Positions 1-64,000 of a stretch of 64,000 bases of DNA are shown here, in pieces. The notes under the pieces are model-generated. The model was not told where the DNA came from. It ran no database searches and saw nothing but the letters and a program-made list of their open reading frames with translations. The position numbers were made by a program, and so were the translations under genes. The stretch covers positions 25,951 through 89,950 of the forward strand of contig DYJS01000001.1 of assembly GCA_020723005.1 (NCBI GenBank). The letters are read 5' to 3'. Source of the DNA: Candidatus Methylomirabilis sp. GTDB lineage: Bacteria > Patescibacteriota > DYJS01. The stretch's first letter is position 1. Each line of letters starts with the position of its first letter.

Positions 1-273
1 AGTGGAGTTTTGAATGGTGCTTTTAAAATAAAAAGTAATTTAGTTAGTTTGTCGGGTGGTTATATTTCAACAGTATTGGTTTTGGCTGGAGTTTTAGCGG
101 TTGTGTATATTATGATTGCAGGATTTAATTATTTAACATCTGCAGGAGACGATGGAAAGGCAAAAAAAGCAAAAGAAGGTTTGAGATCAGCAATTTTTGG
201 ATTGATTTATATTCTTCTTGCATATGGAATTGTTCGGTTAGTGAGACTTGTTTTGACAGGTTCACCAACATAA
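1..273 (+). CDS. VirB2/TrbC-like pilin-family small membrane protein, probably 5'-truncated by the window edge
   Basis: Two hydrophobic helices flank an AGDDGKAKKAKE loop, the same layout as the next two ORFs (GGDEKKVE-AKK). The ORF opens with TTG at position 10 and the frame stays open back to base 1. Confidence 0.5.
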   Translation, partial: SGVLNGAFKIKSNLVSLSGGYISTVLVLAGVLAVVYIMIAGFNYLTSAGDDGKAKKAKEGLRSAIFGLIYILLAYGIVRLVRLVLTGSPT

Positions 274-311
274 TTTTGTTAATTAAAATTTTTTATTATT
301 AATTTTTTAAT

Positions 312-620
312 ATGTTTAATATAAAGAAAGTTTTTTCAGCAACAAAACCACCAGCAGTTAATCTAAATAAAAATGGTGATTTTAATTGGACAAATATCTG
401 GACAGAGCTTCCTGATATGATTTCAGTTGTTTTGACGGTAGTTGGTGTTTTAGTTGTGATTTATTTGATTATGGGTGGTTTTAGATATATTACTGCTGGA
501 GGAGACGAAAAGAAAGTTGAGGTAGCGAAGAAAACAATTACAAATGCTATTATAGGTTTGATTGTTATTTTATTGGCATTTGCAATTATGCAAGGTGTAA
601 ATTCGTTAATTCAAGGTTAA
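312..620 (+). CDS. VirB2/TrbC-like pilin-family small membrane protein (paralog 2 of 3)
   Basis: Shares VLVVIYLIxGGFxYITAGGDEKKVEVAKK...IIGLIVILLAF with its neighbours. It has two TM helices and is a small tandem paralog. Confidence 0.55.
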   Translation: MFNIKKVFSATKPPAVNLNKNGDFNWTNIWTELPDMISVVLTVVGVLVVIYLIMGGFRYITAGGDEKKVEVAKKTITNAIIGLIVILLAFAIMQGVNSLIQG

Positions 621-624
621 TTGA

Positions 625-1200
625 ATGATAAAATTATTTGCAAAGCAGGTAAATGACAATAGTTTTGGATTAGGTAGTGTATTTTCTATTAAAGATATAT
701 GGCAATCTATTCCAGATTTCATATCAACAGCTATAATGTTGGCTGGAGTTTTGGTTGTAATATATTTGATAATTGCAGGTTTTCAATATTTATCATCTGG
801 AGGAGATGAGAAAAAAGTTGAGATTGCAAAGAAAAATATAAATTTCAGCATAACTGGACTTGTAATAGTTTTATTTTCATATGCACTTGTTAATGGATTG
901 ATGAGCTTACTTGGAACAAGACCTATGGACAATGGAGATGATACAATTTTTGAATTAAAGGTTTCGGTTGATAACTGTCCACCACAAACAGATATTATAA
1001 GATTTTCTTTTTCTGGTGGGTCTGGAACAAAGTATAGTCAATGTATTTTCTCTTCTAGTAAAGGATCAACAGGTTGGAAAGATTGTCTAGGTGGTTCTTT
1101 TGACACAGAGGGATTAATTGCAGATGATGGAACAGATGAATTTTATATTAAAGCATCTGATTCAGCAGGTCAAACTGCTCTTGATAGTTGTGTTTGGTAA
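625..1200 (+). CDS. VirB2/TrbC-like pilin-family protein with a Cys-containing C-terminal extension (paralog 3 of 3)
   Basis: Same N-terminal two-helix core (VLVVIYLIIAGFQYLSSGGDEKKVEIAKK), followed by about 100 extra residues with 4 Cys (DNCPPQ...C...C...C). Confidence 0.55.
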   Translation: MIKLFAKQVNDNSFGLGSVFSIKDIWQSIPDFISTAIMLAGVLVVIYLIIAGFQYLSSGGDEKKVEIAKKNINFSITGLVIVLFSYALVNGLMSLLGTRPMDNGDDTIFELKVSVDNCPPQTDIIRFSFSGGSGTKYSQCIFSSSKGSTGWKDCLGGSFDTEGLIADDGTDEFYIKASDSAGQTALDSCVW

Positions 1201-1220
1201 TATTTATAGATAGTTTAAAA

Positions 1221-1259
1221 AAATGAAATTGATAAATTTTGTCAATTTCATTTTTTTTA
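1221..1259 (+). terminator. Rho-independent terminator
   Basis: Inverted repeat atgaaattga / tcaatttcat around a taaatttt loop, followed by a T9 run, right after the pilin-like triplet. Confidence 0.5.
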
Positions 1260-1350
1260 TTATTTACCTATATTTTTGAAATTTTGTGTTATAAAATATT
1301 TATGTTGCAATTTTATAAAACTTTAATAGAAATAAAAGGAATTAAAAATT

Positions 1351-2064
1351 ATGAATATTGGTAAAGTTAAACAAATTTTTCTTTGGTTTACAGTTTCTAT
1401 GTTTCTTTTTTTCTCAATCTTAATTTCAATATTAATTATGTTTGTTGGTTTTAATAATATTGCTCAGAAAGCTCTAACAACGGTTTTAACAACATCTGTT
1501 CATATGATCATATTTTTTGGTTTTATGATTAAAAGAGAAAAGGATTCTTATTTTTCAAAATTTTATTTATTTTTAAATACAACATTTTTTTTAATAATTA
1601 TAAGTATGATTGTTTCGGTTTTTTCTGTTTGGGGTTTATTAGATTCGTTTTTTGTAGAGAAATTTTACAAATTTTTTATTATTGTTTCAATAAACTCATT
1701 ATATATTGATGTTTTATTAAAACTTTTAGGAAGAAACTTTTTAATAAATACAATAATTTATATAAATATTTTTTCTTCATTAATTTTGAATATTTTGCTA
1801 CAAATATATGTTTTCCATTCAAATTATAATAACGATTTACCTGAGCTTTTTTTTCGTTTTCTAGCTTCAATTTCAATAATTAATTTTGCTCTTACAACAT
1901 CTGCAATTTTTATTTACAAAACATTTGCTCTTTCTCATAAAACAAAAGATGAAGATTTTGAGTTTGATAGTTTGGTAGAGCATTATTTTAAATTGCAAAA
2001 TTTTTTTTGGATTTTTATTTATATATTTTTGTTAATTGGTTTTTTAAATTCTATTTTAAATTGA
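1351..2064 (+). CDS. Polytopic membrane protein, function unknown
   Basis: 237 aa, very hydrophobic with multiple predicted TM segments. It ends in TGA. Confidence 0.4.
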   Translation: MNIGKVKQIFLWFTVSMFLFFSILISILIMFVGFNNIAQKALTTVLTTSVHMIIFFGFMIKREKDSYFSKFYLFLNTTFFLIIISMIVSVFSVWGLLDSFFVEKFYKFFIIVSINSLYIDVLLKLLGRNFLINTIIYINIFSSLILNILLQIYVFHSNYNNDLPELFFRFLASISIINFALTTSAIFIYKTFALSHKTKDEDFEFDSLVEHYFKLQNFFWIFIYIFLLIGFLNSILN

Positions 2065-2132
2065 GAGTTTTACTATTGAATTGAAAGATTTTTTTGTAAA
2101 TTTTTTTGAAGAAGTTTTAATTTTTTGGTTTT

Positions 2133-2560
2133 TTAAATAAATTCGCAATTTTCTAAAAATTTTAAATCTCTAGGAATGATATAATTTTTATGTTCAAAAC
2201 TATTTGGTTCTGAGTTTTTTAACAAATTGATCGTTTCAGAAAAATCAACCCACAAAAGTTTAAATCCATCATCAATTTCTCTTTGTTTCAAATAGCTTTC
2301 TTTTTTCTTAATAACTTTTGCAAAGTAACAATATGAAACCTGTAAAAGTTCGCAAAACTTTCTCTATTCAACAATTTTTCCAATTTCACCTAAGGCTTCA
2401 ATTTCACAACCTGTTTCTTCAGGATATTCTCTCTTCAGGGCTTTTTCATTTGTTTCTTCTTTATCAATTCCTCCACATGGAAGCTTGAAAGAATTTTTCT
2501 TTTCAACTTTCATAATTGCAATTTTCCGTTTTCATCTTGCAAAATTGTTCGTGATGTAAA
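2133..2560 (-). pseudogene. NUDIX hydrolase pseudogene interrupted by an in-frame TAG
   Basis: The reverse-strand translation reads ...DENGKIAIMKVEKKNSFKLPCGGIDKEETNEKALKREYPEETGCEIEALGEIGKIVE*RKFCELL...EFI*. This is a canonical Nudix box (GX5EX7REUXEEXGU). The TAG is at complement(2364..2366) and the frame stays open for about 75 more codons. The ORF track has no ORF here. Confidence 0.5.
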
Positions 2561-2653
2561 TCTTGTTTTCCAATTATTTACATTTTTCTCCGATGTATTT
2601 TCTGGATTTAAAAGCAAAATCTGTTTCGTTTTTAAAATTTAATTTACAAAATT

Positions 2654-3727
2654 TTAAGTTGTTGGGTCGTCTTCTTCTTCCAAAATTTTCTCATCTATAT
2701 TTTGAGAGTTTTTCCCTTCTATGAGTGAGATTTTTTCTCTTTCAAAGCCATCTAAAATTATTGTGTTTATGTTCCCACGAATTTTGACAGAAGATTCATA
2801 ATCTTGTGTTATAATATAGAAAATTGCAAAAATTTTAAAACTTTTTTCTCCAATCTCTTTCAAAGATACAATAATTTCGTCTTCGTTATTTTTTATTCCA
2901 GCAGTTTTAATTGCCTGAAAAATAATTTTTTTTGCAAGTTTAATTTTATCTTTTGGTGTGTCTAGTGGAAGGTTAAAAACCCATTCAACCCTTCTTTTTG
3001 CTCTTCTCCCAAGATTTGCGATCACACGAGCTTGAATCTCTGCATTTGGAATAATCATCTCTTCTCCAGTTTTTCCAATAATTCGTGTGCTACGAAGCCC
3101 AATCTGTTTTACAATTCCTTCAACTCCAATCGGAAACATAAAAAGTTTAATATAATCTCCAACTTCAAACATATCGTCTGTAACAATAGAAATTGTTCCA
3201 AACATATTTGAGAAAGTTTGCTGAGAAGCAATAGCAATTGCTAAACCACCAACCCCAAGACTTGCAATTATTGATGATGTGTTCACACCATATTTTTCTA
3301 AAACAAAAATAATAAAAACAATATACAAAACCATTATTATGAGTTTTTCAATTATTGGCAAAAAAGAGTTATCAACTTTTGATTTTGTTCGAACTGCTTT
3401 TGGTAAAAGATATAAATTGATAAAACTTTGAATTAAAATTTTTATTATAAAAAGCCACAAAATTCCAATAAAAATGTCATGCAATAAATCTAAGTTTGTA
3501 GTTGAAAAAGTTTTTAGTTTTTCCAAAATTTTTAAAAAACTTGCAGACATAAGGTAGAAAAAAAGAATTTTTCCAATTGAAACAAAGATATTTTTCCAAA
3601 ATTCTGTATCTTTTAATTTTTCAAGAATTTTTTTCCATTGTCCAAAAATAATAAAAAATGCTAACGAACCAACAAAAAAAAGCACAAGATCAAAATTTTG
3701 TAAAGATGAAATATAATTTTCTATCAT
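2654..3727 (-). CDS. mscS: Small-conductance mechanosensitive channel, MscS family
   Basis: N-terminal TM helices, then the conserved MscS core ...GKTGEEMIIPNAEIQARVIANLGRRAKRRVEWVFNLPLDT... Confidence 0.85.
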   Translation of the reverse strand: MIENYISSLQNFDLVLFFVGSLAFFIIFGQWKKILEKLKDTEFWKNIFVSIGKILFFYLMSASFLKILEKLKTFSTTNLDLLHDIFIGILWLFIIKILIQSFINLYLLPKAVRTKSKVDNSFLPIIEKLIIMVLYIVFIIFVLEKYGVNTSSIIASLGVGGLAIAIASQQTFSNMFGTISIVTDDMFEVGDYIKLFMFPIGVEGIVKQIGLRSTRIIGKTGEEMIIPNAEIQARVIANLGRRAKRRVEWVFNLPLDTPKDKIKLAKKIIFQAIKTAGIKNNEDEIIVSLKEIGEKSFKIFAIFYIITQDYESSVKIRGNINTIILDGFEREKISLIEGKNSQNIDEKILEEEDDPTT

Positions 3728-3969
3728 TTTCCAAGATTAGTGATTGGAAAAAAAACTACAGGATTTAGAGATTTAATCTCTAAACTTGTGAAACATTCTG
3801 GACATTCAATATAATCCCCAACTTTATAATCAGAATCTACTGGAAAAATTGTTTCACAAGCAGGGCAGGTTGCAAGGTTGTTTTGAATTTTATCATCACC
3901 TTTTTTTATATTTTTTTTATCTGTTTTAGATTTTTTTTGATTTAATTTTGACATTAATTTAATTTGCAA
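3724..3969 (-). CDS. Small lysine-rich zinc-ribbon protein, translationally coupled to MscS
   Basis: CPAC...x15...CPEC zinc ribbon, reminiscent of LysW but lacking its acidic EDWGE tail. A 4-nt ATGA overlap joins it to the downstream MscS gene. Confidence 0.5.
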   Translation of the reverse strand: MQIKLMSKLNQKKSKTDKKNIKKGDDKIQNNLATCPACETIFPVDSDYKVGDYIECPECFTSLEIKSLNPVVFFPITNLGK

Positions 3970-4160
3970 TTGAAAGTTAGAAAAAATAAAAAATTTTGGA
4001 AAGTTTTTAAAGAATTTTGAAAATATAAATAGATTATTTTGTTAAAAAGAATTTTTGTAAAATGGAATCAGAAAATTAAAAACGAAGATAAAATTTATAA
4101 AAATAGAATTATCTTTTTAAATAAAGCTTGTTTTGAAAAAAATATTAAAAATTTGAAAAT

Positions 4161-5243
4161 ATGAATTTGCAAGATTTTTACAATGAAAAAGAATTGGGAA
4201 TTTGGCGATGGAAAAAGTTTTTTTTAAAAATTCCAAACATTAAACTTTCACTTGATGAAGGAAATACAAGGCTTGAAAAATATAATTTTTTAGGAAGAGA
4301 TTTTTTTGTTAAAAGAGAAGATCAAAATCCCGCTGGTTCGCATAAAATACGAGGAATTGCATATCAAATTTCAACAGAAATTCAAAATTTACAAGAGAAA
4401 AATCAGAATTTAGATTTTACAATCTCTACAAGTGGAAATGCTGGAGTAGCAATTAGTGAAATTTTGAGAAAATTTAATGATGAGATTTTAGAAAAAAAAA
4501 GTTTTTTACTTAAAAACCCAATAAAATTTTTTGTGTTTGTTCCAAAATTTATTGAGGAGCGAAAACTTACAGAGATGGGAAAAAACCCAAACTGCATAAT
4601 TAAAATTTCTGATGAACCAAAAAAGGAGAGTTTGATTTTAGAGAAAGAGGGAAGAGCAAAATCACTTCGTCAATCAACCTCAGAATTTGCAACAGAAGGA
4701 TTTAAAACTTTAGCTTTTGAAATTTTTGAAGATTTTCCAAATGTAGAAAATATATTTTTTCCAGTTAGTTCTGGAACAAGTATGCTAGGCACTTTTTATG
4801 GATTTTTAGATTTACGAAAATTGGGAATTGTTCAGAAAATCCCAAATTTTTTTGCGGTTCAAACAACGAAAGTTTTTCCAATAGTGAAGGAATTTTTGGA
4901 AATTCAAAATTTACAAGAGAAAAATCAAAATAATATAAAAATAAAAAATTTTTTGTCTGAAATTTTTCCTGAGGAAAATCATCCAGCGAGTGCAATTTCT
5001 GATTATATTTGTTATAGAAAAAAAGAGATTTTTGATGAGATTCGAAACTTGGAAAATAAAAATCAAAATGGATTTTTTGCAATGGCAATTTCTACTTTTG
5101 AAACGATTGAAGCAAGAAAAATTTTGGAAGAAAAATTTGGTTTATTTGTAAGCTACGAATCTGCATTAACTTTTTCTGCTTGGCAAAAATCTGAAATGCC
5201 GAAAAATTCCGTTTTAATTTCAAGTGGAGCAAAAAATTTATAA
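4161..5243 (+). CDS. PLP-dependent enzyme of the threonine-synthase family (fold type II)
   Basis: LDEGNTRLEKY...FFVKREDQNPAGSHKIRG (PLP lysine) and TISTSGNAGVAIS match the threonine-synthase N-domain motifs. It carries lineage-specific low-complexity inserts EIQNLQEKNQN twice. Confidence 0.6.
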   Translation: MNLQDFYNEKELGIWRWKKFFLKIPNIKLSLDEGNTRLEKYNFLGRDFFVKREDQNPAGSHKIRGIAYQISTEIQNLQEKNQNLDFTISTSGNAGVAISEILRKFNDEILEKKSFLLKNPIKFFVFVPKFIEERKLTEMGKNPNCIIKISDEPKKESLILEKEGRAKSLRQSTSEFATEGFKTLAFEIFEDFPNVENIFFPVSSGTSMLGTFYGFLDLRKLGIVQKIPNFFAVQTTKVFPIVKEFLEIQNLQEKNQNNIKIKNFLSEIFPEENHPASAISDYICYRKKEIFDEIRNLENKNQNGFFAMAISTFETIEARKILEEKFGLFVSYESALTFSAWQKSEMPKNSVLISSGAKNL

Positions 5244-5317
5244 ATTATCCAGTTTCAAACTTTTCATTTGTTTTTTTCTCTGTCTTTTTTTAGAGTTTCT
5301 TTGAAAATTTTTAGAAA

Positions 5318-5881
5318 ATGATTTTTGCACATATACCAATTGGTTACATTGAATCAAAAATTATTCCAAAAGAGAAGAGAAGTTTTTGGAAAATTTTTGC
5401 AATTATTGTTGGAAACTTTTTGCCAGATTTAGATTTTTCAATTGTGATTCTTGGAGCTTTTTTTGGAAAAACTTTTCAGCACAGAATGTTTATTACACAT
5501 ACACCAATTTTTTGGTTATCAATATTTTTTATCTCAAAATTTTTTTTAAAGTTCTTAAAAATTTCAGAAAAAAAGAAAAAAACAATTTTAGAGATTTTTC
5601 AAATTCTTCTTATTGGAGTTTTTTCTCATCTATTTTTTGATTCAATCTTCACAAATATCGGAATTAGATGGCTTTTTCCTTTTTCAAATCAGTTGTTTGA
5701 ATTTCCGTTAAAAAGCGATTCTCTTTTAAATGTAGATTGGACAAAAAATTATTTTGCAACACTTTTTCGATTAGAGCTTGTTTTTGTTTTTATTTTTTTT
5801 GTAATTTTCTTTTTTGATATTTTATCTTGTTACAAATCAAATTTTTGTTTCTTTTTCAAATCAAAAAAACTTAAAAAATAA
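5318..5881 (+). CDS. Membrane-bound metal-dependent hydrolase, YdjM/DUF457 family
   Basis: Pattern HIPIG...LPDLD...HRMFITHTP...SHLFFDS...RWLFPFS matches the DUF457 His/Asp motifs. Confidence 0.55.
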   Translation: MIFAHIPIGYIESKIIPKEKRSFWKIFAIIVGNFLPDLDFSIVILGAFFGKTFQHRMFITHTPIFWLSIFFISKFFLKFLKISEKKKKTILEIFQILLIGVFSHLFFDSIFTNIGIRWLFPFSNQLFEFPLKSDSLLNVDWTKNYFATLFRLELVFVFIFFVIFFFDILSCYKSNFCFFFKSKKLKK

Positions 5882-5890
5882 ATTTTAGAT

Positions 5891-7486
5891 ATGAAAAATT
5901 TTTTATTTCGAATTTTCTTAATTTTTTCCTTTTTCTTTCCTTTCTCTTTTGAAAATAAAAAAAGTTTTGCGGAAGTTCAAAATTTTAAAAATTCAAAAGA
6001 GATTCGTTTGGGATTTGTTTACACGAAAGATTCAATAGATTCAATTGACAAATCTTTGAAAGCTTCTCAAAATTTTTTGAATGCAATTTCTCCAACATAT
6101 TACACAGTTCAAAAAAATGGTGTTGTCGAAAACGGAGAGATCTCTGAGATTACAGAAAAAATACGATCATATGGATTTAAAATTTATCCACGATTTAAAA
6201 ATTCTGAACAATTTGCAAATTTTGATGAATTTTTTTGGAATTCAGAATATCAAAAAAATGCAATTTCAAATATAAAAAATTTTACAGAAGGTTTTGACGG
6301 AGTAAATTTGGATTTTGAAGGCTTAAAAAAAGATCAGAAAGATAATTTTTCAAATTTTGTTTGTAATTTAAAAAGAGAGCTTGGAGATAAAATTTTGCAA
6401 GTTGATGTGATTTCAAAAAATGAATCTGTTGGAAATTCTTGGAGTGGAATTTATGATTATAAAAAACTTGGAGAATGTAGTGATTTTGTTTTGATTATGG
6501 CATATGATATGATTACTCCAAACAATAAAATTCCACAACCTTCTGCTCCAATTTGGTGGGTTGATAGTGTTGTGAATTATGCAAAATCAGAGATTTCTTC
6601 TGAAAAAATTATCTTAGGAACTCCTTTTTACGGAATTAGATGGAATTTAAAAACTTTAAAAGGAAGGGTTGTAAATTTTTCAGATGTGATGAATGATTTG
6701 GCAAATTCAAAGTCAAAGTGGGAAACTTTTGATAAAAATTCTGGAACTCAGTTTGCTCAATACACTTTGAATTCTGGAGAACAATTTGCAACTTGGTACG
6801 AAAACAATGCAACAGCAAAAGCTCGTTTTGAAATTTTTACAAAACACAATCTTGGTGGAATTGGTTTTTGGAGACTTACTCAGGAGGATTTTGCAACTTG
6901 GAATGGTTTTTTTGATTATGAATTTATTTCTCAGACAAAAACTTTCATCTCAATGAAACCGAACGAAACGAAAGAGGTTTTTGTTGAATTAAAAAATAGA
7001 GGTTCAAATATCTGGAAAAAAGGAGAATTTAAGCTTGGAACAACAAATAATCGAGACAGAATCTCTCTTTTCCTTTCAAAAAATAGAGTTGAAATTCCTA
7101 AAGATATTCTTCCAAACGAAACGATAAAAATTCCAATTCTTTTGAAAGCTCCAAATTATGAAGGAAGTTTTAAAGAGTATTTTTCTCCAGTTGTAGAAAA
7201 CAGATTTTGGCTTAAAGATATTGGAATTCATTTTGTTATTTTTGTTTCTACAGATGGCAACTCTTCCTGTTGTTCAATTTCTGAAAACAGTGAAAAAATT
7301 TTTATCTCTTCAGAAAAAAATAAACTTTTTGAATTGAAGATAAAAAATACAACAGATGAAGTTTGGAAAAAAGAAGATTTTTTTCTTTCTAATCCAGCAG
7401 ATGAAAATGAAAAATTGCAAATGGTTGAAAACGAGGTTTTGCCAAATGAATTTGCAACTTTTTTGATGAAAACTTCAAAAATGTAG
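5891..7486 (+). CDS. Secreted glycoside hydrolase family 18 (chitinase/peptidoglycan hydrolase-like)
   Basis: N-terminal signal peptide. The GH18 catalytic motif FDGVNLDFEG (DGxDxDxE) is present, plus MAYD and a long C-terminal domain. Confidence 0.75.
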   Translation: MKNFLFRIFLIFSFFFPFSFENKKSFAEVQNFKNSKEIRLGFVYTKDSIDSIDKSLKASQNFLNAISPTYYTVQKNGVVENGEISEITEKIRSYGFKIYPRFKNSEQFANFDEFFWNSEYQKNAISNIKNFTEGFDGVNLDFEGLKKDQKDNFSNFVCNLKRELGDKILQVDVISKNESVGNSWSGIYDYKKLGECSDFVLIMAYDMITPNNKIPQPSAPIWWVDSVVNYAKSEISSEKIILGTPFYGIRWNLKTLKGRVVNFSDVMNDLANSKSKWETFDKNSGTQFAQYTLNSGEQFATWYENNATAKARFEIFTKHNLGGIGFWRLTQEDFATWNGFFDYEFISQTKTFISMKPNETKEVFVELKNRGSNIWKKGEFKLGTTNNRDRISLFLSKNRVEIPKDILPNETIKIPILLKAPNYEGSFKEYFSPVVENRFWLKDIGIHFVIFVSTDGNSSCCSISENSEKIFISSEKNKLFELKIKNTTDEVWKKEDFFLSNPADENEKLQMVENEVLPNEFATFLMKTSKM

Positions 7487-7599
7487 ATTAAAAATTTGTT
7501 TGTATATTTAATAAATTTTTTAGAAAATTGTATACAAAGAAATTATTGAAGAAAAAAAAAATTATTTTAGAAAACAATTGATTTTATTAAAAATTTAAT

Positions 7600-8076
7600 A
7601 TGGCACCAAAACAAGATCAAATAATTATTACAGAAGAAGAGAAAAAAAGGCTTGAAGAAGAAATTTTATTTTTAGATACAAAAAAAAGACTAGAAATAGC
7701 AGCTCAAATTAAAAAGGCTGCTGAGTTTGGTGATGTTTCAGAAAATCAACTATATACAGATTTGAAAAGTCAGATGGATATGTTAGATGTTCAAATTTCT
7801 GATCTAAAAAATACATTAAAAAATGCAAAAGTTGTAAGAGTTAAAAATGTTAAAGGAATTATCAATATTAACGACACAATAACCGTTCAATTTGAAGATG
7901 GAGAAAAAGATACTTTCCAAGTTGTTGGCTCAACAAATGCAAATCCTTTAGAGAAAAAATACTCATCAGCTTCTCCAATTGGTCAAGCTGTTATTGGGAA
8001 AAAAGTTGGAGATTTTTCTACATATACATCTGGATCAAGAGTTTTTAAGATTAAAATTCTTTCTATCGCAGATTAG
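7600..8076 (+). CDS. greA: Transcription elongation factor GreA
   Basis: N-terminal coiled coil with GDVSENQLY (GDxSENAEY motif). The C-terminal FKBP-like domain ends ...GSRVFKIKILSI. Confidence 0.85.
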   Translation: MAPKQDQIIITEEEKKRLEEEILFLDTKKRLEIAAQIKKAAEFGDVSENQLYTDLKSQMDMLDVQISDLKNTLKNAKVVRVKNVKGIININDTITVQFEDGEKDTFQVVGSTNANPLEKKYSSASPIGQAVIGKKVGDFSTYTSGSRVFKIKILSIAD

Positions 8077-8119
8077 TTTTTAATAAATTTTTTTGATATA
8101 AATTACAAATTTTCTTTTT

Positions 8120-9031
8120 TTATTTTGTGCTTTCAATTCTAACCCAAGTTTTTGCAAAATCTTTTTTTAGTACCTTCCTCTCCCAAAAAATTTTTATCCA
8201 CAGAAAAAGACGAGCAGGAAATAAAAGTGAGCTCCAAAAAAGCTCTTTTAAATTTTTTGCATAAGAAAATGGAAACCAAAAATATTTCAGTTCGTCAAAA
8301 AAGGTTCTTGTTTTTTTTGAATTTTTTAATACAAAAAAATTTTTTAGCTGAAGATAACCGCCAAGGGAACGAGCTTTTTGTTTATACCAATCAGATAAAT
8401 TTTTTGGATATTTGATGAAAACTTTTGAATTTTCAGAGTAAGAGATTTTTTTTCCAGATTCCAAAATTTTATATGATATGAAAGCATCGTCGCTTAAAAC
8501 TTCGGTTGGAATTTGAAAATTTGGTTTTCTAATAGCCATTAAATAGCCACTCATTGGAAAAAATTCATTTTTTTGAGATGAAATCGTTCTTTTATGGTTA
8601 GCAGACTCAGCGAGTAGATGGCCCCAATAGCCAAATATATTATTTTTTTCATCAATAGAAACTGGATGTCCAGAAACTCCACCAACATTTTCATCAGAAA
8701 ATTTTATAACTAAATTTTGTAAAGCATTTTTTCCCCAAAATGTGTCTCCATCACTTAAAATCCAAATTTCTCCTGTAGCTTTTTCAAATAAAAGTTTCAG
8801 TGCAGAAGGTTTTCCTTTCTGTTCGTCTTGAATGTGAATAAAATTTTGAAAATTATATTTTTCACAAACTTTTTCTGCAGAAATTTTCGTTTCCTTGTCT
8901 GGACAAGCAAGAAGAATTTCGATTTCGTAATTTTTATTTTTATAAATTTCTAATTCAAAAAGAATTGATTCAAAAAGTTTTTCAATTGTTTTTGGTTCTT
9001 TCCAAGCAGTGATAATAATTGAAATTTTCAT
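8120..9031 (-). CDS. Family 2 glycosyltransferase
   Basis: MKISIIITAWKEPKTIEKL... and SDGDTFW (the DxD region), a typical GT2 N-terminal fold. Confidence 0.75.
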   Translation of the reverse strand: MKISIIITAWKEPKTIEKLFESILFELEIYKNKNYEIEILLACPDKETKISAEKVCEKYNFQNFIHIQDEQKGKPSALKLLFEKATGEIWILSDGDTFWGKNALQNLVIKFSDENVGGVSGHPVSIDEKNNIFGYWGHLLAESANHKRTISSQKNEFFPMSGYLMAIRKPNFQIPTEVLSDDAFISYKILESGKKISYSENSKVFIKYPKNLSDWYKQKARSLGGYLQLKNFFVLKNSKKTRTFFDELKYFWFPFSYAKNLKELFWSSLLFPARLFLWIKIFWERKVLKKDFAKTWVRIESTK

Positions 9032-9054
9032 AGATTTTTTGCATAGATTTAATT

Positions 9055-11505
9055 TTATTTCAGCTTTTCTAAGATTTTTTCAATTTCTTCGTTCTCTAAA
9101 GTTCTTGTTTCAGATGAAAATTCAAACCTTGCTGTGAATTTTTTAAATTCATTTGTTTCAAAAAGATCAATAATTTCAAAAGAGATTAAAATTTTGTCGT
9201 TATTTTGAGCTTTCTCCTTATTATCTTGAACCTGTTGAAGTGTTTTTAATTTTTCTTCAATCTCATTTTTTAAATCTAAAGTTTTTTTCTCTTTTGAAAA
9301 TTCATAATTTATATCACGAACTATGCTTGGAAATTTTGGTGCATCTTTAAATTTTTTTTCTAAGGATTTTTTTGTGTTTTCTAAATCGCTTAAAGAGATT
9401 TCACAGATAATCGCATTTGCACCTTTGATTTTTATGTCTGAGTCTGAGATAAACCATTTTGAAAATTTTGTTTTGAGGTTAGAAATTTCTACTCCAAAAT
9501 GAATAGAGATTGTTTTTATCACACCAGAAATTTTTCTCATAATCATTTGTGGTGAAGATTTTGAAAGAATTGCAAATGCGAAAGATTTCCATTCTTTATT
9601 TTCTTGCATAGGTAAATTTTTTGGATTTTCTGGTTTTTCAAAAACTTTTCCAATTTCAAATATCATTTGTTCATCATAAAATCCACGATTTTTCTCAAGA
9701 ACATCAAGTAAATTTACAGAGATTTGTGGGCGAAGGAAGCTCATTTTTTTAGAAGGAGCATTTATAATTTCTAAAAGTTTTGATTTATCTAAATTTAAGA
9801 CATCGGCAAATTTTTCGTCTATCATAAAAGAATATGTATAAATTTCAGCAAAACCCATCCCAACCATCAAATCTCGTAGTTTAAATTCCGAATCTATCCA
9901 AGTTTCTTTTTTTGAAGGTTTTGAAAAACCTAAAATTGGAGTGTTAGAAATTTTTGTGAGAGAATCCATTCTCCCAATTTCTTCAACTAAATCTTCAGCA
10001 ATTTCAAGATCAAATCTCCAAGAAGGCACTACGATGGTTAAAGAATTTTCTTCTTGAAATGGATACCTTTTTTTTTCAGAAAAATCTGTAAATTGCGAAG
10101 GTGAAAGACTTGAATCAATTTCTTCCATTTCTTGAGTTTGGGAATTTTTAATAAAAGTTTTTGAATTTGGATTTGGATCAGAAACTTCACAACCTATTTT
10201 CTTTAAACAATCAATTTGAAAATCTAGATCAATTGGATGTCCAATAATTTTTTCTGCAAAATTTTTTGGCAAAAAAATCGTCTTTTTTTCTTCATCAAAA
10301 TTTTTGTAATCAAAAAATTCTGCAGATTTTATCCCCAAATGATTTAGAATAAATTTTTGTGCAAGATCAATATGTGAAAAATCTACACCATGTTCAAATC
10401 TTTGTGCAGCTTCAGAAAGAAGATCAAATTTCCTTGAAGTTTTTCGAATTAAATTTGTTGGAAAGCTTGCAGATTCAATCAAAACCTCTGTTGTATTTTC
10501 ATCTGCTTCAGTATTCAAACCACCCATCACTCCAGCCAATCCAACTGGAACAGAATTATTCGTAACAAGCAAATCGTTTTCATTCAAAATTCTTTCGTTT
10601 CCATCGAGTGTTGTAAACTTTTCATTAATTTTTCCTGTCCGAACCCCAATCTGAATTTTTCCATTTCCAACTTTTTTAAGTTTTTGATAATCAAAAACAT
10701 GAAAAGGTTGTCCTGTTATAAGCATTGCAAAATTTGTTGCATCCACAAGCCTAGAGATTGGACGAATTCCATTACTAGCTAAAATTTGAGAAATGTAGAG
10801 ATCAGATTTTTGTTCTGAAAAAGAAAATTTTGATAAGGCAAATCTTTTTATTCGTTTATCAAATTCACCAAAAATATTTTCTTTACTTTGCAAAAGTTCA
10901 ACTTCTGGAAATTTAAAATTTACTTTCAAATTTAAAAATGCACCGATTTCTCTTGCAACTCCAATATATGAAAACATATCTGCACGGTTTGAAAGTGCTT
11001 TGTTGTCAATTTCAAGAACAAAATCGTTAAAATATGGAAAAACTTCAAGCAATTTTCCAAGATGAGTATTTTCTGGAAAAATAAAAATTCCAGAATGATC
11101 AATTCCAAGCCCAAGCTCTTTTTGTGAAAGCGAAACCCTTTCACTAATAATTCCTCGCAAATCTTTTGCTTCTACAACAAACGAAAGATGTCCAAATCCA
11201 CCCGGAATTGTTCCACCTTTTTCAACAACTGCAATTTTGTCTCTAACTTTCAAGTTTTTTGCACCTGTGACGACTTGATAATTTTTACCATCAAGTTTTT
11301 TTACTTCCAATAAAACTAATTTTTCTGCATTTGGATGATTCTCAATTTTTTCAACTTGAGCAATTTCAATGTCTTTATATTTTTCTCCAAAATTTACAAC
11401 TGGATCATTTTCTGCAATATTTAAAGTCATAAATTTTGCCAAATCATAAGGATTTGGTAGTTTTTCATCAAAAAATGTTTGAAGTAAATTGTAGGAAAGT
11501 TTCAA
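9055..11505 (-). CDS. pheT: Phenylalanine--tRNA ligase beta subunit
   Basis: 816 aa. The N-terminus MKLSYNLLQTFFDEKLP...HPNAEKLVLLEV carries the tRNA-binding domain. The B3/4 and B5 regions are also present. No pheS gene is adjacent. Confidence 0.9.
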   Translation of the reverse strand: MKLSYNLLQTFFDEKLPNPYDLAKFMTLNIAENDPVVNFGEKYKDIEIAQVEKIENHPNAEKLVLLEVKKLDGKNYQVVTGAKNLKVRDKIAVVEKGGTIPGGFGHLSFVVEAKDLRGIISERVSLSQKELGLGIDHSGIFIFPENTHLGKLLEVFPYFNDFVLEIDNKALSNRADMFSYIGVAREIGAFLNLKVNFKFPEVELLQSKENIFGEFDKRIKRFALSKFSFSEQKSDLYISQILASNGIRPISRLVDATNFAMLITGQPFHVFDYQKLKKVGNGKIQIGVRTGKINEKFTTLDGNERILNENDLLVTNNSVPVGLAGVMGGLNTEADENTTEVLIESASFPTNLIRKTSRKFDLLSEAAQRFEHGVDFSHIDLAQKFILNHLGIKSAEFFDYKNFDEEKKTIFLPKNFAEKIIGHPIDLDFQIDCLKKIGCEVSDPNPNSKTFIKNSQTQEMEEIDSSLSPSQFTDFSEKKRYPFQEENSLTIVVPSWRFDLEIAEDLVEEIGRMDSLTKISNTPILGFSKPSKKETWIDSEFKLRDLMVGMGFAEIYTYSFMIDEKFADVLNLDKSKLLEIINAPSKKMSFLRPQISVNLLDVLEKNRGFYDEQMIFEIGKVFEKPENPKNLPMQENKEWKSFAFAILSKSSPQMIMRKISGVIKTISIHFGVEISNLKTKFSKWFISDSDIKIKGANAIICEISLSDLENTKKSLEKKFKDAPKFPSIVRDINYEFSKEKKTLDLKNEIEEKLKTLQQVQDNKEKAQNNDKILISFEIIDLFETNEFKKFTARFEFSSETRTLENEEIEKILEKLK

Positions 11506-11793
11506 ATAAAATTTTTACGAAGTGAATCTAGAAAAAGATTTTAAAAAGTGAAGATTCCAAGAATTTTAAAGAATATTTTTAAAACAGATAATAAATTATT
11601 GAATTTTAAATTTTTATTTTAAAAATTTTTTTATTAACCTTACTAAACAAATAGTATCGTTTTAAAATATAAATTAAAGTTAAATATAATTTTTTAATAA
11701 AAGTTTTTTTGAAGTAAAATTTTTAATTTCTAGCTTCTTGTTGAATTTTTTTAAAAAATAAAACGAAAATCAAAAATTTTTTTTACTATTTTT

Positions 11794-13360
11794 TTGATTT
11801 TTGCATACTTTTTTTCTCTTTTTTCATCTGTTCAAAATTCAATAACAATAGATGAAGAGTATCATATTGTTCGCGGAATTTTTGCAATACAAACCAAAGA
11901 TTTTAGAATAAACATAGACCATCCACCATTTGCAAATGTTTTTGATGTAATTTTAGTGCAAATTTTTCTCTCACCAAAGTTTGATAAAACAGATTGGTGC
12001 TTTGAAGTTGCAAACAAAGATTGTCTTGCAGATAGATTTTTATTTGAATGGAATAAGGAGAAAATTTGGGAAATTCTTTTCTTAGCAAGAGCATCAAATT
12101 TAATTTTTTTTCTTGGACTTTTAATTTTAATTTTTTTCACAACAAAAAAATTTTTTGGTGAAAAATCTGCTTGGTTCGCCTTTTTAATTTCAATTTTTTG
12201 GCCAAATTTTTTGAGTAGTGGAATTAGCATTACAACAGATATGGCTTCATCATTTTTCTTTTTTACAATTTTTTCTTTTATAATTTTTAATTTTGAAAAT
12301 TTTGAAAAAATCTTTTTTTCAATCATACTTGGAATTTTACTTGGTGCTGGAATGCTCATAAAATATTCATTGGTTGCAATTTTGCCAATAATTATTTTTT
12401 TATATTTTTGGAGATTTGATAAACCAATTTTAAAAGGTTTAATTTCTGCTTTTTTTATGCTTTTTATTATTTCTGCTGGCTATCTTTTTCAATTCAAATC
12501 TTGGAAAGAAACTCCAAAATCAGAAAGTCATACAGAGTGGTATTTGGATTTATTTTTTGGAAAGTTCAGACAAGAAAATTAAGCCTGCAATAAAGTTTTT
12601 TTATGAAGATTTAAAAACTCCTTTTGTGTATTGGTATCGTGGTTTTTTTGATAATGGAATGGGACAATATTCTGGTGTAAGAGAAAAATATAGTTTTTTT
12701 TTAAATGAACAATCTAAAGATGGTTTTAAATTTTATTTTCTTTTCTCTTTTGTTTTCAAAAATCCAATTTCAACAACAATAATTTTTATTTTTTCTTCTA
12801 TTTTTTTACTAAAGAAAAAAAAATTATTGGACGAAGAAAAATTACTTTTTGGAATTTTTATATTTTTAATTTTTATTTTTTCTATAAGCAAAATAAATCT
12901 TGGTTATAGACATGGAATTTTAGCAGATCCTTTCACAATTCTTATCTCTTCGTATATTTTTTCAATTAAAAAATTCGGGAAAATTTTTATTCCACTTTCA
13001 GTTTTTGGTTTTGTCTCTGTGATTTCATCTTTTCCTCACACAATTTCCTATATAAACAATTTGGTTTCTGAAAAAGATAAATTTCATCTTTTTAGAAGTT
13101 CCAACATTGAATGGGGACAAGATGATTTTAGAGCTAAAAAATTTGCAAAATTTTTGGGAAAAAAATCTGAAAAAAAAGTTTACATATATTCTACTTTTTT
13201 AGATTTAGAAAAAATTGCACAAGATTCAGATTCATATATTTTGATTGGAAGCAATTCACTTTCTGGACACAACATAATATCTTCTGAAAAAACAAAAATT
13301 TTACGAGGAAAAATTCCAATTTATGTTTTGTTTGGAAGTTGGTATGTTTTTGAGATTTAA
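11794..13360 (+). pseudogene. GT83/PMT_2-family (ArnT-like) membrane glycosyltransferase split into two ORFs by a frameshift at a T6 run; could be a pseudogene or a homopolymer sequencing error
   Basis: ORF 11794..12582 has the N-terminus ...ITIDEEYHIVRGI...HPPFANVF and many TM segments. ORF 12557..13360 starts with TTG and continues in another frame. The two overlap at tattttttgg (12551-12560). Confidence 0.4.
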
Positions 13361-13363
13361 AAT

Positions 13364-14041
13364 TTATTTCTTCTCTTCTGTTTGGTTTTGTTGAATTGGA
13401 TTTTGTTGTGGAATCCCTCCATAAAAAGGCATTGTTGCAATAAATTGTGGATTTTGATTTTGCTGTGGAGCAGATTCTTCTTTTACTTCTTTGACAGGAG
13501 TTATACTTCCAAGTAAAAAATCTTCTAAAATAAGACCACGACTTTCGAAAGCTTCTTTTAGTTTCATTTGAATTGCATTTTCAATTAAATGTCTCTGGCT
13601 GGAAAAAATTTGTTCAGATTGAAAGGTTCCAATTTCGCTTGTCAAACGATTTCTTGTGATTGGTTTTACAACTTTTTCAATAAAATCTTCGCCAACATTT
13701 TGCCAAATTTCTGGAATTTTGTCTTCGTTTAATCGAAAAAGAACAGTTCCTTCTATCTCTAGTTTTTTTCCGTCAGAAGTTGTTGCTTGAACAGATTTAT
13801 CTAAAATAGATTTTTCTTCATCTGATAGTTCTTTTCGAAGTGTATATTCAAGTGTTTGAACATTAAAAAGTTTTGCTTTTTGCCAAAGAGGAATTTTAAA
13901 ATGAAGACCGGGTTTTAAAATTTTTTTTATTACACCCCGTCCATGATCATAAATACAGGCAACATATCCTGGTGGAACTGAAACAAAAATTCCAGCAAAA
14001 ACATCGTCTACAACGACAGAAACCAAAAGTTTGTCAATCAA
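13364..14041 (-). CDS. SPFH/band-7 (prohibitin/HflC-like) domain protein
   Basis: N-terminal TM, then the SPFH core VPPGYVACIYDHGRGVIKKILKPGLHFKIPLWQKAKLFNVQTLEY. The C-terminus is Q/P-rich. Confidence 0.75.
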   Translation of the reverse strand: MIDKLLVSVVVDDVFAGIFVSVPPGYVACIYDHGRGVIKKILKPGLHFKIPLWQKAKLFNVQTLEYTLRKELSDEEKSILDKSVQATTSDGKKLEIEGTVLFRLNEDKIPEIWQNVGEDFIEKVVKPITRNRLTSEIGTFQSEQIFSSQRHLIENAIQMKLKEAFESRGLILEDFLLGSITPVKEVKEESAPQQNQNPQFIATMPFYGGIPQQNPIQQNQTEEKK

Positions 14042-14214
14042 AATCTTTTTAATTCATCTCTCTTCTAATAAATTTTTTAAAAAAATGAAGAAGAAAGAAT
14101 AAATTAATTATATTTTTAAAATTTAGAAATTCTTTATTTTATAAAATTTTATATTGAGAGATTTGTTGTTAAAAGAAAATTTTTTTTTAGAAAAATTTTG
14201 AATAAAAATTCTAA

Positions 14215-14781
14215 ATGTTTTTATCTGATATAGATATCAAAAATGCCATTGTGACTGGTGATATAAAAATTGAAAATTTTGACGAAAATCGTTTACAACC
14301 ATCAAGTTATGATATTTTGCTTGGAAATGATTTTTTACGATTTGATAAATCTAAAATTTCTGTGATTGATCCAAAAGTTTCAATTTCAGAATTTATGATA
14401 AGAGAAAAAATTTCTGATGGGGATTTTATAACTTTAAATCCTCAAGAATTTATTTTAGGTGTGACAAAAGATTTTATTGGAGTTTCTTCAAGATACAATT
14501 GTCAATTGATGGGAAAAAGTTCTCTAGCGAGATTAGGATTAATAATTCATACAACTGCTGGTTTTTTGGATCCTGGCAACGAAATCAACCTAACTTTAGA
14601 GCTTTTTAATGTGAACAACATTCCAATAAAACTTTATCCAAATATGAAAATAGGACAAGTTGCATTTGCCAAACTTCTTACACCTTCTGAAAAAAAATAT
14701 GGTGATCCATCTTTAAATAGCAAATACTTTGGTTCAAGATCTGTTCAAGCAAGTGAGATGTGGAAAAATTTTAGGAAATAA
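14215..14781 (+). CDS. dcd: dCTP deaminase
   Basis: MFLSDIDIKNAI..G.IKIENFDE..LQPSSYDILLG and GFLDPGNEINLTLELFN are hallmark dCTP deaminase motifs. Confidence 0.85.
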   Translation: MFLSDIDIKNAIVTGDIKIENFDENRLQPSSYDILLGNDFLRFDKSKISVIDPKVSISEFMIREKISDGDFITLNPQEFILGVTKDFIGVSSRYNCQLMGKSSLARLGLIIHTTAGFLDPGNEINLTLELFNVNNIPIKLYPNMKIGQVAFAKLLTPSEKKYGDPSLNSKYFGSRSVQASEMWKNFRK

Positions 14782-14797
14782 ATAAAGATTAAAAATA

Positions 14798-15229
14798 TTA
14801 TTTATTGTCAGATTTAGATTTTTTAAACTCTATTTTTGAAAGTTCTACTTTAAATTCTATTTTATCTTGGAGTGCAATATGAAATAAATTATATGACAGG
14901 TATGGATATAGTGTCATTATCGCAATAAACAAAGGCACTGTTTCTGGATTTTTCGTCAATTCCGTTATTTTATGAATTGATAATGCTGGTAGCATAGCAA
15001 TTAGTATACCAAGCATAGATGCAAAAGCTCTATTAAACAAACCAATTTCAATAATAATTTTTCCTGTTATCCCCGTGATTTTTTCTGGTTGAGTTGCTTC
15101 TATCTGACCATCATTTGGAATGCTTTCTATTGTTCCCATTGGAGCACCACACATCTTACAAATTTCATGAGGTTCTGTATATTTTGTTTTACAATATTTA
15201 CAAATAAATAAACTTGTTTCATTTGTCAT
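14798..15229 (-). CDS. Zinc-ribbon membrane protein, unknown function
   Basis: N-terminal CKYC-x9-H-x2-CKMC zinc ribbon, then two hydrophobic helices. It lies downstream of the conserved TTGACT-(TC)7-TAGAAT promoter element. Confidence 0.5.
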   Translation of the reverse strand: MTNETSLFICKYCKTKYTEPHEICKMCGAPMGTIESIPNDGQIEATQPEKITGITGKIIIEIGLFNRAFASMLGILIAMLPALSIHKITELTKNPETVPLFIAIMTLYPYLSYNLFHIALQDKIEFKVELSKIEFKKSKSDNK

Positions 15230-15282
15230 TTCTTGAAATTTAATTAAAAAATCCTTCTCAAAAATTTACTTCTTGAAGTTTG

Positions 15283-15308
15283 ATTCTAGAGAGAGAGAGA
15301 GAAGTCAA
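15283..15308 (-). promoter_or_regulatory. Promoter-like element TTGACT-(TC)7-TAGAAT on the minus strand, copy C of a recurring motif
   Basis: The reverse complement reads CTCTTGACTTCTCTCTCTCTCTCTAGAATCAAACTTCAAGAAG. It sits about 50 nt upstream of the start of the 14798..15229 gene. Confidence 0.45.
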
Positions 15309-15311
15309 GAG

Positions 15312-16631
15312 ATGTTTAAAAATTTAAAAAATTTACGATACAAACTAACAAAAAATATCAAATTAGAGAATTTAAAAAACTTTTTTATTCGAATACCAAG
15401 AGCTTTTTTTTATTCTTTGAAAGAGAATTTTCCCGGAAAAAATTCTTCTCTTGGAATTATTGGAATTACAGGAACAAAGGGGAAAACTTCTGTTGCTTTT
15501 ATTTTATATCATATTTTAAATTCAAAATTTAGAACTTCGTTAATTTCTACAATTGAAGCAAAAATTGGTTCAGAAAATGTTGATACAGGGTTTCATGTAA
15601 CAAGTCCAGATTCAAATCAGATTTATAAACTTTTAAAAAAATCTCTTGAAGCAAAATCAGAAAAGGTAGTTTTTGAAACAACTTCACACGGAATGTTTCA
15701 AAAAAGAGTAGAATTTGTTGATTTTGAAGTTGCAGTTTTTACGAACATTGCAAGAGATCATCTTGATTATCATCCAACTTTTGAACATTATTTATGGTCA
15801 AAATCTTTGCTTTTTCGTGGAAAAAAGCTCAAACTTTCTGTTTTAAATTTTGACGATAAACTTAGTTTTGAATATCTCAAAAAATGTGCAAAAGGAAAAA
15901 TTGTTTCGTATTCAATTAAAAATGAAAAAGCTGATATTTTTGGAAAGATTTTGGAAATTAGCGAAAAAGGAACAAGATTTTTAGTAAAAAGAGAGAATTT
16001 TAAACAAGAATTTTTTATGCCAGTTGTTGGAGAAGTTTATGTTTCAAATGCTTTGTCTTCCATTGCCGTTGCTCTTTTTTATGGAATGAGTTTAAAGGAG
16101 ATCTCTGAAAGTTTAAGAAATTTTACTGGAGTTTCTGGAAGAATGGAAAAAATTGATGAGGGGCAAAATTTTTCAGTTTTTGTGGATTTTGCTCATACAC
16201 CAGATTCTTTGCAAAAACTTTTAGAGGGAATTCGAAAAATTAGAAAATCTGAAAAGCAAAAAATTTTTGCAGTTTTTGGAAATGCTGGAGAAAGAGATCC
16301 TGAACGGAGAAAAATGGGTGGAGTTTCTGCAAAACTTTCTGATATAACAATTCTTACAGCAGAAGATCCAAGAAGCGAAGGGGTTGAAAAAATTATGAGC
16401 GAAGCTGAAAAATATGCAGTTGAGAATGGTGCAATTTTAAACAAAAATCTCTTTAAAATTAGCGATAGAAGAATTGCAATAAAAACTGCTTTTGAAATGG
16501 CAAAAGATGGAGACTTCGTTCTTCTTTCTGGAAAAGGTCACGAACAGAGTATGAATTTTGGAAATGGGGAAGAGTGGTGGGATGATCGAGTTGTTGCAAG
16601 AGAGGAGTTGAGAAAATTGCTAGGAAAATAA
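15312..16631 (+). CDS. murE: Mur ligase, most likely UDP-MurNAc-L-Ala-D-Glu:2,6-diaminopimelate ligase (MurE-like)
   Basis: P-loop GITGTKGKTS, DHLDYH, GKGHE and a DNPR-like LTAEDPRSEG motif. The track ORF begins with TTG at 15273 and reads through the (GA)7 tract as RERER. The ATG at 15312 is the more plausible start. Confidence 0.7.
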   Translation: MFKNLKNLRYKLTKNIKLENLKNFFIRIPRAFFYSLKENFPGKNSSLGIIGITGTKGKTSVAFILYHILNSKFRTSLISTIEAKIGSENVDTGFHVTSPDSNQIYKLLKKSLEAKSEKVVFETTSHGMFQKRVEFVDFEVAVFTNIARDHLDYHPTFEHYLWSKSLLFRGKKLKLSVLNFDDKLSFEYLKKCAKGKIVSYSIKNEKADIFGKILEISEKGTRFLVKRENFKQEFFMPVVGEVYVSNALSSIAVALFYGMSLKEISESLRNFTGVSGRMEKIDEGQNFSVFVDFAHTPDSLQKLLEGIRKIRKSEKQKIFAVFGNAGERDPERRKMGGVSAKLSDITILTAEDPRSEGVEKIMSEAEKYAVENGAILNKNLFKISDRRIAIKTAFEMAKDGDFVLLSGKGHEQSMNFGNGEEWWDDRVVAREELRKLLGK

Positions 16632-16649
16632 ATTCATAATTTTTTTAAA

Positions 16650-17139
16650 TGTCTCAAAAATATATATTCCAAGAAAAAAGTTTTGCATCATATTTGCAGG
16701 CTGTGTTGGAAGCGGAAAATCCCCAGTTTCAAATTTTTTGAGTTTTAATTTGCAACTTCTAGTTTTTGCAAACGATCTTATTAGGAGCGAAGTTGCTGAA
16801 AACGAAAAATCTGAAAAAGATTTTTTTGAAACTGCAAAAAGTCGTATTACATCAATTTTACAGAAAAAATTTCTTTTATATATGATACAAGTGTTGATAG
16901 AAACTGGGAAAATTTAAAAGAAAAATTAAAAGGAAATGGTTACAAAATTTTTTTAATTAGTATAGATTTACTAAAAGAAAGGCTAGAAAAATTTTATAAA
17001 ATTAAAGGACATGAAGAATCTTTGAAAAGAACTGATCAAATTTTTTTAGATCACAAAAATTTTGTGGATAAATATTTTTCAGATATAAATTTTTTTGTTA
17101 ATGAAAAAATTTTGAAAAAAGAATGGAAGAGAATTTGAA
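16650..17139 (+). pseudogene. Decayed P-loop kinase-like gene with no start codon and a frameshift
   Basis: The frame-A translation FCIIFAGCVGSGKSPVSNF...SRITSILQKKF contains a Walker A motif. It jumps frame at an A6 run near 16870, then continues IYDTSVDRNWENLKEKLKGNGYKIFLISIDLL...KEWKRI*. No ATG opens it. Confidence 0.45.
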
Positions 17140-17314
17140 AAATGTAAAAAATTTTTTAAGTTAAAAGTTTAAAAATTTTTCTATTTTTTTGGAATTTACA
17201 AAATTTCTAAAACATAAAAAGGAAGTTATTTTTTAAAAAATCTTTAAAATAATCAGTTTAAGCTTTTTATTTTTTGTAAAAGATTATTTTTTAAAAAAGA
17301 TTATTTTGAATTTT

Positions 17315-17932
17315 TTATTGAATCAATTTTTCAATAATTTTAATCATTTCAGAAACCATATTTTCTTTTGGAACATCTGTTGTGTCAAAAACAAAATCAT
17401 AAATATTTTCAAAATCAAAGATATCACAGCCATAAATTGAGTTGTATCTTTTTTTATCTGTTTCATTTCTTTTTTTTGTAATTTCAATCATCTCATCAAT
17501 CGAGAATATATTTCCAAATTTTTGTTCTCTTTCACAAATTCTTCTTGCTCTTTCTTTCTCTTCCGCCGTAATCCAGATTTTTATATATGGCAAATTAAGT
17601 CTTTTGATAATTGGTGCAAAATTCATAGATTCAATAATAACTCCACCTTCATAAGAAGCTTCAAAAAGTTTTGTGTCTATTTTTAAATCTATCTCTGGAT
17701 GTTTTGGAACATATTCGCTAAGATATTTTCCAAACTTTTCTTCATTAAATTTTAGTTTTCCAGAAAATTTATCAATATCTCCATAACCAACTTCCAAACA
17801 GATCTGTCTTTGAATTCCACCACCATAAATTCTTCGTAAATTTAGTTTTTCAGCTAATCCTTCTGCGATTGTGGATCTTCCACTTCCACCGGGACCACCA
17901 AGAATAATAACTAATTTTGAAAAATCTTTCAT
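17315..17932 (-). CDS. cmk: Archaeal-type cytidylate kinase (Cytidylate_kin2 family)
   Basis: IILGGPGGSGRSTIAEGLAEKLNL (Walker A), ...IWITAEEKERARRICERE... and KRYNSIYGCDIFDFENIYDFVFDT closely track archaeal CMP kinase. Confidence 0.8.
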   Translation of the reverse strand: MKDFSKLVIILGGPGGSGRSTIAEGLAEKLNLRRIYGGGIQRQICLEVGYGDIDKFSGKLKFNEEKFGKYLSEYVPKHPEIDLKIDTKLFEASYEGGVIIESMNFAPIIKRLNLPYIKIWITAEEKERARRICEREQKFGNIFSIDEMIEITKKRNETDKKRYNSIYGCDIFDFENIYDFVFDTTDVPKENMVSEMIKIIEKLIQ

Positions 17933-17941
17933 AAAAAAATT

Positions 17942-18607
17942 TTAAATTCCAAAAACAAAAAATCTAAAAGGAATACTAACAATATCTACAAACCAACCGA
18001 TTGGGTTTAAAACTCCATTTGTTGCATATGAAACAAAAATTAAAATTAATAATAAAGAAGAACCTTTTTTTTCAAGCTCCCACCAAAAATTATATAATTT
18101 ATTCATAGTTAAAGATTCCAAAATTTTTGATCCATCAAGTGGTGGAATTGGCAGAAGATTGAAAGATGCAAGAGAGATATTAATTAAAGCAAGGTAGTAG
18201 GAAATTTGCATTGCAAGGTAATATGGACTTGAAAAAGATTCAGTCTGAAAAAAATCTTTTGCAAATCGAAAAGGAAACCAAAAAATTGTTGCTAAAAAAA
18301 GATTTGCCAAAGGACCAGCCAAAGAAACAAGAAAGATTCCTGTTTTGACAGAAACTTTTGAAAATCTTGCCGGGTTTATTGGAACAGGTTTTGCAAAACC
18401 AAAACCAGCAATTAGAAAGAAAATTGCTCCAAAAAGATCAAGATGAGCAAAGGGATTTATTGTTAGTCTTCCAGAAATTTTTGCCGTGTCATCTCCAATT
18501 GCATTTGCCACAAATCCGTGAGCAAATTCGTGAAAAGATATTGAAAATAAGAAAATTGAAGCAAAAATTATAAATTGATCGATGTTTGTGAAAAAAAGAT
18601 TTAACAT
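17942..18607 (-). CDS. Site-2 protease family (peptidase M50) intramembrane metalloprotease
   Basis: HEFAHGFVA (HExxH) sits inside a TM helix. There are multiple TM segments and the LDG motif (PPLDGSKI). Confidence 0.8.
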   Translation of the reverse strand: MLNLFFTNIDQFIIFASIFLFSISFHEFAHGFVANAIGDDTAKISGRLTINPFAHLDLFGAIFFLIAGFGFAKPVPINPARFSKVSVKTGIFLVSLAGPLANLFLATIFWFPFRFAKDFFQTESFSSPYYLAMQISYYLALINISLASFNLLPIPPLDGSKILESLTMNKLYNFWWELEKKGSSLLLILIFVSYATNGVLNPIGWFVDIVSIPFRFFVFGI

Positions 18608-18864
18608 AAATTTAAAATTTTTATGAAAACTAAAAAAGTTTATTTTTTTAGCAATATAAAAATAAGTAATTTATTTATTGAAAGTTTTGTTGAAGTATTC
18701 TTAATAAAAATTTTTAAAAAAATTATTATTTTAAGAATTTTTTAAAATATTTGTAAAAAATCTATAAGTGAATTTTTTTAAAAATCTTTAAAAATTATTT
18801 CAAAAATTTACTATGATTTATTAATTTTTGAGAAAGTATAAAAATTTAAAATTTATAGATATTA

Positions 18865-18892
18865 TTGACTTATTTATTAATAAATATATGAT
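18865..18892 (+). promoter_or_regulatory. Sigma70-like promoter for the large surface protein gene
   Basis: TTGACT (18865-18870), a 16-nt spacer, then TATGAT (18887-18892). It lies about 27 nt upstream of the ATG at 18919. Confidence 0.4.
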
Positions 18893-18918
18893 AAGCTGAG
18901 AATTATTAAAAATATAGC

Positions 18919-21900
18919 ATGAATTTTAAACAAAAAATTTTTTCATTTTTCGCAAGTATGTTGATTTTTTCATCCTCTGCTAAAGCAGAAGATATGGATG
19001 TAAATATCAATGTTAGTGATACAACAACTATATATTCTTCTGTTACAACACCTGTTGATAATTCAGTTGTTTCGTCAGTTCCATTTTTTTCCGGAACTGC
19101 AGGTGCAACATCAACAACTGTTGCAAAAGTTGATCTTTCTTTAAGAGATAATCAAACTGGTTGGTTTTGGGATCCTTCAACAAATTCTTGGAATATTTCA
19201 GAAGTTTGGTTTGTTGCAGAAGGAACAAATTCTTGGAATTTTTCTGGGAATATGCCAACTTGGACAGAGGGAAGAAATTATTCTGTTCGTTCTAGAGCAA
19301 CAGGTGCAAATAGTATCGTTGAAACTCCTGGAGCTGGCAATGATTTTACATATAGAACTACAAATGCTTTAAGAATTTCTCCAGAATATGTTCAATTACA
19401 AAAAGGAACACAATTTACATTTTCTGCATATAATGGGGTTGGAAATTATGTTTGGACAACAAATTCAAATTTTGGCAGAATTGTTCCAGTTGGAACAGGA
19501 TCGGAAGCAGTGTTTGTTGCAGATGAAGTTACAACAAATTCGTATACAACAGTAACTGTTCAAAGTGGAACAGAAAGTGCAACAGCAATTGTTGTCATCA
19601 CAGAAAATTTAGGAAGATTATTGGATTTAATACCAGATTTTTCTACAATTGAAAAAAACTCATCAGTTGAACTTTTAGCTCTTGGAGGATTGAATTCTAT
19701 GAGTTATAATTGGGAAGTTAAAGATGAAAATGGTCAAAATGTTTCTGGATTTCTTCCAAGTTTAACAACGGAAGAAAATACAAATGTTTTTACAGGTCTT
19801 TCAACTGGTGTTTATAGTGTAAAAGTTGTAAATAATGGAGTTTCTGATACATCTTATATTCTTGTTATTGAGCAGGGCTCAAATCTTTTGGAAGTTGATC
19901 CACCACATACAAATCTAGACGAAAATGAAACTTCAAATATAAGTGTTTTAGGTTCTGTTGGAGATGTGAATTGGAGAATTTTAGATACAGAAATTGCAGA
20001 TATAAATGGTTCATCAACAGGAACAACAATAGAAGTTGAGGGTGATGAATATGGATATACACAAGCAGTTGTTTCTGATTCTCTTGGAAATTATGGAGTT
20101 GGTCATATCTCTGTTAATAATTCTGGTTCATCAACACTTTTTTACATTGATCCTAGTACAGCAGTTATTCCTGTTGGATCTGCAGTAAATTTAAGTGTTT
20201 ATGGAGGAGATGGAAGTGTTAGCTGGAGAATGAGTAATCAAACAGTTGGAACAACAAATATTATAGGTGATAGAAGAGCAATTTTTACAGGAGTCTCTGA
20301 AGGTGCAGTTGATGTAACTGTTCAAGATAGTAGTGGAAATGAAGTTGTTTCAAAAATTTTAGTTGTAAAAATTCCACCAATTACTTGCGAAGCAGGTTCT
20401 ACTGAAGTTGAATGTCAGTTTTCTGATACAGAATTATATCTTCTTCCAAATTTTTCTGTTTTACCAATTGGAGGAACTCAAAATTTTACAGCCTACAATG
20501 TTCAAGGAAGTGCAACTTGGGAGTTATCATCAACAGAATTTGGTTCGATTAACCAAACAACAGGAGATCAGGTTACTTTTTCTGCAACACAAATTGGAGA
20601 GCTTGATCTTTCGGTCAGAGATACTGGTGGTAGAGCATCAACAGCAAGAATTATGATTTTTGACCCCCTTGATCCACCACCTTCAAATAGAGAATTTTCA
20701 GTTATTCCAGGTTTTTCTGTTTTATATCCAGGTCAGGTTGTTATAATGGGAATTGCAGGAAGTCAAGAAATTATAAATGAGGGTGTTACTTGGAGCTCTT
20801 TAAATGAATCTGTTGCAATAATAGATCCAACAACAGGAGTTTTAACTGCAGGAGTAATACCAGGAACAACGACAATTATTGCAAGAACTCCTTCTGGAGA
20901 AGAAGCATATGCAACTGTTATTGTTTCAAATCCAAACGATTCGCTTGATGTAAATCCGAAATTTTTAGAATTAGACATAGAAGAAACTGCACAACTTTTT
21001 GTTTCTGGTGGAAGTGGTCCAATTCAATACACATCAACGAATTCAAGCATAGCATCAGTTGATTCAAACGGTGTTGTTCGTGGTGTTTCTGTTGGAAATG
21101 CAACAATTATTGTAACAAGATCTGGAAAGGTTGGTTTTTCAAATATAACAGTTGTTGATCCAAATTCACAAAGCTTTTATTTAACACCATCTTTTTCAGA
21201 AGTTCCAGTTGGATATTCTCAAATTATAGTTCCAAAAAATTTTTCTGGATCGGCAGACAATATAGTTTGGACAAGCTCTGATCCAGCAAATTTTGAAATT
21301 ATAAAATTAACCCCTGAAGATCCAAATTATCAAGTAGGAGCAGTTAAAGTAAATGTTCGTTCTGCAACATATGCAACAATAAAAGCTCAAGACGAATCTG
21401 GAAAAGAGGCAACTGCAACAGTTAGTGGTATTGAAGAAAATCTTGCAGATCTTGTAAATAATCCTTCCTCTGTTTCTTTTTCAAAAGTTGGTGAATGTAT
21501 TACAATTCAAGTTTTAAATAAATCTGCTAATGCGACAGGTTATACTTTTGAATCATCAAATCCAACATATGTTCAGGTTGATGAGAATGGAAGAATTTGT
21601 GCAGTAAATCTTCCAATTTCTGGAACTGCTCAAGTTATAATCACAACAACAGAAGAAGGAACAGGAAGAACAGCAGAAACAGTAGTTACTTTAATTGGGA
21701 CATCAACAAATGATACAGATGGTGACGGAATGCCAGATTGGTGGGAAGATCAATATCCTTGTATGGATAAAAATACATCAGATTGGGACAGAGATTATGA
21801 TAATGACGGATGGAATAATATGGAAGAATATCTTGCAGGAACAAATCCTTGTGATGCTGGTTCAATTCCAACAGATACAGATGGTGACGGAATGCCAGAT

Positions 21901-22218
21901 TGGTGGGAAATTGAAAATGGTTTAGATCCAAATGATCCATCAGACAGAGACGAAGATCCAGATAATGATGGATTAACAAACTTTGAAGAATATCATGATG
22001 TTATTAAAAAATATGGTGGAACAGCAGATCCATTTGATCCTGACACAGATAATGATGGATTTTCAGATGGTGATGAAATGAAAAAATTTGGAACAAATCC
22101 ACTTGTCCCAAATGGCAAAAAAACAAATCCAAATACTGGAACAAGCTCAATAATTATTCTTTTAAGCACATTGATTGCAATCAAGTTTTCAAAAAGCTTA
22201 AAATTTAAAAAACAATAA
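18919..22218 (+). CDS. Large cell-surface protein with multiple Big_2 (bacterial Ig-like) domains, TSP3-like Ca-binding repeats and a C-terminal anchor
   Basis: Has a signal peptide. It carries at least 6 Big_2-like repeats, for example VSGGSGPIQYTSTNSSIASVDSNGVVRGVSVGNATIIVT. The repeat TDTDGDGMPDWWE occurs twice with identical DNA. The C-terminus is NPNTGTSS + TM + KSLKFKKQ. Confidence 0.75.
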   Translation: MNFKQKIFSFFASMLIFSSSAKAEDMDVNINVSDTTTIYSSVTTPVDNSVVSSVPFFSGTAGATSTTVAKVDLSLRDNQTGWFWDPSTNSWNISEVWFVAEGTNSWNFSGNMPTWTEGRNYSVRSRATGANSIVETPGAGNDFTYRTTNALRISPEYVQLQKGTQFTFSAYNGVGNYVWTTNSNFGRIVPVGTGSEAVFVADEVTTNSYTTVTVQSGTESATAIVVITENLGRLLDLIPDFSTIEKNSSVELLALGGLNSMSYNWEVKDENGQNVSGFLPSLTTEENTNVFTGLSTGVYSVKVVNNGVSDTSYILVIEQGSNLLEVDPPHTNLDENETSNISVLGSVGDVNWRILDTEIADINGSSTGTTIEVEGDEYGYTQAVVSDSLGNYGVGHISVNNSGSSTLFYIDPSTAVIPVGSAVNLSVYGGDGSVSWRMSNQTVGTTNIIGDRRAIFTGVSEGAVDVTVQDSSGNEVVSKILVVKIPPITCEAGSTEVECQFSDTELYLLPNFSVLPIGGTQNFTAYNVQGSATWELSSTEFGSINQTTGDQVTFSATQIGELDLSVRDTGGRASTARIMIFDPLDPPPSNREFSVIPGFSVLYPGQVVIMGIAGSQEIINEGVTWSSLNESVAIIDPTTGVLTAGVIPGTTTIIARTPSGEEAYATVIVSNPNDSLDVNPKFLELDIEETAQLFVSGGSGPIQYTSTNSSIASVDSNGVVRGVSVGNATIIVTRSGKVGFSNITVVDPNSQSFYLTPSFSEVPVGYSQIIVPKNFSGSADNIVWTSSDPANFEIIKLTPEDPNYQVGAVKVNVRSATYATIKAQDESGKEATATVSGIEENLADLVNNPSSVSFSKVGECITIQVLNKSANATGYTFESSNPTYVQVDENGRICAVNLPISGTAQVIITTTEEGTGRTAETVVTLIGTSTNDTDGDGMPDWWEDQYPCMDKNTSDWDRDYDNDGWNNMEEYLAGTNPCDAGSIPTDTDGDGMPDWWEIENGLDPNDPSDRDEDPDNDGLTNFEEYHDVIKKYGGTADPFDPDTDNDGFSDGDEMKKFGTNPLVPNGKKTNPNTGTSSIIILLSTLIAIKFSKSLKFKKQ

Positions 22219-22219
22219 A

Positions 22220-22525
22220 TTATAAAATTCCAAGTTCATCTTTTGCATTTTCACTAAGTTTTGAAATCTCCCATGGTGGATCAAATGTAATTTCAACTTT
22301 AACATTTTTTACACCTTCCAATAAAAGCAAAGCAGATTCAACCTGATTTACTAAAAATTCTCCAAATGGGCAAGTTGGAGTAGTTAGTGTCATTAAAATA
22401 ATAATCTCATTTTTTAAGATTTTTACTTCATAAATAAGACCTAAATCAACAATATTTACATTGATTTCTGGGTCGAAAACACTAGAGAGGGTTTTCAAGA
22501 TTTTTTCTTTATTTAAATTTTTCAT
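22220..22525 (-). CDS. DUF59 / Fe-S cluster assembly protein (MIP18/SufT-like)
   Basis: VFDPEINVNIVDLGLIY...TLTTPTCP...FDPPW is the DUF59 signature. Confidence 0.7.
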   Translation of the reverse strand: MKNLNKEKILKTLSSVFDPEINVNIVDLGLIYEVKILKNEIIILMTLTTPTCPFGEFLVNQVESALLLLEGVKNVKVEITFDPPWEISKLSENAKDELGIL

Positions 22526-22554
22526 AAATTTTCATAAAATTTATATTTTTAAAT

Positions 22555-23376
22555 TTAAAAAGTTTTAATCCAAAAATATTTTCCAAAATTAATTTTTTCT
22601 ATCTTCAAATCTCCAAAATGAATGTTGTTTGTTTGAAAAATTTTTTTTAAAATTTTTTTTATAATTTCTTCATCAAAATTTTTGGAATGTAAACTTAAGA
22701 CAACAACTCCCTTCTTTTTTAAAATTTTTGAAACGGAATAAATTAAAGTTTCAAAATTTTTATCAATTTTAAAGTAGCTTGAGTTTGTTCCTTTTCCGAA
22801 AGATGGAGGATCAAGAATCACAAAATCATAAAAACTTTTTCTTCTAAATTCTTTTTCTAAAAATTTTTCAGAATCATCTTTCATCCACCGAATATTTGAA
22901 ATTTTATTTATTTCTGCATTTTTCTTCGCTAAATGAATTGCATGACTTGAAGAATCAACATGTGTTACAATTCCACCTGAAAGGTTTGATGCAATAGATG
23001 AAATTCCAGAATATCCAAAAAGATTTAAAATTTTTGGATTTTTAAGTTTGTTTTTAAAAATTTCGTCGTAAACAAAACCCCAATTTCTCATCTGTTCAGG
23101 AAAAATTCCAATCTGTTTTGTTCCTTCGGAAAATTCTAAAAAAATTTTAAATTCTAAGTTTTTATATTTGTAAAAAATTTCCCAATTTTTTGGAACATCT
23201 TTCCAAAATTTCCAAGTTTTTGTTTCTCCATTGAATTCAGCATCGGCTTTCCAGTTTGAGTTTTCTGGTTTCCAAGTTGCAATAGGTTCTGGCCTAACAA
23301 TTTGAACATCTCCAAATTTTTCAAATTTTTTTCTATTTCCAGAATCAATCAGTTCGTAATCTTTCCAATATGTCAA
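22555..23376 (-). CDS. Class I SAM-dependent RNA methyltransferase, RlmI/RlmK-like (Methyltrans_SAM family)
   Basis: YWKDYELIDSG...FEKFG...VRPEP at the N-terminus, LNLFGYSGISSIA (motif I) and FVILDPPSFGKG (motif IV). Confidence 0.65.
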   Translation of the reverse strand: MTYWKDYELIDSGNRKKFEKFGDVQIVRPEPIATWKPENSNWKADAEFNGETKTWKFWKDVPKNWEIFYKYKNLEFKIFLEFSEGTKQIGIFPEQMRNWGFVYDEIFKNKLKNPKILNLFGYSGISSIASNLSGGIVTHVDSSSHAIHLAKKNAEINKISNIRWMKDDSEKFLEKEFRRKSFYDFVILDPPSFGKGTNSSYFKIDKNFETLIYSVSKILKKKGVVVLSLHSKNFDEEIIKKILKKIFQTNNIHFGDLKIEKINFGKYFWIKTF

Positions 23377-23536
23377 AATTTTTTGTAAATCAAATGCAAA
23401 CTATCTTTTTTATAAAAAATTTGCAATTGAAATATATTTTTTTGAAATATTGCTTGGTTAAAGTCTAAAAAAATCAAATAATCTTGAATTTTTAATCTAT
23501 TTTCTTTAGTTTTCAAATGGTCTATTAAATTTTATT

Positions 23537-23734
23537 ATGATAAGAGTTTTTAAAAGTTTATTTTTAATGTATTTATCAGCATTTTTATTGATTTCTGGGG
23601 CTTTTTTATTTTTAGTAATTTGGAATATCATCAAATTTTCTTTTTTCTTATCTCTTTTAACAAAAATAGTTTATACTTTTTTACTTATTGGTGCTTTATC
23701 TGGAATAGTTGCATTTTTCGTAGTAAAAAAATAA
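23537..23734 (+). CDS. Small two-helix membrane protein, hypothetical
   Basis: 65 aa with two strongly hydrophobic segments. It sits in an otherwise empty 430-bp gap. Confidence 0.3.
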   Translation: MIRVFKSLFLMYLSAFLLISGAFLFLVIWNIIKFSFFLSLLTKIVYTFLLIGALSGIVAFFVVKK

Positions 23735-23807
23735 AATACTAATTTTACTTATAAATCTTTTGTATTTTTAGTAATTTTATTTAACTGGTTTTTGATTTTT
23801 CTTTTTT

Positions 23808-24578
23808 ATGACTAATAAAATTTTTTACAAAAATCCTGCAGAGATAAAAACAATGAGTATTGGTGGAAAAATTTTATCTGATATTTTAGGTGAACTTTTG
23901 AGTTTGATAAAAGCTGGACATACTGGAACAATGCTTGAACATCGTGCAGATGAGTTGATTAAAAAAAATAATGTTCAAAATGCTTTCAAAGGTTATCATG
24001 GTTTTCCAAATCATTTGATTGTTTGTATAAATGAAGAAACGGTTCATTGTTTTCCAACTGAAAGAGAGTTTAAAGAAGGTGATGTCGTAACACTTGATTT
24101 TGGAATAAAATACAAAGGATATTTTTGCGATATGGCAAGAACAATTGTGATTGGAGAAAATACAATTGGACAAAAAATGATAAACTCTGCAAAAAGAGGT
24201 TTTTGGAATGCTTTTGAAGTTTGTATACCGGGAAGAAAATTGATTGAAGTTGGGGAAAAAATTTTTGATTCTGCAAAAAAAGATGGTTTTGGAATTGTTC
24301 GTCAAACGACAGGGCATGGAATAGGAAAAAATCTTCATGAAGATCCAATAATTTTTAATTTTCCACACCATAGTATGGAAAAAGTTGTTTTAAAAGAAGG
24401 GATGGTGATCTGTATTGAGCCAATTTTAACTGAAAAATCTCCAGAAATTGTTGAATCTGATGATGGTTGGAGAATCACAACAAAAGATGGTGGACTCTCT
24501 GTTCACTATGAGAACATGATTGCAATTACAAAAAGTGGTCCAAAAATTTTAACTGAACTTGATGAAACAAAAGTTTAA
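23808..24578 (+). CDS. map: Methionine aminopeptidase, type I
   Basis: Pita-bread fold motifs HGFPNHLIVCINEETVHCFP, DVVTLDFGIKYKGYFCDMARTIVIG and HGIGKNLHEDP. Confidence 0.9.
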   Translation: MTNKIFYKNPAEIKTMSIGGKILSDILGELLSLIKAGHTGTMLEHRADELIKKNNVQNAFKGYHGFPNHLIVCINEETVHCFPTEREFKEGDVVTLDFGIKYKGYFCDMARTIVIGENTIGQKMINSAKRGFWNAFEVCIPGRKLIEVGEKIFDSAKKDGFGIVRQTTGHGIGKNLHEDPIIFNFPHHSMEKVVLKEGMVICIEPILTEKSPEIVESDDGWRITTKDGGLSVHYENMIAITKSGPKILTELDETKV

Positions 24579-24678
24579 AATTTTTTTTAATTAAAATAAA
24601 AATTCAATTTTTATAAAACTCTTGACATAAAAAAAAAAGCATTTAGAAGTTTCACGAATTATTTTTAATAAATTTCAA

Positions 24679-25146
24679 ATGAAAAAATTATTTTTTTTAA
24701 TGGCTTTTTCTTTAGTGTCTTCACTTTCTGTTGTTTCATTTGCACAAACATCAACTCCAACAAGTGGTGTTTCTATTGAATCAATAGATGGAAGAACAAT
24801 AACATCGGACTCTCCTGTTGAAACAACATCAGGATTTCCAAGATTTTGTGGAACATCAAACTACCCAGCTTCATCAGTTCAGGTTAGAGTTGATGGTGTT
24901 GTAGTTGGAAATGTTACGACAGACTCTTCTGGAAATTGGTGTTATACACTTGTTAATGAAGTTTCGGAAGGTTCTCACACATTTTCAGTAACAGTTGTTT
25001 CTGCAGCAGTCACAGATCAAGTTTCTTTTTCAAGAGTAGATAAATTAACAGATACAGGTTCAGAAATAATGATCGCTTTGGCAATATCTTTTGCAATATT
25101 TCTAACATCTGTTGGTGGATATTACTACTTTAAAAGAGTAAAATAA
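24679..25146 (+). CDS. Exported protein with a C-terminal TM anchor and basic tail
   Basis: Signal peptide MKKLFFLMAFSLVSSLSVVSFA. The C-terminus reads ...KLTDTGSEIMIALAISFAIFLTSVGGYYYFKRVK. Confidence 0.5.
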   Translation: MKKLFFLMAFSLVSSLSVVSFAQTSTPTSGVSIESIDGRTITSDSPVETTSGFPRFCGTSNYPASSVQVRVDGVVVGNVTTDSSGNWCYTLVNEVSEGSHTFSVTVVSAAVTDQVSFSRVDKLTDTGSEIMIALAISFAIFLTSVGGYYYFKRVK

Positions 25147-25165
25147 GATTTTTAAAATAGAGATT

Positions 25166-25197
25166 TAAAAAGCAGTCGCGAGACTGCTTTTTTTATT
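25166..25197 (+). terminator. Rho-independent terminator
   Basis: aaaaAGCAGTCgcgaGACTGCTttttttt is a 7-bp GC-rich stem with a 4-nt loop and a T7 tail. Confidence 0.6.
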
Positions 25198-25236
25198 TTG
25201 TAATAAATTTTTTAATATTTTTTTTTATAAAAACTC

Positions 25237-25256
25237 TTGACTTCTCTCTCTAAAAT
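25237..25256 (+). promoter_or_regulatory. Promoter-like element TTGACT-(TC)4-TAAAAT, copy B of the recurring motif with a shortened repeat
   Basis: AAAACTCTTGACTTCTCTCTCTAAAATCAAATTTCAAAAAG. Only 8 nt separate the two hexamers, against 14 nt in copies A and C. Confidence 0.45.
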
Positions 25257-25401
25257 CAAATTTCAAAAAGATAATTTTTGAGAAGATTTTAGAATTAAAG
25301 AAAAATATGCTTGATCTTAATTCTTTTTTTAATGATTTAAAAGAACAAATAGTTGGAACTTTTAAAGAAAAAATGTCAGTTTTTTAGAAAAATTTCTTTG
25401 T

Positions 25402-25767
25402 TTGTCATTGGCACCTTTTATTATTCTATACTGGAGAAATGAAAACAGAAAATATAAAGATGTTTCAGAAATAGGAATAAAAATTCAAAATTTAGAAAAA
25501 TTAACTAAAAATATATTTGATTATTTAATTTTTGCAAAAGATCCAAATGATACTTATCAGTTTAGAAAAAACAAAGACACAGCATTCACTGAAAAATTTA
25601 AAGAATTTAAAGAAACAACTGACGAAATTATTAAATTACTGCAAAATCCTCAGAAAAATTTTTTAGATCAAAATTTTTCTTTATTAGAACATATAAAAAC
25701 TACTCTCGCAAATCTTAGATTAAGATTAATGGGAATATTCCAGAAAATGAACTGCTCGTTGCATTAA
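25402..25767 (+). CDS. Hypothetical protein; possibly the 3' part of a gene frameshifted at a T6 run (25380-25385)
   Basis: TTG-start ORF of 121 aa. An upstream 26-codon ATG ORF (25307..25387) would fuse to it if one T were inserted. Confidence 0.3.
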   Translation: MSLAPFIILYWRNENRKYKDVSEIGIKIQNLEKLTKNIFDYLIFAKDPNDTYQFRKNKDTAFTEKFKEFKETTDEIIKLLQNPQKNFLDQNFSLLEHIKTTLANLRLRLMGIFQKMNCSLH

Positions 25768-25864
25768 AACCAAGAAGAGTTGAACGATTTAAAAAATTTC
25801 TTAGAAAAGTTATTTAATTTTGAAATTATAGAACAACCAAAAAGAGAATAAATTTTTTATCTTT

Positions 25865-27640
25865 TTACTTTTTCTCAATCTCTATTTTCAATTCTTTTAA
25901 CTGCTTTTCCATTGCTTCGTTTGGGGAATTCATCATTGGGTCAAAACCTTTTGCATCTTTTGGAAATGCAACTATATTTCGAACATTTGTTTCACCAGTT
26001 AAAATCATCAAAATCCTTTCCATTCCAATTCCAGCTCCAGCTGTTGGTGGTGCTCCAAACTTGAAAGCCTCCAACATATGTCCAAATTTTTCATGAATTT
26101 CATTTTCTGAATATCCTAAAATTTGAAAAATAAAATTCAAAATTTCGCGATCATAATTTCTTTCTCCACCAGATAAAAGTTCGTATCCATTACAAACGAT
26201 GTCATATTGTTTTGCTTTTACTTGTAGCAATTCTTCTTTGCTCATTTTTTTCAGTTCAGAAATAGTTGCATCTGGTTTTGAAAAAGGATTGTGCTTGATA
26301 TCCAAATTTCCTTCATCGTTTAGTTCAAAAAATGTAAAATCTGTCACCCACAAAAATGCTAAAATATTTTCATCAACAAGTTTTAAATCTTCTCCAAGTT
26401 TTCTGCGAATTTTATCAAGATATAAACAAGATTTTTCAAAATCATCATCGGCAATAAAAAACAATAAATCACCGTTTTCAGTTTTTGTTCGTTCAATCAG
26501 CTTTTTTTGTAAATTTTCTGAAAAAAATTTTGAAATTCCTCCTTGCAAATTTCCATTTTCAATTTTTACAAAAGCAAGTCCACTAGCCCCAAGATCTTTT
26601 GCATATTTCTCGTATTCTTCAACCTTTGTTCGTGAGAAAAATTTTGAAGATTTTGGTGCTTGGATCGCTCGTACAAATTTTTTAGGTTTAAAGGTAGAAA
26701 AATCTGATGCATCTATGATATCTTTTACATCAAAAATTTCTATATCATATCTTAAATCTGGTTTGTCTGAACCGTATCGATTCATAACTTCTTCGTAAGA
26801 ATAAACTGGAATTGGAGTTTTCCAAATTTTTTTATTTGAAAGTTCTGAAATCATTTTTTCGTAAAATTCTGAGAGAATCTCAAAAATATCTTTTTGTGTT
26901 GCAAAACTCATCTCAATATCAAATTGATAGTGATCTCCGTAAAGTCTATCTGCTCTTGTGTCTTCATCTCGGAGGCAAGGAGCAACTTGAAAATATCGGT
27001 CGAATCCAGCAATCATTAAAAGTTGTTTATATTGTTGTGGAGATTGTGGAAGTGCATAAAAATTTCCCGGATAAATTCTAGATGGAACAAGAAAATCTCT
27101 TGCACCTTCTGGTGTTGAACTTGTGAGGAGTGGTGTTTGCACTTCTAAAAAACCTTTTTCGTAAAAAAATTTTCTCGCAAATTCAATTAGTTTGTGGCGA
27201 AATTCCAAAGTTTTTAGAATTTTTTTATTTCGCAAGTCAAGGTATCTATATTTCAAACGGAGGGTTTCGTTAGTTTCGTAAGATTTATCAATTTCAAAAG
27301 GTAATGTTTCACTTGCGGAAAAAATTTTTAAATTTTCTGCATCAAGTTCAATTTCTCCAGTAGCAAGTCGAGGGTTTGGGCTTGCAGTTCGCTTTAAAAC
27401 TTTTCCAGTTACGGAAATCACAGATTCATTTTTTAATTTTTGTGCTTCTTCGAAACAATTTTCTTCTGGCCGAACAGTAACTTGTGTAATTCCGTATCTA
27501 TCGCGAAGATCAATAAAAATTAAACCTCCATGGTCACGAATAGAATCAACCCAACCAACCAGTGTGACATCCTCATTAACATTTTCGATTCTTAATTCAT
27601 CGCATGTATGTGTCCGTAAACTTGTTTTAAACTTACTCAT
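25865..27640 (-). CDS. aspS: Aspartate--tRNA ligase
   Basis: 591 aa. N-terminal anticodon-binding OB fold (VTLVGWVDSIRDHGGLIFIDLRDRYGITQV) and class II motifs, including GAPPTAGAGIGMERILMIL. Confidence 0.9.
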   Translation of the reverse strand: MSKFKTSLRTHTCDELRIENVNEDVTLVGWVDSIRDHGGLIFIDLRDRYGITQVTVRPEENCFEEAQKLKNESVISVTGKVLKRTASPNPRLATGEIELDAENLKIFSASETLPFEIDKSYETNETLRLKYRYLDLRNKKILKTLEFRHKLIEFARKFFYEKGFLEVQTPLLTSSTPEGARDFLVPSRIYPGNFYALPQSPQQYKQLLMIAGFDRYFQVAPCLRDEDTRADRLYGDHYQFDIEMSFATQKDIFEILSEFYEKMISELSNKKIWKTPIPVYSYEEVMNRYGSDKPDLRYDIEIFDVKDIIDASDFSTFKPKKFVRAIQAPKSSKFFSRTKVEEYEKYAKDLGASGLAFVKIENGNLQGGISKFFSENLQKKLIERTKTENGDLLFFIADDDFEKSCLYLDKIRRKLGEDLKLVDENILAFLWVTDFTFFELNDEGNLDIKHNPFSKPDATISELKKMSKEELLQVKAKQYDIVCNGYELLSGGERNYDREILNFIFQILGYSENEIHEKFGHMLEAFKFGAPPTAGAGIGMERILMILTGETNVRNIVAFPKDAKGFDPMMNSPNEAMEKQLKELKIEIEKK

Positions 27641-27833
27641 CTTAATAAATTTAATTTTTTAAAATTTTTTATCTCTTGTGAAAACAGAGATTTTTTTATT
27701 TTTTCTTCAAAATTTTTTATCTTTTAAAACATCTTCTGTTAAATCAATATCTATTCCAGAAAGTTCTGGCCCAAACTTTCCTTCTTTACTATTGGATGAA
27801 TTTATAATTAAATTTTTTTCATATTCTACATCT

Positions 27834-28238
27834 TTAACCTTTCAATTTTTTCATCACTTCTTCAAAACCTGTTTTAACCTTTTTATTTTTTGATCCAATC
27901 CACATATCCAATCCATCGTTCGGAAATCTTGGGATAATATGAAAATGAAGATGAAAAACTGTTTGCTGTGCATCAGCTCCACTAGCATTTATAATATTTA
28001 TTCCAGAACAACCTAGTTTTTCTTTTAAAAGTTTTGCAGTATTTTGAATTGTTTGCATCAAATCTTTCATAGAATCTTCGTTTAGATCAAAAATATTTTC
28101 TGCAAAAGTTTTTGGAATTACCAAAGTATGTCCAGCAACAACTGGATTTATGTCCAAAAATGCTAAACTTTTTTCAGTTTCTAAAACTTTGTAAGCAGGA
28201 ATTTCTCCATTTATAATGCTTGTAAAAATTGTATTCAT
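27834..28238 (-). CDS. HIT-family (histidine triad) nucleotide hydrolase
   Basis: IFTSIINGEIPAYKV...HTLVIPK and the HLHFHIIPR histidine triad. Confidence 0.8.
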   Translation of the reverse strand: MNTIFTSIINGEIPAYKVLETEKSLAFLDINPVVAGHTLVIPKTFAENIFDLNEDSMKDLMQTIQNTAKLLKEKLGCSGINIINASGADAQQTVFHLHFHIIPRFPNDGLDMWIGSKNKKVKTGFEEVMKKLKG

Positions 28239-28348
28239 TTTTATAAATTTAATTTTTTTAAAAATTTTTTGGCAAAATGTTAAATTGCTATATTTTGTTT
28301 TTTAAATTTAATTTTTGTTCTTTTTATATTTATTTTGTATTTAATATT

Positions 28349-28900
28349 TTATAATTCATCATCTTCTAAATCGTTTTCCACCTCTTCCAAATCTTTAGCA
28401 AGCCAAGGAGTTATCGCTTTTATCACTAAATTTCTGTTATCATCTTCTCTTGTTATCAAATTTTTTGTAAGAATTGAAATTAATCCACCTTTTTGTTTTA
28501 TATTTTTGGTTCCAAAAATTTCATCAACTGCTGGTCCCATTTCTACACCATTTTTTATTAAAATTGCTAAATCTTCTGGCAAAATATCAACATCGCCAGA
28601 AACTTTTGAAATTTTTCCTTGACTATCCGAAATTATGCAAACCCCAAAACTATATGCACCAAATTCGTCTTCATAAAATCCTGATTCAATCGCAACATAA
28701 AAATCTGCTTTTGTTTCTGCTTTTAATAAATTTACTCGCTCAATTGCAAGTTCAATTGTTTGATCTTTTCCTATTGGTTGGTTTGTTCCAGATGGCTGAA
28801 TGTTAAAACTTGCAAATTCTGAATTTGGAAAATAAAATTCAAAAATTTGTTTTATTGCTTCAACTTTGTTTGGATTTTTTGATGCAATTGCAATTTTCAT
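28349..28900 (-). CDS. Inosine/xanthosine triphosphatase, YjjX family
   Basis: MKIAIASKNPNKVEAIKQIF, FYVAIESGF and a C-terminal ...GGLISILTKNLITRED... align well with the YjjX family. The internal ATG at 28900 is the likely start. The track ORF extends to 29005 through a low-complexity K-rich leader. Confidence 0.75.
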   Translation of the reverse strand: MKIAIASKNPNKVEAIKQIFEFYFPNSEFASFNIQPSGTNQPIGKDQTIELAIERVNLLKAETKADFYVAIESGFYEDEFGAYSFGVCIISDSQGKISKVSGDVDILPEDLAILIKNGVEMGPAVDEIFGTKNIKQKGGLISILTKNLITREDDNRNLVIKAITPWLAKDLEEVENDLEDDEL

Positions 28901-29293
28901 AATTTTTAGATTTAATTTATTTTGCAGGAAAGTTCCGTTTTGGTCGTATTGTTTTTTCTTCTTTTTTTGTGTGAACCTATATTTTTTTAAAAAAACCTCG
29001 CCCAACGACTAAAAATTAATTTCTAATCGAAGGACGAGGTAAAATTTCCCCGTGGTGCCACCTTCTTTCCTATAAATTTTGAAAAATTTATAGCTCTCAA
29101 ATTTTCTAAAAAATTCAGAATTGAATTTTCTCAAAATTTTTTTTTGCTTGTTGGGCAAAATTTTGAAAAGAAAATTTTCGAAAAGAAAATTAAAAAAAGT
29201 TTTTCTTTTTGCAAATTTTTTAAAAATTTAGTTGCAAATAAAAATTTTTCAAATTAGTTTATCTTTGTAAATTAATTTTTTATAGGAGGAAAA

Positions 29294-29959
29294 ATGAATA
29301 CAGAAGAAAAAAGGTCAATACCTCTTTTGGGTGATGAATTTCCAAATTTAACAGTTCAAACGACTCATGGAACTTTGAATCTTCCACAATATTTTAAAGG
29401 AAAATGGTTTGTGCTTTTTAGTCATCCAGCAGATTTTACACCAGTTTGTACAACAGAATTTGTTGCTTTTCAAAAAAGATCAGAGGACTTCAAAGCGATA
29501 AATTGCGAATTGATTGGACTTAGTGTTGATCAAGTTTTTTCACATATAAAATGGGAAGAGTGGATTAAAGAAAATTTGAATGTAGAAATCACATTTCCAA
29601 TTATTGCAGACACAGGAAAAGTTGCAGAAACTTTAGGTTTAATTCACTTCGGAAAAGGCACAAACACTGTTCGTGCAGTTTTTGTTGTTGATCCAGAAGG
29701 AAAAATTAGAATAATTTTTTATTATCCACAAGAGCTTGGAAGAAACATTTCAGAGATTTTGCGAGTTGTGAAAGGTATGCAACTTTCCGACAAAGAAAAA
29801 GTTGCAATTCCTGCGAATTGGCCAGAGAATGAACTTGTTGGAGGAGATGTAATTGTTCCTCCTGCAAATAGCCAAAATCTTGCAAACGAAAGAAAAGAAA
29901 AGTCAAAAAGTGGTGAGATGCAATGTTTTGATTGGTGGTTTTGTCATAAAAAGGTTTAA
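29294..29959 (+). CDS. Peroxiredoxin (1-Cys Prx/Prx6-like, AhpC/TSA family)
   Basis: [18 protein letters not shown] is the peroxidatic Cys motif. The thioredoxin-fold Prx6-like C-terminus ends ...[15 protein letters not shown]. Confidence 0.85.
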
Positions 29960-30041
29960 ATTCAAAAATTTTTAAATAAAAAACTAGCAAATTTCTTATT
30001 TAATAATTTTGAATAAAAAATAAAAAAGATAAAATTTATAC

Positions 30042-32573
30042 TTGGTTTCCCTTGACCAAAAAAATTTTTGCCCTAGCGAAAAGAAGAAAATTGAAAAAAT
30101 GGTTAAAAAAAGTTTGATAATCGTTGAATCTCCAACAAAAGCGAAGACCTTATCAGCTTTTTTAGGAAAAGATTTTGTTGTCCGATCTAGTTTTGGACAT
30201 ATTCGAGATTTACCACAAAAAACTCTTGGTGTCGATACAAATGCAAACTACGAAATGAGTTTTGAAATTTCAGAAAGAGGAAAGAAAACATTAAACGATC
30301 TTAAAATCTCCGCAAAATCTGTTGATGAAATTATTTTGGCATCAGATCCAGATCGAGAAGGAGAAGCGATTGCATGGCATATAAAAGAGTTGCTAGATAA
30401 TAAAAAAATCAAATTTTTTCGTGCAACTTTTCATGAAATTACAAAAAATGCAGTTTCTGAATCTTTGCAAAATCTTGGTGAAATAAATTTTAATCTTGTT
30501 GATGCACAAAAAGCTCGTAGAGTTTTAGATCGTCTTGTTGGTTATAAACTCTCTCCGCTTCTTTGGAAAAAAGTTTTGCGAGGAATTTCTGCAGGTCGTG
30601 TTCAAAGTGTTGCAGTTCGATTGATTTCTGAAAGGGAAGAGGAGATAAAAGCTTTTAAGCCAGATTTTTGGTGGGATTTAGACGTTGAAATTACAAAGAA
30701 TTTTGAACTTTTTGATTATTTTAAAAATCAAATTTCTGAAAATATAAAATTGGAAATTCCGAAAAATTTAATTTTTGATAAAATTTCTGCAAGATTTGTT
30801 CAAAAAACTGGAGCAGATGCAACTCTTAAAACAGAAGAGGATGCAAAAAATTTACTTTCAAAAATCTCCAATAAAGATTTTTTTGTGGAAAAAGTTGAGA
30901 AAACAAAATTTTCAAAAAAACCATATGCACCATTCACAACTTCAACACTTCAACAAACTTCATCTGCAAAATTGCATTTTTCTGCAAAACAAACAATGAA
31001 TTTAGCTCAAAAATTGTTTGAAGGAATTCCAGATTTTGGTGGTCTGATCACATATCATAGAACTGATTCAACAAATCTTAGTGGAGAATTTTTGAATAAA
31101 TCTAGAATTTTTATTGAAAAAAATTTTGGAAAAAATTTTATTCCAAACTCACCAAGAATTTATAAAATAAAATCAAAATCAGCTCAAGAAGCACACGAAG
31201 CGATTCGTCCAACAGATGTAAATTTGACTCCAGAAAAATTATCTGCAAGTGGAATTGATTCTCAAATGTTAAAACTTTATACTTTGATTTGGCAACGAGC
31301 TGTTGCAAGTCAGATGAGTGATTCTGAAGGTTTTAGAACAACAATTGATTTTTTATGTGAAAATGAAAAGTTTCGTTCTAATGGTCAGGTAATCACTTTC
31401 GAAGGTTTTTTAAAAGTTTGGGGTGGAGATTTTGAAGATAAAATTCTTCCAAACTTAGAAAAGGGAGAAAGTTTAAAACTTTTGAAAACAGAAATTTCTG
31501 CACATCAAACAGAGCCACCTGCAAGATTTAATGAAGCTAGTTTGATTAAAACACTTGAAGAGCTTGGAGTTGGAAGACCATCAACATATGCTTCAATAAT
31601 CTCTGTGATTCAAGAAAGGGGTTATGTAAATTTGCAAGATAGAAAATTTTTTATTACAGATATTGGTGTTGCTGTAACAAAATTTTTGGTTGCACATTTT
31701 CCAAAGATTGTTGATTATGAATTCACTGCAAAGATGGAAGATGATCTGGACGAGATCGCAAATGGAAAAAAGAATTGGATAAAAGTGGTTGATGAATTTT
31801 ACAAACCTTTTGAAAAAGATTTAGAACAAAAAGATTTGAATGTAAAAAAAGAAGATTTGTACGAAGAAAGTGAAGAAATTTGTGATCTTTGTGGATCTAA
31901 AATGGTTATTAAACTTTCTCGTTTTGGAAAATTTTTAGCTTGTAGTAGGTATCCTGAATGTAAAGGAAGAAAAAAAATTGTTGGAGAAAGTGGTGAGATG
32001 ATCGCTGAACCACCAAAGTTATTGGAAGAAAAATGTCCAAAATGTGGAGCAAATCTTGTTGAAAGAAAATCTAAAAAGGGAGGAAATTCTTTTATTGGTT
32101 GTTCAAATTATCCAAAATGTAAATTTATTAAAAAAGAAGAAGCGAAAAAAGTTGGTGAAAAATGTCCTAAATGTGGAAGAGACTTGGTGGAGAAAAAAAG
32201 TCGTTGGGGAAAAACCTTTATTGCTTGTAGTGGATATCCAGAATGTAAATATATTAAAGGAAGTGAGGAAAATGAAACAGGTGTGAAGTGTCCAGAATGC
32301 AAAACTGGAGATTTGATAAAAAAAATTAATCGTTGGAAAAAAGTTTTTTATTCTTGTAGTAACTATCCAAAATGTAAATTTATTACAAACGATTTAAAAA
32401 ATTTGGATCAAAAATCTGAAAATAAAAATTCTAAAAAAATAGAAAATTCTGAAGAGATAAAAAAATTTTCAATAGATTCTAGAAAAAATATTACAAGAAA
32501 GGATAAAGGGAAAAATTCTAAAATTTCTCAAAAAGTTAAAGCAGAGAGAAAGAAAATTGTATCAAAAAAATAA
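30042..32573 (+). CDS. topA: DNA topoisomerase I with four C-terminal zinc ribbons
   Basis: Toprim domain LIIVESPTKAKT...DPDREGEAIAWH, active-site region GLITYHRTDS, and four repeats of C-x2-C-x16-19-C-x5-C. The real start is probably the ATG at 30099 (MVKKSL...). Confidence 0.9.
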   Translation: MVSLDQKNFCPSEKKKIEKMVKKSLIIVESPTKAKTLSAFLGKDFVVRSSFGHIRDLPQKTLGVDTNANYEMSFEISERGKKTLNDLKISAKSVDEIILASDPDREGEAIAWHIKELLDNKKIKFFRATFHEITKNAVSESLQNLGEINFNLVDAQKARRVLDRLVGYKLSPLLWKKVLRGISAGRVQSVAVRLISEREEEIKAFKPDFWWDLDVEITKNFELFDYFKNQISENIKLEIPKNLIFDKISARFVQKTGADATLKTEEDAKNLLSKISNKDFFVEKVEKTKFSKKPYAPFTTSTLQQTSSAKLHFSAKQTMNLAQKLFEGIPDFGGLITYHRTDSTNLSGEFLNKSRIFIEKNFGKNFIPNSPRIYKIKSKSAQEAHEAIRPTDVNLTPEKLSASGIDSQMLKLYTLIWQRAVASQMSDSEGFRTTIDFLCENEKFRSNGQVITFEGFLKVWGGDFEDKILPNLEKGESLKLLKTEISAHQTEPPARFNEASLIKTLEELGVGRPSTYASIISVIQERGYVNLQDRKFFITDIGVAVTKFLVAHFPKIVDYEFTAKMEDDLDEIANGKKNWIKVVDEFYKPFEKDLEQKDLNVKKEDLYEESEEICDLCGSKMVIKLSRFGKFLACSRYPECKGRKKIVGESGEMIAEPPKLLEEKCPKCGANLVERKSKKGGNSFIGCSNYPKCKFIKKEEAKKVGEKCPKCGRDLVEKKSRWGKTFIACSGYPECKYIKGSEENETGVKCPECKTGDLIKKINRWKKVFYSCSNYPKCKFITNDLKNLDQKSENKNSKKIENSEEIKKFSIDSRKNITRKDKGKNSKISQKVKAERKKIVSKK

Positions 32574-32677
32574 AAATAATAGAATTGAAGTTTTTAATAA
32601 ATTTTTGTTTTTAAAAATTTAGAAATTTTCTTGAGTAAAATTTTTTTCATTTTAGATCTTTTCTGTCTAAAAATTTT

Positions 32678-34177
32678 TTGAAAAAACTTTTATTTCTAAC
32701 TTTTCTCATCGGTTTTTCATCTTTAGCTGGAGAAATTCTTGCAATAAGATCTCTTTCGGTTGTTTCTGGTTCTTCTTCAATTGTTGTTTCAAATATAATT
32801 TCTGTTGTGATTTTATCAATGAGTTTTGGATATTTTATCTCTGGAAAAGTTGAAAAATCTCAAAAAAATCTCTCTATTGGAATTTTTGTTTCATCACTTT
32901 TTTTTATAATTGCACCAATTTCAATTTTGTTTTTAAAAATTATTGCATCAGTTTTGATAAATGATCTCTCTCTAACTTTTTTTATTTTTCTCTTTGCAAG
33001 TTCGATTTTAGGATCTTTTTTTATTGCAGGAATTCCTGCAATGAGTCTTGGCTTTTCCTCTCCTATTGTGTTTGCAATGTTGCAAGACGAAATAAAATCT
33101 TCTCAAATAACAGCAAGCAAAAGTTTTTTGTGGTCTGGAATTGGAAGCTTGTTTGGAAGTTTGTTGCCAAATCTTTTTTTAATTCCGTTTCTTGGAACAG
33201 ATCTTAGTTTTATTTTGATAGGTTTAATAAATCTTCTTTTTTTCTTTTTTGCATTTGAGAAATTTTCTGATAAAAAGTTTTTTTTATTAGTAATTTTAAC
33301 AATTTTTTCAATCGTTCTTCCAAAAAATTTTACAAAAGCTTCGGTTATAAAAAGTTTTGAAACAGAATACCAAACAATAGAAGTTAGGGAAGACGAAAAT
33401 GGAATGAAATTTCTTGGAATAAATCTTGGACTTGGCTATCAATCTATTTTTGATCCAGATTCAAAATTTTTGAATAAATTTTATTTTGATAATCCATTAA
33501 TTTTTTTGAATAAAAATATAGGTTCAAAAGATTTTAAAGTTTTGATTCTTGGCTCAGCTGGAGAAACGGTTAGTAGCTACATTCAAAAATATTATGGAAA
33601 AGTTTATGAAAATTTAGAAATTACTAATGTTGATATTGATCCAAAAATGCATAAAATTGCAGAGGAGTTTTTTAATTCTTCTGGAACAAAATTTGTTTCT
33701 AGTGATGCAAGAATTTTTTTGGATTTTACAAAAGAAAAGTATGATTTAGTTGTGGTTGATCTCTATTCAAACGAATTTTATATTCCAAGTACAGCACTTA
33801 CGAAAGAGTTTTTTCAAAAAATTTCAAAAGTTCTTACACCAGAAGGGGTTGTTACTTTTAATTTGAATGCTGTTAGTGAAGATTCGAAAATTACAAAAGT
33901 TGTTGTTGGATCTATGCAGAAAAATTTTGATTTCGTTTACATCTCTCCAGATTCAGAAAAACCAAATCAGATAAATAATTTTTTAATTACAGCATCAAAT
34001 TCAAAAATAAATTTTAAAAATCTTTGCGAAGAGATTCCTTTTTCAGATTTGGATATTGAAAACGAGTGTAAAAGAATTGCTAAATTTGCGAGAGTTGCAA
34101 AAAAATCAGATATGGTTGGAAAAGATAGCAATATCTCGTCAGAATTTTTGACTGCAGAGCTTATTTTTGATCTGTAA
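32678..34177 (+). CDS. Fusion of a polytopic membrane domain with a spermidine-synthase-like (aminopropyltransferase fold) domain
   Basis: About 200 N-terminal residues are hydrophobic. The C-terminal domain reads VLILGSAGE...NVDIDPKMHKIAEEFF...VVVDLYSNEFYIPSTALTKEFF...LTPEGVV, a PABS/spermine synthase fold. Confidence 0.65.
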   Translation: MKKLLFLTFLIGFSSLAGEILAIRSLSVVSGSSSIVVSNIISVVILSMSFGYFISGKVEKSQKNLSIGIFVSSLFFIIAPISILFLKIIASVLINDLSLTFFIFLFASSILGSFFIAGIPAMSLGFSSPIVFAMLQDEIKSSQITASKSFLWSGIGSLFGSLLPNLFLIPFLGTDLSFILIGLINLLFFFFAFEKFSDKKFFLLVILTIFSIVLPKNFTKASVIKSFETEYQTIEVREDENGMKFLGINLGLGYQSIFDPDSKFLNKFYFDNPLIFLNKNIGSKDFKVLILGSAGETVSSYIQKYYGKVYENLEITNVDIDPKMHKIAEEFFNSSGTKFVSSDARIFLDFTKEKYDLVVVDLYSNEFYIPSTALTKEFFQKISKVLTPEGVVTFNLNAVSEDSKITKVVVGSMQKNFDFVYISPDSEKPNQINNFLITASNSKINFKNLCEEIPFSDLDIENECKRIAKFARVAKKSDMVGKDSNISSEFLTAELIFDL

Positions 34178-34237
34178 AATTTTATAAATTTGAATTAAAA
34201 AATACTTTTTTTAGAAATTTTTTGATTTAAAAATTTT

Positions 34238-35506
34238 TTGAAATTTTTGGTTGATGTTCATACACTAGAAAAAGAAAAAGCAGGAAAAGCTTTTTATGCT
34301 GAAAGTTTGCTTGCTGGAATTGCAAAGAATAAAAATTTTGAGAAAGATGAGTTTTTTCTTTTTGCTCCAGAAAGATTTGAAATGGAGTTTGATCTGCCAA
34401 AAAATTTTCACTTTATTGAGTGCAAAAAGAGAGGAATAAAATTTCATTTAAGTTTGATAAAAGAGATTTGGAGCAAAAAATATGATTATTTTTTATCTCT
34501 CACAAGTTTTATTCCTGTTGCATTTGGAAGAGGGAAGATGATTTCAATAATTTATGATTTTGCTAGTTGGAAAAATGATGATTTTAAAAAAAATAGAAAA
34601 GCAGAAATTATTGAAAAACTACTTATAAAAATTATTGTTTGGAGAAGTTCAAAAATTATTACAATTTCTCAAAACACACAAAAAGAATTATTGCAAAGAT
34701 TTCCAAAAACTTCAAAAAAATCTTTTGCAATTATGGGATCTGCAAAAGAGTATAAAAAACAAAATCCAGATGAAGATGTTTTGAAGAAATATAATTTGCA
34801 AAAAGAGAACTATTTTCTTTATGTTAGCACACTTGAGCCACGAAAAAATCTTTCAAACACATTGAAAGCATTTCGAAAATTTTTAAATTTTTTAAAAAAG
34901 AATGAATTAAAAAGTGATGTTGCAAACGAAGCTAAATTTCATCAGCAGGAAAATGAAAGTTCCTTCTACAATCTTAGAAAGATAAATTTAAACGATAATT
35001 TTACGACTAAAACTTCAAATGATAATTTTGGCACAAAAATTTCAAATGATAATTTTGGAATGACAAGTAAAAATTTTCCAAGATATGTAATTGCTGGTGG
35101 AAAGGGTTGGTATTTTTCTGAAATTTTTAAAACAATTGAAGAGGAGAATTTGCAAGAAGATGTTCAATTTTTAGGCTATACACCAAATGAAGATCTTCCA
35201 GCACTTTTCAGAAATTCCATTTCTCTTCTCCTTGTTCCTTTTTTTGAAGGTTTTGGTTTGCCGGTTGCAGAAAGCATCTCTTTTGGAAAAAGTGCAATAA
35301 CAAGCAACACATCATCATTGCCAGAAGTTTTGGGAAATTGTGGAATTGCAGTTGATCCAAAAAATATTGATGAAATTTTTGAAGCAATAAAAGAGATGTG
35401 GTTTAATGAGGGGAAACGAAAAAATTTTGAAAAAGAGACTTTGACTTGGAGAGAAAACTTTAAAGTTGATGTAATGGGAAGAGAGTTTGAGAAAGTTTTG
35501 AAATAG
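34238..35506 (+). CDS. Family 4 glycosyltransferase (GT-B, group-1 glycosyl transferase)
   Basis: C-terminal FFEGFGLPVAESISFGKSAITSNTSSLPEV is the EX7E motif region. An internal tandem repeat TSNDNFGTKISNDNFG is present. The start codon is TTG. Confidence 0.75.
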   Translation: MKFLVDVHTLEKEKAGKAFYAESLLAGIAKNKNFEKDEFFLFAPERFEMEFDLPKNFHFIECKKRGIKFHLSLIKEIWSKKYDYFLSLTSFIPVAFGRGKMISIIYDFASWKNDDFKKNRKAEIIEKLLIKIIVWRSSKIITISQNTQKELLQRFPKTSKKSFAIMGSAKEYKKQNPDEDVLKKYNLQKENYFLYVSTLEPRKNLSNTLKAFRKFLNFLKKNELKSDVANEAKFHQQENESSFYNLRKINLNDNFTTKTSNDNFGTKISNDNFGMTSKNFPRYVIAGGKGWYFSEIFKTIEEENLQEDVQFLGYTPNEDLPALFRNSISLLLVPFFEGFGLPVAESISFGKSAITSNTSSLPEVLGNCGIAVDPKNIDEIFEAIKEMWFNEGKRKNFEKETLTWRENFKVDVMGREFEKVLK

Positions 35507-35713
35507 AGATTATAAAAATTTATAATTTTTTATGAAAAATGGAGAGTTTTATGAAAATCAGATTTTTAGAAATGAAGAATTTTAATCAGGACTTTTTGAA
35601 ATTTTAAAAATTTTCTAAAAAATTGAAAATAAATTTTTAAACTTTTTTAAAAAATAATAAAAAAGAGCGATTCTATAAATCGCTCTTAAATTTCCAGAAG
35701 TGTTCGAAAAAAA

Positions 35714-36514
35714 TTATTTTCCAATTAAACTCGTCATATCAACTTTTACAGATGGTCCCATTGTTGGAGCAAGTGAAAGAGATTTGAAATATACACCTTT
35801 TTGACCAACTGGTTTAAGTTTTTTGACTTCCATAAAAAGTGCAGATAGATTTTCATATAAAGCTTCTTTCTCAAAGGAGATCTTTCCAATTCCACAATGA
35901 ATGATTCCAAGTTTATCAACTTTAAAAATCAGCTTTCCTTTGTTTAGTTCGGAAATTGTTTGTGCAGGATTTGTTGAAACTGTTCCAGCTTTTGGAGTTG
36001 GCATTAAACCTTTTGGTCCAAGAATACGAGCAAGTTTTGTGATTTTTGGCATAATATTTGGAGTTGCAACAACTACATCAAAATCTAAAAATCCATTTAA
36101 AATTTCTTCAATTAAATCCTCTCCACCAGATTTTATAGCACCAGCATTAGTTGCATCTTTTTGGTCTTTTTCATCCATTCCTAAAAAAATAATTTTTTTC
36201 ACTTTTCCAAGTCCGCTTGGAAGATTAACTGTTCCACGAACCATCTGCTCTGGTTTTTTTGTATCAACACCAAGGTTTAGGTGAACTTCTAAACTTCCTC
36301 CAAATTTTGCAAAAGAGAGTTTTTTTGCAAGCTCTATCGCATCCATTGGAGAATATAATTGACTTGAATTGATCATTTTTTTCATTTCAAGATATTTTTT
36401 TCCTCGAAAAGTTTTTTTCTGAGACGCTTGAGGTTTTTTGATGACTTTTTTTTCATCATCTTTCTTTCTAATAACCTCTTTTTTCTTTTTTTTATCTTTT
36501 TCTTTTTTTGGCAT
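35714..36514 (-). CDS. rplA: 50S ribosomal protein L1 with a lysine-rich N-terminal extension
   Basis: The core AIELAKKLSFAKFGGSLEVHLNLGVDTKKPEQMVRGTVNLPSGLGK matches L1. About 50 N-terminal K/E-rich residues precede it. No rplK gene is adjacent. Confidence 0.85.
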   Translation of the reverse strand: MPKKEKDKKKKKEVIRKKDDEKKVIKKPQASQKKTFRGKKYLEMKKMINSSQLYSPMDAIELAKKLSFAKFGGSLEVHLNLGVDTKKPEQMVRGTVNLPSGLGKVKKIIFLGMDEKDQKDATNAGAIKSGGEDLIEEILNGFLDFDVVVATPNIMPKITKLARILGPKGLMPTPKAGTVSTNPAQTISELNKGKLIFKVDKLGIIHCGIGKISFEKEALYENLSALFMEVKKLKPVGQKGVYFKSLSLAPTMGPSVKVDMTSLIGK

Positions 36515-36765
36515 TTTTACTCCTTTTTATGTGGTGCAAACGAGAAATTCTCTCCCACTTAATTTATTAAAAACTTGCAAAATTTTTCTAAAAATAAAAA
36601 AAAGTTCGTCAAGTTTAAAATCAAGATATTTTTTTAAACTTTTAATAAAATTTAGTAGTTTTATAAATTTTCAAAAATTCTGGACTTTTAATCTTGTTTT
36701 AATTAGTTGTATCTTTGGTTTTTCTGTGTGCAAATTTCCGCAGAATTTAATTAATAACTTGGTGT

Positions 36766-38199
36766 ATGGCAAATACACAAAAAAATTTACCTTCTTGGCT
36801 TTCTGAAGATGAAAATTTAGTTCCTCCAGCAGAAGGTTCTTTGGTGAAAGGAAAAATTATTTTTAAATCCAAAAATGAACTTTGGGTTGAAGTTGGAAAA
36901 AGAACAATCGGAGTTGTTCCACCAAGAGAAATTAAAGATGGACTGGGGACTATGAAATCTTTGAAAGTTGGAGAAGATGTGACAGCATATGTTTTATCTC
37001 CAGAAAATGAACAAGGTTATATGGTTTTAAGTCTTAAAAGAGCTGCAAGACAAACGGTGTGGGATATTTTGGAAAAGAAAATGGAATCTAAGGAAGAGAT
37101 CGAAGTAACACCTTCAAAAGCAAATCGTGGTGGGCTGATTGTAGTTTTGCATGGTATTCAAGGATTTTTACCAGTTTCTCAGCTTTCACTTGAACACTAT
37201 CCAAGGGTAAAAGATGCAAATCGTGAAGAGATTTTGGCAAAGTTGAAACGACTTACTTTGACTCCAATGAAAGTTCGTGTTTTGGATGTAAATAGAAAAG
37301 AGAAAAAATTGATTTTTTCTGAAAAAGCAACTTTTTCTGAAGATGTCAAAGATATGTTGAAAAAATTATCTGTTGGGGATGTTGTTGATGGAACTGTTAG
37401 CGGAGTTGTAAATTTTGGTGTTTTTATAAAATTAGATAAAGGAGTTGAAGGACTTATTCATATCTCAGAAATTGCTTGGGAGCATGTTGCAAACCCTTCT
37501 GATTATTTTTCTGAAGGCCAAAGAATTAAAGCAAAAGTTATTGAAGTTGATGAGGATAAAGTTTCTCTTTCAACAAGACAACTTACAGAAGATCCTTGGA
37601 TTGAGCATACAAAAGGAATTGAGCTTGGAAAGGTTGTTTCTGGAAAAGTTACAAGAATTGTTCCATTTGGAGCATTGGTAAAGGTTAATGATTTTGTTGA
37701 TGCTTTGGCTCATATCACAGAGCTTTCCGAAAAACCACTAGATAAAGCAAGTCAAATTGTTGAAGTCGGAAAGTCATATAAATTTAAAGTTATTGAATTT
37801 GATCCAACAGAACACAGAATGGGAGTTTCTTTAAAAGGTGTTGAAAATGAAAATTTGCTTGATCAGTTAGAGAAAAAAGATGCAGAAAAATCTGAGAAAA
37901 AAACTGTTGCAAAAAAAGTTGAAGAAAAATCTGAAAAGAAAAAAGAAGAAGTTGTTTCAGAAGAAACCAGAAAATCTGAAGTATTAAAATCTTCCAAAAA
38001 TTCTGAAAAGAAAAAATTAGAGCCTGAAATCGAAGAAACAAAACTAAAAAAGAGTGTAAAGAAAACTTTATCTGATCAGTCTAAAACAGGAAAAGAAGAA
38101 AAACCGAAAAAATCAGAAAAGAAAAGAGTAGAAAAAAAGAAAGAAGAAAAAAGCGAAGAGAAAAAAACTGCTAAACCAAAAAAGAATTCGGATTCATAA
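36766..38199 (+). CDS. rpsA: 30S ribosomal protein S1-like (multiple S1 domains) with a K/E-rich C-terminal tail
   Basis: Four S1/OB repeats, for example GSLVKGKIIFKSKNELWVEVG and GDVVDGTVSGVVNFGVFIKLD. The C-terminal ~100 aa are low-complexity EKK-rich. Confidence 0.75.
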   Translation: MANTQKNLPSWLSEDENLVPPAEGSLVKGKIIFKSKNELWVEVGKRTIGVVPPREIKDGLGTMKSLKVGEDVTAYVLSPENEQGYMVLSLKRAARQTVWDILEKKMESKEEIEVTPSKANRGGLIVVLHGIQGFLPVSQLSLEHYPRVKDANREEILAKLKRLTLTPMKVRVLDVNRKEKKLIFSEKATFSEDVKDMLKKLSVGDVVDGTVSGVVNFGVFIKLDKGVEGLIHISEIAWEHVANPSDYFSEGQRIKAKVIEVDEDKVSLSTRQLTEDPWIEHTKGIELGKVVSGKVTRIVPFGALVKVNDFVDALAHITELSEKPLDKASQIVEVGKSYKFKVIEFDPTEHRMGVSLKGVENENLLDQLEKKDAEKSEKKTVAKKVEEKSEKKKEEVVSEETRKSEVLKSSKNSEKKKLEPEIEETKLKKSVKKTLSDQSKTGKEEKPKKSEKKRVEKKKEEKSEEKKTAKPKKNSDS

Positions 38200-38218
38200 A
38201 TTTTATTTTTTGAATTTT

Positions 38219-38260
38219 AAAGCCTTGAATTTTGAAAATTCAAGGCTTTTTAGTTTTTTA
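38219..38260. terminator. Strong rho-independent terminator between the convergent rpsA and htpX genes
   Basis: AGCCTTGAATTTTgAAAATTCAAGGCT is a perfect palindrome followed by T-runs. Confidence 0.7.
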
Positions 38261-38438
38261 TGTATTTTGCTCCTTTTGTATCTTTAAATACTAGAAAGTT
38301 TTTAGTTTTTTATCTTTAAAAAATTTTAATTACTTTAAAAGTTTTTATTATTAAGAGATTTTTTGTAACAATCTTTTTAGTTTAATTTTTTATTTCTTAT
38401 ACAATTTTAATTAGAGTTTATTTTTTTAAATATAATTT

Positions 38439-39401
38439 TTAAATTTTTCCAACCATTCCATGAAGTTTCGCAATTCTTTCTTCAACTGGTGGATGTGTTG
38501 AAAAAAGTTTTGAAATTTTACCATTTTTTAGTGGGTTGGAAAAATATAGATGTGCTGTAGCAGAATTTGCAACTTCAAGAGGTTCTGTATCTTTTGAAAT
38601 TTTTTCCAAAGCCCTTGCTAAAGCTTCTGGATTTTGACAAATTTGGGCTCCAACAGCATCTGCTAAAAATTCTCTTTTTCTTGAAATTGCAAATTGAATC
38701 AAAGTTGCAACGATTGGAGAAAGAATTGCTAAAATAAATCCAGCAAGGATTAAAATAATTTGAATTTGTCCATTTTCGTTATCTCGTTTTTTTCCACCAC
38801 GATTAAAATATGTGAATCGCAAAAAAAGATCAGAGAGCAAAGAAACGGTTCCAACAAGAACAGAAACCAATGTCATAAATAAGATATCACGATTTCCAAT
38901 ATGTCCAAGTTCATGAGAAATTACTGCTTCCAATTCGCTCCTTTCCAATTTTTGAATAAGTCCAGTTGTGATACAAATAACTCCATGATTTGCATCTCTT
39001 CCTGTTGCAAAAGCATTTGGTGCTGTGTCATCAATAATATAAAATTTTGGAATCGGCAAACCACTTGCTATACATAAATTTTCCAAAATTCTGTAAAGCT
39101 CTTTATTTAAATTCTTATCAATTTTTTTTGCTCCAGAAATTGCTAAAACAATTTTATCTGAAAAAAAATATGAAAAAAAAGCAGAAAAAGATGAAAAAAT
39201 TAGTGCAAAAATTATTGAGCCAATCCATTCTTCTCGTGGCAAACCAAGTGCTGTTCCAAAAATTGCACCAAGAAGTGTGATAAAAGCAATAAAAATAAAA
39301 ATTAAAAATACACTTTTTCTTTTGTTCCTATCTTGTTCGGTAAAAATATCCAAATAAAAATTTTTACAAAAAGAAACTATCAAAATTTTTAAAAATCTCA
39401 A
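38439..39401 (-). CDS. htpX: Zinc metalloprotease HtpX (peptidase M48)
   Basis: AVISHELGHIGNRD (HExxH), four TM segments, and a C-terminal ...LFSTHPPVEERI. Confidence 0.85.
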   Translation of the reverse strand: MRFLKILIVSFCKNFYLDIFTEQDRNKRKSVFLIFIFIAFITLLGAIFGTALGLPREEWIGSIIFALIFSSFSAFFSYFFSDKIVLAISGAKKIDKNLNKELYRILENLCIASGLPIPKFYIIDDTAPNAFATGRDANHGVICITTGLIQKLERSELEAVISHELGHIGNRDILFMTLVSVLVGTVSLLSDLFLRFTYFNRGGKKRDNENGQIQIILILAGFILAILSPIVATLIQFAISRKREFLADAVGAQICQNPEALARALEKISKDTEPLEVANSATAHLYFSNPLKNGKISKLFSTHPPVEERIAKLHGMVGKI

Positions 39402-39542
39402 AATTTATTTTCAAAAGATTAAAAATTTTTCAAATTAAATTTTTAAAAAGAATCTTATTATTAAAAAATAAACTTTTAAGAAAGTATTGATTTTTTAAAA
39501 AAATTAGATATATTTTTTTAATAAATAATTAATTTTTTAAAA

Positions 39543-39926
39543 ATGAATTTTATAAATGATATGATAAAAGTTTCGTCAGAAGAGATACAAAATGTTGTTG
39601 GTTGGTATGGTCAAAGAATTACTAGTGTTATTAAAAAATCTTCTAAAAAACCTCATCTTTCTCATATTTTTTCTGTTTTAAAAAGGGATATGAGTGAAAC
39701 ACTTTCTGAAAAAATTGCAAATCAAATAAAAAATAGTAAAAAAATTTTAACAAAGAAAGAGATACTTGATCTTGTAAATTTTCTATGCAAAGTAGCATCA
39801 GAAAAAGTTGCAGATACTATGGATTTTGCAGAAAAATCATTAAAAGAACGAAGTGTTTTTGCAGAAAAAGAGTATCTTTGGATGAAAAGCATGGTGATTG
39901 CAAATTTAAATTTGGAACTTGTATAG
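39543..39926 (+). CDS. Hypothetical protein
   Basis: 127-aa ORF with coding-like composition. No family recognised. Confidence 0.35.
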   Translation: MNFINDMIKVSSEEIQNVVGWYGQRITSVIKKSSKKPHLSHIFSVLKRDMSETLSEKIANQIKNSKKILTKKEILDLVNFLCKVASEKVADTMDFAEKSLKERSVFAEKEYLWMKSMVIANLNLELV

Positions 39927-40688
39927 TAAAATTTGAACTAAATTAGTAAAATGGACTAATGTTTAACATTGTAAGAAACGGAAGATTTATTGGCACATGA
40001 TACAGAGAGAAAGAATATTTATGACGAAAATGATATTTCGACAAATTTTGATTTATATTTTTTAATTTAGTTTAAGAAAAAACGATTTTCTAAATATACT
40101 TAATCAATAGACTTTAATTGATTTGTGTAGAAAAATAGAATAGCCAATTAAAAAAATTTATAAGAAACTTGAGAAGTCCTTACGAGAAATTTCAGAAAAT
40201 GAAGAGGATATGTTTCGTAGAATTTGTTAGTTCTCAAATAATAAAAGAAGAAAATTGCAAAAAGAAAATCTTATTTTTGTAAGAAATATAAATTTGATTC
40301 TAAGCACTTTTTCCTAAATTCATAGTTGGTTATTTTCTAAGTGTATTGAATCGTTTGAAAAATCGGTGTAGATTTAAAGAAGCGACAATATATTTTGCAG
40401 AACAAACTCAAATAACGATAGGACTGATTGAATTTTTATTCGAAGAAGAGAGAAATTTTGTGAGAAGAATTTTAGGATTTATAAAAAAATTTGATGAGTT
40501 TGAAAAAAGAATTTAGACAATGGACACAAATCAACAAAACAGGAAAAATGCAAGTTTAATTATCAAAATAGCTTTTAGTATCTTTGAAAAATGGAATAGG
40601 TGTGTTTGAAACTTTTCAATCAGGATAAATTTCAAATTTTTTGCTATTTTTTTAAAATTTTTTAGTTTCTTTTTGTTAAAAATTTTTC

Positions 40689-42029
40689 TTGTTAGATATA
40701 AATTTTATTCGAACCAATGCAGACGAAATTCGTAAAACTTGTCAGTTAAAAAAAATAAAACTTGATATTGATGAAATTTTAAAATTTGATGATCAGAGAC
40801 TTTTAGCTCTTTCTAAGGTTGAAGAACTTCGTGCAGAACGAAATAAAAATGCTGAGGAAATTAAAAAACTTGGTGGAAAACCTCCTGAAGATTTAATTAA
40901 GAAGGGTATTGATTTAAAGGAGAAAATTTTTGAAAGTGAAAAAATTTTAAAAGAGATTGAAGAAAAATTAAATAAATTATTAGTTCAGGTTCCAACAATT
41001 CAATCAGATGATACACCGATTGGAAAGGATGATTCTGAAAATAAAGTTGTTTTTCCAAATCCAGAGAAACTTTTTGAAATTGAAAGCAATAAAAGATTTT
41101 CTTTTAAACCAAAAACTCATATTGAGATTTCAAAAAATTTAGATTTGATTGATTTTGAAAGAGGTGCAAAAGTTGGTGGTTATCGTGGATATTTTTTGAA
41201 AGGGGATATGGTGATGCTTGCTATGGGAGTGATGCAATATGCTTTGCAAAAAATGATTAGTAAAGGTTTTTCTCCAATGATTCCTCCAACTTTAGTAAAA
41301 GAGTTTGTACTTTTTGGAAGTGGATATTTTAAATCAACATCTTTTGATCCAGAGGTTGATGAAATTTATAAAATCGAAAATTTTGAAGTTGAATCTAATG
41401 GAGAAAGGAATAAAGAGAGTAAATTTTTGGTTGGAACTGCTGAGCCATCACTACTTGCATATTTTGCAAATGAAGTTGTTGAATTTGAAAATGATGAACC
41501 AATAAAAGTTTGTGGATTTAGTCAATGTTACCGAAGCGAAATAGGAAGTTATGGAAAAGATACTAGCGGACTTTATCGTGTTCATGAATTTATGAAAGTT
41601 GAGCAGGTTGTTCTTTGTAGGGATGACAAAGATTTAGCAAAAAAATTGCAAGATGAAATGATTGGAATTTCTCGTGAAATGCATGAAGAGATCGGAATTC
41701 CGTATAGACAAGTAATAATTTGTACAGGAGATCTCTCTCCTGGAAAATATCGCCAATATGATTCTGAAACTTGGATTCCGGGAATGAATAGGTGGGCAGA
41801 AACTGGTTCTGCAAGTATTTTTTTGGATTGGCAATCTAGAAGGTTAAATGTAAAATTTAAAGATAAAGATGGAAGTAAAAAATTTGTGTATATGTTGAAT
41901 AATACAGCTCTTCCAACTCCAAGAATTTTAATCTCAATTTTGGAAAATTTTCAACAAGAAGATGGATCAGTTATTGTTCCAGAAGTGCTTAGAAAATTTG
42001 TTGGAAAGGATAGAATAGAAAAAAGATAA
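40689..42029 (+). CDS. serS: Serine--tRNA ligase
   Basis: N-terminal coiled coil, then class II motifs: TAEPSLLAYF, FSQCYRSEIGSYGKDTSGLYRVHEFMKVEQ and GSASIF. The start codon is TTG. Confidence 0.9.
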   Translation: MLDINFIRTNADEIRKTCQLKKIKLDIDEILKFDDQRLLALSKVEELRAERNKNAEEIKKLGGKPPEDLIKKGIDLKEKIFESEKILKEIEEKLNKLLVQVPTIQSDDTPIGKDDSENKVVFPNPEKLFEIESNKRFSFKPKTHIEISKNLDLIDFERGAKVGGYRGYFLKGDMVMLAMGVMQYALQKMISKGFSPMIPPTLVKEFVLFGSGYFKSTSFDPEVDEIYKIENFEVESNGERNKESKFLVGTAEPSLLAYFANEVVEFENDEPIKVCGFSQCYRSEIGSYGKDTSGLYRVHEFMKVEQVVLCRDDKDLAKKLQDEMIGISREMHEEIGIPYRQVIICTGDLSPGKYRQYDSETWIPGMNRWAETGSASIFLDWQSRRLNVKFKDKDGSKKFVYMLNNTALPTPRILISILENFQQEDGSVIVPEVLRKFVGKDRIEKR

Positions 42030-42106
42030 AAATTTAAAATTTTTTATTTTATTATTTTTCTTTAAAGCTTTTTCGTTAGTAGATAGATGAAAAGGTTTCT
42101 TGAAAA

Positions 42107-43549
42107 ATGAAAAAACGAAAATTTCATACAAATGTTTTTGTTAATTTGGTAGAAAATTTTGAAAAAAGAGTTCCTCTCTGTTCACATTTTTTGAAATGTG
42201 GTGGTTGCAGTTTTCAAGATTTTTTTTATCAAGATCAATTAAAAGCAAAAAAAGAGGAAACTATAAAGATTTTTGAAAATTTAACTTTCCAAAATTTTAG
42301 AGATTCAAATTTTTCATTTTTCAAAAACGAAGTTGAAAAAATTGAAATTTTTGGAAGTGAAAAAGAGTTTGATTATCGAACAAGAATGGATTTTGTGCTT
42401 TCTGAAAATGATTTTGGACTTCGTGCAAAAAGAAGTTTTGATAAAGTTGAAAATTTAAGTGAATGCCACATTTTTAGTTTTGATGCTTTTCAAGTTGTTA
42501 AAAAAATTTTTGAAAAATCAAAAGAATTAGAAATTTTGCCATATAATTTAAAAACTCATACTGGTTTTTTACGATACATATCTGTTCGGAAAAATGAAAA
42601 AAATGAATTAATGATAATTTTTGTTACAAAAAATGATAAAAATTTTGATGAAAAAATTGATGAATTGGCAAATTGGAGTTTGAAAAATTATGGGAATGAA
42701 ATTTTTCGACAAACCCAGAATGAGAATGAAGAAATTGTTCAGAACAAGAGAAAAGATCAAAACGAAAGCATAAAAGTTGTTTCTCTTTATCAAATTGAGA
42801 ATTCTGAACTTTCGGACACAAGTTTTGGAAAAATTAAAAAATTTTGGGGCAAGAAAAATTTAGAATTTAATTTGAAAATTCAAAATTCAAAAAGTGTCAT
42901 GGTGAGCAGTTCAGATTGTCATGGTGAGCCTGTTGAAGCACATCAACAAAGAAAACCCTTCAACAAGCTCAGGATGACATTTCCCAACGACAAGCTTGAA
43001 ATGGGGGATTTTGATGATGAAAAAATAAAATTTTTAATTGGTCCAAACACTTTTTTTCAGCAAAATATCTCTCTTTTTGAAAAATTACTTTCAAAAATTT
43101 TATCAGAAATTCCAAACGAAAGATCGATTTTAGATCTTTATTGCGGAGTTGGGACAATTTCGCTTCCTGTGTCAAAAATTTCAAAAAAAGTTGTTGGCGT
43201 TGAAAGTGTTTCTGAATCTATTGAAAGAGCAAAAGAAAATGCAAAATTTAATGAAGTTCAAAATGCTTTTTTTGTTTGTGATACAACAGATAATTTTTTG
43301 GAAAATTCAAATGAAAATTTTGATATTTTAATTCTTGATCCACCAAGAGTTGGTTTGGAAAAATCTGCAGAAAAAATTTTAAAGAGAGATTTTGAAAAGA
43401 TTGTTTATCTTTCTTGCAATCCAATCACTCAAGCAAAAGATCTGGAGATTTTATCTAGAAAATGGAATGTTGAAGAGATTACTTTTTGGGATCTATATCC
43501 ACAAACTCCACATTTAGAAAGCTTGGCAATTTTAAAAAAGAAAATATAA
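42107..43549 (+). CDS. 23S rRNA (uracil-C5)-methyltransferase, RlmD/RumA (TrmA family), with a lineage-specific insertion
   Basis: Fe-S cysteines CSHFLKCGGCSF, SAM motif LDLYCGVGTIS, ILILDPPRVGL and the catalytic VYLSCNP. Confidence 0.8.
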   Translation: MKKRKFHTNVFVNLVENFEKRVPLCSHFLKCGGCSFQDFFYQDQLKAKKEETIKIFENLTFQNFRDSNFSFFKNEVEKIEIFGSEKEFDYRTRMDFVLSENDFGLRAKRSFDKVENLSECHIFSFDAFQVVKKIFEKSKELEILPYNLKTHTGFLRYISVRKNEKNELMIIFVTKNDKNFDEKIDELANWSLKNYGNEIFRQTQNENEEIVQNKRKDQNESIKVVSLYQIENSELSDTSFGKIKKFWGKKNLEFNLKIQNSKSVMVSSSDCHGEPVEAHQQRKPFNKLRMTFPNDKLEMGDFDDEKIKFLIGPNTFFQQNISLFEKLLSKILSEIPNERSILDLYCGVGTISLPVSKISKKVVGVESVSESIERAKENAKFNEVQNAFFVCDTTDNFLENSNENFDILILDPPRVGLEKSAEKILKRDFEKIVYLSCNPITQAKDLEILSRKWNVEEITFWDLYPQTPHLESLAILKKKI

Positions 43550-43635
43550 AAAATCTATAAAATAAATTTTTCTAAAAAGGGAAAAAGAATCTTTAAAGTT
43601 TTTAGAACTTTTATATTTTTTAGATTTTTGTTTTT

Positions 43636-46600
43636 TTATATTAAGTTTTGTTCTTTGAAGTTTGAATCAAAATCTATTTGAACCTCTTTTTTCTCAATAA
43701 AAAGTTTTTTAGTTTCTAATTTTGGAACAAAATTTATATTTTCAGAAAGGGTTTCAGACATTATTAGATTTGAATATTCTTTGATTGCATCTTGCAACTC
43801 AAGATCTTTTGTTGTGTAAAGAAGTTTTATTCTTGATGAAACACTAAAATTCTTTATTTTTCTTTCTTGTTGAACAAGACGGATGAAATCTCTTGCAATT
43901 CCTTCATTTTTTAAATCTTTTGTGATCTTTGTGTCTAATTTTACAAAAAGATTTTTATTTGAATCTCCATAAACATTTTTTTCAAATTCAAGATCTGCTT
44001 CACTTCCAAACTCAATTGTAAATCTTGTATTTTTCTTGATCATATAATTGGTTTTTTCATTTTTTATATTTTCTCCAAGAAAAATTTTTTTATTTTGCCA
44101 ATCAATTTTAAACTCTCTGTTTTTAATCAGATCTTGAATAACAGGCATTGCTTTTCCATATTTTTCTCCCAAAATAGAAAAATTAAGTTTGATTTTTATA
44201 GAATCCATAAAAGAATCCATTGAATTAAGATCGTCAATAAATTCTATAGATTTTACATTTAATTCATTTTTTAAAATCTCTTCAGAAACAAAATTTTTTT
44301 GGTCACCAACAACAAAAGTTGCTTTTGCAAGTGGTTGTCTCAATTTTACTCCACTAGAAGCTCTTGCAGAAAGTCCAAAAGAAACAAGATCTCGGTTGAG
44401 AGAAATATTTGATTCTAAAAGTTGATTGAAAAATTTTTTTGGAACATCTGGCCAATCTTCAAGATGAACACTCTCTTTTCCGTCTTGATTTTTTATTGAT
44501 TGATAAATTTTCTCTGCTGTAAAAGGAATAAAAGGAGCTAGAATTTTTGAAAAACTAATTAAAACAAACCAAAGTGTGTCATATGCTTCCATCTTGTCTG
44601 AATCGTTTTCACTTTTCCAAAATCTTCTTCTGGAAAGACGAATATACCAGTTATTTAAATCGTCTAAAAATTTTGAAATCTCTTGAGTTGCTCTCCAAAT
44701 ATCGTAGTTATCTAAAAAAATTTTTGTTTTTTCTGTTAAAGAAAAAGTTCTAGAGAGAATCCATTTATCAAGTTCGTTTTTTGGTGTATCTTGAATTATT
44801 TTTGGTTCGTATTTATCAATTTCTGCATATGTTAGAAAAAAAGTTACAGAATTCCAAAGTGGAAGCAACATATTTTTTACCTGTTCTCGAACAAGGTTTA
44901 AACTTTGTCGCATTGGTTTTGTTACATCGCTACTAAAAATCAACCAACGAAGAGCATCGGCACCAATTTCATTCATTGCGATGTTTGGATCCAAAACATT
45001 TCCTAAACTCTTGCTTTGTTTTTGCCCTTTTTCGTCCAGTCCATGATTTGTGACAATAACATTTTTAAAGGACGATTCACCAAATAAAATTGTTGAAATT
45101 ACAATCAAAGTATAAAACCATCCTCTTGTTTGATCTAATGCTTCGCAAATATAGTCTGCTGGAAAATCTTGTGGCATCTGATTTTTTTCAGAAGAAAATG
45201 AAAGTGCTTCGGAGAGATTTATTTTTTGGTCTTCAAATGGATAAAAAGCTTTTTTAGAGAAAGGATAATGATTTTGTGCAAATGGCATAGCTCCAGAATC
45301 AAACCAACAATCAATCACATATGGAACACGAGTTAATTCACCTTTTCCCTTTTCTGATTTTAATTTTATTTCGTCAATGAAAGGCTTGTGAGGATCGAAA
45401 TTTTCACCAATTAATTCTGGATTTACTGCTTTTTCTTTCAATTCTGCAAAACTTCCGATGCAAATCGTCTCCTCTCCATCATCTGAAACCCAAATTGGAA
45501 GCGGTGTTCCCCAATATCTACTTCGTGATAAATTCCAATCCACCATTGTTTCAAGCCAATTTCCCATTCTTCCTTTTTTGTAATGTTCTGGAACCCAATT
45601 TATTTTCTCGTTTGCTTTTTGAATTTGAGTTTTTACTTTTGTTGTTGCAATAAACCATGCTTCAATCGGATAATAAATTAAAGGAGTTTTACATCTCCAA
45701 CAAAATGGATAAGAATGTTCATAGTCTTCTTTTTTGAAAAGTAGGTCTCGTTCTTTTAGGTCTTTAATAATTTCTTTATCAGCATCTTTTACAAACATTC
45801 CAGCAAATTTTCCAGTTTCGGAAACAAATTTTCCCTGCAAATCAACAAAATGAAACATTCCAAGATTTTTCTTTTTTCCAAGTTCAAAATCTTCTGCACC
45901 ATAAGCAACTGCTGTGTGAACAATTCCAGAACCATCCTCCATCGTGACGAAATCTGCATCAACAACTTCATGATAAATTTTTCCTTCTTCTTTTATTCCA
46001 AAATCAAAAAGTGGGTTATATTTTTTACCAACTAGCTCAGAGCCTTTTACAACTTTTAAAATTTTAAAATTATCTTTTCCAAAAACCTTTTCGACTAATT
46101 TCTCTGCTAAGATAAAAACTTTTTGTCCTGAAGAATTGTTGTGATCTTGAGTCTGTTGAATGACATAAACATAGTTTTCGTCTTTATTTACAGCAAGTGC
46201 TACATTTGATGGTAATGTCCAAGGTGTAGTCGTCCAAGCAATGAAAAATTCATTCAAACTTTTATTTTTTGATTCTTGATCTTTGTCGTTTTCCAGCACT
46301 TCAAACTCCACAAAAACACTAGGATCTTTTACATCTTTATATCCTTGAGCAAGTTCATGAGAAGAAAGAGTGGTTCCACATCTTGGACAATATGGCATAA
46401 CTTTGTAACCTTTATAAAGCAAATTTTTGTTCCAAATCTCTTTCAAAATCCACCATTCAGATTCAATATATTCCGAGTCCATCGTTTTATATGCATTTTT
46501 TGTATCGCTCCAATAACCCAATCTTTTTGAAAAAGTTTCCCAATGATCAACATAATCAAAAACTGATTTTTTACACAGTTCATTAAATTCAGCAATTCCA

Positions 46601-46929
46601 AATTTTTCAATATCTGCTTTTCCGGAAAAACCTTTTTTCTTTTCAATTTCAAGTTCAACTGGTAATCCTTGACAATCCCAACCATCACGATGATAAACAT
46701 GATATCCTGTCATTTGTTTGAAGCGAGGAATGATATCTTTCACAGATCTTGGCATTGCATGTCCCATATGTGGCATTCCATTTGCAGTTGGTGGTCCTTC
46801 ATAAAAAATAAAATTTTTCTTTCCTTCATTTTTTCGAACCCATTTTGTAAAAATTTTATTTTCTTTCCAAAATTCAAGTATTTCCTCTTCCATTTTTGGA
46901 AAAGATGGATTTTTTTCAAGTTGTTTCAA
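43636..46929 (-). CDS. ileS: Isoleucine--tRNA ligase
   Basis: 1097 aa. HIGH-type motif PTANGMPHMGHA, a KMSKS-type KQSKSLGNV, and a CP1 editing domain. Confidence 0.9.
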   Translation of the reverse strand: MKQLEKNPSFPKMEEEILEFWKENKIFTKWVRKNEGKKNFIFYEGPPTANGMPHMGHAMPRSVKDIIPRFKQMTGYHVYHRDGWDCQGLPVELEIEKKKGFSGKADIEKFGIAEFNELCKKSVFDYVDHWETFSKRLGYWSDTKNAYKTMDSEYIESEWWILKEIWNKNLLYKGYKVMPYCPRCGTTLSSHELAQGYKDVKDPSVFVEFEVLENDKDQESKNKSLNEFFIAWTTTPWTLPSNVALAVNKDENYVYVIQQTQDHNNSSGQKVFILAEKLVEKVFGKDNFKILKVVKGSELVGKKYNPLFDFGIKEEGKIYHEVVDADFVTMEDGSGIVHTAVAYGAEDFELGKKKNLGMFHFVDLQGKFVSETGKFAGMFVKDADKEIIKDLKERDLLFKKEDYEHSYPFCWRCKTPLIYYPIEAWFIATTKVKTQIQKANEKINWVPEHYKKGRMGNWLETMVDWNLSRSRYWGTPLPIWVSDDGEETICIGSFAELKEKAVNPELIGENFDPHKPFIDEIKLKSEKGKGELTRVPYVIDCWFDSGAMPFAQNHYPFSKKAFYPFEDQKINLSEALSFSSEKNQMPQDFPADYICEALDQTRGWFYTLIVISTILFGESSFKNVIVTNHGLDEKGQKQSKSLGNVLDPNIAMNEIGADALRWLIFSSDVTKPMRQSLNLVREQVKNMLLPLWNSVTFFLTYAEIDKYEPKIIQDTPKNELDKWILSRTFSLTEKTKIFLDNYDIWRATQEISKFLDDLNNWYIRLSRRRFWKSENDSDKMEAYDTLWFVLISFSKILAPFIPFTAEKIYQSIKNQDGKESVHLEDWPDVPKKFFNQLLESNISLNRDLVSFGLSARASSGVKLRQPLAKATFVVGDQKNFVSEEILKNELNVKSIEFIDDLNSMDSFMDSIKIKLNFSILGEKYGKAMPVIQDLIKNREFKIDWQNKKIFLGENIKNEKTNYMIKKNTRFTIEFGSEADLEFEKNVYGDSNKNLFVKLDTKITKDLKNEGIARDFIRLVQQERKIKNFSVSSRIKLLYTTKDLELQDAIKEYSNLIMSETLSENINFVPKLETKKLFIEKKEVQIDFDSNFKEQNLI

Positions 46930-47099
46930 AGGTTTTTAATTTTACAAAAAAATATCTAAAGAAAAGTAAAAAAAAGTAAAATTTTTTAAAATTCTACTTT
47001 TTTAAAATAGATAAATTTAAAATCTTTTTTTAAATGATAAAATTTTTAGAAAAAATTTTGAGAAATTTAAATTTTAATATGTAAAAATTTTTATGTAGT

Positions 47100-48290
47100 T
47101 TATGAAATCACTCCACCACCTAAACATTCATTATTATCATAAATTGCTACAAATTGTCCCTTTGCAACTCCAGAAATCTTTTTATCAGATCTTATTAAAA
47201 ATCTCTCTTTTTTGTTTTCCAAATTTAAATTTTCATTTTCGTTAGAAATTTTTAAAATTTTTCCACTTTCAAAAGTTGGTGTATGACGAATTTTAAAATG
47301 AATTTCCTTTTCAAAATTTTTTGTTTTTTGATTTTCAATTTTTATATTTTGATTGATCCAATTAAAATCTTCTATAAAAATTTCGGAAACATATCTTTCT
47401 TCTGGATCGTATCCGTTTGCAACAAAAATTTCATTTTCAATTTCATTTTTGGAAACTACAAACCATGGACCACCAGCAAGATTTAGTCCACTTCTTTGCC
47501 CGATTGTGTGAAACCAAAACCCATTGTGTTCTCCTAAAATTTTTCCACTTTCTTTTTCAATAATTTTTCCAGATTTTTTTCCAACATATCGCTCTAAAAA
47601 TTTTTTGTAGTTTATTTTTCCCAAAAAACAGATTCCTTGACTATCTGGACGATTTGCAGAGAGGAAATTTTGTGATTTTGCAATTTCTCTGACTTCTTTT
47701 TTTTCTAAATCTCCAAGTGGAAAAAAAGATTTTGAAATTTGATCAACAGAAAGTTGGCTCAAAAAATAGGTTTGGTCTTTGATTTTATCTTTTGCTGTCA
47801 TTAAATGATAGACATTTCTTTCTTTTGGGTTTTGAACTCTTTCTTCTATAAAAAATGTATCTTTTATAAATTTATTATGCATCATATCTGAATTTTGAAT
47901 TCTTCCTTTTAGCACTTTTGCATAATGTCCTGTAGAAATTTTATCAAAATTTTTTCCAAATTTTTCATAAAATGCACCAAATTTTACTAATTTATTACAC
48001 ATCATATCTGGGTTTGGAGTTCTTCCTTTTTTTACCTCAGAAATTGTATAATTAACCACCAAATTCCAATATTCTTTTTGTAGAGAAACGATTTCAAGAT
48101 TTAATCCAAGTTTTTTGCAAACATCTTCAGCAAATTCAATATCTTCTTTCCAAGGACACTCCCCAAAACCGAGGTTACCTTCCATCCAAATTTTTATGTA
48201 AAATGGTTGAACAGAAAAACCTTGTTCTTTTTCCAGAAAAAGAGCAACTGAACTATCCACCCCACCACTCAAAAGATGTGAAATTTGCAA
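47100..48290 (-). CDS. mnmA: tRNA-specific 2-thiouridylase MnmA
   Basis: PP-loop SGGVDSSVA, RTPNPDMMCNKLVKFGAF, GHYAKV and KDQTYFLSQL. It contains an internal imperfect tandem duplication (NPDMMCNK.../NSDMMHNK...). The start codon is TTG. Confidence 0.85.
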   Translation of the reverse strand: MQISHLLSGGVDSSVALFLEKEQGFSVQPFYIKIWMEGNLGFGECPWKEDIEFAEDVCKKLGLNLEIVSLQKEYWNLVVNYTISEVKKGRTPNPDMMCNKLVKFGAFYEKFGKNFDKISTGHYAKVLKGRIQNSDMMHNKFIKDTFFIEERVQNPKERNVYHLMTAKDKIKDQTYFLSQLSVDQISKSFFPLGDLEKKEVREIAKSQNFLSANRPDSQGICFLGKINYKKFLERYVGKKSGKIIEKESGKILGEHNGFWFHTIGQRSGLNLAGGPWFVVSKNEIENEIFVANGYDPEERYVSEIFIEDFNWINQNIKIENQKTKNFEKEIHFKIRHTPTFESGKILKISNENENLNLENKKERFLIRSDKKISGVAKGQFVAIYDNNECLGGGVIS

Positions 48291-48294
48291 AACC

Positions 48295-48320
48295 TTGACT
48301 TCTCTCTCTCTCTCTAAAAT
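48295..48320 (+). promoter_or_regulatory. Promoter-like element TTGACT-(TC)7-TAAAAT, copy A of the recurring motif, upstream of the ECF sigma operon
   Basis: AAAACCTTGACTTCTCTCTCTCTCTCTAAAATAAAATCTCAAGACAA. It lies 57 nt upstream of the ATG at 48377. Confidence 0.5.
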
Positions 48321-48376
48321 AAAATCTCAAGACAATCAAATTTTGTTTTGAAAAGTTTTATCATTAAAGAATTTTT

Positions 48377-48826
48377 ATGGATAATAATATTGATTTGGGA
48401 GGAGGAGAAAAAAGTGAATTTGCAATAAGAGGCAAAAGACCGCTTACACCTGCAGAGGAAAGATCTGTCAAAATGGGCTTAGATTTAGAAATCTTACAAA
48501 AATATAATTTTGCAGAAGGAACATCAGAACTAAAGTTAGCTGAGAAAGTTGTTAAGATTGTTAATAGAGAATTTGGGCACAGAGGATCGGAGTTAAATCA
48601 AAACAAGATAGAGATATTATTTCCAGATCTTCATTTGAGTATTAGATATTCTCAAGATTCACAATATTACTTTGAATTATACATATCTTCTGAATTAAAG
48701 AAATTAGGGATTGAAGTTCTTTCTTGTAATTTTGAAATAACTGAAGATGATAGGGGTAGAGACAGAATGTTTATTAAAAAAATTGTTGTAAGAAAATATG
48801 TATCTCCTATTCTGCTTCCATCATAA
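48377..48826 (+). CDS. Hypothetical protein, first gene of the ECF sigma operon
   Basis: 149 aa with no recognisable family. Its composition is less K/F-rich than its neighbours. Confidence 0.4.
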   Translation: MDNNIDLGGGEKSEFAIRGKRPLTPAEERSVKMGLDLEILQKYNFAEGTSELKLAEKVVKIVNREFGHRGSELNQNKIEILFPDLHLSIRYSQDSQYYFELYISSELKKLGIEVLSCNFEITEDDRGRDRMFIKKIVVRKYVSPILLPS

Positions 48827-48974
48827 TTTTAATGAAATAATTTTTTTAGATTTATTTTAATAATATTTATTATTAAATTGGTTGTTTTAAAATTTATTTT
48901 GAAACTTTTTTAAAATTTTGTTTGTATATATTTTTGAGAACTTTATTTTTTAGAAATCTTTTGTTAATTGTTTA

Positions 48975-49538
48975 ATGAATGCAAATTTTTTGGAAAAAGA
49001 AGTTCTGAAAAAAGCAAAAGATGGAGATGATTCAGCTTTTGAAATTATTATTCGAGAGTTTGAAAGAAAAATTGTTCGTTTTGCATATGGAATGGTTGGA
49101 AATTCTTTTGATGCAGAAGATTTGGCACAAGAGATTTTTGTAAAAGTGTATTTTGGAATCAAAAATTTTGATTTTTCTAAACCTTTTGAACCATGGCTAT
49201 ATGCAATTGCCAGAAATCATATCAGAAGTTTTTTATCATCAAAAAGGGGTGTTTTTGTTTCACTAGAAAAAATTTTGGGAACATTAGAAGAGAAAGCAAT
49301 AGAATCTGAAGATGATATTGAAAAAGTTGATCCTGAATTGAGGATTGCGATGGAGAAATTAAAAACAATTGATAGAGAGATAATTTCTCTCAAATATATC
49401 TCTGAATTGAAGCTTGAAGAGATTGCAGAAAGATTGAAATTGCCTCTTTCAACGGTTAAAACAAAACTTCGGAGAGGATTGAAAAAGCTGGAAAATGATC
49501 TAAATTTGGAAAAATTAAATTTAAGTTTTTTAGAATGA
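48975..49538 (+). CDS. ECF-type RNA polymerase sigma factor (sigma-70 regions 2 and 4)
   Basis: Region 2 (FEIIIREFERKIVRFAYGMVGNSFDAEDLAQEIFVKVY...PWLYAIARNHIRS) and region 4 HTH (EIAERLKLPLSTVKTKLRRG). Confidence 0.8.
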   Translation: MNANFLEKEVLKKAKDGDDSAFEIIIREFERKIVRFAYGMVGNSFDAEDLAQEIFVKVYFGIKNFDFSKPFEPWLYAIARNHIRSFLSSKRGVFVSLEKILGTLEEKAIESEDDIEKVDPELRIAMEKLKTIDREIISLKYISELKLEEIAERLKLPLSTVKTKLRRGLKKLENDLNLEKLNLSFLE

Positions 49539-49885
49539 ACATTGAGGAAAGATTAAAAAATTTGTCTCAACAAAAAAAAGATTCTCAAAACTTTATTTTG
49601 AATGTTTTTGAAAAAATTTACGAGGAGAAAAGAAGAAGAGAATTTTTGAAACCTTTTAAAATTTTAGCTACTTTTTCAGTAATTTTTTCACTTCTTCTTG
49701 GTTTTTTTTATAGTGTAATAAATTTTTCTGGTTCAACAAGTTTTGAGACACTCGTATATTCTTTGAATAATCAAATTTTTAATTCAGGAATTGTAGGTTC
49801 GTTGTTTGATGGAATTTTATTTTTTTCATTTTTATTAGTGCCAATTTTTTCATTTCCATTTTTAAAATTAAAAAATGCAAGATAG
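49535..49885 (+). CDS. Putative membrane anti-sigma factor
   Basis: The start overlaps the sigma stop (ATGA). It has a cytoplasmic N-terminus, then a single TM. This is the typical genetic position of an anti-sigma factor. Confidence 0.45.
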   Translation: MNIEERLKNLSQQKKDSQNFILNVFEKIYEEKRRREFLKPFKILATFSVIFSLLLGFFYSVINFSGSTSFETLVYSLNNQIFNSGIVGSLFDGILFFSFLLVPIFSFPFLKLKNAR

Positions 49886-50315
49886 TAAAAAATTATATTG
49901 GATTTTTGGAATTCTTCTCAGCATAAATTTTTTATTGGCTGGATTTTTCATTGGATCTTTTTATGAAAAATCAGTTGAAAATGAAAAAATTCAAAAATTA
50001 GAAGAGGAGAATAATTCGCTTGTAAAATTTGCAGGGAAAGAATTTTTGGATTCAGAAAGTTGGAGAAATTTACCAAATCCGCGAGAAAACTTTGCAAATA
50101 ATTTTTTGTCTGAAAGGGGTTTGGTTGGAAAAATTTTGCAAAAAAAAGATCTTTTTGGAGTTTTAAAAACAAAAGCAGGTTTAGTTAGAATCTCTTTTAA
50201 AGATAAGGATTTATTAGAAAATTTTGAGATTGGAGATAAAGTTATAGTTTTTGGGGAATTAAAAAATGAAAATTTCGGAAAAGTGATCATAGTTAACAAA
50301 ATTGAAAAGGTTTAA
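49875..50315 (+). CDS. Membrane-anchored hypothetical protein, third gene of the sigma/anti-sigma module
   Basis: An 11-nt overlap joins it to the previous gene. N-terminal TM, then a soluble domain ending ...DKVIVFGELKNENFGKVIIVNKIEKV. Confidence 0.4.
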   Translation: MQDSKKLYWIFGILLSINFLLAGFFIGSFYEKSVENEKIQKLEEENNSLVKFAGKEFLDSESWRNLPNPRENFANNFLSERGLVGKILQKKDLFGVLKTKAGLVRISFKDKDLLENFEIGDKVIVFGELKNENFGKVIIVNKIEKV

Positions 50316-50402
50316 TTTTAAAATTTTTTATCTTAAAAATTATTCTTTTAAAAATTTACTTTAATTTAAAAAATTTTAACTTCAATTTGGAAATTAAAAT
50401 TT

Positions 50403-51764
50403 ATGATTCCAAAAGTTGCAATTGTTGGGAGACCAAATACAGGAAAATCAACATTTTTTAACAGAATTCTTGGTTCAAGAATTGCAATCACATCTGAATT
50501 TTCTGGAACAACAAGAGATAAAGTTTATGAAAATGTTTCTTGGAAAGGTGTTGATTTTCAATTGATAGATACTGGTGGAATTGAACTTTTGGATCCAAGC
50601 ACGGAAGAAGGGGATCTTCAAAGTTTGGTTCAAAATGAAGTTTGGTTTGCTATTGATGAGGCTGACATAATTGTTTTTTTAATAGATTTTAGACAAGAAT
50701 TAACAAAAATTGATCTTGATGTTGCTCAAAAACTGAAAAAATCAAAAAAACCAGTTGTTCTTGTTTTAAATAAGGTTGATGAAGAAACTGAAGAGATTCA
50801 AATCGAATCAGCAAACTTTCTTTCTCTTGGTCTTGGGACACCTTTTTTAGTTTCTGCACTCCATGGAAATGGAATTTCAGATTTTTTAGATTTTCTTGTA
50901 GATACAATTCGTCAAGAAATTGAAATTTTAGAAAAAATTGAAATAAATGAGAATTTTACAAAAATTGCAATTTTAGGCCGTCCTAATGCAGGAAAATCAA
51001 CACTTTTTAATCAATTTTCAGAAAATTTTAAATCAATCGTAAATCTTTTACCGGGGACAACGAGAGATCCAATTTGGGGAAATTTTACTTATAAAAATGA
51101 AAATTTTAAAATTTGGGATACGGCAGGAATCAGAAAAAGGGGGAATGTTACAGCTGGAGTTGAATATTATTCTGTTACAAGAGCTTTGCAAATTGTTGAA
51201 GTTGTAGATATTGTAATTTTAGTTCTTGATGGATCTGAAGGAAAGCTTTCAAAGCAAGATTTGGAACTTCTTCACTATGCCGACAGGTTTGGGAAAGGAG
51301 TTTTGATTTTTGTGAATAAATGGGATGAAATTGAAGCTCAAAAAGAGAAATTTGGAAAATCTATAAAAACTTTTTTAACAGAAAAGCTGGAAAATGAATT
51401 TTATTGGACGACAACAATTTTTGGATCTGCAAAAACTGGAAAAAATTTACAAAAAATTTTGGATGAAATTTTAGAAATTATAAAAAGTAGAAATCTCGTG
51501 GTTGATAAAGAGAAATTGAATGAATGGTTTGAAGAGATAAAAACTCAAAAATATCCAACTCGTCGTGTTGGAATTGGTTCAACAAGACTTCTTAAAATTA
51601 GACAAAAATTTTCTAACCCACCATGTTTTGAAGTTTTAGTTAATAAAAAACTTTATTTTGGAGAGGATTTTGAGAGGTTTTTTAAAAGAAAAATTCGTGA
51701 AAAATTTGGATTTGAAGGAACATCAATCTATATTGACATAGAGGAAAGTGGATCAAAAAGTTAA
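50403..51764 (+). CDS. der: Ribosome-biogenesis GTPase Der (EngA)
   Basis: Two GTPase domains (VAIVGRPNTGKSTFFN and IAILGRPNAGKSTLFN) plus a C-terminal KH-like domain. Confidence 0.9.
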   Translation: MIPKVAIVGRPNTGKSTFFNRILGSRIAITSEFSGTTRDKVYENVSWKGVDFQLIDTGGIELLDPSTEEGDLQSLVQNEVWFAIDEADIIVFLIDFRQELTKIDLDVAQKLKKSKKPVVLVLNKVDEETEEIQIESANFLSLGLGTPFLVSALHGNGISDFLDFLVDTIRQEIEILEKIEINENFTKIAILGRPNAGKSTLFNQFSENFKSIVNLLPGTTRDPIWGNFTYKNENFKIWDTAGIRKRGNVTAGVEYYSVTRALQIVEVVDIVILVLDGSEGKLSKQDLELLHYADRFGKGVLIFVNKWDEIEAQKEKFGKSIKTFLTEKLENEFYWTTTIFGSAKTGKNLQKILDEILEIIKSRNLVVDKEKLNEWFEEIKTQKYPTRRVGIGSTRLLKIRQKFSNPPCFEVLVNKKLYFGEDFERFFKRKIREKFGFEGTSIYIDIEESGSKS

Positions 51765-51793
51765 AAATTTTTTTAAAATAAAAAATTTTGGTT

Positions 51794-52954
51794 TTATTCT
51801 TTTTTGTATCTACTTAAATTAAGCAAAACTCCACTAGCAAACATTAAAACAGACAGCGAAGAGCCTCCATAACTGATAAAAGGAAGAGGAACTCCAGTCA
51901 TCGGAATAAGATTTGTAAAAGATGCAATGTTAATAAAGGTCTGAATTCCAATCCAAGATGTGATTCCTAGTGCAATTAACATAAAAAATTTATTTTCTAT
52001 TTTTTTTGCAATGTCAATTCCTCTCCAAATATAAATTCCATAGATTAGTAAAATAATTGCAACAGATTTTATAAAACCAAATTCTTCTCCAATAATTGTG
52101 AAAATTCCATCAGAAAATGCTTCTGGGATAAAAAAAGCTTGCTTACTTCTTCCAACACCAATTCCGTTTATTCCTCCAGAACCAATTGCAAGAAGTGATT
52201 GATAAATTTGATGTCCGTCTCCAGTTGGGTCTTCTGTTGGGTTTGTCCAAACTTGAAATCTTTTTAATCGATAATCATTTTCAGAGTGTAAAATTGTATA
52301 ATATAAAGCAAGTCCAGCTAAACTAGCCATAAATGCTAGGTGAGAGAGATTTGCTCCAGAAACAAAAAAAATAATTACAGAGACTGCAAAAACAACAACT
52401 AAAGTTCCAAGATCTGGTTGTTTTATTATCAAAAAACTTAACATTCCAAGAAGAATTAAAAAAGGAACAAAACCAAAAGAAAAGCTTTTTACATCTTTTC
52501 CCTTTGAATCAAGCCAAGTTGCAAGATAAATTATTACAATAAATTTTCCAATTTCAGAAGGTTGAAATGTTAAAAAACCTAAATTGACCCATCTGAAAGC
52601 TGTTGTGTTTAAATTTGTTCCAAGTGGAGAAAAAACAACAAGAAAAAGTGTAAAAATTAGTCCAAAAAAAGCAGGAAGTGCAATTTTTTTATAAAATTTT
52701 ATTGGGAAAAAAAATCCAAAAAAAAGCCCAATCCATCCAATAAAAGTTGATTTTAGCTGTTTTATAAAGAAAAAATATGGTGATGAAATATCTCCATTTT
52801 CTACTAAACTTTGTGCATGTGGCAAAGAGCTGGAAAGAACGAATACAAGTCCTAAAACATTCAAAACTAAAATTGCAAAAAGCAAAATTTTATCAAAAGA
52901 AGATCTTTTTTCAATCACATCTTCTTTTTTTAATCTTTCAAGCAAATTAGACAT
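51794..52954 (-). CDS. ftsW: SEDS-family peptidoglycan glycosyltransferase (FtsW/RodA)
   Basis: About 10 TM segments. Conserved loop ...RFQVWTNPTEDPTGDGHQIYQSLLAIGSGGINGIGVGRS... Confidence 0.85.
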   Translation of the reverse strand: MSNLLERLKKEDVIEKRSSFDKILLFAILVLNVLGLVFVLSSSLPHAQSLVENGDISSPYFFFIKQLKSTFIGWIGLFFGFFFPIKFYKKIALPAFFGLIFTLFLVVFSPLGTNLNTTAFRWVNLGFLTFQPSEIGKFIVIIYLATWLDSKGKDVKSFSFGFVPFLILLGMLSFLIIKQPDLGTLVVVFAVSVIIFFVSGANLSHLAFMASLAGLALYYTILHSENDYRLKRFQVWTNPTEDPTGDGHQIYQSLLAIGSGGINGIGVGRSKQAFFIPEAFSDGIFTIIGEEFGFIKSVAIILLIYGIYIWRGIDIAKKIENKFFMLIALGITSWIGIQTFINIASFTNLIPMTGVPLPFISYGGSSLSVLMFASGVLLNLSRYKKE

Positions 52955-52983
52955 AAAGTAAAGTTTAGGAAATTTTCATTAAA

Positions 52984-53538
52984 TTATATTTCATATAAAA
53001 AAACACGAGTTCCAATTTCATCTTTTGGAAGTTCTTTTATTAGTTTTAAACCATCTATTGGAAAAGCATGACTTAAAATTTTTGTTCCAGTTTTTAACTC
53101 TGATTTTAGTTTTTTAAGAACTTTTGGCATAGCATTTGGCATCAGATAAATCACAACCCAGTCAGCATTACTTAAATCTTTATCAAAAAAATTTGCTCTT
53201 TCAAATTTTATTCTTGGAAAAATTTTCTCTTTTTTTGCTAATTTGTTTGAGAGAATTGGAAGCCACCAGATCCATTCGTAACCAATTCCTGTGATGTTTG
53301 TAAATTTTTTTCCAGCAGTTCTTAAAAACCTTCCATCTCCAGAACCGAGTTCAATAATATGATCTCCATCTTTAAAATTTGTAAGTTTTAAAAGTTTCTC
53401 AACCATTTTTTGACTTGTTGGAACAAAAGGTGCCTGCATAAAAATTCCAACAAAATAAAAAGGAAGTGTAGAAATTGTTATAAAAATAAAAATTCCTATT
53501 AAAATATAAACGAAGAAGATTTTAAAAAACATTTCCAT
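52984..53538 (-). CDS. Class I SAM-dependent methyltransferase with an N-terminal TM helix
   Basis: Motif I IIELGSGDGRF, plus ...VVIYLMP... Confidence 0.6.
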   Translation of the reverse strand: MEMFFKIFFVYILIGIFIFITISTLPFYFVGIFMQAPFVPTSQKMVEKLLKLTNFKDGDHIIELGSGDGRFLRTAGKKFTNITGIGYEWIWWLPILSNKLAKKEKIFPRIKFERANFFDKDLSNADWVVIYLMPNAMPKVLKKLKSELKTGTKILSHAFPIDGLKLIKELPKDEIGTRVFLYEI

Positions 53539-53803
53539 CTCTTCTAATTTTAATTATAATTTTTTTAATCTCTAAAATCTCTTTTAGGATATCTTTCTGA
53601 ATATTTTGAAGAAAAGTGAGGTTTTTTGAATTTGGCAACTCAATATGCATATTTCCATTCATAAAAGAACTAACTTTAAAATCTTCTTTTTTCAAGAATT
53701 TTAGCAAAAAATCTTCTGTTTTTTTACAAATACGAAATGCAACTATTTTTTTAAAATCTAGTTTCTTTCCTAAATCAGAGAAAAAATTTGAAATTTGTTT
53801 CAT
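53522..53803 (-). CDS. Hypothetical small protein overlapping the downstream methyltransferase by 17 nt
   Basis: 93-aa ORF overlapping the next gene as in an operon. No family recognised. Confidence 0.3.
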   Translation of the reverse strand: MKQISNFFSDLGKKLDFKKIVAFRICKKTEDFLLKFLKKEDFKVSSFMNGNMHIELPNSKNLTFLQNIQKDILKEILEIKKIIIKIRRDGNVF

Positions 53804-53840
53804 AAAAACAAAATTAATTTTTTAAATTTTTATTAAAAAA

Positions 53841-54965
53841 TTATTTAAGAAGATTTTGTTTGTTTGAATTTTGTAAAAGGCTTTGAATTTCTTCCAAAAA
53901 AATTCTTGGACCTTCTTTTACCCATTCACGAAATTCTGTTAAATCTTTTTTAACCTCTTTTGAGCTTGAAAAATTTAAAATTTTATCCAAATCATATTTT
54001 TTTGAGCATAACGCAATCCCCATAGAGTCGGCAATTTTTGATCTAAAAGCTTGTTCAAATTGTCCTTCAGTTGGAATTAACATAGTTGGTTTTTCAAAAA
54101 ACATAGATTCGCAAAAAGTTTCAAATCCACCAGAAGTAACAACAGCACGAGCATTTGCCATTAAAATTAAAAATTTTTTCTCATGTAAATAATGAAAAAT
54201 TAAATTTTTATCGTATCTCCAAAACTTATCAATTTTTTTACTATCTGTGAAGCAGTGAATTTTTATATCAGGATTTTTTTTATGCCACGATATAACATCT
54301 TCCATATAACCACTATTCATCAAATAAACAAAAATATAGTCTCCTTTTTTATGTTCTAAATCAAAAACGGATTTTCTAATGAGAGGAGGAACAACTCGCA
54401 TTTTTTTTGATTTTATATTTTCAAATTTTTTAGAGAACGAGAGTGCCCAAAATCTATTTGTAGTAATTCCAATTAAATCATTAAAAGTTTTCATTGTTTG
54501 AATTGTAAAAAACGATTTCCCTTTTTTCTCTAATTTTAAAAAGTTTTTATGAGTTAATAAAAAGTGATTTCCAACAGTTATGCTTGGTATCTTTTTTTTT
54601 GAAAAAAGTTGATATATTGAAAGTAACAAAGAATAAAAATTTATTATTATATCAGGTTTTGTTTCCTCCATAATTTTTTCAATATTTTTTGAATATTTAA
54701 AAATTAGTGGAAACTTTTTAATAATATCCTTTAAGGTTAAAAAAATTGATAATCTTTTTCCCTCTTTATAAACTAGTCCAGGTGTTTTGAGTTGATGAAT
54801 TTTTCCTTCAAATCTTTTTGAAAAATATTCTGGAATTGGTCTCTCTGTTTTGTCTGAAATCACAGCAACAATTTCATCTCCATTTGCTTCTAAAATATCT
54901 GCCATTGCAAGAGCTTGACTCATATGTCCTCTTCCTTCTGTAATAATAAAAAATGCAACTTTCAT
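53841..54965 (-). CDS. MurG-like GT28 glycosyltransferase
   Basis: The N-terminal G-loop IITEGRGHMSQALAMADIL resembles MurG's GGTGGH. The C-terminus VVTSGGFETFCESMFFEKPTMLIP resembles the MurG donor-binding region. It lies in the same strand block as ftsW. Confidence 0.6.
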   Translation of the reverse strand: MKVAFFIITEGRGHMSQALAMADILEANGDEIVAVISDKTERPIPEYFSKRFEGKIHQLKTPGLVYKEGKRLSIFLTLKDIIKKFPLIFKYSKNIEKIMEETKPDIIINFYSLLLSIYQLFSKKKIPSITVGNHFLLTHKNFLKLEKKGKSFFTIQTMKTFNDLIGITTNRFWALSFSKKFENIKSKKMRVVPPLIRKSVFDLEHKKGDYIFVYLMNSGYMEDVISWHKKNPDIKIHCFTDSKKIDKFWRYDKNLIFHYLHEKKFLILMANARAVVTSGGFETFCESMFFEKPTMLIPTEGQFEQAFRSKIADSMGIALCSKKYDLDKILNFSSSKEVKKDLTEFREWVKEGPRIFLEEIQSLLQNSNKQNLLK

Positions 54966-55104
54966 TAAGATTTAAAATTTTCAAAAAAAGATTAATGAAA
55001 AGAATTTAAAAATAAATAAATTAGATTGATTTTATTGAAAATATTAAAAAATTAGTGAAATTGTAATTTTAAAATTAAAGTAAGTAGAAAATTTTTTGCT
55101 AAAA

Positions 55105-55608
55105 TTAAATTTCAAATTTTTCAAACCCTCTTGAATATAAAAATTTTTGAATTTTTGATTTCTCTAAAGGATTTAAAGTTTTGAAAACTTCAAAACTCTC
55201 AACTCCAAATTTTTTTTGTAAAATTTCTATTATTGCTTTTTCGTTTGCTTCTTTTGTGAAAAATTTTTTTAAAATTTGATTTATTAAAAATTCTGAAACC
55301 CCTTTTGAAAATAAAAACTCTCTAGCTTTCATCTCTCCTTTTTTATTTTCCAAAAATCTTCTAGCTGAATTTTCTGCAAACCGAAGATCGTCTAAATAGT
55401 GTTTTTCTTCAAAATTTTCTAAAATCTGTTCAATTTTTTCTTTTGGAAAATTTGGAAATTTTTGAAAAATTTTAAATTTTAAATTTTGTTTTGCATAATC
55501 TCTTTTTGTTAAAAGTCGAAAAATATAGTTTTTTATCAATTTTTCTAATTCTTTTTGCGAGAGGTTTTTTTGAAAATCAGATTTTTTTGTTTGATTAAAA
55601 AATTTCAA
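55105..55608 (-). CDS. recX: RecX-family regulatory protein
   Basis: Repeated three-helix modules with the RecX-like pattern ...YLDDLRFAENSARRFLENKKGEMKAREFLFSKGVSEFLINQILKKF... Confidence 0.55.
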   Translation of the reverse strand: MKFFNQTKKSDFQKNLSQKELEKLIKNYIFRLLTKRDYAKQNLKFKIFQKFPNFPKEKIEQILENFEEKHYLDDLRFAENSARRFLENKKGEMKAREFLFSKGVSEFLINQILKKFFTKEANEKAIIEILQKKFGVESFEVFKTLNPLEKSKIQKFLYSRGFEKFEI

Positions 55609-55662
55609 ACTTGCAAATTTTCAAGATTAATCTAGACGAAACTTGTATAATTTGCAAAAAAT

Positions 55663-56040
55663 ATGGAGTTTAAAAAGTATCCAAAAAGGTTTTTAAGACA
55701 CATAATTTCTGCTCCAATAATTTATTCTATTATTTTTCCTATTTTAGTTGCAGACATCTTTGTTGAAATTTATCACAGAATCTGTTTTCCACTTTATGGA
55801 ATTCCAATTGTTGAAAGAAAAAAATATATCAGAATAGATCGACATAAACTTTCAAAACTTTCTTTTATTGAAAAACTAAATTGTGTTTATTGTCAATATG
55901 TTAACAATTGGATAAATTATGCACAAAAAATCGCTGGAGAAACAGAGAGATATTGGTGCGGAATTAAACAAAATAATCTTGAAAATTTTATCTCACCAGC
56001 TCATCAAAAAGATTTTGATGATGTAAAAAATTACGAATAA
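55663..56040 (+). CDS. Hypothetical protein with an N-terminal TM and a CxYCQ...WCG motif
   Basis: 125-aa ORF. No family recognised. Confidence 0.35.
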   Translation: MEFKKYPKRFLRHIISAPIIYSIIFPILVADIFVEIYHRICFPLYGIPIVERKKYIRIDRHKLSKLSFIEKLNCVYCQYVNNWINYAQKIAGETERYWCGIKQNNLENFISPAHQKDFDDVKNYE

Positions 56041-56109
56041 TTTTTCATTTTAAAATTTTTTGATGATTTTAAAATTTCTTCTATAAATTTTTTAAAAAAT
56101 CTTTCAAAT

Positions 56110-57246
56110 TTGCTAGATTTAAAAATTTTGATAGTTTATTTTTGTAAAATAAAATTTTTGAAAAAATTTATTAAATTATTTGCAGTTTTGTTTTTTTTTG
56201 CATTTCCAAATTTTTTAAAAAGTGAATCTCCAACAGGAATTGTTGTTTCGCCTCTCAAAATAAATTTTTCTGATGAGTTTGGAAATTTAAAAACTGGCTC
56301 TTCCTATCAATCAAAATTTGAAGTTCAAAATACAACAGATGAAGATTTAAAAATAGTTATCGTTTCTTCAGATGGAAAGATTGGCGATGCAAGAGAAAGT
56401 TGGATAAAAATTTTAGAAGAAGATCAAAATTTTACGCTTGGTTCAAAAGAAAACTCAAATTTTCAAAACTCAAAAGTTATTAATTTTGTTCTTGAAATTC
56501 CAAAAGATGCAAAAGAGTCTGCAAATGAGCTTTTAATTGTTGCAAAAACAGATTCAAAAGATTCTGGATCAATAAATTTCTCTTTTGGGGTTGGAGTAAA
56601 AATAAAATTTAATGTTTCTGATACTAAAAAAATTATATCTGATGTTTCTGAAATAAAAATTTTATCCGAAGAAAATGGAAAAAATTATGAAGTTTCTAAA
56701 AATTTAAAATTTAATTTAGGTGAAATTGATTTTTTAAAATTTAAGAGGAAAAAAGATGTAAAATTTTTAGTTTTTGGAACTTTGCAAAATAACTCAAAAC
56801 TTTTTTCATATCCAGATATAAAACTTGATTCTAGTTCAAAGGATGATTATTTTTTGTTTTCTCCAGAAGAAGAAACAAAGGAATTTGTTGAAAAAATTTC
56901 ACAAGGAAGGAGCGAAGAAGAGGTTTTTAAAATTATCTCTGAAAAATCTCAAATTAGACTTTCTGCTCCAAATCTTTTTTATTCTCCAAATTTGAATCCA
57001 CAAGAAAAGTTTTTTCTTGATCCAAAAGAGATTTACATTAAAGATTTTTCAATTTTTAAAACATACAAAATTAAGATTTTAATTTATGAAAATGGAGAAT
57101 TTGTTGGGGAAAAGGTTTTTGAAGTTAGTGAAAATCTTTGGGTAAAAATTTTGGCTATCGGATTTTTTATCTTTTTTGTAATTTTGGTAGTTTCGATTTT
57201 TTTCATAATTTTTTTCAAAATAAAGAAACGAAATGAAGAAAAATAG
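56110..57246 (+). CDS. Exported/envelope hypothetical protein with a C-terminal TM anchor
   Basis: N-terminal hydrophobic segment and a C-terminal TM plus KIKKRNEEK tail. A 14-nt overlap joins it to the downstream M23 peptidase gene. Confidence 0.45.
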   Translation: MLDLKILIVYFCKIKFLKKFIKLFAVLFFFAFPNFLKSESPTGIVVSPLKINFSDEFGNLKTGSSYQSKFEVQNTTDEDLKIVIVSSDGKIGDARESWIKILEEDQNFTLGSKENSNFQNSKVINFVLEIPKDAKESANELLIVAKTDSKDSGSINFSFGVGVKIKFNVSDTKKIISDVSEIKILSEENGKNYEVSKNLKFNLGEIDFLKFKRKKDVKFLVFGTLQNNSKLFSYPDIKLDSSSKDDYFLFSPEEETKEFVEKISQGRSEEEVFKIISEKSQIRLSAPNLFYSPNLNPQEKFFLDPKEIYIKDFSIFKTYKIKILIYENGEFVGEKVFEVSENLWVKILAIGFFIFFVILVVSIFFIIFFKIKKRNEEK

Positions 57247-58432
57247 TATAAAAAAATACCTTTTTTCTTTTCTTTTTTCCTTTTCTTTTTTCCCGAATCA
57301 GAAAATATTTTCAGAAAATAAAGAAGATTCTGAAATTGAAGATAGGAAAAAAAGACTTGAAGAGATTCAGGTTCAAATTCAAGCTATTGAAGAAGATATT
57401 TTAAAGATTTCTCAAAATAAATCTTCTGTTCAAGATGAAATTTCAATACTTGAAAAATCTATTTCAAAAACAAATTTAGATATCTCTGCAATAGAAGATA
57501 GTATTGTTTTGAAAAATTTGGAAATTTCTGATTTGCAAAAAGAGATTGATGTAAAAAATTTGGAAATTGATTCAAAAAAAGGATTTTTGAATGAAGTTGC
57601 ATATGAATTTTTAAAAATTTCAAAACCAACAACTCTTGATATTTTGCTTGGTGAAAAAAGTTTATCTGATTATTTGCGATCTAGCCAAAATTTGAAAATT
57701 TTGCAAGAAAAACTTGTTTTGATGCTTGATGCTCTTCGTTCAGAAAGAGAAGATTTGAAAAGTAAGCAGAGAAATTTGAAAATCGAGATTGATAATTTAA
57801 ACAATTTGACAGAACAACAAAAAGAGCTTCTTTTTACACTTGAGCAACAAAATTCTTCAAAGAAAATGATTCTTCAAGATCTTGCAGGCAGTGAATCTGA
57901 ATATCAAAAATTGTTAGCTGAATCTAGAATTGATTACGAAAATTTGAGAGTTGAAATTTTACAACTTGAAGAATCTAGGCTCTCTAAAAATGAAACAGAA
58001 AATTCTGGAACAAGAGATATTGATATTTCAATTTCTTGGCCTTGTGATAGTAGAAAGATTACAGCATATTTTTTAGATGAAGATTATAAAAAATATTTTG
58101 GTGTAAATCATTATGCAATAGATATCTCTCTTACACAAGGAAGTCCTGTTTATGCAGTTGCTGATGGAAAGGTTTCTAAAGTTCGTGATGCTGGAATGGG
58201 GTATAATTATTTGATGATTCAATATGACGATCAAGTTTCATCTGTTTATGGTCATGTTTCAAAGTTTAAAGTTTCTGAAGGAGAGAAAGTAACAAAGGGT
58301 CAGGTTGTTGCACTTTCTGGTGGAGCACCTGGAACACCTGGAGCTGGGAGAATGACAACTGGAGCTCATTTACATTTTGAATTGATTGTTGATGGAAAAC
58401 ATGTAAACCCACTTGTTTATTTACCAACTTGA
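57233..58432 (+). CDS. Peptidase M23 (LytM/EnvC-like) with an N-terminal coiled coil
   Basis: A long coiled-coil segment. The catalytic site appears intact: HYAIDIS...GSPVYAVADG...GHVSKF...GAHLHFEL. Confidence 0.8.
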   Translation: MKKNSIKKYLFSFLFSFSFFPNQKIFSENKEDSEIEDRKKRLEEIQVQIQAIEEDILKISQNKSSVQDEISILEKSISKTNLDISAIEDSIVLKNLEISDLQKEIDVKNLEIDSKKGFLNEVAYEFLKISKPTTLDILLGEKSLSDYLRSSQNLKILQEKLVLMLDALRSEREDLKSKQRNLKIEIDNLNNLTEQQKELLFTLEQQNSSKKMILQDLAGSESEYQKLLAESRIDYENLRVEILQLEESRLSKNETENSGTRDIDISISWPCDSRKITAYFLDEDYKKYFGVNHYAIDISLTQGSPVYAVADGKVSKVRDAGMGYNYLMIQYDDQVSSVYGHVSKFKVSEGEKVTKGQVVALSGGAPGTPGAGRMTTGAHLHFELIVDGKHVNPLVYLPT

Positions 58433-59559
58433 TGAAAATTTTTAGAAAAAAATTTTTGTATTTAGTTTTTATATTTTTCTTTTTATCTTCTTTTTTTGAT
58501 TTAAATGAAAAAAAAGTTTCTGGAATAAAAGTTTTTTTCAAAGATAGTTTTTATAATTGTGAATATAATTTTTCTGAAAAAAAATTTATTACTTGTGAAA
58601 ATTTTAATTCTTCGGAATATAAATTTGATGCAGAAAAAAATATAGTTCGGAATTTTATCTCTCTTGAGATTGATTTTGATGAAGATGTTTTTTTAGTTGA
58701 TACTTGGAGTGGAACAATTTCAGAAATTTTAATTTCTTTAGGCTTTAGAAATTTAGATCTTATTAAAATAGAACCAAATTTAAATGAATTTATTTTTGAA
58801 AATAAAAAAATTCAAATCAATTCTTTAAATGAAGTTTTTTTGAATGGAGAAAAAAAAATAGTTTCTTCAAAAACTATTAAAGAGTCTTTAAAAGAGATAG
58901 GTTTTTCAGAAGATGAGATTTTAAAATTTTCAACATATCCAGAAAAAAATTCAAAAATTTTTAACGGAATGAAGATTTTTATGTATCAGTCATCCTCAAA
59001 CGAAATTATTGAAGAAGAGATTTTAAAGTTCGAGGAGAAAATAATTTATGATTCAACGATTTCTGAAGGGGTTCAAAAGATTTTATCTGAAGGGCAGAAT
59101 GGATTAAAAGTTAAAAAATATAAAATTAGCGAAGAGAATGGGGAAGTTATTTCAAAAGATCTTATTTCAGAAAAGATTGAAATTGAAAAGATTGATAGAA
59201 AAATTTTAATTGGAACAAAAAAAAAGGAAAGTAAGGAGGATAGTAAATTTTACATAGGAAAAGCAACTTGGTATGGTTGGAAAGGTCCAGATGGAACTTG
59301 GGAGTATCAAGATTATAATAAAAATCTTCCAAGTAGCGATTGGTATGGATTTGGATGTGCAAGTAGAGATTATCCAAAAGGGACAAAGCTTCTTGTAACA
59401 AATCTTGCAAATTCAAAAAGTATGATTTGTATGGTGAATGATTATGGTCCAGAAATAAATGAAAATGATCCTAGGATTATAGATTTATCACAAACAGGGT
59501 TTTCTCAAATAGCAAATTATAGATTAGGAAAAATAAATGTTCGTGTGGAAGAAGCATAA
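58429..59559 (+). CDS. G5-domain / RlpA-like double-psi beta-barrel (lytic transglycosylase-like) protein
   Basis: The C-terminus GKATWYGWKGPDG...GTKLLVTNLANSKSMICMVNDYGPEINENDPRIIDLSQTGFSQIA fits the RlpA DPBB fold. An upstream G5-like segment is present. A 4-nt overlap joins it to the M23 gene. Confidence 0.65.
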   Translation: MMKIFRKKFLYLVFIFFFLSSFFDLNEKKVSGIKVFFKDSFYNCEYNFSEKKFITCENFNSSEYKFDAEKNIVRNFISLEIDFDEDVFLVDTWSGTISEILISLGFRNLDLIKIEPNLNEFIFENKKIQINSLNEVFLNGEKKIVSSKTIKESLKEIGFSEDEILKFSTYPEKNSKIFNGMKIFMYQSSSNEIIEEEILKFEEKIIYDSTISEGVQKILSEGQNGLKVKKYKISEENGEVISKDLISEKIEIEKIDRKILIGTKKKESKEDSKFYIGKATWYGWKGPDGTWEYQDYNKNLPSSDWYGFGCASRDYPKGTKLLVTNLANSKSMICMVNDYGPEINENDPRIIDLSQTGFSQIANYRLGKINVRVEEA

Positions 59560-59684
59560 TTTATTTAAAATAAATTTTTATCTAGTTTCTTAAAATATTT
59601 ATTCGTTGAAAAATTTAGTTTATATTGAGTTAAAATTTAAAATAAAAAAATTTAAAAAATCTATTTTTAAACTTAAAAATCTTT

Positions 59685-61331
59685 TTAATTTAAATTTTTT
59701 CTCATATCTTCAATAATAAAATCAACTTTTTCTTTTCCATTAAATTGCGAAATTTTCAAACTAACTAAAATATCAAAACTTCCATTTGGTGAAAAAAAAT
59801 CAGGAAAATTAAAAAAAATTCCAACAAATCTTATTTTATTTTTTGAAAAAAATTGAACTCTCATATGTTTTGAATCTTTTCCAACTATTGAAAAAGATTC
59901 AATTTGTAAATTTTTTATCAAGAATTTTGGTTCAGAATTTTCAAAACCGAAAGGTTCAAATTTTTCAAAATTTTTAACAAAATTTATTAAATTTTTTTCA
60001 TCAAAATCAATAATTTCTGCATCAACAGGAATTGTTTTTGGAATATTTTTAAAATTTTTAGAGATTTCATTTTTTAGAGCTAAAAAAACTTCATCTTTTT
60101 TCTTTTTTTCAAAGACAAAACCACCAGCTTTTTTATGACCACCACCAGAAATAAGTGAATTTTTTATATTGTGCAAAGTTTCTGCTAAATCAATTTGTCC
60201 CATGCTTCTTGCAGAACCGATGCAAAATTCTTCATTTTCTTCAAAAATAAAAGAGGGAAGATTTGTTTTTTCCATCATTCTTGAAGCAACAATTCCAACA
60301 ATTCCTCTTGAAAAATCTTGACTACCAAAAAAAATAAATTTTTCATTTTTTTGATCAAAATTTTCTAAAATTTTTTGTACAGCTTCTTCTGTTTTTTTTT
60401 GTCTTTTTTTGTTTTCTTCACTTAAAAATTTTGCCAAAATTTCTACCTCTTCTTGATTTTCAGAGATTAAAAGTTTTAAACTTTTTTCTGGAGAATCCAT
60501 TCTTCCAGTTGCATTTATTTTTGGTCCAAGTACAAATCCTAAATGATAATTTGTAATTTTTGGAATTGCAACTTCATCATTTTTTTTGAAAGAAATTTTC
60601 AAAAGTTCATCAATTCCAAGATTTTTTCCAACAAAATTTTTTAATCCTTTTCGAACAATTTGCCAATTTTCATATTTCATTGGAGCAACATCACAAGTTG
60701 TTCCAGTTGAAGCAAGAACAAATAGTTCGTCTAGAAAATTTTGATCTAAAATATTTTTTTTCTCTAAAATATATATTGCAAGTTTTAGAGCTAATCCACT
60801 AGTCACCAAATTCTTTGTTTCTATAAAATTATTTTTAAATTTTGGATTGCAAATAATTGCATTTTTTGAAAGTGAGTTTTCGTCTGGTTCATGATGGTCT
60901 AAAACTAAAATTTTTTTTGAAATTTTTGAAATCTCTTCAAATTTTAAAAATTCATTTGTTCCACAATCTAGTGTCAAAAAAATTGTTTCAGGATCAAGCT
61001 TTTCAATTGTTTTAGAAAGGTTTATACCGTAACCACCACCAAAACGATTTGGCAAGATTATCTCTGAAAAAATTCCAATTTTTTTTAATGTTTTATGTAA
61101 AATTGCACTTGAGCAAATTCCGTCTACATCATAATCTCCATGAATTAAAACTTTTTTTCCAGAGATAATTTCATCTCCAATTTTTTTTAGATTTGGAACT
61201 TCAAGATTTACAAAATTTTCATCTTCAAGCTCTCTAAATTCATTTTTATTTTCAAAAATTTTTAAATCTAAAAGTGGAAGATTTTTCTTATTTCTTGCAA
61301 TCCAAATGTTTTTTTTGATAGAAATTTGCAT
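59685..61331 (-). CDS. recJ: Single-stranded-DNA-specific exonuclease RecJ
   Basis: DHH family motifs: VLIHGDYDVDGICSSAIL, LDCGTN, VLDHHEP and DHHA1-type GGGHKKAGG. Confidence 0.8.
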   Translation of the reverse strand: MQISIKKNIWIARNKKNLPLLDLKIFENKNEFRELEDENFVNLEVPNLKKIGDEIISGKKVLIHGDYDVDGICSSAILHKTLKKIGIFSEIILPNRFGGGYGINLSKTIEKLDPETIFLTLDCGTNEFLKFEEISKISKKILVLDHHEPDENSLSKNAIICNPKFKNNFIETKNLVTSGLALKLAIYILEKKNILDQNFLDELFVLASTGTTCDVAPMKYENWQIVRKGLKNFVGKNLGIDELLKISFKKNDEVAIPKITNYHLGFVLGPKINATGRMDSPEKSLKLLISENQEEVEILAKFLSEENKKRQKKTEEAVQKILENFDQKNEKFIFFGSQDFSRGIVGIVASRMMEKTNLPSFIFEENEEFCIGSARSMGQIDLAETLHNIKNSLISGGGHKKAGGFVFEKKKKDEVFLALKNEISKNFKNIPKTIPVDAEIIDFDEKNLINFVKNFEKFEPFGFENSEPKFLIKNLQIESFSIVGKDSKHMRVQFFSKNKIRFVGIFFNFPDFFSPNGSFDILVSLKISQFNGKEKVDFIIEDMRKNLN

Positions 61332-61381
61332 TAAAAATTTTTATGTATAAAAAATTCACGAAAATTTTCTAAACAAAAAAA

Positions 61382-61951
61382 ATGGAAAACAAAGACGAAA
61401 AAAAGAAATTAAAACTTCTGAATGGACTTATTTCATCAATAGAGGGAGAGCTGGAGAGTGCAAAAAAAATTTTAGCAGAAATTTTGTCTTCAGAGAATAT
61501 TTCTGAAACTTTCAAAATAGATTTAAATGAAAATTTTGAAAATTCATCTTCTTCGGGTGCTTTTTCTAATAATTCTGTAGATGAAAATTCTATTTTTGGA
61601 ATTTTTGTTGGAAATTCAATTAAAGCAGAAAATGGCCAAACTTATCCTGTAAATGCAAATTATGCAAGTAAGTCTCGTCTTGTGTATGGAGATAAACTAA
61701 AGTTGATTGTTAAAAGTGATGGAAAAATGGTTTTTAAACCTGTAAATTTAGTTGAGAGAAAGTGGGTGATTGGTGAATTGATTCAAGAAAATGGAGAGTA
61801 TAAAGTTATTTGTGAAAATTCGGTTTTTGATGTTTTATTTGCAAGTGTCACATTTTATAAAGCAAAACCTGGTGATAAACTTTCAATAATTTTGCCAAAA
61901 GATGGAAAAAGTCCTTTTGCAACGATTGATTCAATTCTACCAAATACATAA
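61382..61951 (+). CDS. Hypothetical protein
   Basis: 189 aa. The N-terminus is helical, the middle is low-complexity, and the C-terminal half is beta-rich. No family recognised. Confidence 0.4.
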   Translation: MENKDEKKKLKLLNGLISSIEGELESAKKILAEILSSENISETFKIDLNENFENSSSSGAFSNNSVDENSIFGIFVGNSIKAENGQTYPVNANYASKSRLVYGDKLKLIVKSDGKMVFKPVNLVERKWVIGELIQENGEYKVICENSVFDVLFASVTFYKAKPGDKLSIILPKDGKSPFATIDSILPNT

Positions 61952-62155
61952 TTTAGATTTTTTGATTCTTTCAGAAAGGGAATATTTTGAATTGTTTTTT
62001 TATCATTTTAGCTTTTTTTATCTTAAATAGAGGGTTAAGAACCTATATTTTTTGATTTTTATTTTTGAAAATGAAATTAGAAGTTTTTGATTAAATAAAT
62101 TTTTTCTCTTTACAAATAAAAATTTGTTTTTAGAAATTCTTTGCAGAAAATCAGA

Positions 62156-62227
62156 TGCGAGATAGAGCAGAGGCAGCTCGCCGGGCTCATAACCCGGAGG
62201 TCGTTAGTTCGAATCTAACTCTCGCAA
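62156..62227 (+). tRNA. tRNA-Met (anticodon CAT), possibly initiator-type
   Basis: Cloverleaf: acceptor stem TGCGAGA/TCTCGCA, D-arm GAGC/GCTC, anticodon stem CCGGG/CCCGG with loop CTCATAA, T-loop TTCGAAT. The 3' CCA is not encoded. Three consecutive G:C pairs close the anticodon stem. Confidence 0.85.
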
Positions 62228-62364
62228 CAAGAGAAAATAATTTTTTAAATTTTTTAAGAAATTCGTTTTTAAAAAAAATTTTTAAAAATTTCGAATTTAC
62301 TTTTGCAAATTTAATTAAAAATTTTAGTTTTTAAAAAAATTAGAAATTATTTTTTAAAACAAAA

Positions 62365-63058
62365 ATGCTTGTAGTAAATTCTATTTCAAAACATATTGAC
62401 ACAGATTTGATTTTTCAAAATGTAATTTTTTAATTTCAAAAGGAGATAAAATTGCTCTGATTGGAAAAAATGGGGTAGGGAAAACGACACTTTTAAAAAT
62501 TTTATCAGAAATTGAATTGCCAGATTTATCAGAAAAAAACTTTTAGAAAAAATAAAAAACCTTTAAATTTCTCTACAGTAACACTTTCTCAAGAGGGATT
62601 TAATTCAAAACAAAAAGTTTTGATTTTATTTATGGAGAAAACAAAGAGAGAATTTTTTGGGAACAAAAAGTTTTTGAGCTTAAAAGAATTCTTAAAAAAA
62701 GTTATTTTGAAAAATTTATGAATGATTTGATTGATGCTGAAAGAAATTTAGCAAAAAATTCTGATGAAATTTTTTCTTCTAAAATTGAAAAGATTTTTGA
62801 ACTAACTGGAATTTCGGAAAAAATTTTATTTTCTGAAATTGATTCACTTTCTGGTGGAGAAAAACAAAGTTAAAGTTGATGAAAATTTTACTTACTTTTT
62901 CAAATTTTTTGATTCTTGATGAGCCAACAAATCACCTTGATCTTTTTTCTATTCAAGAGTTGGAAAATTTTTGTAAAAAATTTTCAGGGTTAATTCTTGC
63001 AGTGAGTCATGATGATGATGATGATTTTGAGAAGATTGGGAAGTCTGTGAAATTATAA
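62365..63058 (+). pseudogene. ABC transporter ATP-binding protein pseudogene with multiple stops and frameshifts
   Basis: Fragments across three frames: MLVVNSISKHIDTDLIFQNVIF*, Walker A ALIGKNGVGKTTLLKIL, signature LSGGEKQ, then Walker B/H-loop ILILDEPTNHLD...VSHD in the 62876..63058 ORF. Confidence 0.55.
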
Positions 63059-63115
63059 ATCAATTTTACAAATTTTGTTTTCTTTTTAAAAAATTTTTGG
63101 AATTAAAATTTTTCT

Positions 63116-63745
63116 ATGAAAAATTTTGGAAATCTAAAGTATATTTTTATTGGTGGAGTATTTTCAATAATTTTAATTGTTTCTGCACTTTTTGTTTTTG
63201 GTGAAAAATCTGAAGAGAAAAAAGAAAATAATGCTAAATCTTCTGAAGAGAATAAAATTATTAAAGACAAAAAAGAAGAAGATGAAGTTGAAAAATTAGA
63301 AGAAGTTTCAGAAACTTTTTTTGAAAGAGAAAAAATTAAAGAAGAAGAGAAGGGGAATGAGAATACCAATGAAAATTTATCTAAAAATGGTACAAAAAAA
63401 GATAGTAAATCTGAAAATCAATTAGTTGTTTCGTTAAACGATGCAATGAGTATAGTTGGAAAAAAATTTTTCTTTTACAATGGAGAAATTGAAAGTGGAG
63501 AAGCTGCAAAAATTTCTGGAGCAAAAGATGAAAAGTATTTGCTTTTTATGAATATGGAATCTGGAAGATTTTATTTGATCTCTTACGAAAATTTTAAAAA
63601 ATGGAGCGAAGAGAAAAAAATTCCTTCCAAACTGGAAGTTGCAACAGTAATATATGAAGCAAATATTAAAACAGTTGGAGATTTGATGAGGTCTTCAGAC
63701 GGAATTGAATATTATGAAATTTTAAATTTAGAATCTATGAAATAA
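63116..63745 (+). CDS. Membrane-anchored hypothetical protein with a K/E-rich linker
   Basis: N-terminal TM, a charged low-complexity region, then a globular C-terminal domain. Confidence 0.4.
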   Translation: MKNFGNLKYIFIGGVFSIILIVSALFVFGEKSEEKKENNAKSSEENKIIKDKKEEDEVEKLEEVSETFFEREKIKEEEKGNENTNENLSKNGTKKDSKSENQLVVSLNDAMSIVGKKFFFYNGEIESGEAAKISGAKDEKYLLFMNMESGRFYLISYENFKKWSEEKKIPSKLEVATVIYEANIKTVGDLMRSSDGIEYYEILNLESMK

Positions 63746-63746
63746 T

Positions 63747-64000
63747 TTGCAAAATTTTTTAGAATTTGAAAAATCTGGTTTAAAAATTGAGAGAAAAAAT
63801 TTTGGAATATCTTTTTGGGTTTCTGTTCGTCCAAGATCTCCTGAAACAAAAATTTTGAAGATTGAAAATGAAGTTTTAAAAATCTCTCTTAAAAGCTTAC
63901 CAACTGAAAATCTTGCAAATATAGAACTGATAAAATTTTTGAAAAAAGAGTTTGGTTTTCAAAATGTAGAAATTGTAATTGGAAAAACCTCCAAAAAAAA
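63747..64000 (+). CDS. DUF167 (YggU-like) protein, 3'-partial at the window edge
   Basis: TTG-start frame reading ...ISFWVSVRPRSPETKILKIENEVLKISLKSLPTENLANIELIKFLKKEFGFQNVEIVIGKTSKK, matching the DUF167 pattern. Confidence 0.5.
   Translation, partial: MQNFLEFEKSGLKIERKNFGISFWVSVRPRSPETKILKIENEVLKISLKSLPTENLANIELIKFLKKEFGFQNVEIVIGKTSKK

Follow-up and report, generated by a model that had tools for sequence, protein, structure and literature searches.

An ECF-type sigma factor gene in the 64,000-nt stretch of DNA analyzed here (the window) lies downstream of a promoter-like element in which a (TC)n dinucleotide tract separates a −35-like from a −10-like hexamer. The same element precedes two other genes of the window, and in the initial annotation these genes were proposed to form the regulon of the neighboring sigma factor. 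The locus thus raises the question of what recognizes the element and whether its repeat tract could serve as a switch.

Results

A promoter-like module is dispersed in at least five copies

A dispersed promoter-like module was found in at least five copies of ~85 to 95 nt each in the 83 kb examined from this AT-rich, small genome of an uncultured bacterium. Each copy extends from CTCTTGAC(T/A) through (TC)n and TA(A/G)AAT to a start codon. The window holds three copies (A at 48295, B at 15308 on the minus strand, and C at 25237), and copies D and E lie outside it, 40 nt and 3.3 kb past its right end. Copy A (48287 to 48376, plus strand; nhmmer E = 2e-19) begins with CC-TTGACT (TTGACT at 48295 to 48300), followed by (TC)7 (48301 to 48314), TAAAAT (48315 to 48320), and a leader of 56 nt that ends at the ATG at 48377; it occupies the whole of an 86-nt divergent intergenic region. 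Copy B (15230 to 15316, minus strand; E = 1e-22) comprises TTGACT (15308 to 15303), (TC)7 (15302 to 15289), TAGAAT (15288 to 15283), and a leader to the ATG at 15229, and copy C (25229 to 25306, plus strand; E = 2e-17) comprises TTGACT (25237 to 25242), (TC)4 (25243 to 25250), TAAAAT (25251 to 25256), and a leader to the ATG at 25307. Copy D (L017:10936, plus strand) has a (TC)5 tract and a 10-nt spacer, and copy E (L017:14254, minus strand), the most diverged, has a 14-nt spacer composed of AAT plus the tract. A terminator-like hairpin (~25170 to 25195) was noted behind the Big_13 gene, just ahead of copy C.

The sequence positions confirmed the 7, 7, and 4 TC units first reported in front of three window genes. 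The repeated element of ~40 nt that had been described is real (E values of 1e-22 to 2e-17 for the three window copies), but its true length is more than twice that, since it runs to the start codon. The leader CAAAYTTCAAGAAG, described as conserved, is exact in copy B, whereas copy C has one mismatch and copy A several. A search with the nhmmer profile recovered the five copies at E values of 1e-22 to 6e-7 and no sixth copy below E = 0.01 in the 83 kb. Similarity among the copies is far above chance: pairwise identity over ungapped columns was 73 to 91% (80 to 91% in 9 of the 10 pairs and 73% for A-E), and TCTCTCTC occurred 12 times in the window versus 1.3 expected.

The hexamers TTGAC(T/A) and TA(A/G)AAT were present in all five copies, E included, as matches to consensus only; by that measure, the putative boxes (TTGACT or TTGACA with TAAAAT or TAGAAT) are of the sigma70-consensus type. 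RNAalifold gave 0 pairs across the five leaders, and Rfam returned no match at gathering thresholds and none at E ≤ 1 in the loci around copies A and B (L014 and L020); a structured leader RNA or riboswitch was ruled out on both results. A scan for CTTGACTTCTC-N0-24-TCTARAATMAAA over genome, metagenome, and viral contig collections, which include neither the source genome nor close relatives of it, found no module in related genomes; every match was a chance one that lacked a TC tract or leader.

The TC tract constitutes the spacer between the putative promoter boxes

The tract makes up the entire −35/−10 spacer in 5/5 copies (with the AAT in E), which gives spacers of 14, 14/16, 8, 10, and 14/16 nt in copies A, B, C, D, and E, respectively. 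The canonical sigma70 spacing is 16 to 18 nt, and no window allele reaches it (A, 14 nt; B, 14 nt; C, 8 nt). Runs of (TC)n/(GA)n of at least five units were found at four loci versus ~0.1 expected, and runs of (AT)n/(TA)n of at least five units were found at none versus ~7 expected; the genome generally avoids SSRs yet retains them at the modules. Because the paralogous copies differ in tract length, slippage has occurred in this lineage. The proposal that tract length could tune or switch expression gained sequence-level support from a tract that is the whole spacer, varies among copies, and measures 14 or 16 nt at copies B and E depending on the assembly.

These features suggested that the modules may be a slipped-strand, spacer-length promoter switch of the hifA/B and Vmm kind, a reading to which we give an even chance. 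At least five homologous promoter-plus-leader modules would each drive a different small, lineage-specific ORF; the tract would gain or lose TC units through slipped-strand mispairing at replication, and the −35/−10 distance would shift in 2-nt steps as units change. Some 8 to 9 units (16 to 18 nt) would provide a spacing well used by the housekeeping RNA polymerase, and since only 16 to 18 nt would work well, little or no transcription would be expected from the 8-, 10-, and 14-nt alleles, and B and E would be on in their 16-nt form. At several loci, small orphan proteins would be switched on and off, or adjusted in amount, in a random manner that is inherited and can be reversed.

Modules precede unrelated orphan ORFs

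Every copy in the 83 kb was found to precede a different small orphan ORF (~110 to 157 aa), and not the housekeeping genes whose presence had been named in the initial annotation as an argument against a regulon. Copy A is followed by a 149-aa ORF (48377 to 48826, plus strand) with no family match, and copy B by a 143-aa ORF (14798 to 15229, minus strand) with an N-terminal CxxC...CxxC zinc-ribbon-like motif and hydrophobic segments. The ~153-aa ORF behind copy C (25307 to 25767, plus strand) is frameshifted at a T6 run (25380 to 25385), resulting in products of 26 aa and 121 aa; an additional T restores the frame, and the frameshift is identical in the window, NCBI, and JGI assemblies. Single-base frameshifts in homopolymers disrupt the ORFs of C and D, and the ORF of E lacks an in-frame start, which makes three defective downstream ORFs out of five. 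Homopolymer errors of the 454 type were rejected as the cause of the frameshifts, the sample having been sequenced on Illumina HiSeq. No similarity was detected among the five downstream ORFs (BLASTP, best E about 1), which ruled out paralogy, and neither the 149-aa nor the 143-aa protein had homologues other than itself among 5.8 billion proteins. A search of 1.8 billion representatives returned one marginal repeat-protein match for the 149-aa protein (E = 4e-5) and none for the 143-aa protein. AlphaFold prediction of the 149-aa protein without an alignment had a pLDDT of 41.6 and was unusable. No lipoprotein or signal features and no family membership were established for the downstream proteins. 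Since the downstream ORFs are unrelated and these two proteins lack homologues, the non-coding module is the conserved part.

Such a pattern is also expected if the module is propagated or mobile non-coding DNA, whether a putative mobile promoter or the 5' portion of a gene cassette in decay, with a TC tract that drifts neutrally and has no regulatory role. The modules agree with the definition of putative mobile promoters (PMC3488235) in length, in identity, and in the non-homology of the genes that they precede. The cargo ORFs are frameshifted or startless in 3/5 cases, which could point to decay and not to regulation, and the short tracts of C and D stand at non-functional spacings. Neutral drift, however, does not readily explain why the −35 and −10 hexamers stay at consensus in 5/5 copies, even in the most diverged copy E, why long (TC)n runs are kept in a genome otherwise without dinucleotide repeats, or why both polymorphic loci shift between 14 and 16 nt. 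We regard the absence of any regulatory role as unlikely; propagation itself accounts for the spread of the module and is compatible with the promoter switch.

Tract lengths at copies B and E differ between assemblies

Comparison of assemblies showed that copies B and E each carry one more TC unit in the JGI assembly (16 nt) than in the NCBI assembly and the window (14 nt), so that copy B is (TC)8 in the former. The window, NCBI, and JGI assemblies agree on (TC)7 for copy A, and they and the Logan assembly agree on (TC)4 for copy C; the tracts of A, C, and D are unchanged between assemblies. The B and E tracts account for two of the eight internal indels over ~72 kb, where ~40 nt of long tract would predict ~0.004. 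Every one of the eight is of the SSR type. The apparent common source of the assemblies is one Illumina HiSeq sample of a cave biofilm, AS07-7 (PMC4288042). Because the assemblies appear to share this sample, the differences at B and E suggest coexisting alleles. In a separate observation, Logan contigs break at copy A (start at 48326) and at copy C (end at 25257), and the positions of these breaks differ from those of a simple tract-length bubble at k=31.

The tract differences could instead be assembly artefacts, with one fixed length per locus and an element that is merely a repeated strong promoter and leader. Both +1 alleles come from a single assembly (JGI, a multi-k SOAPdenovo merge) that differs at T homopolymers too, and copy A is invariant between assemblies. 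The data, on the other hand, are from Illumina sequencing, which normally reads dinucleotide runs of 14 to 16 nt accurately; the JGI assembly leaves A, C, and D unaltered; and the paralogous copies differ in any case (4, 5, 6, and 7 units). An artefact therefore seems quite unlikely.

The opposite strand as a possible functional strand

Copies A and B abut genes on the opposite strand. The gene divergent from copy A is mnmA (tRNA 2-thiouridylase; 47100 to 48290, minus strand), whose TTG start (48290 to 48288) abuts the module, and that divergent from copy B encodes a 439-aa Mur ligase (15312 to 16631, plus strand), whose ATG at 15312 does likewise. On the strands of these genes, a (GA)7 run sits 11 to 24 nt 5' of the mnmA TTG and of the Mur ligase ATG; for MurJ, (GA)n precedes, by 32 nt, an ATG that is located close to the 5' end of the gene and is out of frame with the annotated ORF. 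The functional strand might accordingly be the opposite one. Upstream of these genes, of which mnmA and the Mur ligase gene are essential, (GA)n would either belong to a bidirectional promoter or serve as a purine-rich 5' untranslated region or an enhancer of ribosome binding. The tract ends exactly 10 nt ahead of the divergent start codon in both A and B, and because no more than 86 and 82 nt of intergenic DNA is available (A and B, respectively), the divergent promoters must both overlap the module; hifA/hifB, as summarized in PMC2651432, is likewise a divergent pair. Against this, no gene diverges from copy C or D, most genes of this genome are without a Shine-Dalgarno sequence, the distance from tract to start codon is independent of n, and inspection revealed no convincing −10/−35 pair on that strand. 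We consider this reading very unlikely.

The ECF sigma operon has its own candidate promoter

The second gene behind copy A proved to be an ECF-family sigma factor, as first annotated (48975 to 49538, plus strand; 187 aa). It contains Sigma70_r2 and r4_2 and scored 97.6 bits against TIGR02937 (cutoff, 42.9); because it falls below every equivalog cutoff, it is described here as SigW-like and not as SigW. It is followed by genes for a 116-aa protein (49535 to 49885, plus strand) and a 146-aa protein (49875 to 50315, plus strand) that has a hydrophobic segment at its N terminus and matches an OB fold weakly, below threshold. The 116-aa protein had been called a membrane anti-sigma-like protein; it has two hydrophobic segments but no significant family match, anti-sigma families included, and it is a putative anti-sigma factor by its position and these segments. 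The operon was also said to consist of four overlapping genes, whereas only the sigma and 116-aa genes (4 nt) and the 116-aa and 146-aa genes (11 nt) overlap, and a 148-nt AT-rich gap separates the end of the 149-aa gene (48826) from the start of the sigma gene (48975).

Within this gap lies a candidate ECF-type (SigW-like) promoter (48900 to 48928, plus strand), through which the sigma operon would be autoregulated. It consists of TGAAAC (48900 to 48905) and TGTATA (48923 to 48928), separated by a 17-nt spacer that opens with T6. This TGAAAC-TTTTTT-N11-TGTATA motif ends 46 nt 5' of the sigma ATG, and it is the sole match to TGAAAC-N15-18-YGTA in the window, as it is in the extended contig of 83 kb. 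Two distant sigma homologues have related motifs at the same spacing upstream (TGAAAC TTTTTT N11 TGTATT in L032 and TGAGTC TTTTTC N11 CGTAAA in L030), and the motif agrees with the promoter consensus of Bacillus subtilis SigW, SigV, and SigX, tGAAACnTTTt ... CGTA (PMC5758882).

The proposal that the adjacent ECF sigma recognizes the modules, with copy A autoregulated and the genes behind the other copies as its regulon, has some features in its favor. The sigma gene follows copy A on the same strand at a distance of 680 nt, and the interval is free of terminators. All copies precede small ORFs, some of them membrane associated, and small, partly membrane-associated proteins are typical ECF regulon cargo. 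Because intergenic DNA is otherwise not enriched for TTGAC hexamers, the TTGAC box is no generic feature of promoters in this genome. The module boxes, however, match the sigma70 consensus and lack AAC- or CGT-type ECF motifs, and because the box spacing spans 8 to 16 nt, no single holoenzyme could serve all copies. The SigW-like motif, by contrast, stands directly 5' of the sigma gene, is absent from every TC module, and is shared with the homologues; no small gene is conserved upstream of sigma at the homologous loci. Recognition of the modules by this sigma factor is, on these grounds, highly improbable, and the operon appears to be a neighbor with a candidate SigW-like promoter of its own and not the regulator of the modules. 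Since no terminator separates copy A from the sigma operon, transcription from copy A may read through into it.

Discussion

A promoter switch based on spacer length was the reading preferred here for the TC modules. We infer that the module hexamers form an active promoter, that 16 to 18 nt is the active spacing in this organism, as is general for sigma70, and that switching of tract length would alter expression. The other promoters of the genome showed no preferred peak of −35/−10 spacing; ordinary promoters here seem to rely on the −10 box without a TTGACA-type −35, and for that reason a dependence on spacing is only presumptive in this organism. To reach canonical spacing, the 8- and 10-nt spacers of copies C and D would have to gain 3 to 4 units; tracts of 4 to 5 units rarely slip, and both copies may be dead as promoters.

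A wider and unlikely version of the promoter switch would have a CPR-like, small-genome bacterium of a sulfidic cave biofilm possess a multilocus phasome, in which a self-propagating (TC)n-spacer promoter cassette randomly switches fast-evolving orphans and readthrough from copy A pulses the ECF sigma/anti-sigma operon. Were this so, readthrough from copy A would couple a random switch to an envelope stress regulator, and the phasome would be the first contingency locus system described in a CPR-like small-genome bacterium.

To our knowledge, SSR-driven phase variation is known almost solely from host-adapted pathogens (Haemophilus, Neisseria, Campylobacter, Helicobacter, and Mycoplasma). For CPR bacteria, a full-text literature search returned nothing on phase variation by promoter SSRs. 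If correct, the promoter switch would extend contingency loci to an environmental, ultrasmall-genome lifestyle in which surface variation toward hosts or phages has been suspected and is undocumented. It would also offer a concrete example of promoter spread inside one genome, with the switch carried along. The regulatory map of the locus is corrected as well, in that the ECF sigma operon has its own candidate SigW-like promoter.

The closest parallels are among known promoters. The 48900 to 48928 motif resembles the SigW, SigX, and SigV promoters of B. subtilis in its −35 box, adjacent T tract, and GTA-containing −10, which is TGTA here and CGTA in B. subtilis (PMC5758882). Putative mobile promoters, as defined by Matus-Garcia, Nijveen, and van Passel (2012; PMC3488235), are upstream sequences of 50 to 100 nt that share at least ~80% identity while the genes behind them are non-homologous. 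The modules correspond to that description, repeated within one genome, except that the A-E pair falls below 80% (73%); a hypermutable SSR inside the sequence formed no part of that definition, whereas the modules contain an SSR.

In Mycoplasma mycoides, Vmm and several other lipoprotein genes are preceded by poly-TA tracts (Persson et al., 2002, as cited through PMC2628566 and PMC3053259). As far as these secondary accounts describe it, that system shares with the modules a small AT-rich genome and several loci, each with a small gene (Vmm, ~16 kDa) whose promoter contains a dinucleotide tract; its tracts vary between loci and strains, and its ON/OFF switching is transcriptional. By the same accounts, the Vmm tracts are TA of 10 to 16 units and the genes encode recognizable lipoproteins, whereas the module tracts are TC of 4 to 8 units and the cargo has no established lipoprotein or signal features or family.

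The divergent hifA/hifB promoter of Haemophilus influenzae contains a (TA)9-11 tract (van Ham et al., 1993, summarized in PMC2651432). To the extent of that summary, it is like the module in having a dinucleotide SSR between −35 and −10 and spacer steps of 2 nt, and it is like copies A, B, and E in lying in a short divergent intergenic region. It differs, within the same limits, in that its tract is TA at one fimbrial locus of a pathogen, whereas the module tract is TC, in five dispersed copies before unrelated orphan ORFs in an environmental bacterium whose genome is small and AT rich, and the divergent partners are the housekeeping genes for MnmA, the Mur ligase, and MurJ.

Results

The TC-containing promoter-like module is real, and it is both larger and more numerous than the initial annotation had it. 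The three copies reported there, with 7, 7 and 4 TC units, are present (copy A at 48295, forward strand; copy B at 15308, reverse strand; and copy C at 25237, forward strand), but the extent of ∼40 nt proposed for them is too short: similarity begins ∼8 nt 5′ of TTGAC and continues up to the start codon, for a total of 81 to 93 nt. The contig was extended beyond the window by 9.4 kb on the left and 9.7 kb on the right, to 83 kb, and was searched (nhmmer) with a profile made from copies A, B, and C. Two extra copies lie just right of the window, on the locus record L017: copy D (L017:10936, forward strand), with (TC)5, and copy E (L017:14254, reverse strand), which reads TTGACA-AAT(CT)5C-TAGAAT. 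No further copy with an E value of <0.01 was found in the 83 kb. Blocks common to all five copies are CTCTTGAC, the tract, TA(A/G)AAT(C/A)A(A/G)A, and AAAG(A/T)TTTTA, and no stretch of at least 31 nt is shared between copies.

Contigs of 118 to 127 kb matching the window, whose GC content is 25 to 30%, were present in three assemblies: JGI (metagenome 3300000227, contig TB_AS07_7DRAFT_10000015), NCBI (GCA_973415815.1), and Logan (contigs from run SRR1559028). Both the sample name and the run accession indicate the AS07-7 biofilm from the sulfidic cave at Acquasanta Terme, a sample sequenced with Illumina HiSeq 2000 (PMC4288042). No close relatives of the genome were found in the protein database searched, and the organism is putatively CPR/Patescibacteria-like. 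In the Logan assembly (k = 31), contigs begin at 48326, 12 nt beyond the TC tract of copy A, and stop at 25257, 7 nt beyond that of copy C, breaks that may stem from either reduced coverage or local variants; a TTTA indel separates the window from both NCBI and JGI in the T/A-rich stretch just 5′ of copy C (25215 to 25222). Elsewhere, a PMT_2-like glycosyltransferase gene (11794 to 13360) is apparently split into two open reading frames (ORFs) of 262 and 267 amino acids (aa), and the assemblies disagree in this region over an ATTT tandem unit (12548 to 12551) and over T-run lengths at 12596 and 12694. The 110-nt direct repeats at 64 to 173, 420 to 529, and 721 to 830 are accounted for by three tandem paralogous genes (10 to 1200) that match T4SS_pilin (PF18895).

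The (TC)n tract makes up the entire interval between the sigma70-consensus hexamers. This spacer is 14 nt in copies A, B, and E, 8 nt in copy C, and 10 nt in copy D, and in the JGI assembly it is one unit longer (16 nt) in copies B and E. Variation of the tract, as originally claimed, is thus borne out both among copies and between assemblies. Only eight internal indels separate the NCBI sequence from the JGI sequence over ∼72 kb; all are of the simple sequence repeat (SSR) type, and two of the eight are the TC tracts of copies B and E. The polymorphism is one between assemblies rather than among reads. Runs of at least five TC units occur at four loci (∼0.1 expected from composition), whereas no (AT)n run is that long (∼7 expected). 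Because of these indels, the (TC)n excess, and the absence of (AT)n, the TC tract is, judged from sequence, a slippage hot spot, kept where the genome otherwise avoids dinucleotide repeats. In the JGI assembly, a separate (ATG)5 run, gagtcATGATGATGATGATGATTTTGAGAAGATTGGG (63009 to 63023), is longer by one ATG unit. The run sits among small broken ORFs between tRNA-Met (62156 to 62228) and a 209-aa gene (63116) and is followed by ATTTTGAGAAGATT, which is similar to the module leader (AATTTTTGAGAAGATTTT).

Intact ORFs follow copies A (149 aa) and B (143 aa, with a zinc-ribbon-like N terminus and hydrophobic segments). The ORF after copy C (∼153 aa) has one break, at a T6 run (25380 to 25385); that after copy D (∼157 aa; L017:11014 to 11485) has two, one in a G5 run and one in a T5 run; and that after copy E (∼110 aa; L017:14196 to 13751, reverse strand) reaches a TTG start only with one more base in an A7 run. 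One additional homopolymer nucleotide would repair each break. The breaks are probably genuine, given that the data are from Illumina sequencing and that at least two assemblies share the frameshifts after copies C and D; they could reflect either relaxed selection or a second switch, acting at translation. Long ordinary genes in the contig are intact. No pairwise similarity was found among the five downstream products, and the 149-aa and 143-aa proteins are orphans in protein database searches. Copies A, B, and E occupy short divergent intergenic regions, adjoining at their far ends the mnmA start codon, a Mur ligase start codon, and the 5′ end of a MurJ gene, respectively; the genes before copies C and D are co-directional.

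The sigma factor (48975 to 49538, forward strand) is a true member of the ECF family; the models nearest to it are of the SigW/SigX type, and its best homologue in the protein database is 35% identical. The 148-nt gap between the 149-aa gene and the sigma gene contains a candidate ECF-type motif, TGAAAC-TTTTTT-N11-TGTATA (48900 to 48928); neither the window nor the extended 83-kb contig has another match to TGAAAC-N15-18-YGTA. Two distant sigma homologues have the same architecture and 17-nt spacing directly 5′ of their genes: TGAAAC TTTTTT CTAACATTCTT TGTATT at locus L032 (P0015, 33% identical) and TGAGTC TTTTTC GCGGCCTCGCT CGTAAA at locus L030 (P0009). The motif before the sigma gene matches the published ECF promoter consensus, tGAAACnTTTt/CGTA (PMC5758882). 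Given this unique gap motif, its architecture in the homologues, and the consensus match, the operon of sigma, 116-aa, and 146-aa genes most likely has its own, putatively autoregulated promoter. No conserved small gene was found 5′ of the homologous sigma loci. Read-through from module A into the operon is possible, since no terminator was predicted in the gap. The initial proposal that the module-preceded genes form the regulon of this sigma factor is unsupported and very improbable, as the TGAAAC…YGTA motif is missing from the TC modules. At L030, the third gene (L030:4089 to 4586) encodes a DZR zinc-ribbon protein and is preceded by that for a zf-HC2 anti-sigma factor. A zinc-ribbon-like CxxC…CxxC is likewise present at the N terminus of the 143-aa protein encoded after copy B, a likeness that may be coincidence.

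Gene density is high in this genome, and Shine-Dalgarno sequences are almost absent, being missing before most genes. In the whole window plus flanks, a −10-like hexamer, TA[ATG]A[AT]T, peaks 6 to 7 nt before ATG (9 of 63 genes versus ∼1 expected), for example at 63116, 17932 (reverse strand), and 71071 (window-equivalent). No TTGACA-type −35 box was found at these promoters. The hexamer position and the lack of Shine-Dalgarno sequences suggest that leaderless mRNAs may be widespread.

Discussion

On the sequence evidence, the reading with the best support is that repeat length can switch expression from these putative promoters, and our confidence in it is about even. The switch would belong to a known class, SSR-spacer promoters. 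The rule of 16- to 18-nt spacing is general sigma70 knowledge rather than derived from this genome's promoters, and it was borrowed because ordinary promoters here appear to be without a −35 box.

Spacer-length phase variation is known from H. influenzae, where the divergent hifA/hifB promoter has a (TA)9-11 tract (PMC2651432), and from Mycoplasma mycoides, in the Vmm and poly-TA promoters of lipoprotein genes (PMC2628566, PMC3053259). The module anatomy follows the same layout as the hifA/hifB and Vmm systems, and from this shared anatomy an active state of ∼8 to 9 TC units (16- to 18-nt spacer) is proposed. The 14-nt alleles would then be weak or off, and copies C and D, whose spacers are 8 and 10 nt and whose cargo genes are broken, would have decayed or be locked off. 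That one module has spread before unrelated genes also agrees with the way putative mobile promoters are described (PMC3488235). Compared with known SSR-spacer promoters, the modules described here are unusual in their repeat unit (TC), their organism, and their multicopy arrangement.

Follow-up and report, generated by a model that had tools for sequence, protein, structure and literature searches.

The coiled-coil wall hydrolases and resuscitation-type proteins closest to the locus described here are known from other bacteria, and the splitting of the septal wall in candidate-phyla bacteria, whose division machinery is minimal, is poorly understood. The LytM site of E. coli EnvC is degenerate, and the protein serves to activate amidases. 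The genes for RipA and RpfB are, as far as we know, not adjacent. In mycobacteria their products interact and hydrolyse peptidoglycan synergistically (PMC2262848), and rpfB and yabE each occupy a conserved tatD / ksgA genomic context, with domain displacement being described in proteins of the rpfB/yabE type (PMC1084345). Among RlpA proteins, a catalytic aspartate separates the active P. aeruginosa enzyme from the inactive E. coli one (PMC9712689).

At the present locus, in one narrow lineage, the gene of a coiled-coil M23 endopeptidase adjoins that of an RpfB/YabE-type protein, although in other genomes the two lie at separate sites; the arrangement echoes RipA-RpfB. It lies in the window, meaning the whole 64-kb stretch of DNA analysed, and consists of three plus-strand open reading frames (56110-57246, 57233-58432 and 58429/58432-59559), here called g1, g2 and g3 (Table 1). 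The original prediction of overlaps of 14 nt and 4 nt between these genes is accurate, the 4-nt value applying to the mechanical g3 reading frame (58429-59559, 376 aa), which starts at TTG 58429. Overlapping junctions are found elsewhere in the same genome, at 49535/49538, 49875/49885 and 53522/53538, and because overlaps are so common in this genome, the overlap by itself is unremarkable. What is new at the locus is only the orphan g1 and the pairing of g2 with g3, both enzymes being ordinary members of known families.

Table 1. Positions in the window of the three genes, their junctions and their domains
Feature	Coordinates	Strand	Details
g1	56110..57246	+	378 aa ORF
g1 C-terminal TM segment	57124..57231	+	residues 339-374, then tail KIKKRNEEK
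g1/g2 junction	57233..57246	+	14-nt overlap; g2 starts at ATG 57233 within g1 (last base of g1 TAG, 57246)
g2	57233..58432	+	399 aa; start ATG, stop TGA 58430-58432
g2 coiled-coil region	57320..57997	+	about residues 30-255
g2 Peptidase_M23 domain	58106..58411	+	PF01551, 84.4 bits vs cut-off 28.7, residues 292-393
g2/g3 junction TGATG	58430..58434	+	stop and start share 1 base; overlap 4 nt with TTG 58429
g3	58432..59559	+	375 aa in public gene calls (ATG 58432)
g3 DUF348-like (ubiquitin-like) region	58654..58956	+	about residues 75-175
g3 G5 domain	59002..59220	+	PF07501, 57.2 bits vs cut-off 23
g3 DPBB_1 core	59332..59547	+	PF03330, 37.3 bits vs cut-off 28.8

The product of g2, predicted to be exported, is a coiled-coil protein with a catalytically complete M23 domain at its C-terminus, and belongs to a large family built from a signal peptide, a coiled coil and an M23 domain. 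The M23 assignment made at the outset is confirmed by Pfam (Peptidase_M23, 6.7e-24), and the LytM site is intact as proposed, with H293-x3-D297, H341 and H379-x-H381 all present; the roles of these five residues are presumed from what is known of LytM enzymes. All five are invariant in 27/27 aligned relatives, and the motifs that contain them align with those of ShyA. Among 55 full-length members of the family, ftsX-adjacent ones included, all but one have the same H-D-H-H-H set, and for this reason the intact site, which had been singled out as odd in an EnvC-like protein, is the norm rather than an exception. The EnvC-like coiled coil that had been proposed is itself evident. Residues 46-368 align with 8tzk_E, a PDB chain whose deposited name is 'Peptidase M23' and which we take to be EnvC in complex with FtsEX. 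Occupancy of the a and d heptad positions reaches 6.0-6.6 of 8 in two blocks, one beginning at residue 31 and the other at residue 61, and is 4.1-5.4 from there on to about residue 240, while proline and glycine together number 4 in the 226 coiled-coil residues as compared to 22 in the last 144. A weak SMC coiled-coil match spans residues 29-249, relatives of g2 bear the PF24568 domain (CC_PcsB), and a signal peptide is discernible by inspection. Full-length homologues with 30-39% identity are abundant in Patescibacteria; the NCBIfam EnvC equivalog NF008644 is not reached by g2 (41.1 bits against a cut-off of 270).

The third gene, g3, encodes a protein of RpfB/YabE architecture, a point missing from the original prediction, in which an N-terminal hydrophobic helix is followed by probable DUF348-like modules, a G5 domain and a double-psi beta-barrel (DPBB) of the RlpA/expansin type. 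The G5 and RlpA-type DPBB assignments had been made beforehand and both hold in Pfam (G5, 2e-15, residues 192-264; DPBB_1, 3.2e-9, residues 302-373), where they, like the M23 call in g2, score above the gathering threshold. Pfam does not call PF03990 (DUF348) in g3 itself; in 17 relatives, however, the part that aligns with the DUF348-like region carries PF03990, and AF2 models this region of g3 with a pLDDT of 73-91 (74.9 for the g3 model overall). The best solved-structure match of that model in Foldseek is M. tuberculosis RpfB (5E27, a title that includes 'ubiquitin-like domains'; E 7e-10 over 142 columns), followed by G5 modules, the DPBB of PA4485 and expansins, the last including EXLX1 domains as matches to the DPBB. 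The G5 domain matches those of SasG, Aap and HP0197 among PDB sequences, and 4fzq in Foldseek with a TM-score, normalised by target, of 0.87. In the DPBB, the motif NDYGP aligns with NDRGP of PA4485 (4avr) and its aspartate, invariant in 19/19 relatives, is presumed to be the catalytic Asp of RlpA. Pfam finds no Rpf, 3D or SPOR domain in g3, there is no cysteine before residue 43 that could serve as a lipoprotein cysteine, and the RlpA-type model TIGR00413 is not reached (34.8 bits against 82.15). Relatives of g3 carry DUF348, G5 and DPBB_1 together and have the JGI label YabE, and one distant relative (P0030) has PF06725 (3D) in place of the DPBB.

Of the three products, that of g1 appears from its sequence to be an orphan membrane-anchored surface protein, whose N-terminus resembles a signal peptide and whose beta-rich ectodomain is followed by a C-terminal transmembrane helix and a basic tail. 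Comparison with its orthologue at the related locus L004 indicates that the true start is probably TTG 56158, the protein then beginning MKKFIKLFAVLFFF. The Kyte-Doolittle mean over a 19-aa window peaks at 3.25 in the transmembrane segment, and an equivalent C-terminal hydrophobic segment is present in the L004 orthologue and in P0070. Searches of Pfam, NCBIfam, PHROGs and PDB sequences returned nothing above threshold for g1, yielding sub-threshold Pfam and NCBIfam matches and one PDB match at E 1.4, and an exhaustive phmmer search of 1.84e9 cluster representatives recovered only g1 itself, the L004 orthologue (44%) and, marginally, P0070. The AF2 model is unreliable (pLDDT 41); strands within residues 64-167 and one helix, 343-377, are all that it shows, and on this model the fold is not interpretable. 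A derivation of g1 from FtsX was considered and rejected: hhalign, comparing the g1 family with a profile built from 18 FtsX sequences, gave a probability of 0.8%, and the Pfam search of g1 gave no FtsX or FtsX_ECD match.

The original prediction had looked to synteny in related genomes, which is found in one relative, L004, and in no other locus examined. In L004 the orthologues of g1, g2 and g3 (the last being P0003) are 43, 62 and 58% identical to those of the window, the g1 orthologue lying 5' of the M23 gene as in the window, and g3 and P0003 share two inserts, one at the N-terminus that contains Cys and one of ~20 residues within the DPBB. None of the 80 genome loci centred on g2 relatives has the triad, nor is it present beside three further close g2 homologues or at three loci of two distant g3 homologues. 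Elsewhere, gltX lies upstream of the g2 homologue in seven close Patescibacteria loci and for the three next-closest homologues; an FtsX gene is upstream in 18/42 loci, with full-length relatives directly 3' of ftsE-ftsX, and an S41 protease is downstream in 18/43. Distant relatives of g3 (P0007 at L006, P0053 at L007 and L008) stand directly upstream of an RrnaAD (KsgA-family) gene, and g3 in the window has neither a tatD nor a ksgA context. The triad is a derived, lineage-specific arrangement known from two genomes.

The most likely explanation, favoured with moderate confidence, is that the triad is a lineage-specific Patescibacteria operon that remodels the cell's own peptidoglycan during growth and daughter-cell separation. 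The g2 product would cut peptide cross-links and that of g3 would cleave or loosen glycan strands, tight co-expression would keep their activities at a constant ratio, a proposal modelled on RipA-RpfB, and g1, to judge from gene order, may tether or restrain the two enzymes at the membrane. A self-directed role is favoured because both enzyme families are widespread and their neighbours elsewhere are housekeeping or cell-division genes.

Two unrelated wall hydrolase genes and a surface-protein gene could have come to lie side by side and be co-transcribed in a compact, gene-dense genome while their products act independently, like their homologues from separate loci, a reading that is rather unlikely. 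In its favour, the g2 and g3 families are apart in all other genomes examined (with gltX/ftsEX and RrnaAD/KsgA-family neighbours, respectively), overlapping junctions are frequent in the window, and the g1/g2 spacing differs between the two triad genomes, where L004 has a 71-nt gap in place of an overlap. Against such independence, the three-gene block has outlasted 38-57% protein divergence while its downstream flank changed, from RecJ in the window to a weak Glyco_trans_2_3 match in L004; the stop of g2 overlaps the start of g3 in the two genomes alike, by 4 nt in L004; and there is precedent for a partnership between an endopeptidase and a DUF348-G5 enzyme (PMC2262848). Retention of the block in L004 across a changed flank speaks for the proposed wall-remodelling operon, and conservation in two genomes only, with a g1/g2 overlap that is not conserved, weighs against it.

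The original prediction placed the triad in a dedicated module with nearby GH18 and SEDS/MurG genes, and distance, strand, intervening genes and the MurG assignment all contradict this: the GH18 gene (5891-7486) is about 50 kb off, the SEDS gene (51794-52954) runs on the other strand at a distance of 3.2 kb, with methyltransferase-like, glycosyltransferase, RecX and hypothetical genes in between, and the supposed MurG has only a sub-cut-off score to the MJ1255/VC2487 glycosyltransferase family, no MurG model being among the matches. The flanks are housekeeping genes, g3 itself having the M23 gene 5' and RecJ 3'. The annotated genes of the 64-kb window include no FtsX gene, the usual regulator of a coiled-coil hydrolase, which weighs against the proposed role; near the triad of L004 there is a gene with an FtsX domain, and it is LolCE/MacB-like.

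Many Patescibacteria are episymbionts. The organism is, as had been predicted, a Patescibacteria bacterium, judging from the Patescibacteria/CPR labels of its closest homologues. The triad might be a weapon against a host, as the original prediction suggested, with g2 and g3 secreted where the cells attach, there to breach or remodel the host's wall, and g1 serving as surface anchor. Export signals in all three proteins, judged by inspection, and the derived, lineage-specific character of a triad that includes an orphan surface protein fit this picture, which is improbable nonetheless: the g2 family occurs throughout Patescibacteria, usually beside gltX and elsewhere in ftsEX operons, g3 is of an RpfB/YabE-type family with a conserved context beside a KsgA-family gene, and the neighbourhood, with its FtsW-like, RecX-like and RecJ-type genes, shows no sign of an attack apparatus. 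An equally doubtful extension is that the three products make up a machine of their own for cleaving the wall, independent of FtsEX, in which the single-pass membrane protein g1 replaces FtsX, anchoring and gating an active EnvC-like M23 endopeptidase together with an RpfB-like glycan-cleaving partner, and which could be deployed at the site of contact between episymbiont and host. A lysis cassette of a prophage or mobile element, comprising an endolysin and accessory proteins, is hardly credible, for although PHROGs of phage peptidases, endolysins and tape-measure proteins are matched by the M23 and DPBB domains, these matches are limited to the catalytic domains while g1 and the flanking ORFs have none, a lineage-specific g2 peptide pattern has 0 matches in 2.9 million viral contigs, no phage genes, integrase or structural gene lie near the triad, base composition is uniform (GC 0.24-0.25), and the gene family is chromosomal and widespread.

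Expansins are not known to hydrolyse the walls that they bind and loosen. A DPBB domain can be non-catalytic, as in the inactive RlpA of E. coli (PMC9712689), and on both grounds g3 may bind or loosen glycan instead of cleaving it. Furthermore, RlpA is reported to act on denuded glycan produced by amidases, not endopeptidases (PMC6895207), and the chemical logic of pairing g2 with g3 is therefore not guaranteed. Should the two truly cooperate, the locus would be an independent, genetically hard-wired case of the principle that joins an endopeptidase to a glycan cleaver, and a small system for the control of a coiled-coil hydrolase without an adjoining ftsX gene. Because neither enzyme stands out within its family and the arrangement is known from two genomes, its practical value is mainly in better annotation, and two regularities are useful for CPR genomes: in Patescibacteria gltX and the M23 gene are conserved neighbours, and ftsEX-linked coiled-coil M23 proteins normally have intact active sites.

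Compared with described systems, g2 resembles EnvC, PcsB, CwlO and RipC in its signal peptide, two long coiled-coil segments and C-terminal hydrolase-type domain. It differs from EnvC in keeping all five catalytic residues, and from the FtsEX-coupled hydrolases in that no ftsX adjoins it, its close Patescibacteria relatives having gltX upstream. With RlpA and PA4485-type proteins g3 has in common the DPBB_1 core and the conserved Asp in N-D-x-G-P, whereas no SPOR domain was found and the lipoprotein cysteine is absent; binding to the wall would fall to the G5 and DUF348-like modules, not to SPOR. Its closest likeness in architecture is to YabE, SpsB and RpfB, with which it shares the N-terminal hydrophobic helix, G5, a small C-terminal domain of wall-active type and, probably, the DUF348-like modules, and the KsgA-family neighbour of distant g3 relatives matches the rpfB/yabE context (PMC1084345). 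The C-terminus of g3, however, scores as DPBB_1 rather than 3D/Sps or Rpf, which is a further instance of the domain displacement described for these proteins (PMC1084345), and the g3 gene adjoins an M23 gene rather than ksgA. The pairing as a whole recalls RipA-RpfB, a coiled-coil endopeptidase with a DUF348-G5 protein, glycan cleavage by the C-terminus of g3 being putative. The likeness spans different enzymes, g2 being of the M23 and RipA of the NlpC/P60 type, and g3 ending in an RlpA-type DPBB where RpfB has a lysozyme-like Rpf domain; the g2 and g3 genes, moreover, overlap.

The triad consists of three consecutive plus-strand genes, in which g1 encodes an orphan membrane-anchored protein, g2 a coiled-coil M23 protein and g3 a G5/DPBB protein. 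The overlap of all three genes, proposed in the original prediction, is borne out by the ORF coordinates: the ATG of g2 at 57233 lies 14 nt within g1, whose TAG ends at 57246, exactly as described, while the 4-nt overlap of g2 and g3 is obtained only if the upstream TTG at 58429 is taken as the g3 start. At that junction (...ACTTGATGAAA...) the g2 stop is the TGA at 58430-58432, and an ATG at 58432 creates a one-base TGATG overlap with g3; the publicly available annotation of this contig (JGI 3300000227 TB_AS07_7DRAFT_10000015 = NCBI GCA_973415815.1) starts g3 at that ATG. Comparison with its orthologue suggests that g1 probably starts at TTG 56158, with a product beginning MKKFIKLFAVLFFFAFPNFLKSES. 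Because overlapping junctions are frequent elsewhere in the window, overlap by itself is unremarkable. Code 11 fits, since 86% of the window is already taken up by ORFs of at least 150 aa and the M23 profile match in g2 terminates at the TGA stop, and an alternative code with UGA as a sense codon was rejected on the same grounds. Upstream of g1 lies a 125-aa ORF with a hydrophobic N-terminal segment and four cysteines, unmatched in Pfam, NCBIfam and PHROGs, with which the triad's transcription unit may begin. A search of the upstream region in Rfam gave no riboswitch or other RNA, a promoter scan around the triad was uninformative (promoter-like sites were fewer than in shuffles), and a terminator scan returned no terminator-like sites.

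Features of the window and of comparison loci from the searches (L-numbers)
Feature	Position	Strand	Remark
g1	56110-57246	+	ORF, 378 aa
g2	57233-58432	+	ORF, 399 aa
g3	58429-59559	+	ORF from TTG, 376 aa
125-aa ORF	55663-56040	+	69 nt upstream of g1
GH18	5891-7486		~50 kb from triad
SEDS gene, FtsW-like	51794-52954	-	324.8 bits, cut-off 337.5
Supposed MurG	53841-54965	-	MJ1255/VC2487-type glycosyltransferase model only, below cut-off
Gene-poor stretch	61952-63115		1.1 kb
tRNA-Met (CAT)	62156-62228		within gene-poor stretch
60-aa ORF	62876-63058
Surface protein	18919-22218	+	1099 aa
T4SS_pilin-family gene	625-1200	+	close to window start
LolD-like ATPase and permease	L004:7616-10173	-	3.6 kb downstream of triad
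LysM-DPBB_1 gene	L064:8529-9176		Meiothermus MAG
ftsE-ftsX-M23 string	L057:4209-6933		Berkelbacteria
gltX-M23 adjacency	L012, L014, L015, L016, L018, L019, L023, ~4.3-7.2 kb each		Patescibacteria
gltX-M23 adjacency	L092-L094, ~3.4-6.3 kb		Patescibacteria
LysM-G5-M23 fusion proteins	L052:4699-6297, L067:4777-6366, L088:4804-6348		Clostridia

All three predicted domain types, M23, G5 and DPBB/RlpA, score above the Pfam gathering score. g2 is exported, contains a coiled coil and has all the residues of an M23 site, its Peptidase_M23 domain spanning residues 292-393 (6.7e-24); the nearest NCBIfam models, Pgp3, ShyA, MepM and NlpD, each fall far under the equivalog cut-off, and the EnvC model gives 41 bits against a cut-off of 270. 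The N-terminal half is coiled-coil-like, with high a/d heptad occupancy in blocks from residues 31 and 61, 4 Pro+Gly per 226 residues of the coiled-coil region, and weak SMC matches in the NCBIfam search. Residues 46-368 align with 8tzk_E, a PDB chain whose deposited name is 'Peptidase M23' and which is probably the EnvC chain of an FtsEX-EnvC complex. Very many homologues of ~400 aa align from end to end at 30-39% identity, and those bearing a source name are mostly labelled Patescibacteria or other CPR groups. A 27-sequence alignment of the family shows H293, D297, H341, H379 and H381 to be invariant, together with the signature PGTPGAGRxTTG[AP]HLHFE. Because this H-D-H-H-H set is intact in 54 of 55 full-length members among the matches listed, an EnvC-like coil with an intact site is the rule of the family and not an exception. 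Thus, the coiled coil and complete M23 site of the original prediction stand, but the intact site is not an oddity.

The genomic context of these homologues was surveyed by a genome-collection scan anchored on the g2-family alignment, which yielded at least 80 loci. Among the matches listed, the upstream neighbour is FtsX in 18 of 42 scorable full-length members and the downstream neighbour is an S41/PDZ protease in 18 of 43. Strings of the form ftsE-ftsX-M23-(S41/PDZ protease) hold full-length members in Firmicutes, Actinobacteria and others (L026-L081), and one Berkelbacteria locus has an ftsE-ftsX-M23 string. Because all five catalytic residues are kept in all but one of the 55 members listed, the FtsEX-linked coiled-coil M23 proteins of these phyla seem to be active enzymes and not EnvC-type activators. 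The gene directly upstream of the M23 gene is gltX (glutamyl-tRNA synthetase) in seven close Patescibacteria loci among the matches listed and also in the three next-closest g2 homologues, an adjacency conserved across Patescibacteria, and a WecG/TagA-type glycosyltransferase gene frequently stands before gltX; the ~250-aa and ~490-aa genes upstream of Patescibacteria g2 homologues were rejected as ftsE and ftsX, Pfam giving WecG/SpoU-type and glutamyl-tRNA synthetase assignments. In three loci from Clostridia a single protein joins LysM, G5 and M23, with the G5 wall-binding module fused straight to the M23 peptidase.

The predicted combination in g3 of a G5-like segment with an RlpA-type double-psi beta-barrel is upheld by G5 (2e-15) and DPBB_1 (3.2e-9). 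Apart from two lineage-specific inserts, g3 aligns over its whole length with relatives that carry DUF348, G5 and DPBB_1 (JGI label 'YabE (DUF348 family)'), and the Asp of its N-D-Y-G-P motif is invariant in 19/19 aligned sequences. An AF2 model from the relatives' alignment (mean pLDDT 74.9) matches M. tuberculosis RpfB best among solved structures (5E27, E 7e-10), with G5 modules, the PA4485 DPBB and bacterial expansins ranking next, and a PDB sequence search agrees. In the loci of two distant relatives an RrnaAD (KsgA-family) gene follows immediately downstream, which is the neighbourhood reported as conserved for rpfB and yabE (PMC1084345). Domains, structural matches and context together thus make g3 an RpfB/YabE-type wall-binding scaffold whose last domain, at the catalytic position, is an RlpA-type DPBB with the conserved Asp.

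By comparison with known proteins, g1 is an orphan. No search of Pfam, NCBIfam, PHROGs or PDB gave it a match above threshold (in Pfam, none at the gathering score); the weaker hits, with Pfam read as far as E 10 and a profile used for PDB, were at noise level, such as NEW3, GH101 domain 5 and Ig_CFAP74. The sole match in a word-indexed search was g1 itself; an exhaustive phmmer search of 1.84 billion representatives added to this a single orthologue at 44% and a marginal hit of 330 aa with a like layout. Hydropathy places a strong TM segment at residues 339-374, and an AF2 model from a 3-sequence alignment, unreliable at pLDDT 41, resolves beta strands (64-167) and one helix (343-377) only. 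An origin of g1 as a diverged FtsX was rejected on hhalign profile comparison (probability 0.8%).

Among the genomes examined, only one other possesses the triad, the Patescibacteria MAG GCA_054682915.1 (L004), with 43%, 62% and 58% identity to g1, g2 and g3, a 71-nt gap between g1 and g2, a 4-nt overlap between g2 and g3, and a downstream neighbour unlike that in the window. Further downstream, L004 carries a LolD-like ABC ATPase gene and a gene for a 612-aa permease with an FtsX-type C-terminal domain, which is not evidence for ftsEX linkage because the permease is LolCE/MacB-like and without FtsX_ECD. The synteny sought in relatives is thus kept in L004, and no triad occurs in the 80 g2-anchored loci listed or in L095, the one metagenome-contig locus found by a lineage-specific DNA pattern for FGVNHYAIDI, which has a more distant M23 gene with neither g1 nor g3 close by. 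HMM scans of the 80 loci listed gave no g1-like ORF; the sole separate ORF matched was a Meiothermus LysM-DPBB (RlpA-like) gene ~2 kb downstream of an M23 gene, which matches the DPBB part, is without G5 or DUF348, and is the only other M23/DPBB proximity among those loci. Confined to L004 and the window in the loci scanned, the block is thus a derived arrangement, kept through substantial divergence (n=2 genomes) in a lineage for which sampling is sparse.

The larger 'dedicated module' that the original prediction drew from nearby GH18 and SEDS/MurG genes is not supported, and neither is the weight given to the intact catalytic site. The GH18 gene is far removed, the SEDS gene is on the strand opposite to the triad with five ORFs in between, including a RecX-like gene, and the supposed MurG is not MurG, given its sole model match. 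Between that glycosyltransferase-like gene and the SEDS gene lie two others, a methyltransferase-like gene and a 93-aa ORF. Elsewhere, the surface protein, with Big_2 and TSP3 repeats, occupies the only GC-elevated stretch of the window (0.35 versus ~0.26), a T4SS_pilin-family gene is also present, and a 60-aa ORF in the gene-poor stretch resembles a Walker-B/D-loop fragment of an ABC ATPase (ILDEPTNHLD...SHD) and is probably a pseudogene remnant.

The reading that we favour, and consider fairly probable, is that g2 and g3 form a self-directed hydrolase pair. In such a pair g2 would cleave peptide cross-links and g3 would cleave or loosen glycan strands, the target being the organism's own wall as it grows and splits its septum. 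Translational coupling would provide the two proteins jointly, by analogy with the mycobacterial endopeptidase RipA and the DUF348-G5 glycan-cleaving enzyme RpfB, which interact and act synergistically (PMC2262848). From gene order, g1 might anchor or restrain the pair. Catalysis by g3 is uncertain because DPBB proteins can be non-catalytic; expansins, for instance, loosen walls and are not known to hydrolyse them. E. coli RlpA is likewise inactive (PMC9712689), and the substrate that RlpA prefers is amidase-denuded glycan (PMC6895207). Adjacency of g2 and g3 without functional partnership we regard as unlikely; their stop/start coupling is present in both genomes with the triad. A host-directed role, raised in the original prediction, is less likely still. 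Around the triad, the window holds a series of housekeeping genes (aminoacyl-tRNA synthetases, topoisomerase I, ribosomal protein L1, RecJ, UvrC, Der). A phage cassette can be set aside as highly improbable, the PHROG matches of the triad being domain-level only and the FGVNHYAIDI pattern having no locus in viral contigs.

The observation and domain calls of the original prediction were right, and the g2 and g3 enzymes are new members of known families; novelty is confined to their lineage-specific pairing and to the orphan g1. With respect to RlpA, g3 is not a full counterpart, as the lipobox is absent, no SPOR domain was detected and TIGR00413 is under its cut-off. With respect to RpfB and YabE, g3 represents a further case of the domain displacement described for that family (PMC1084345).
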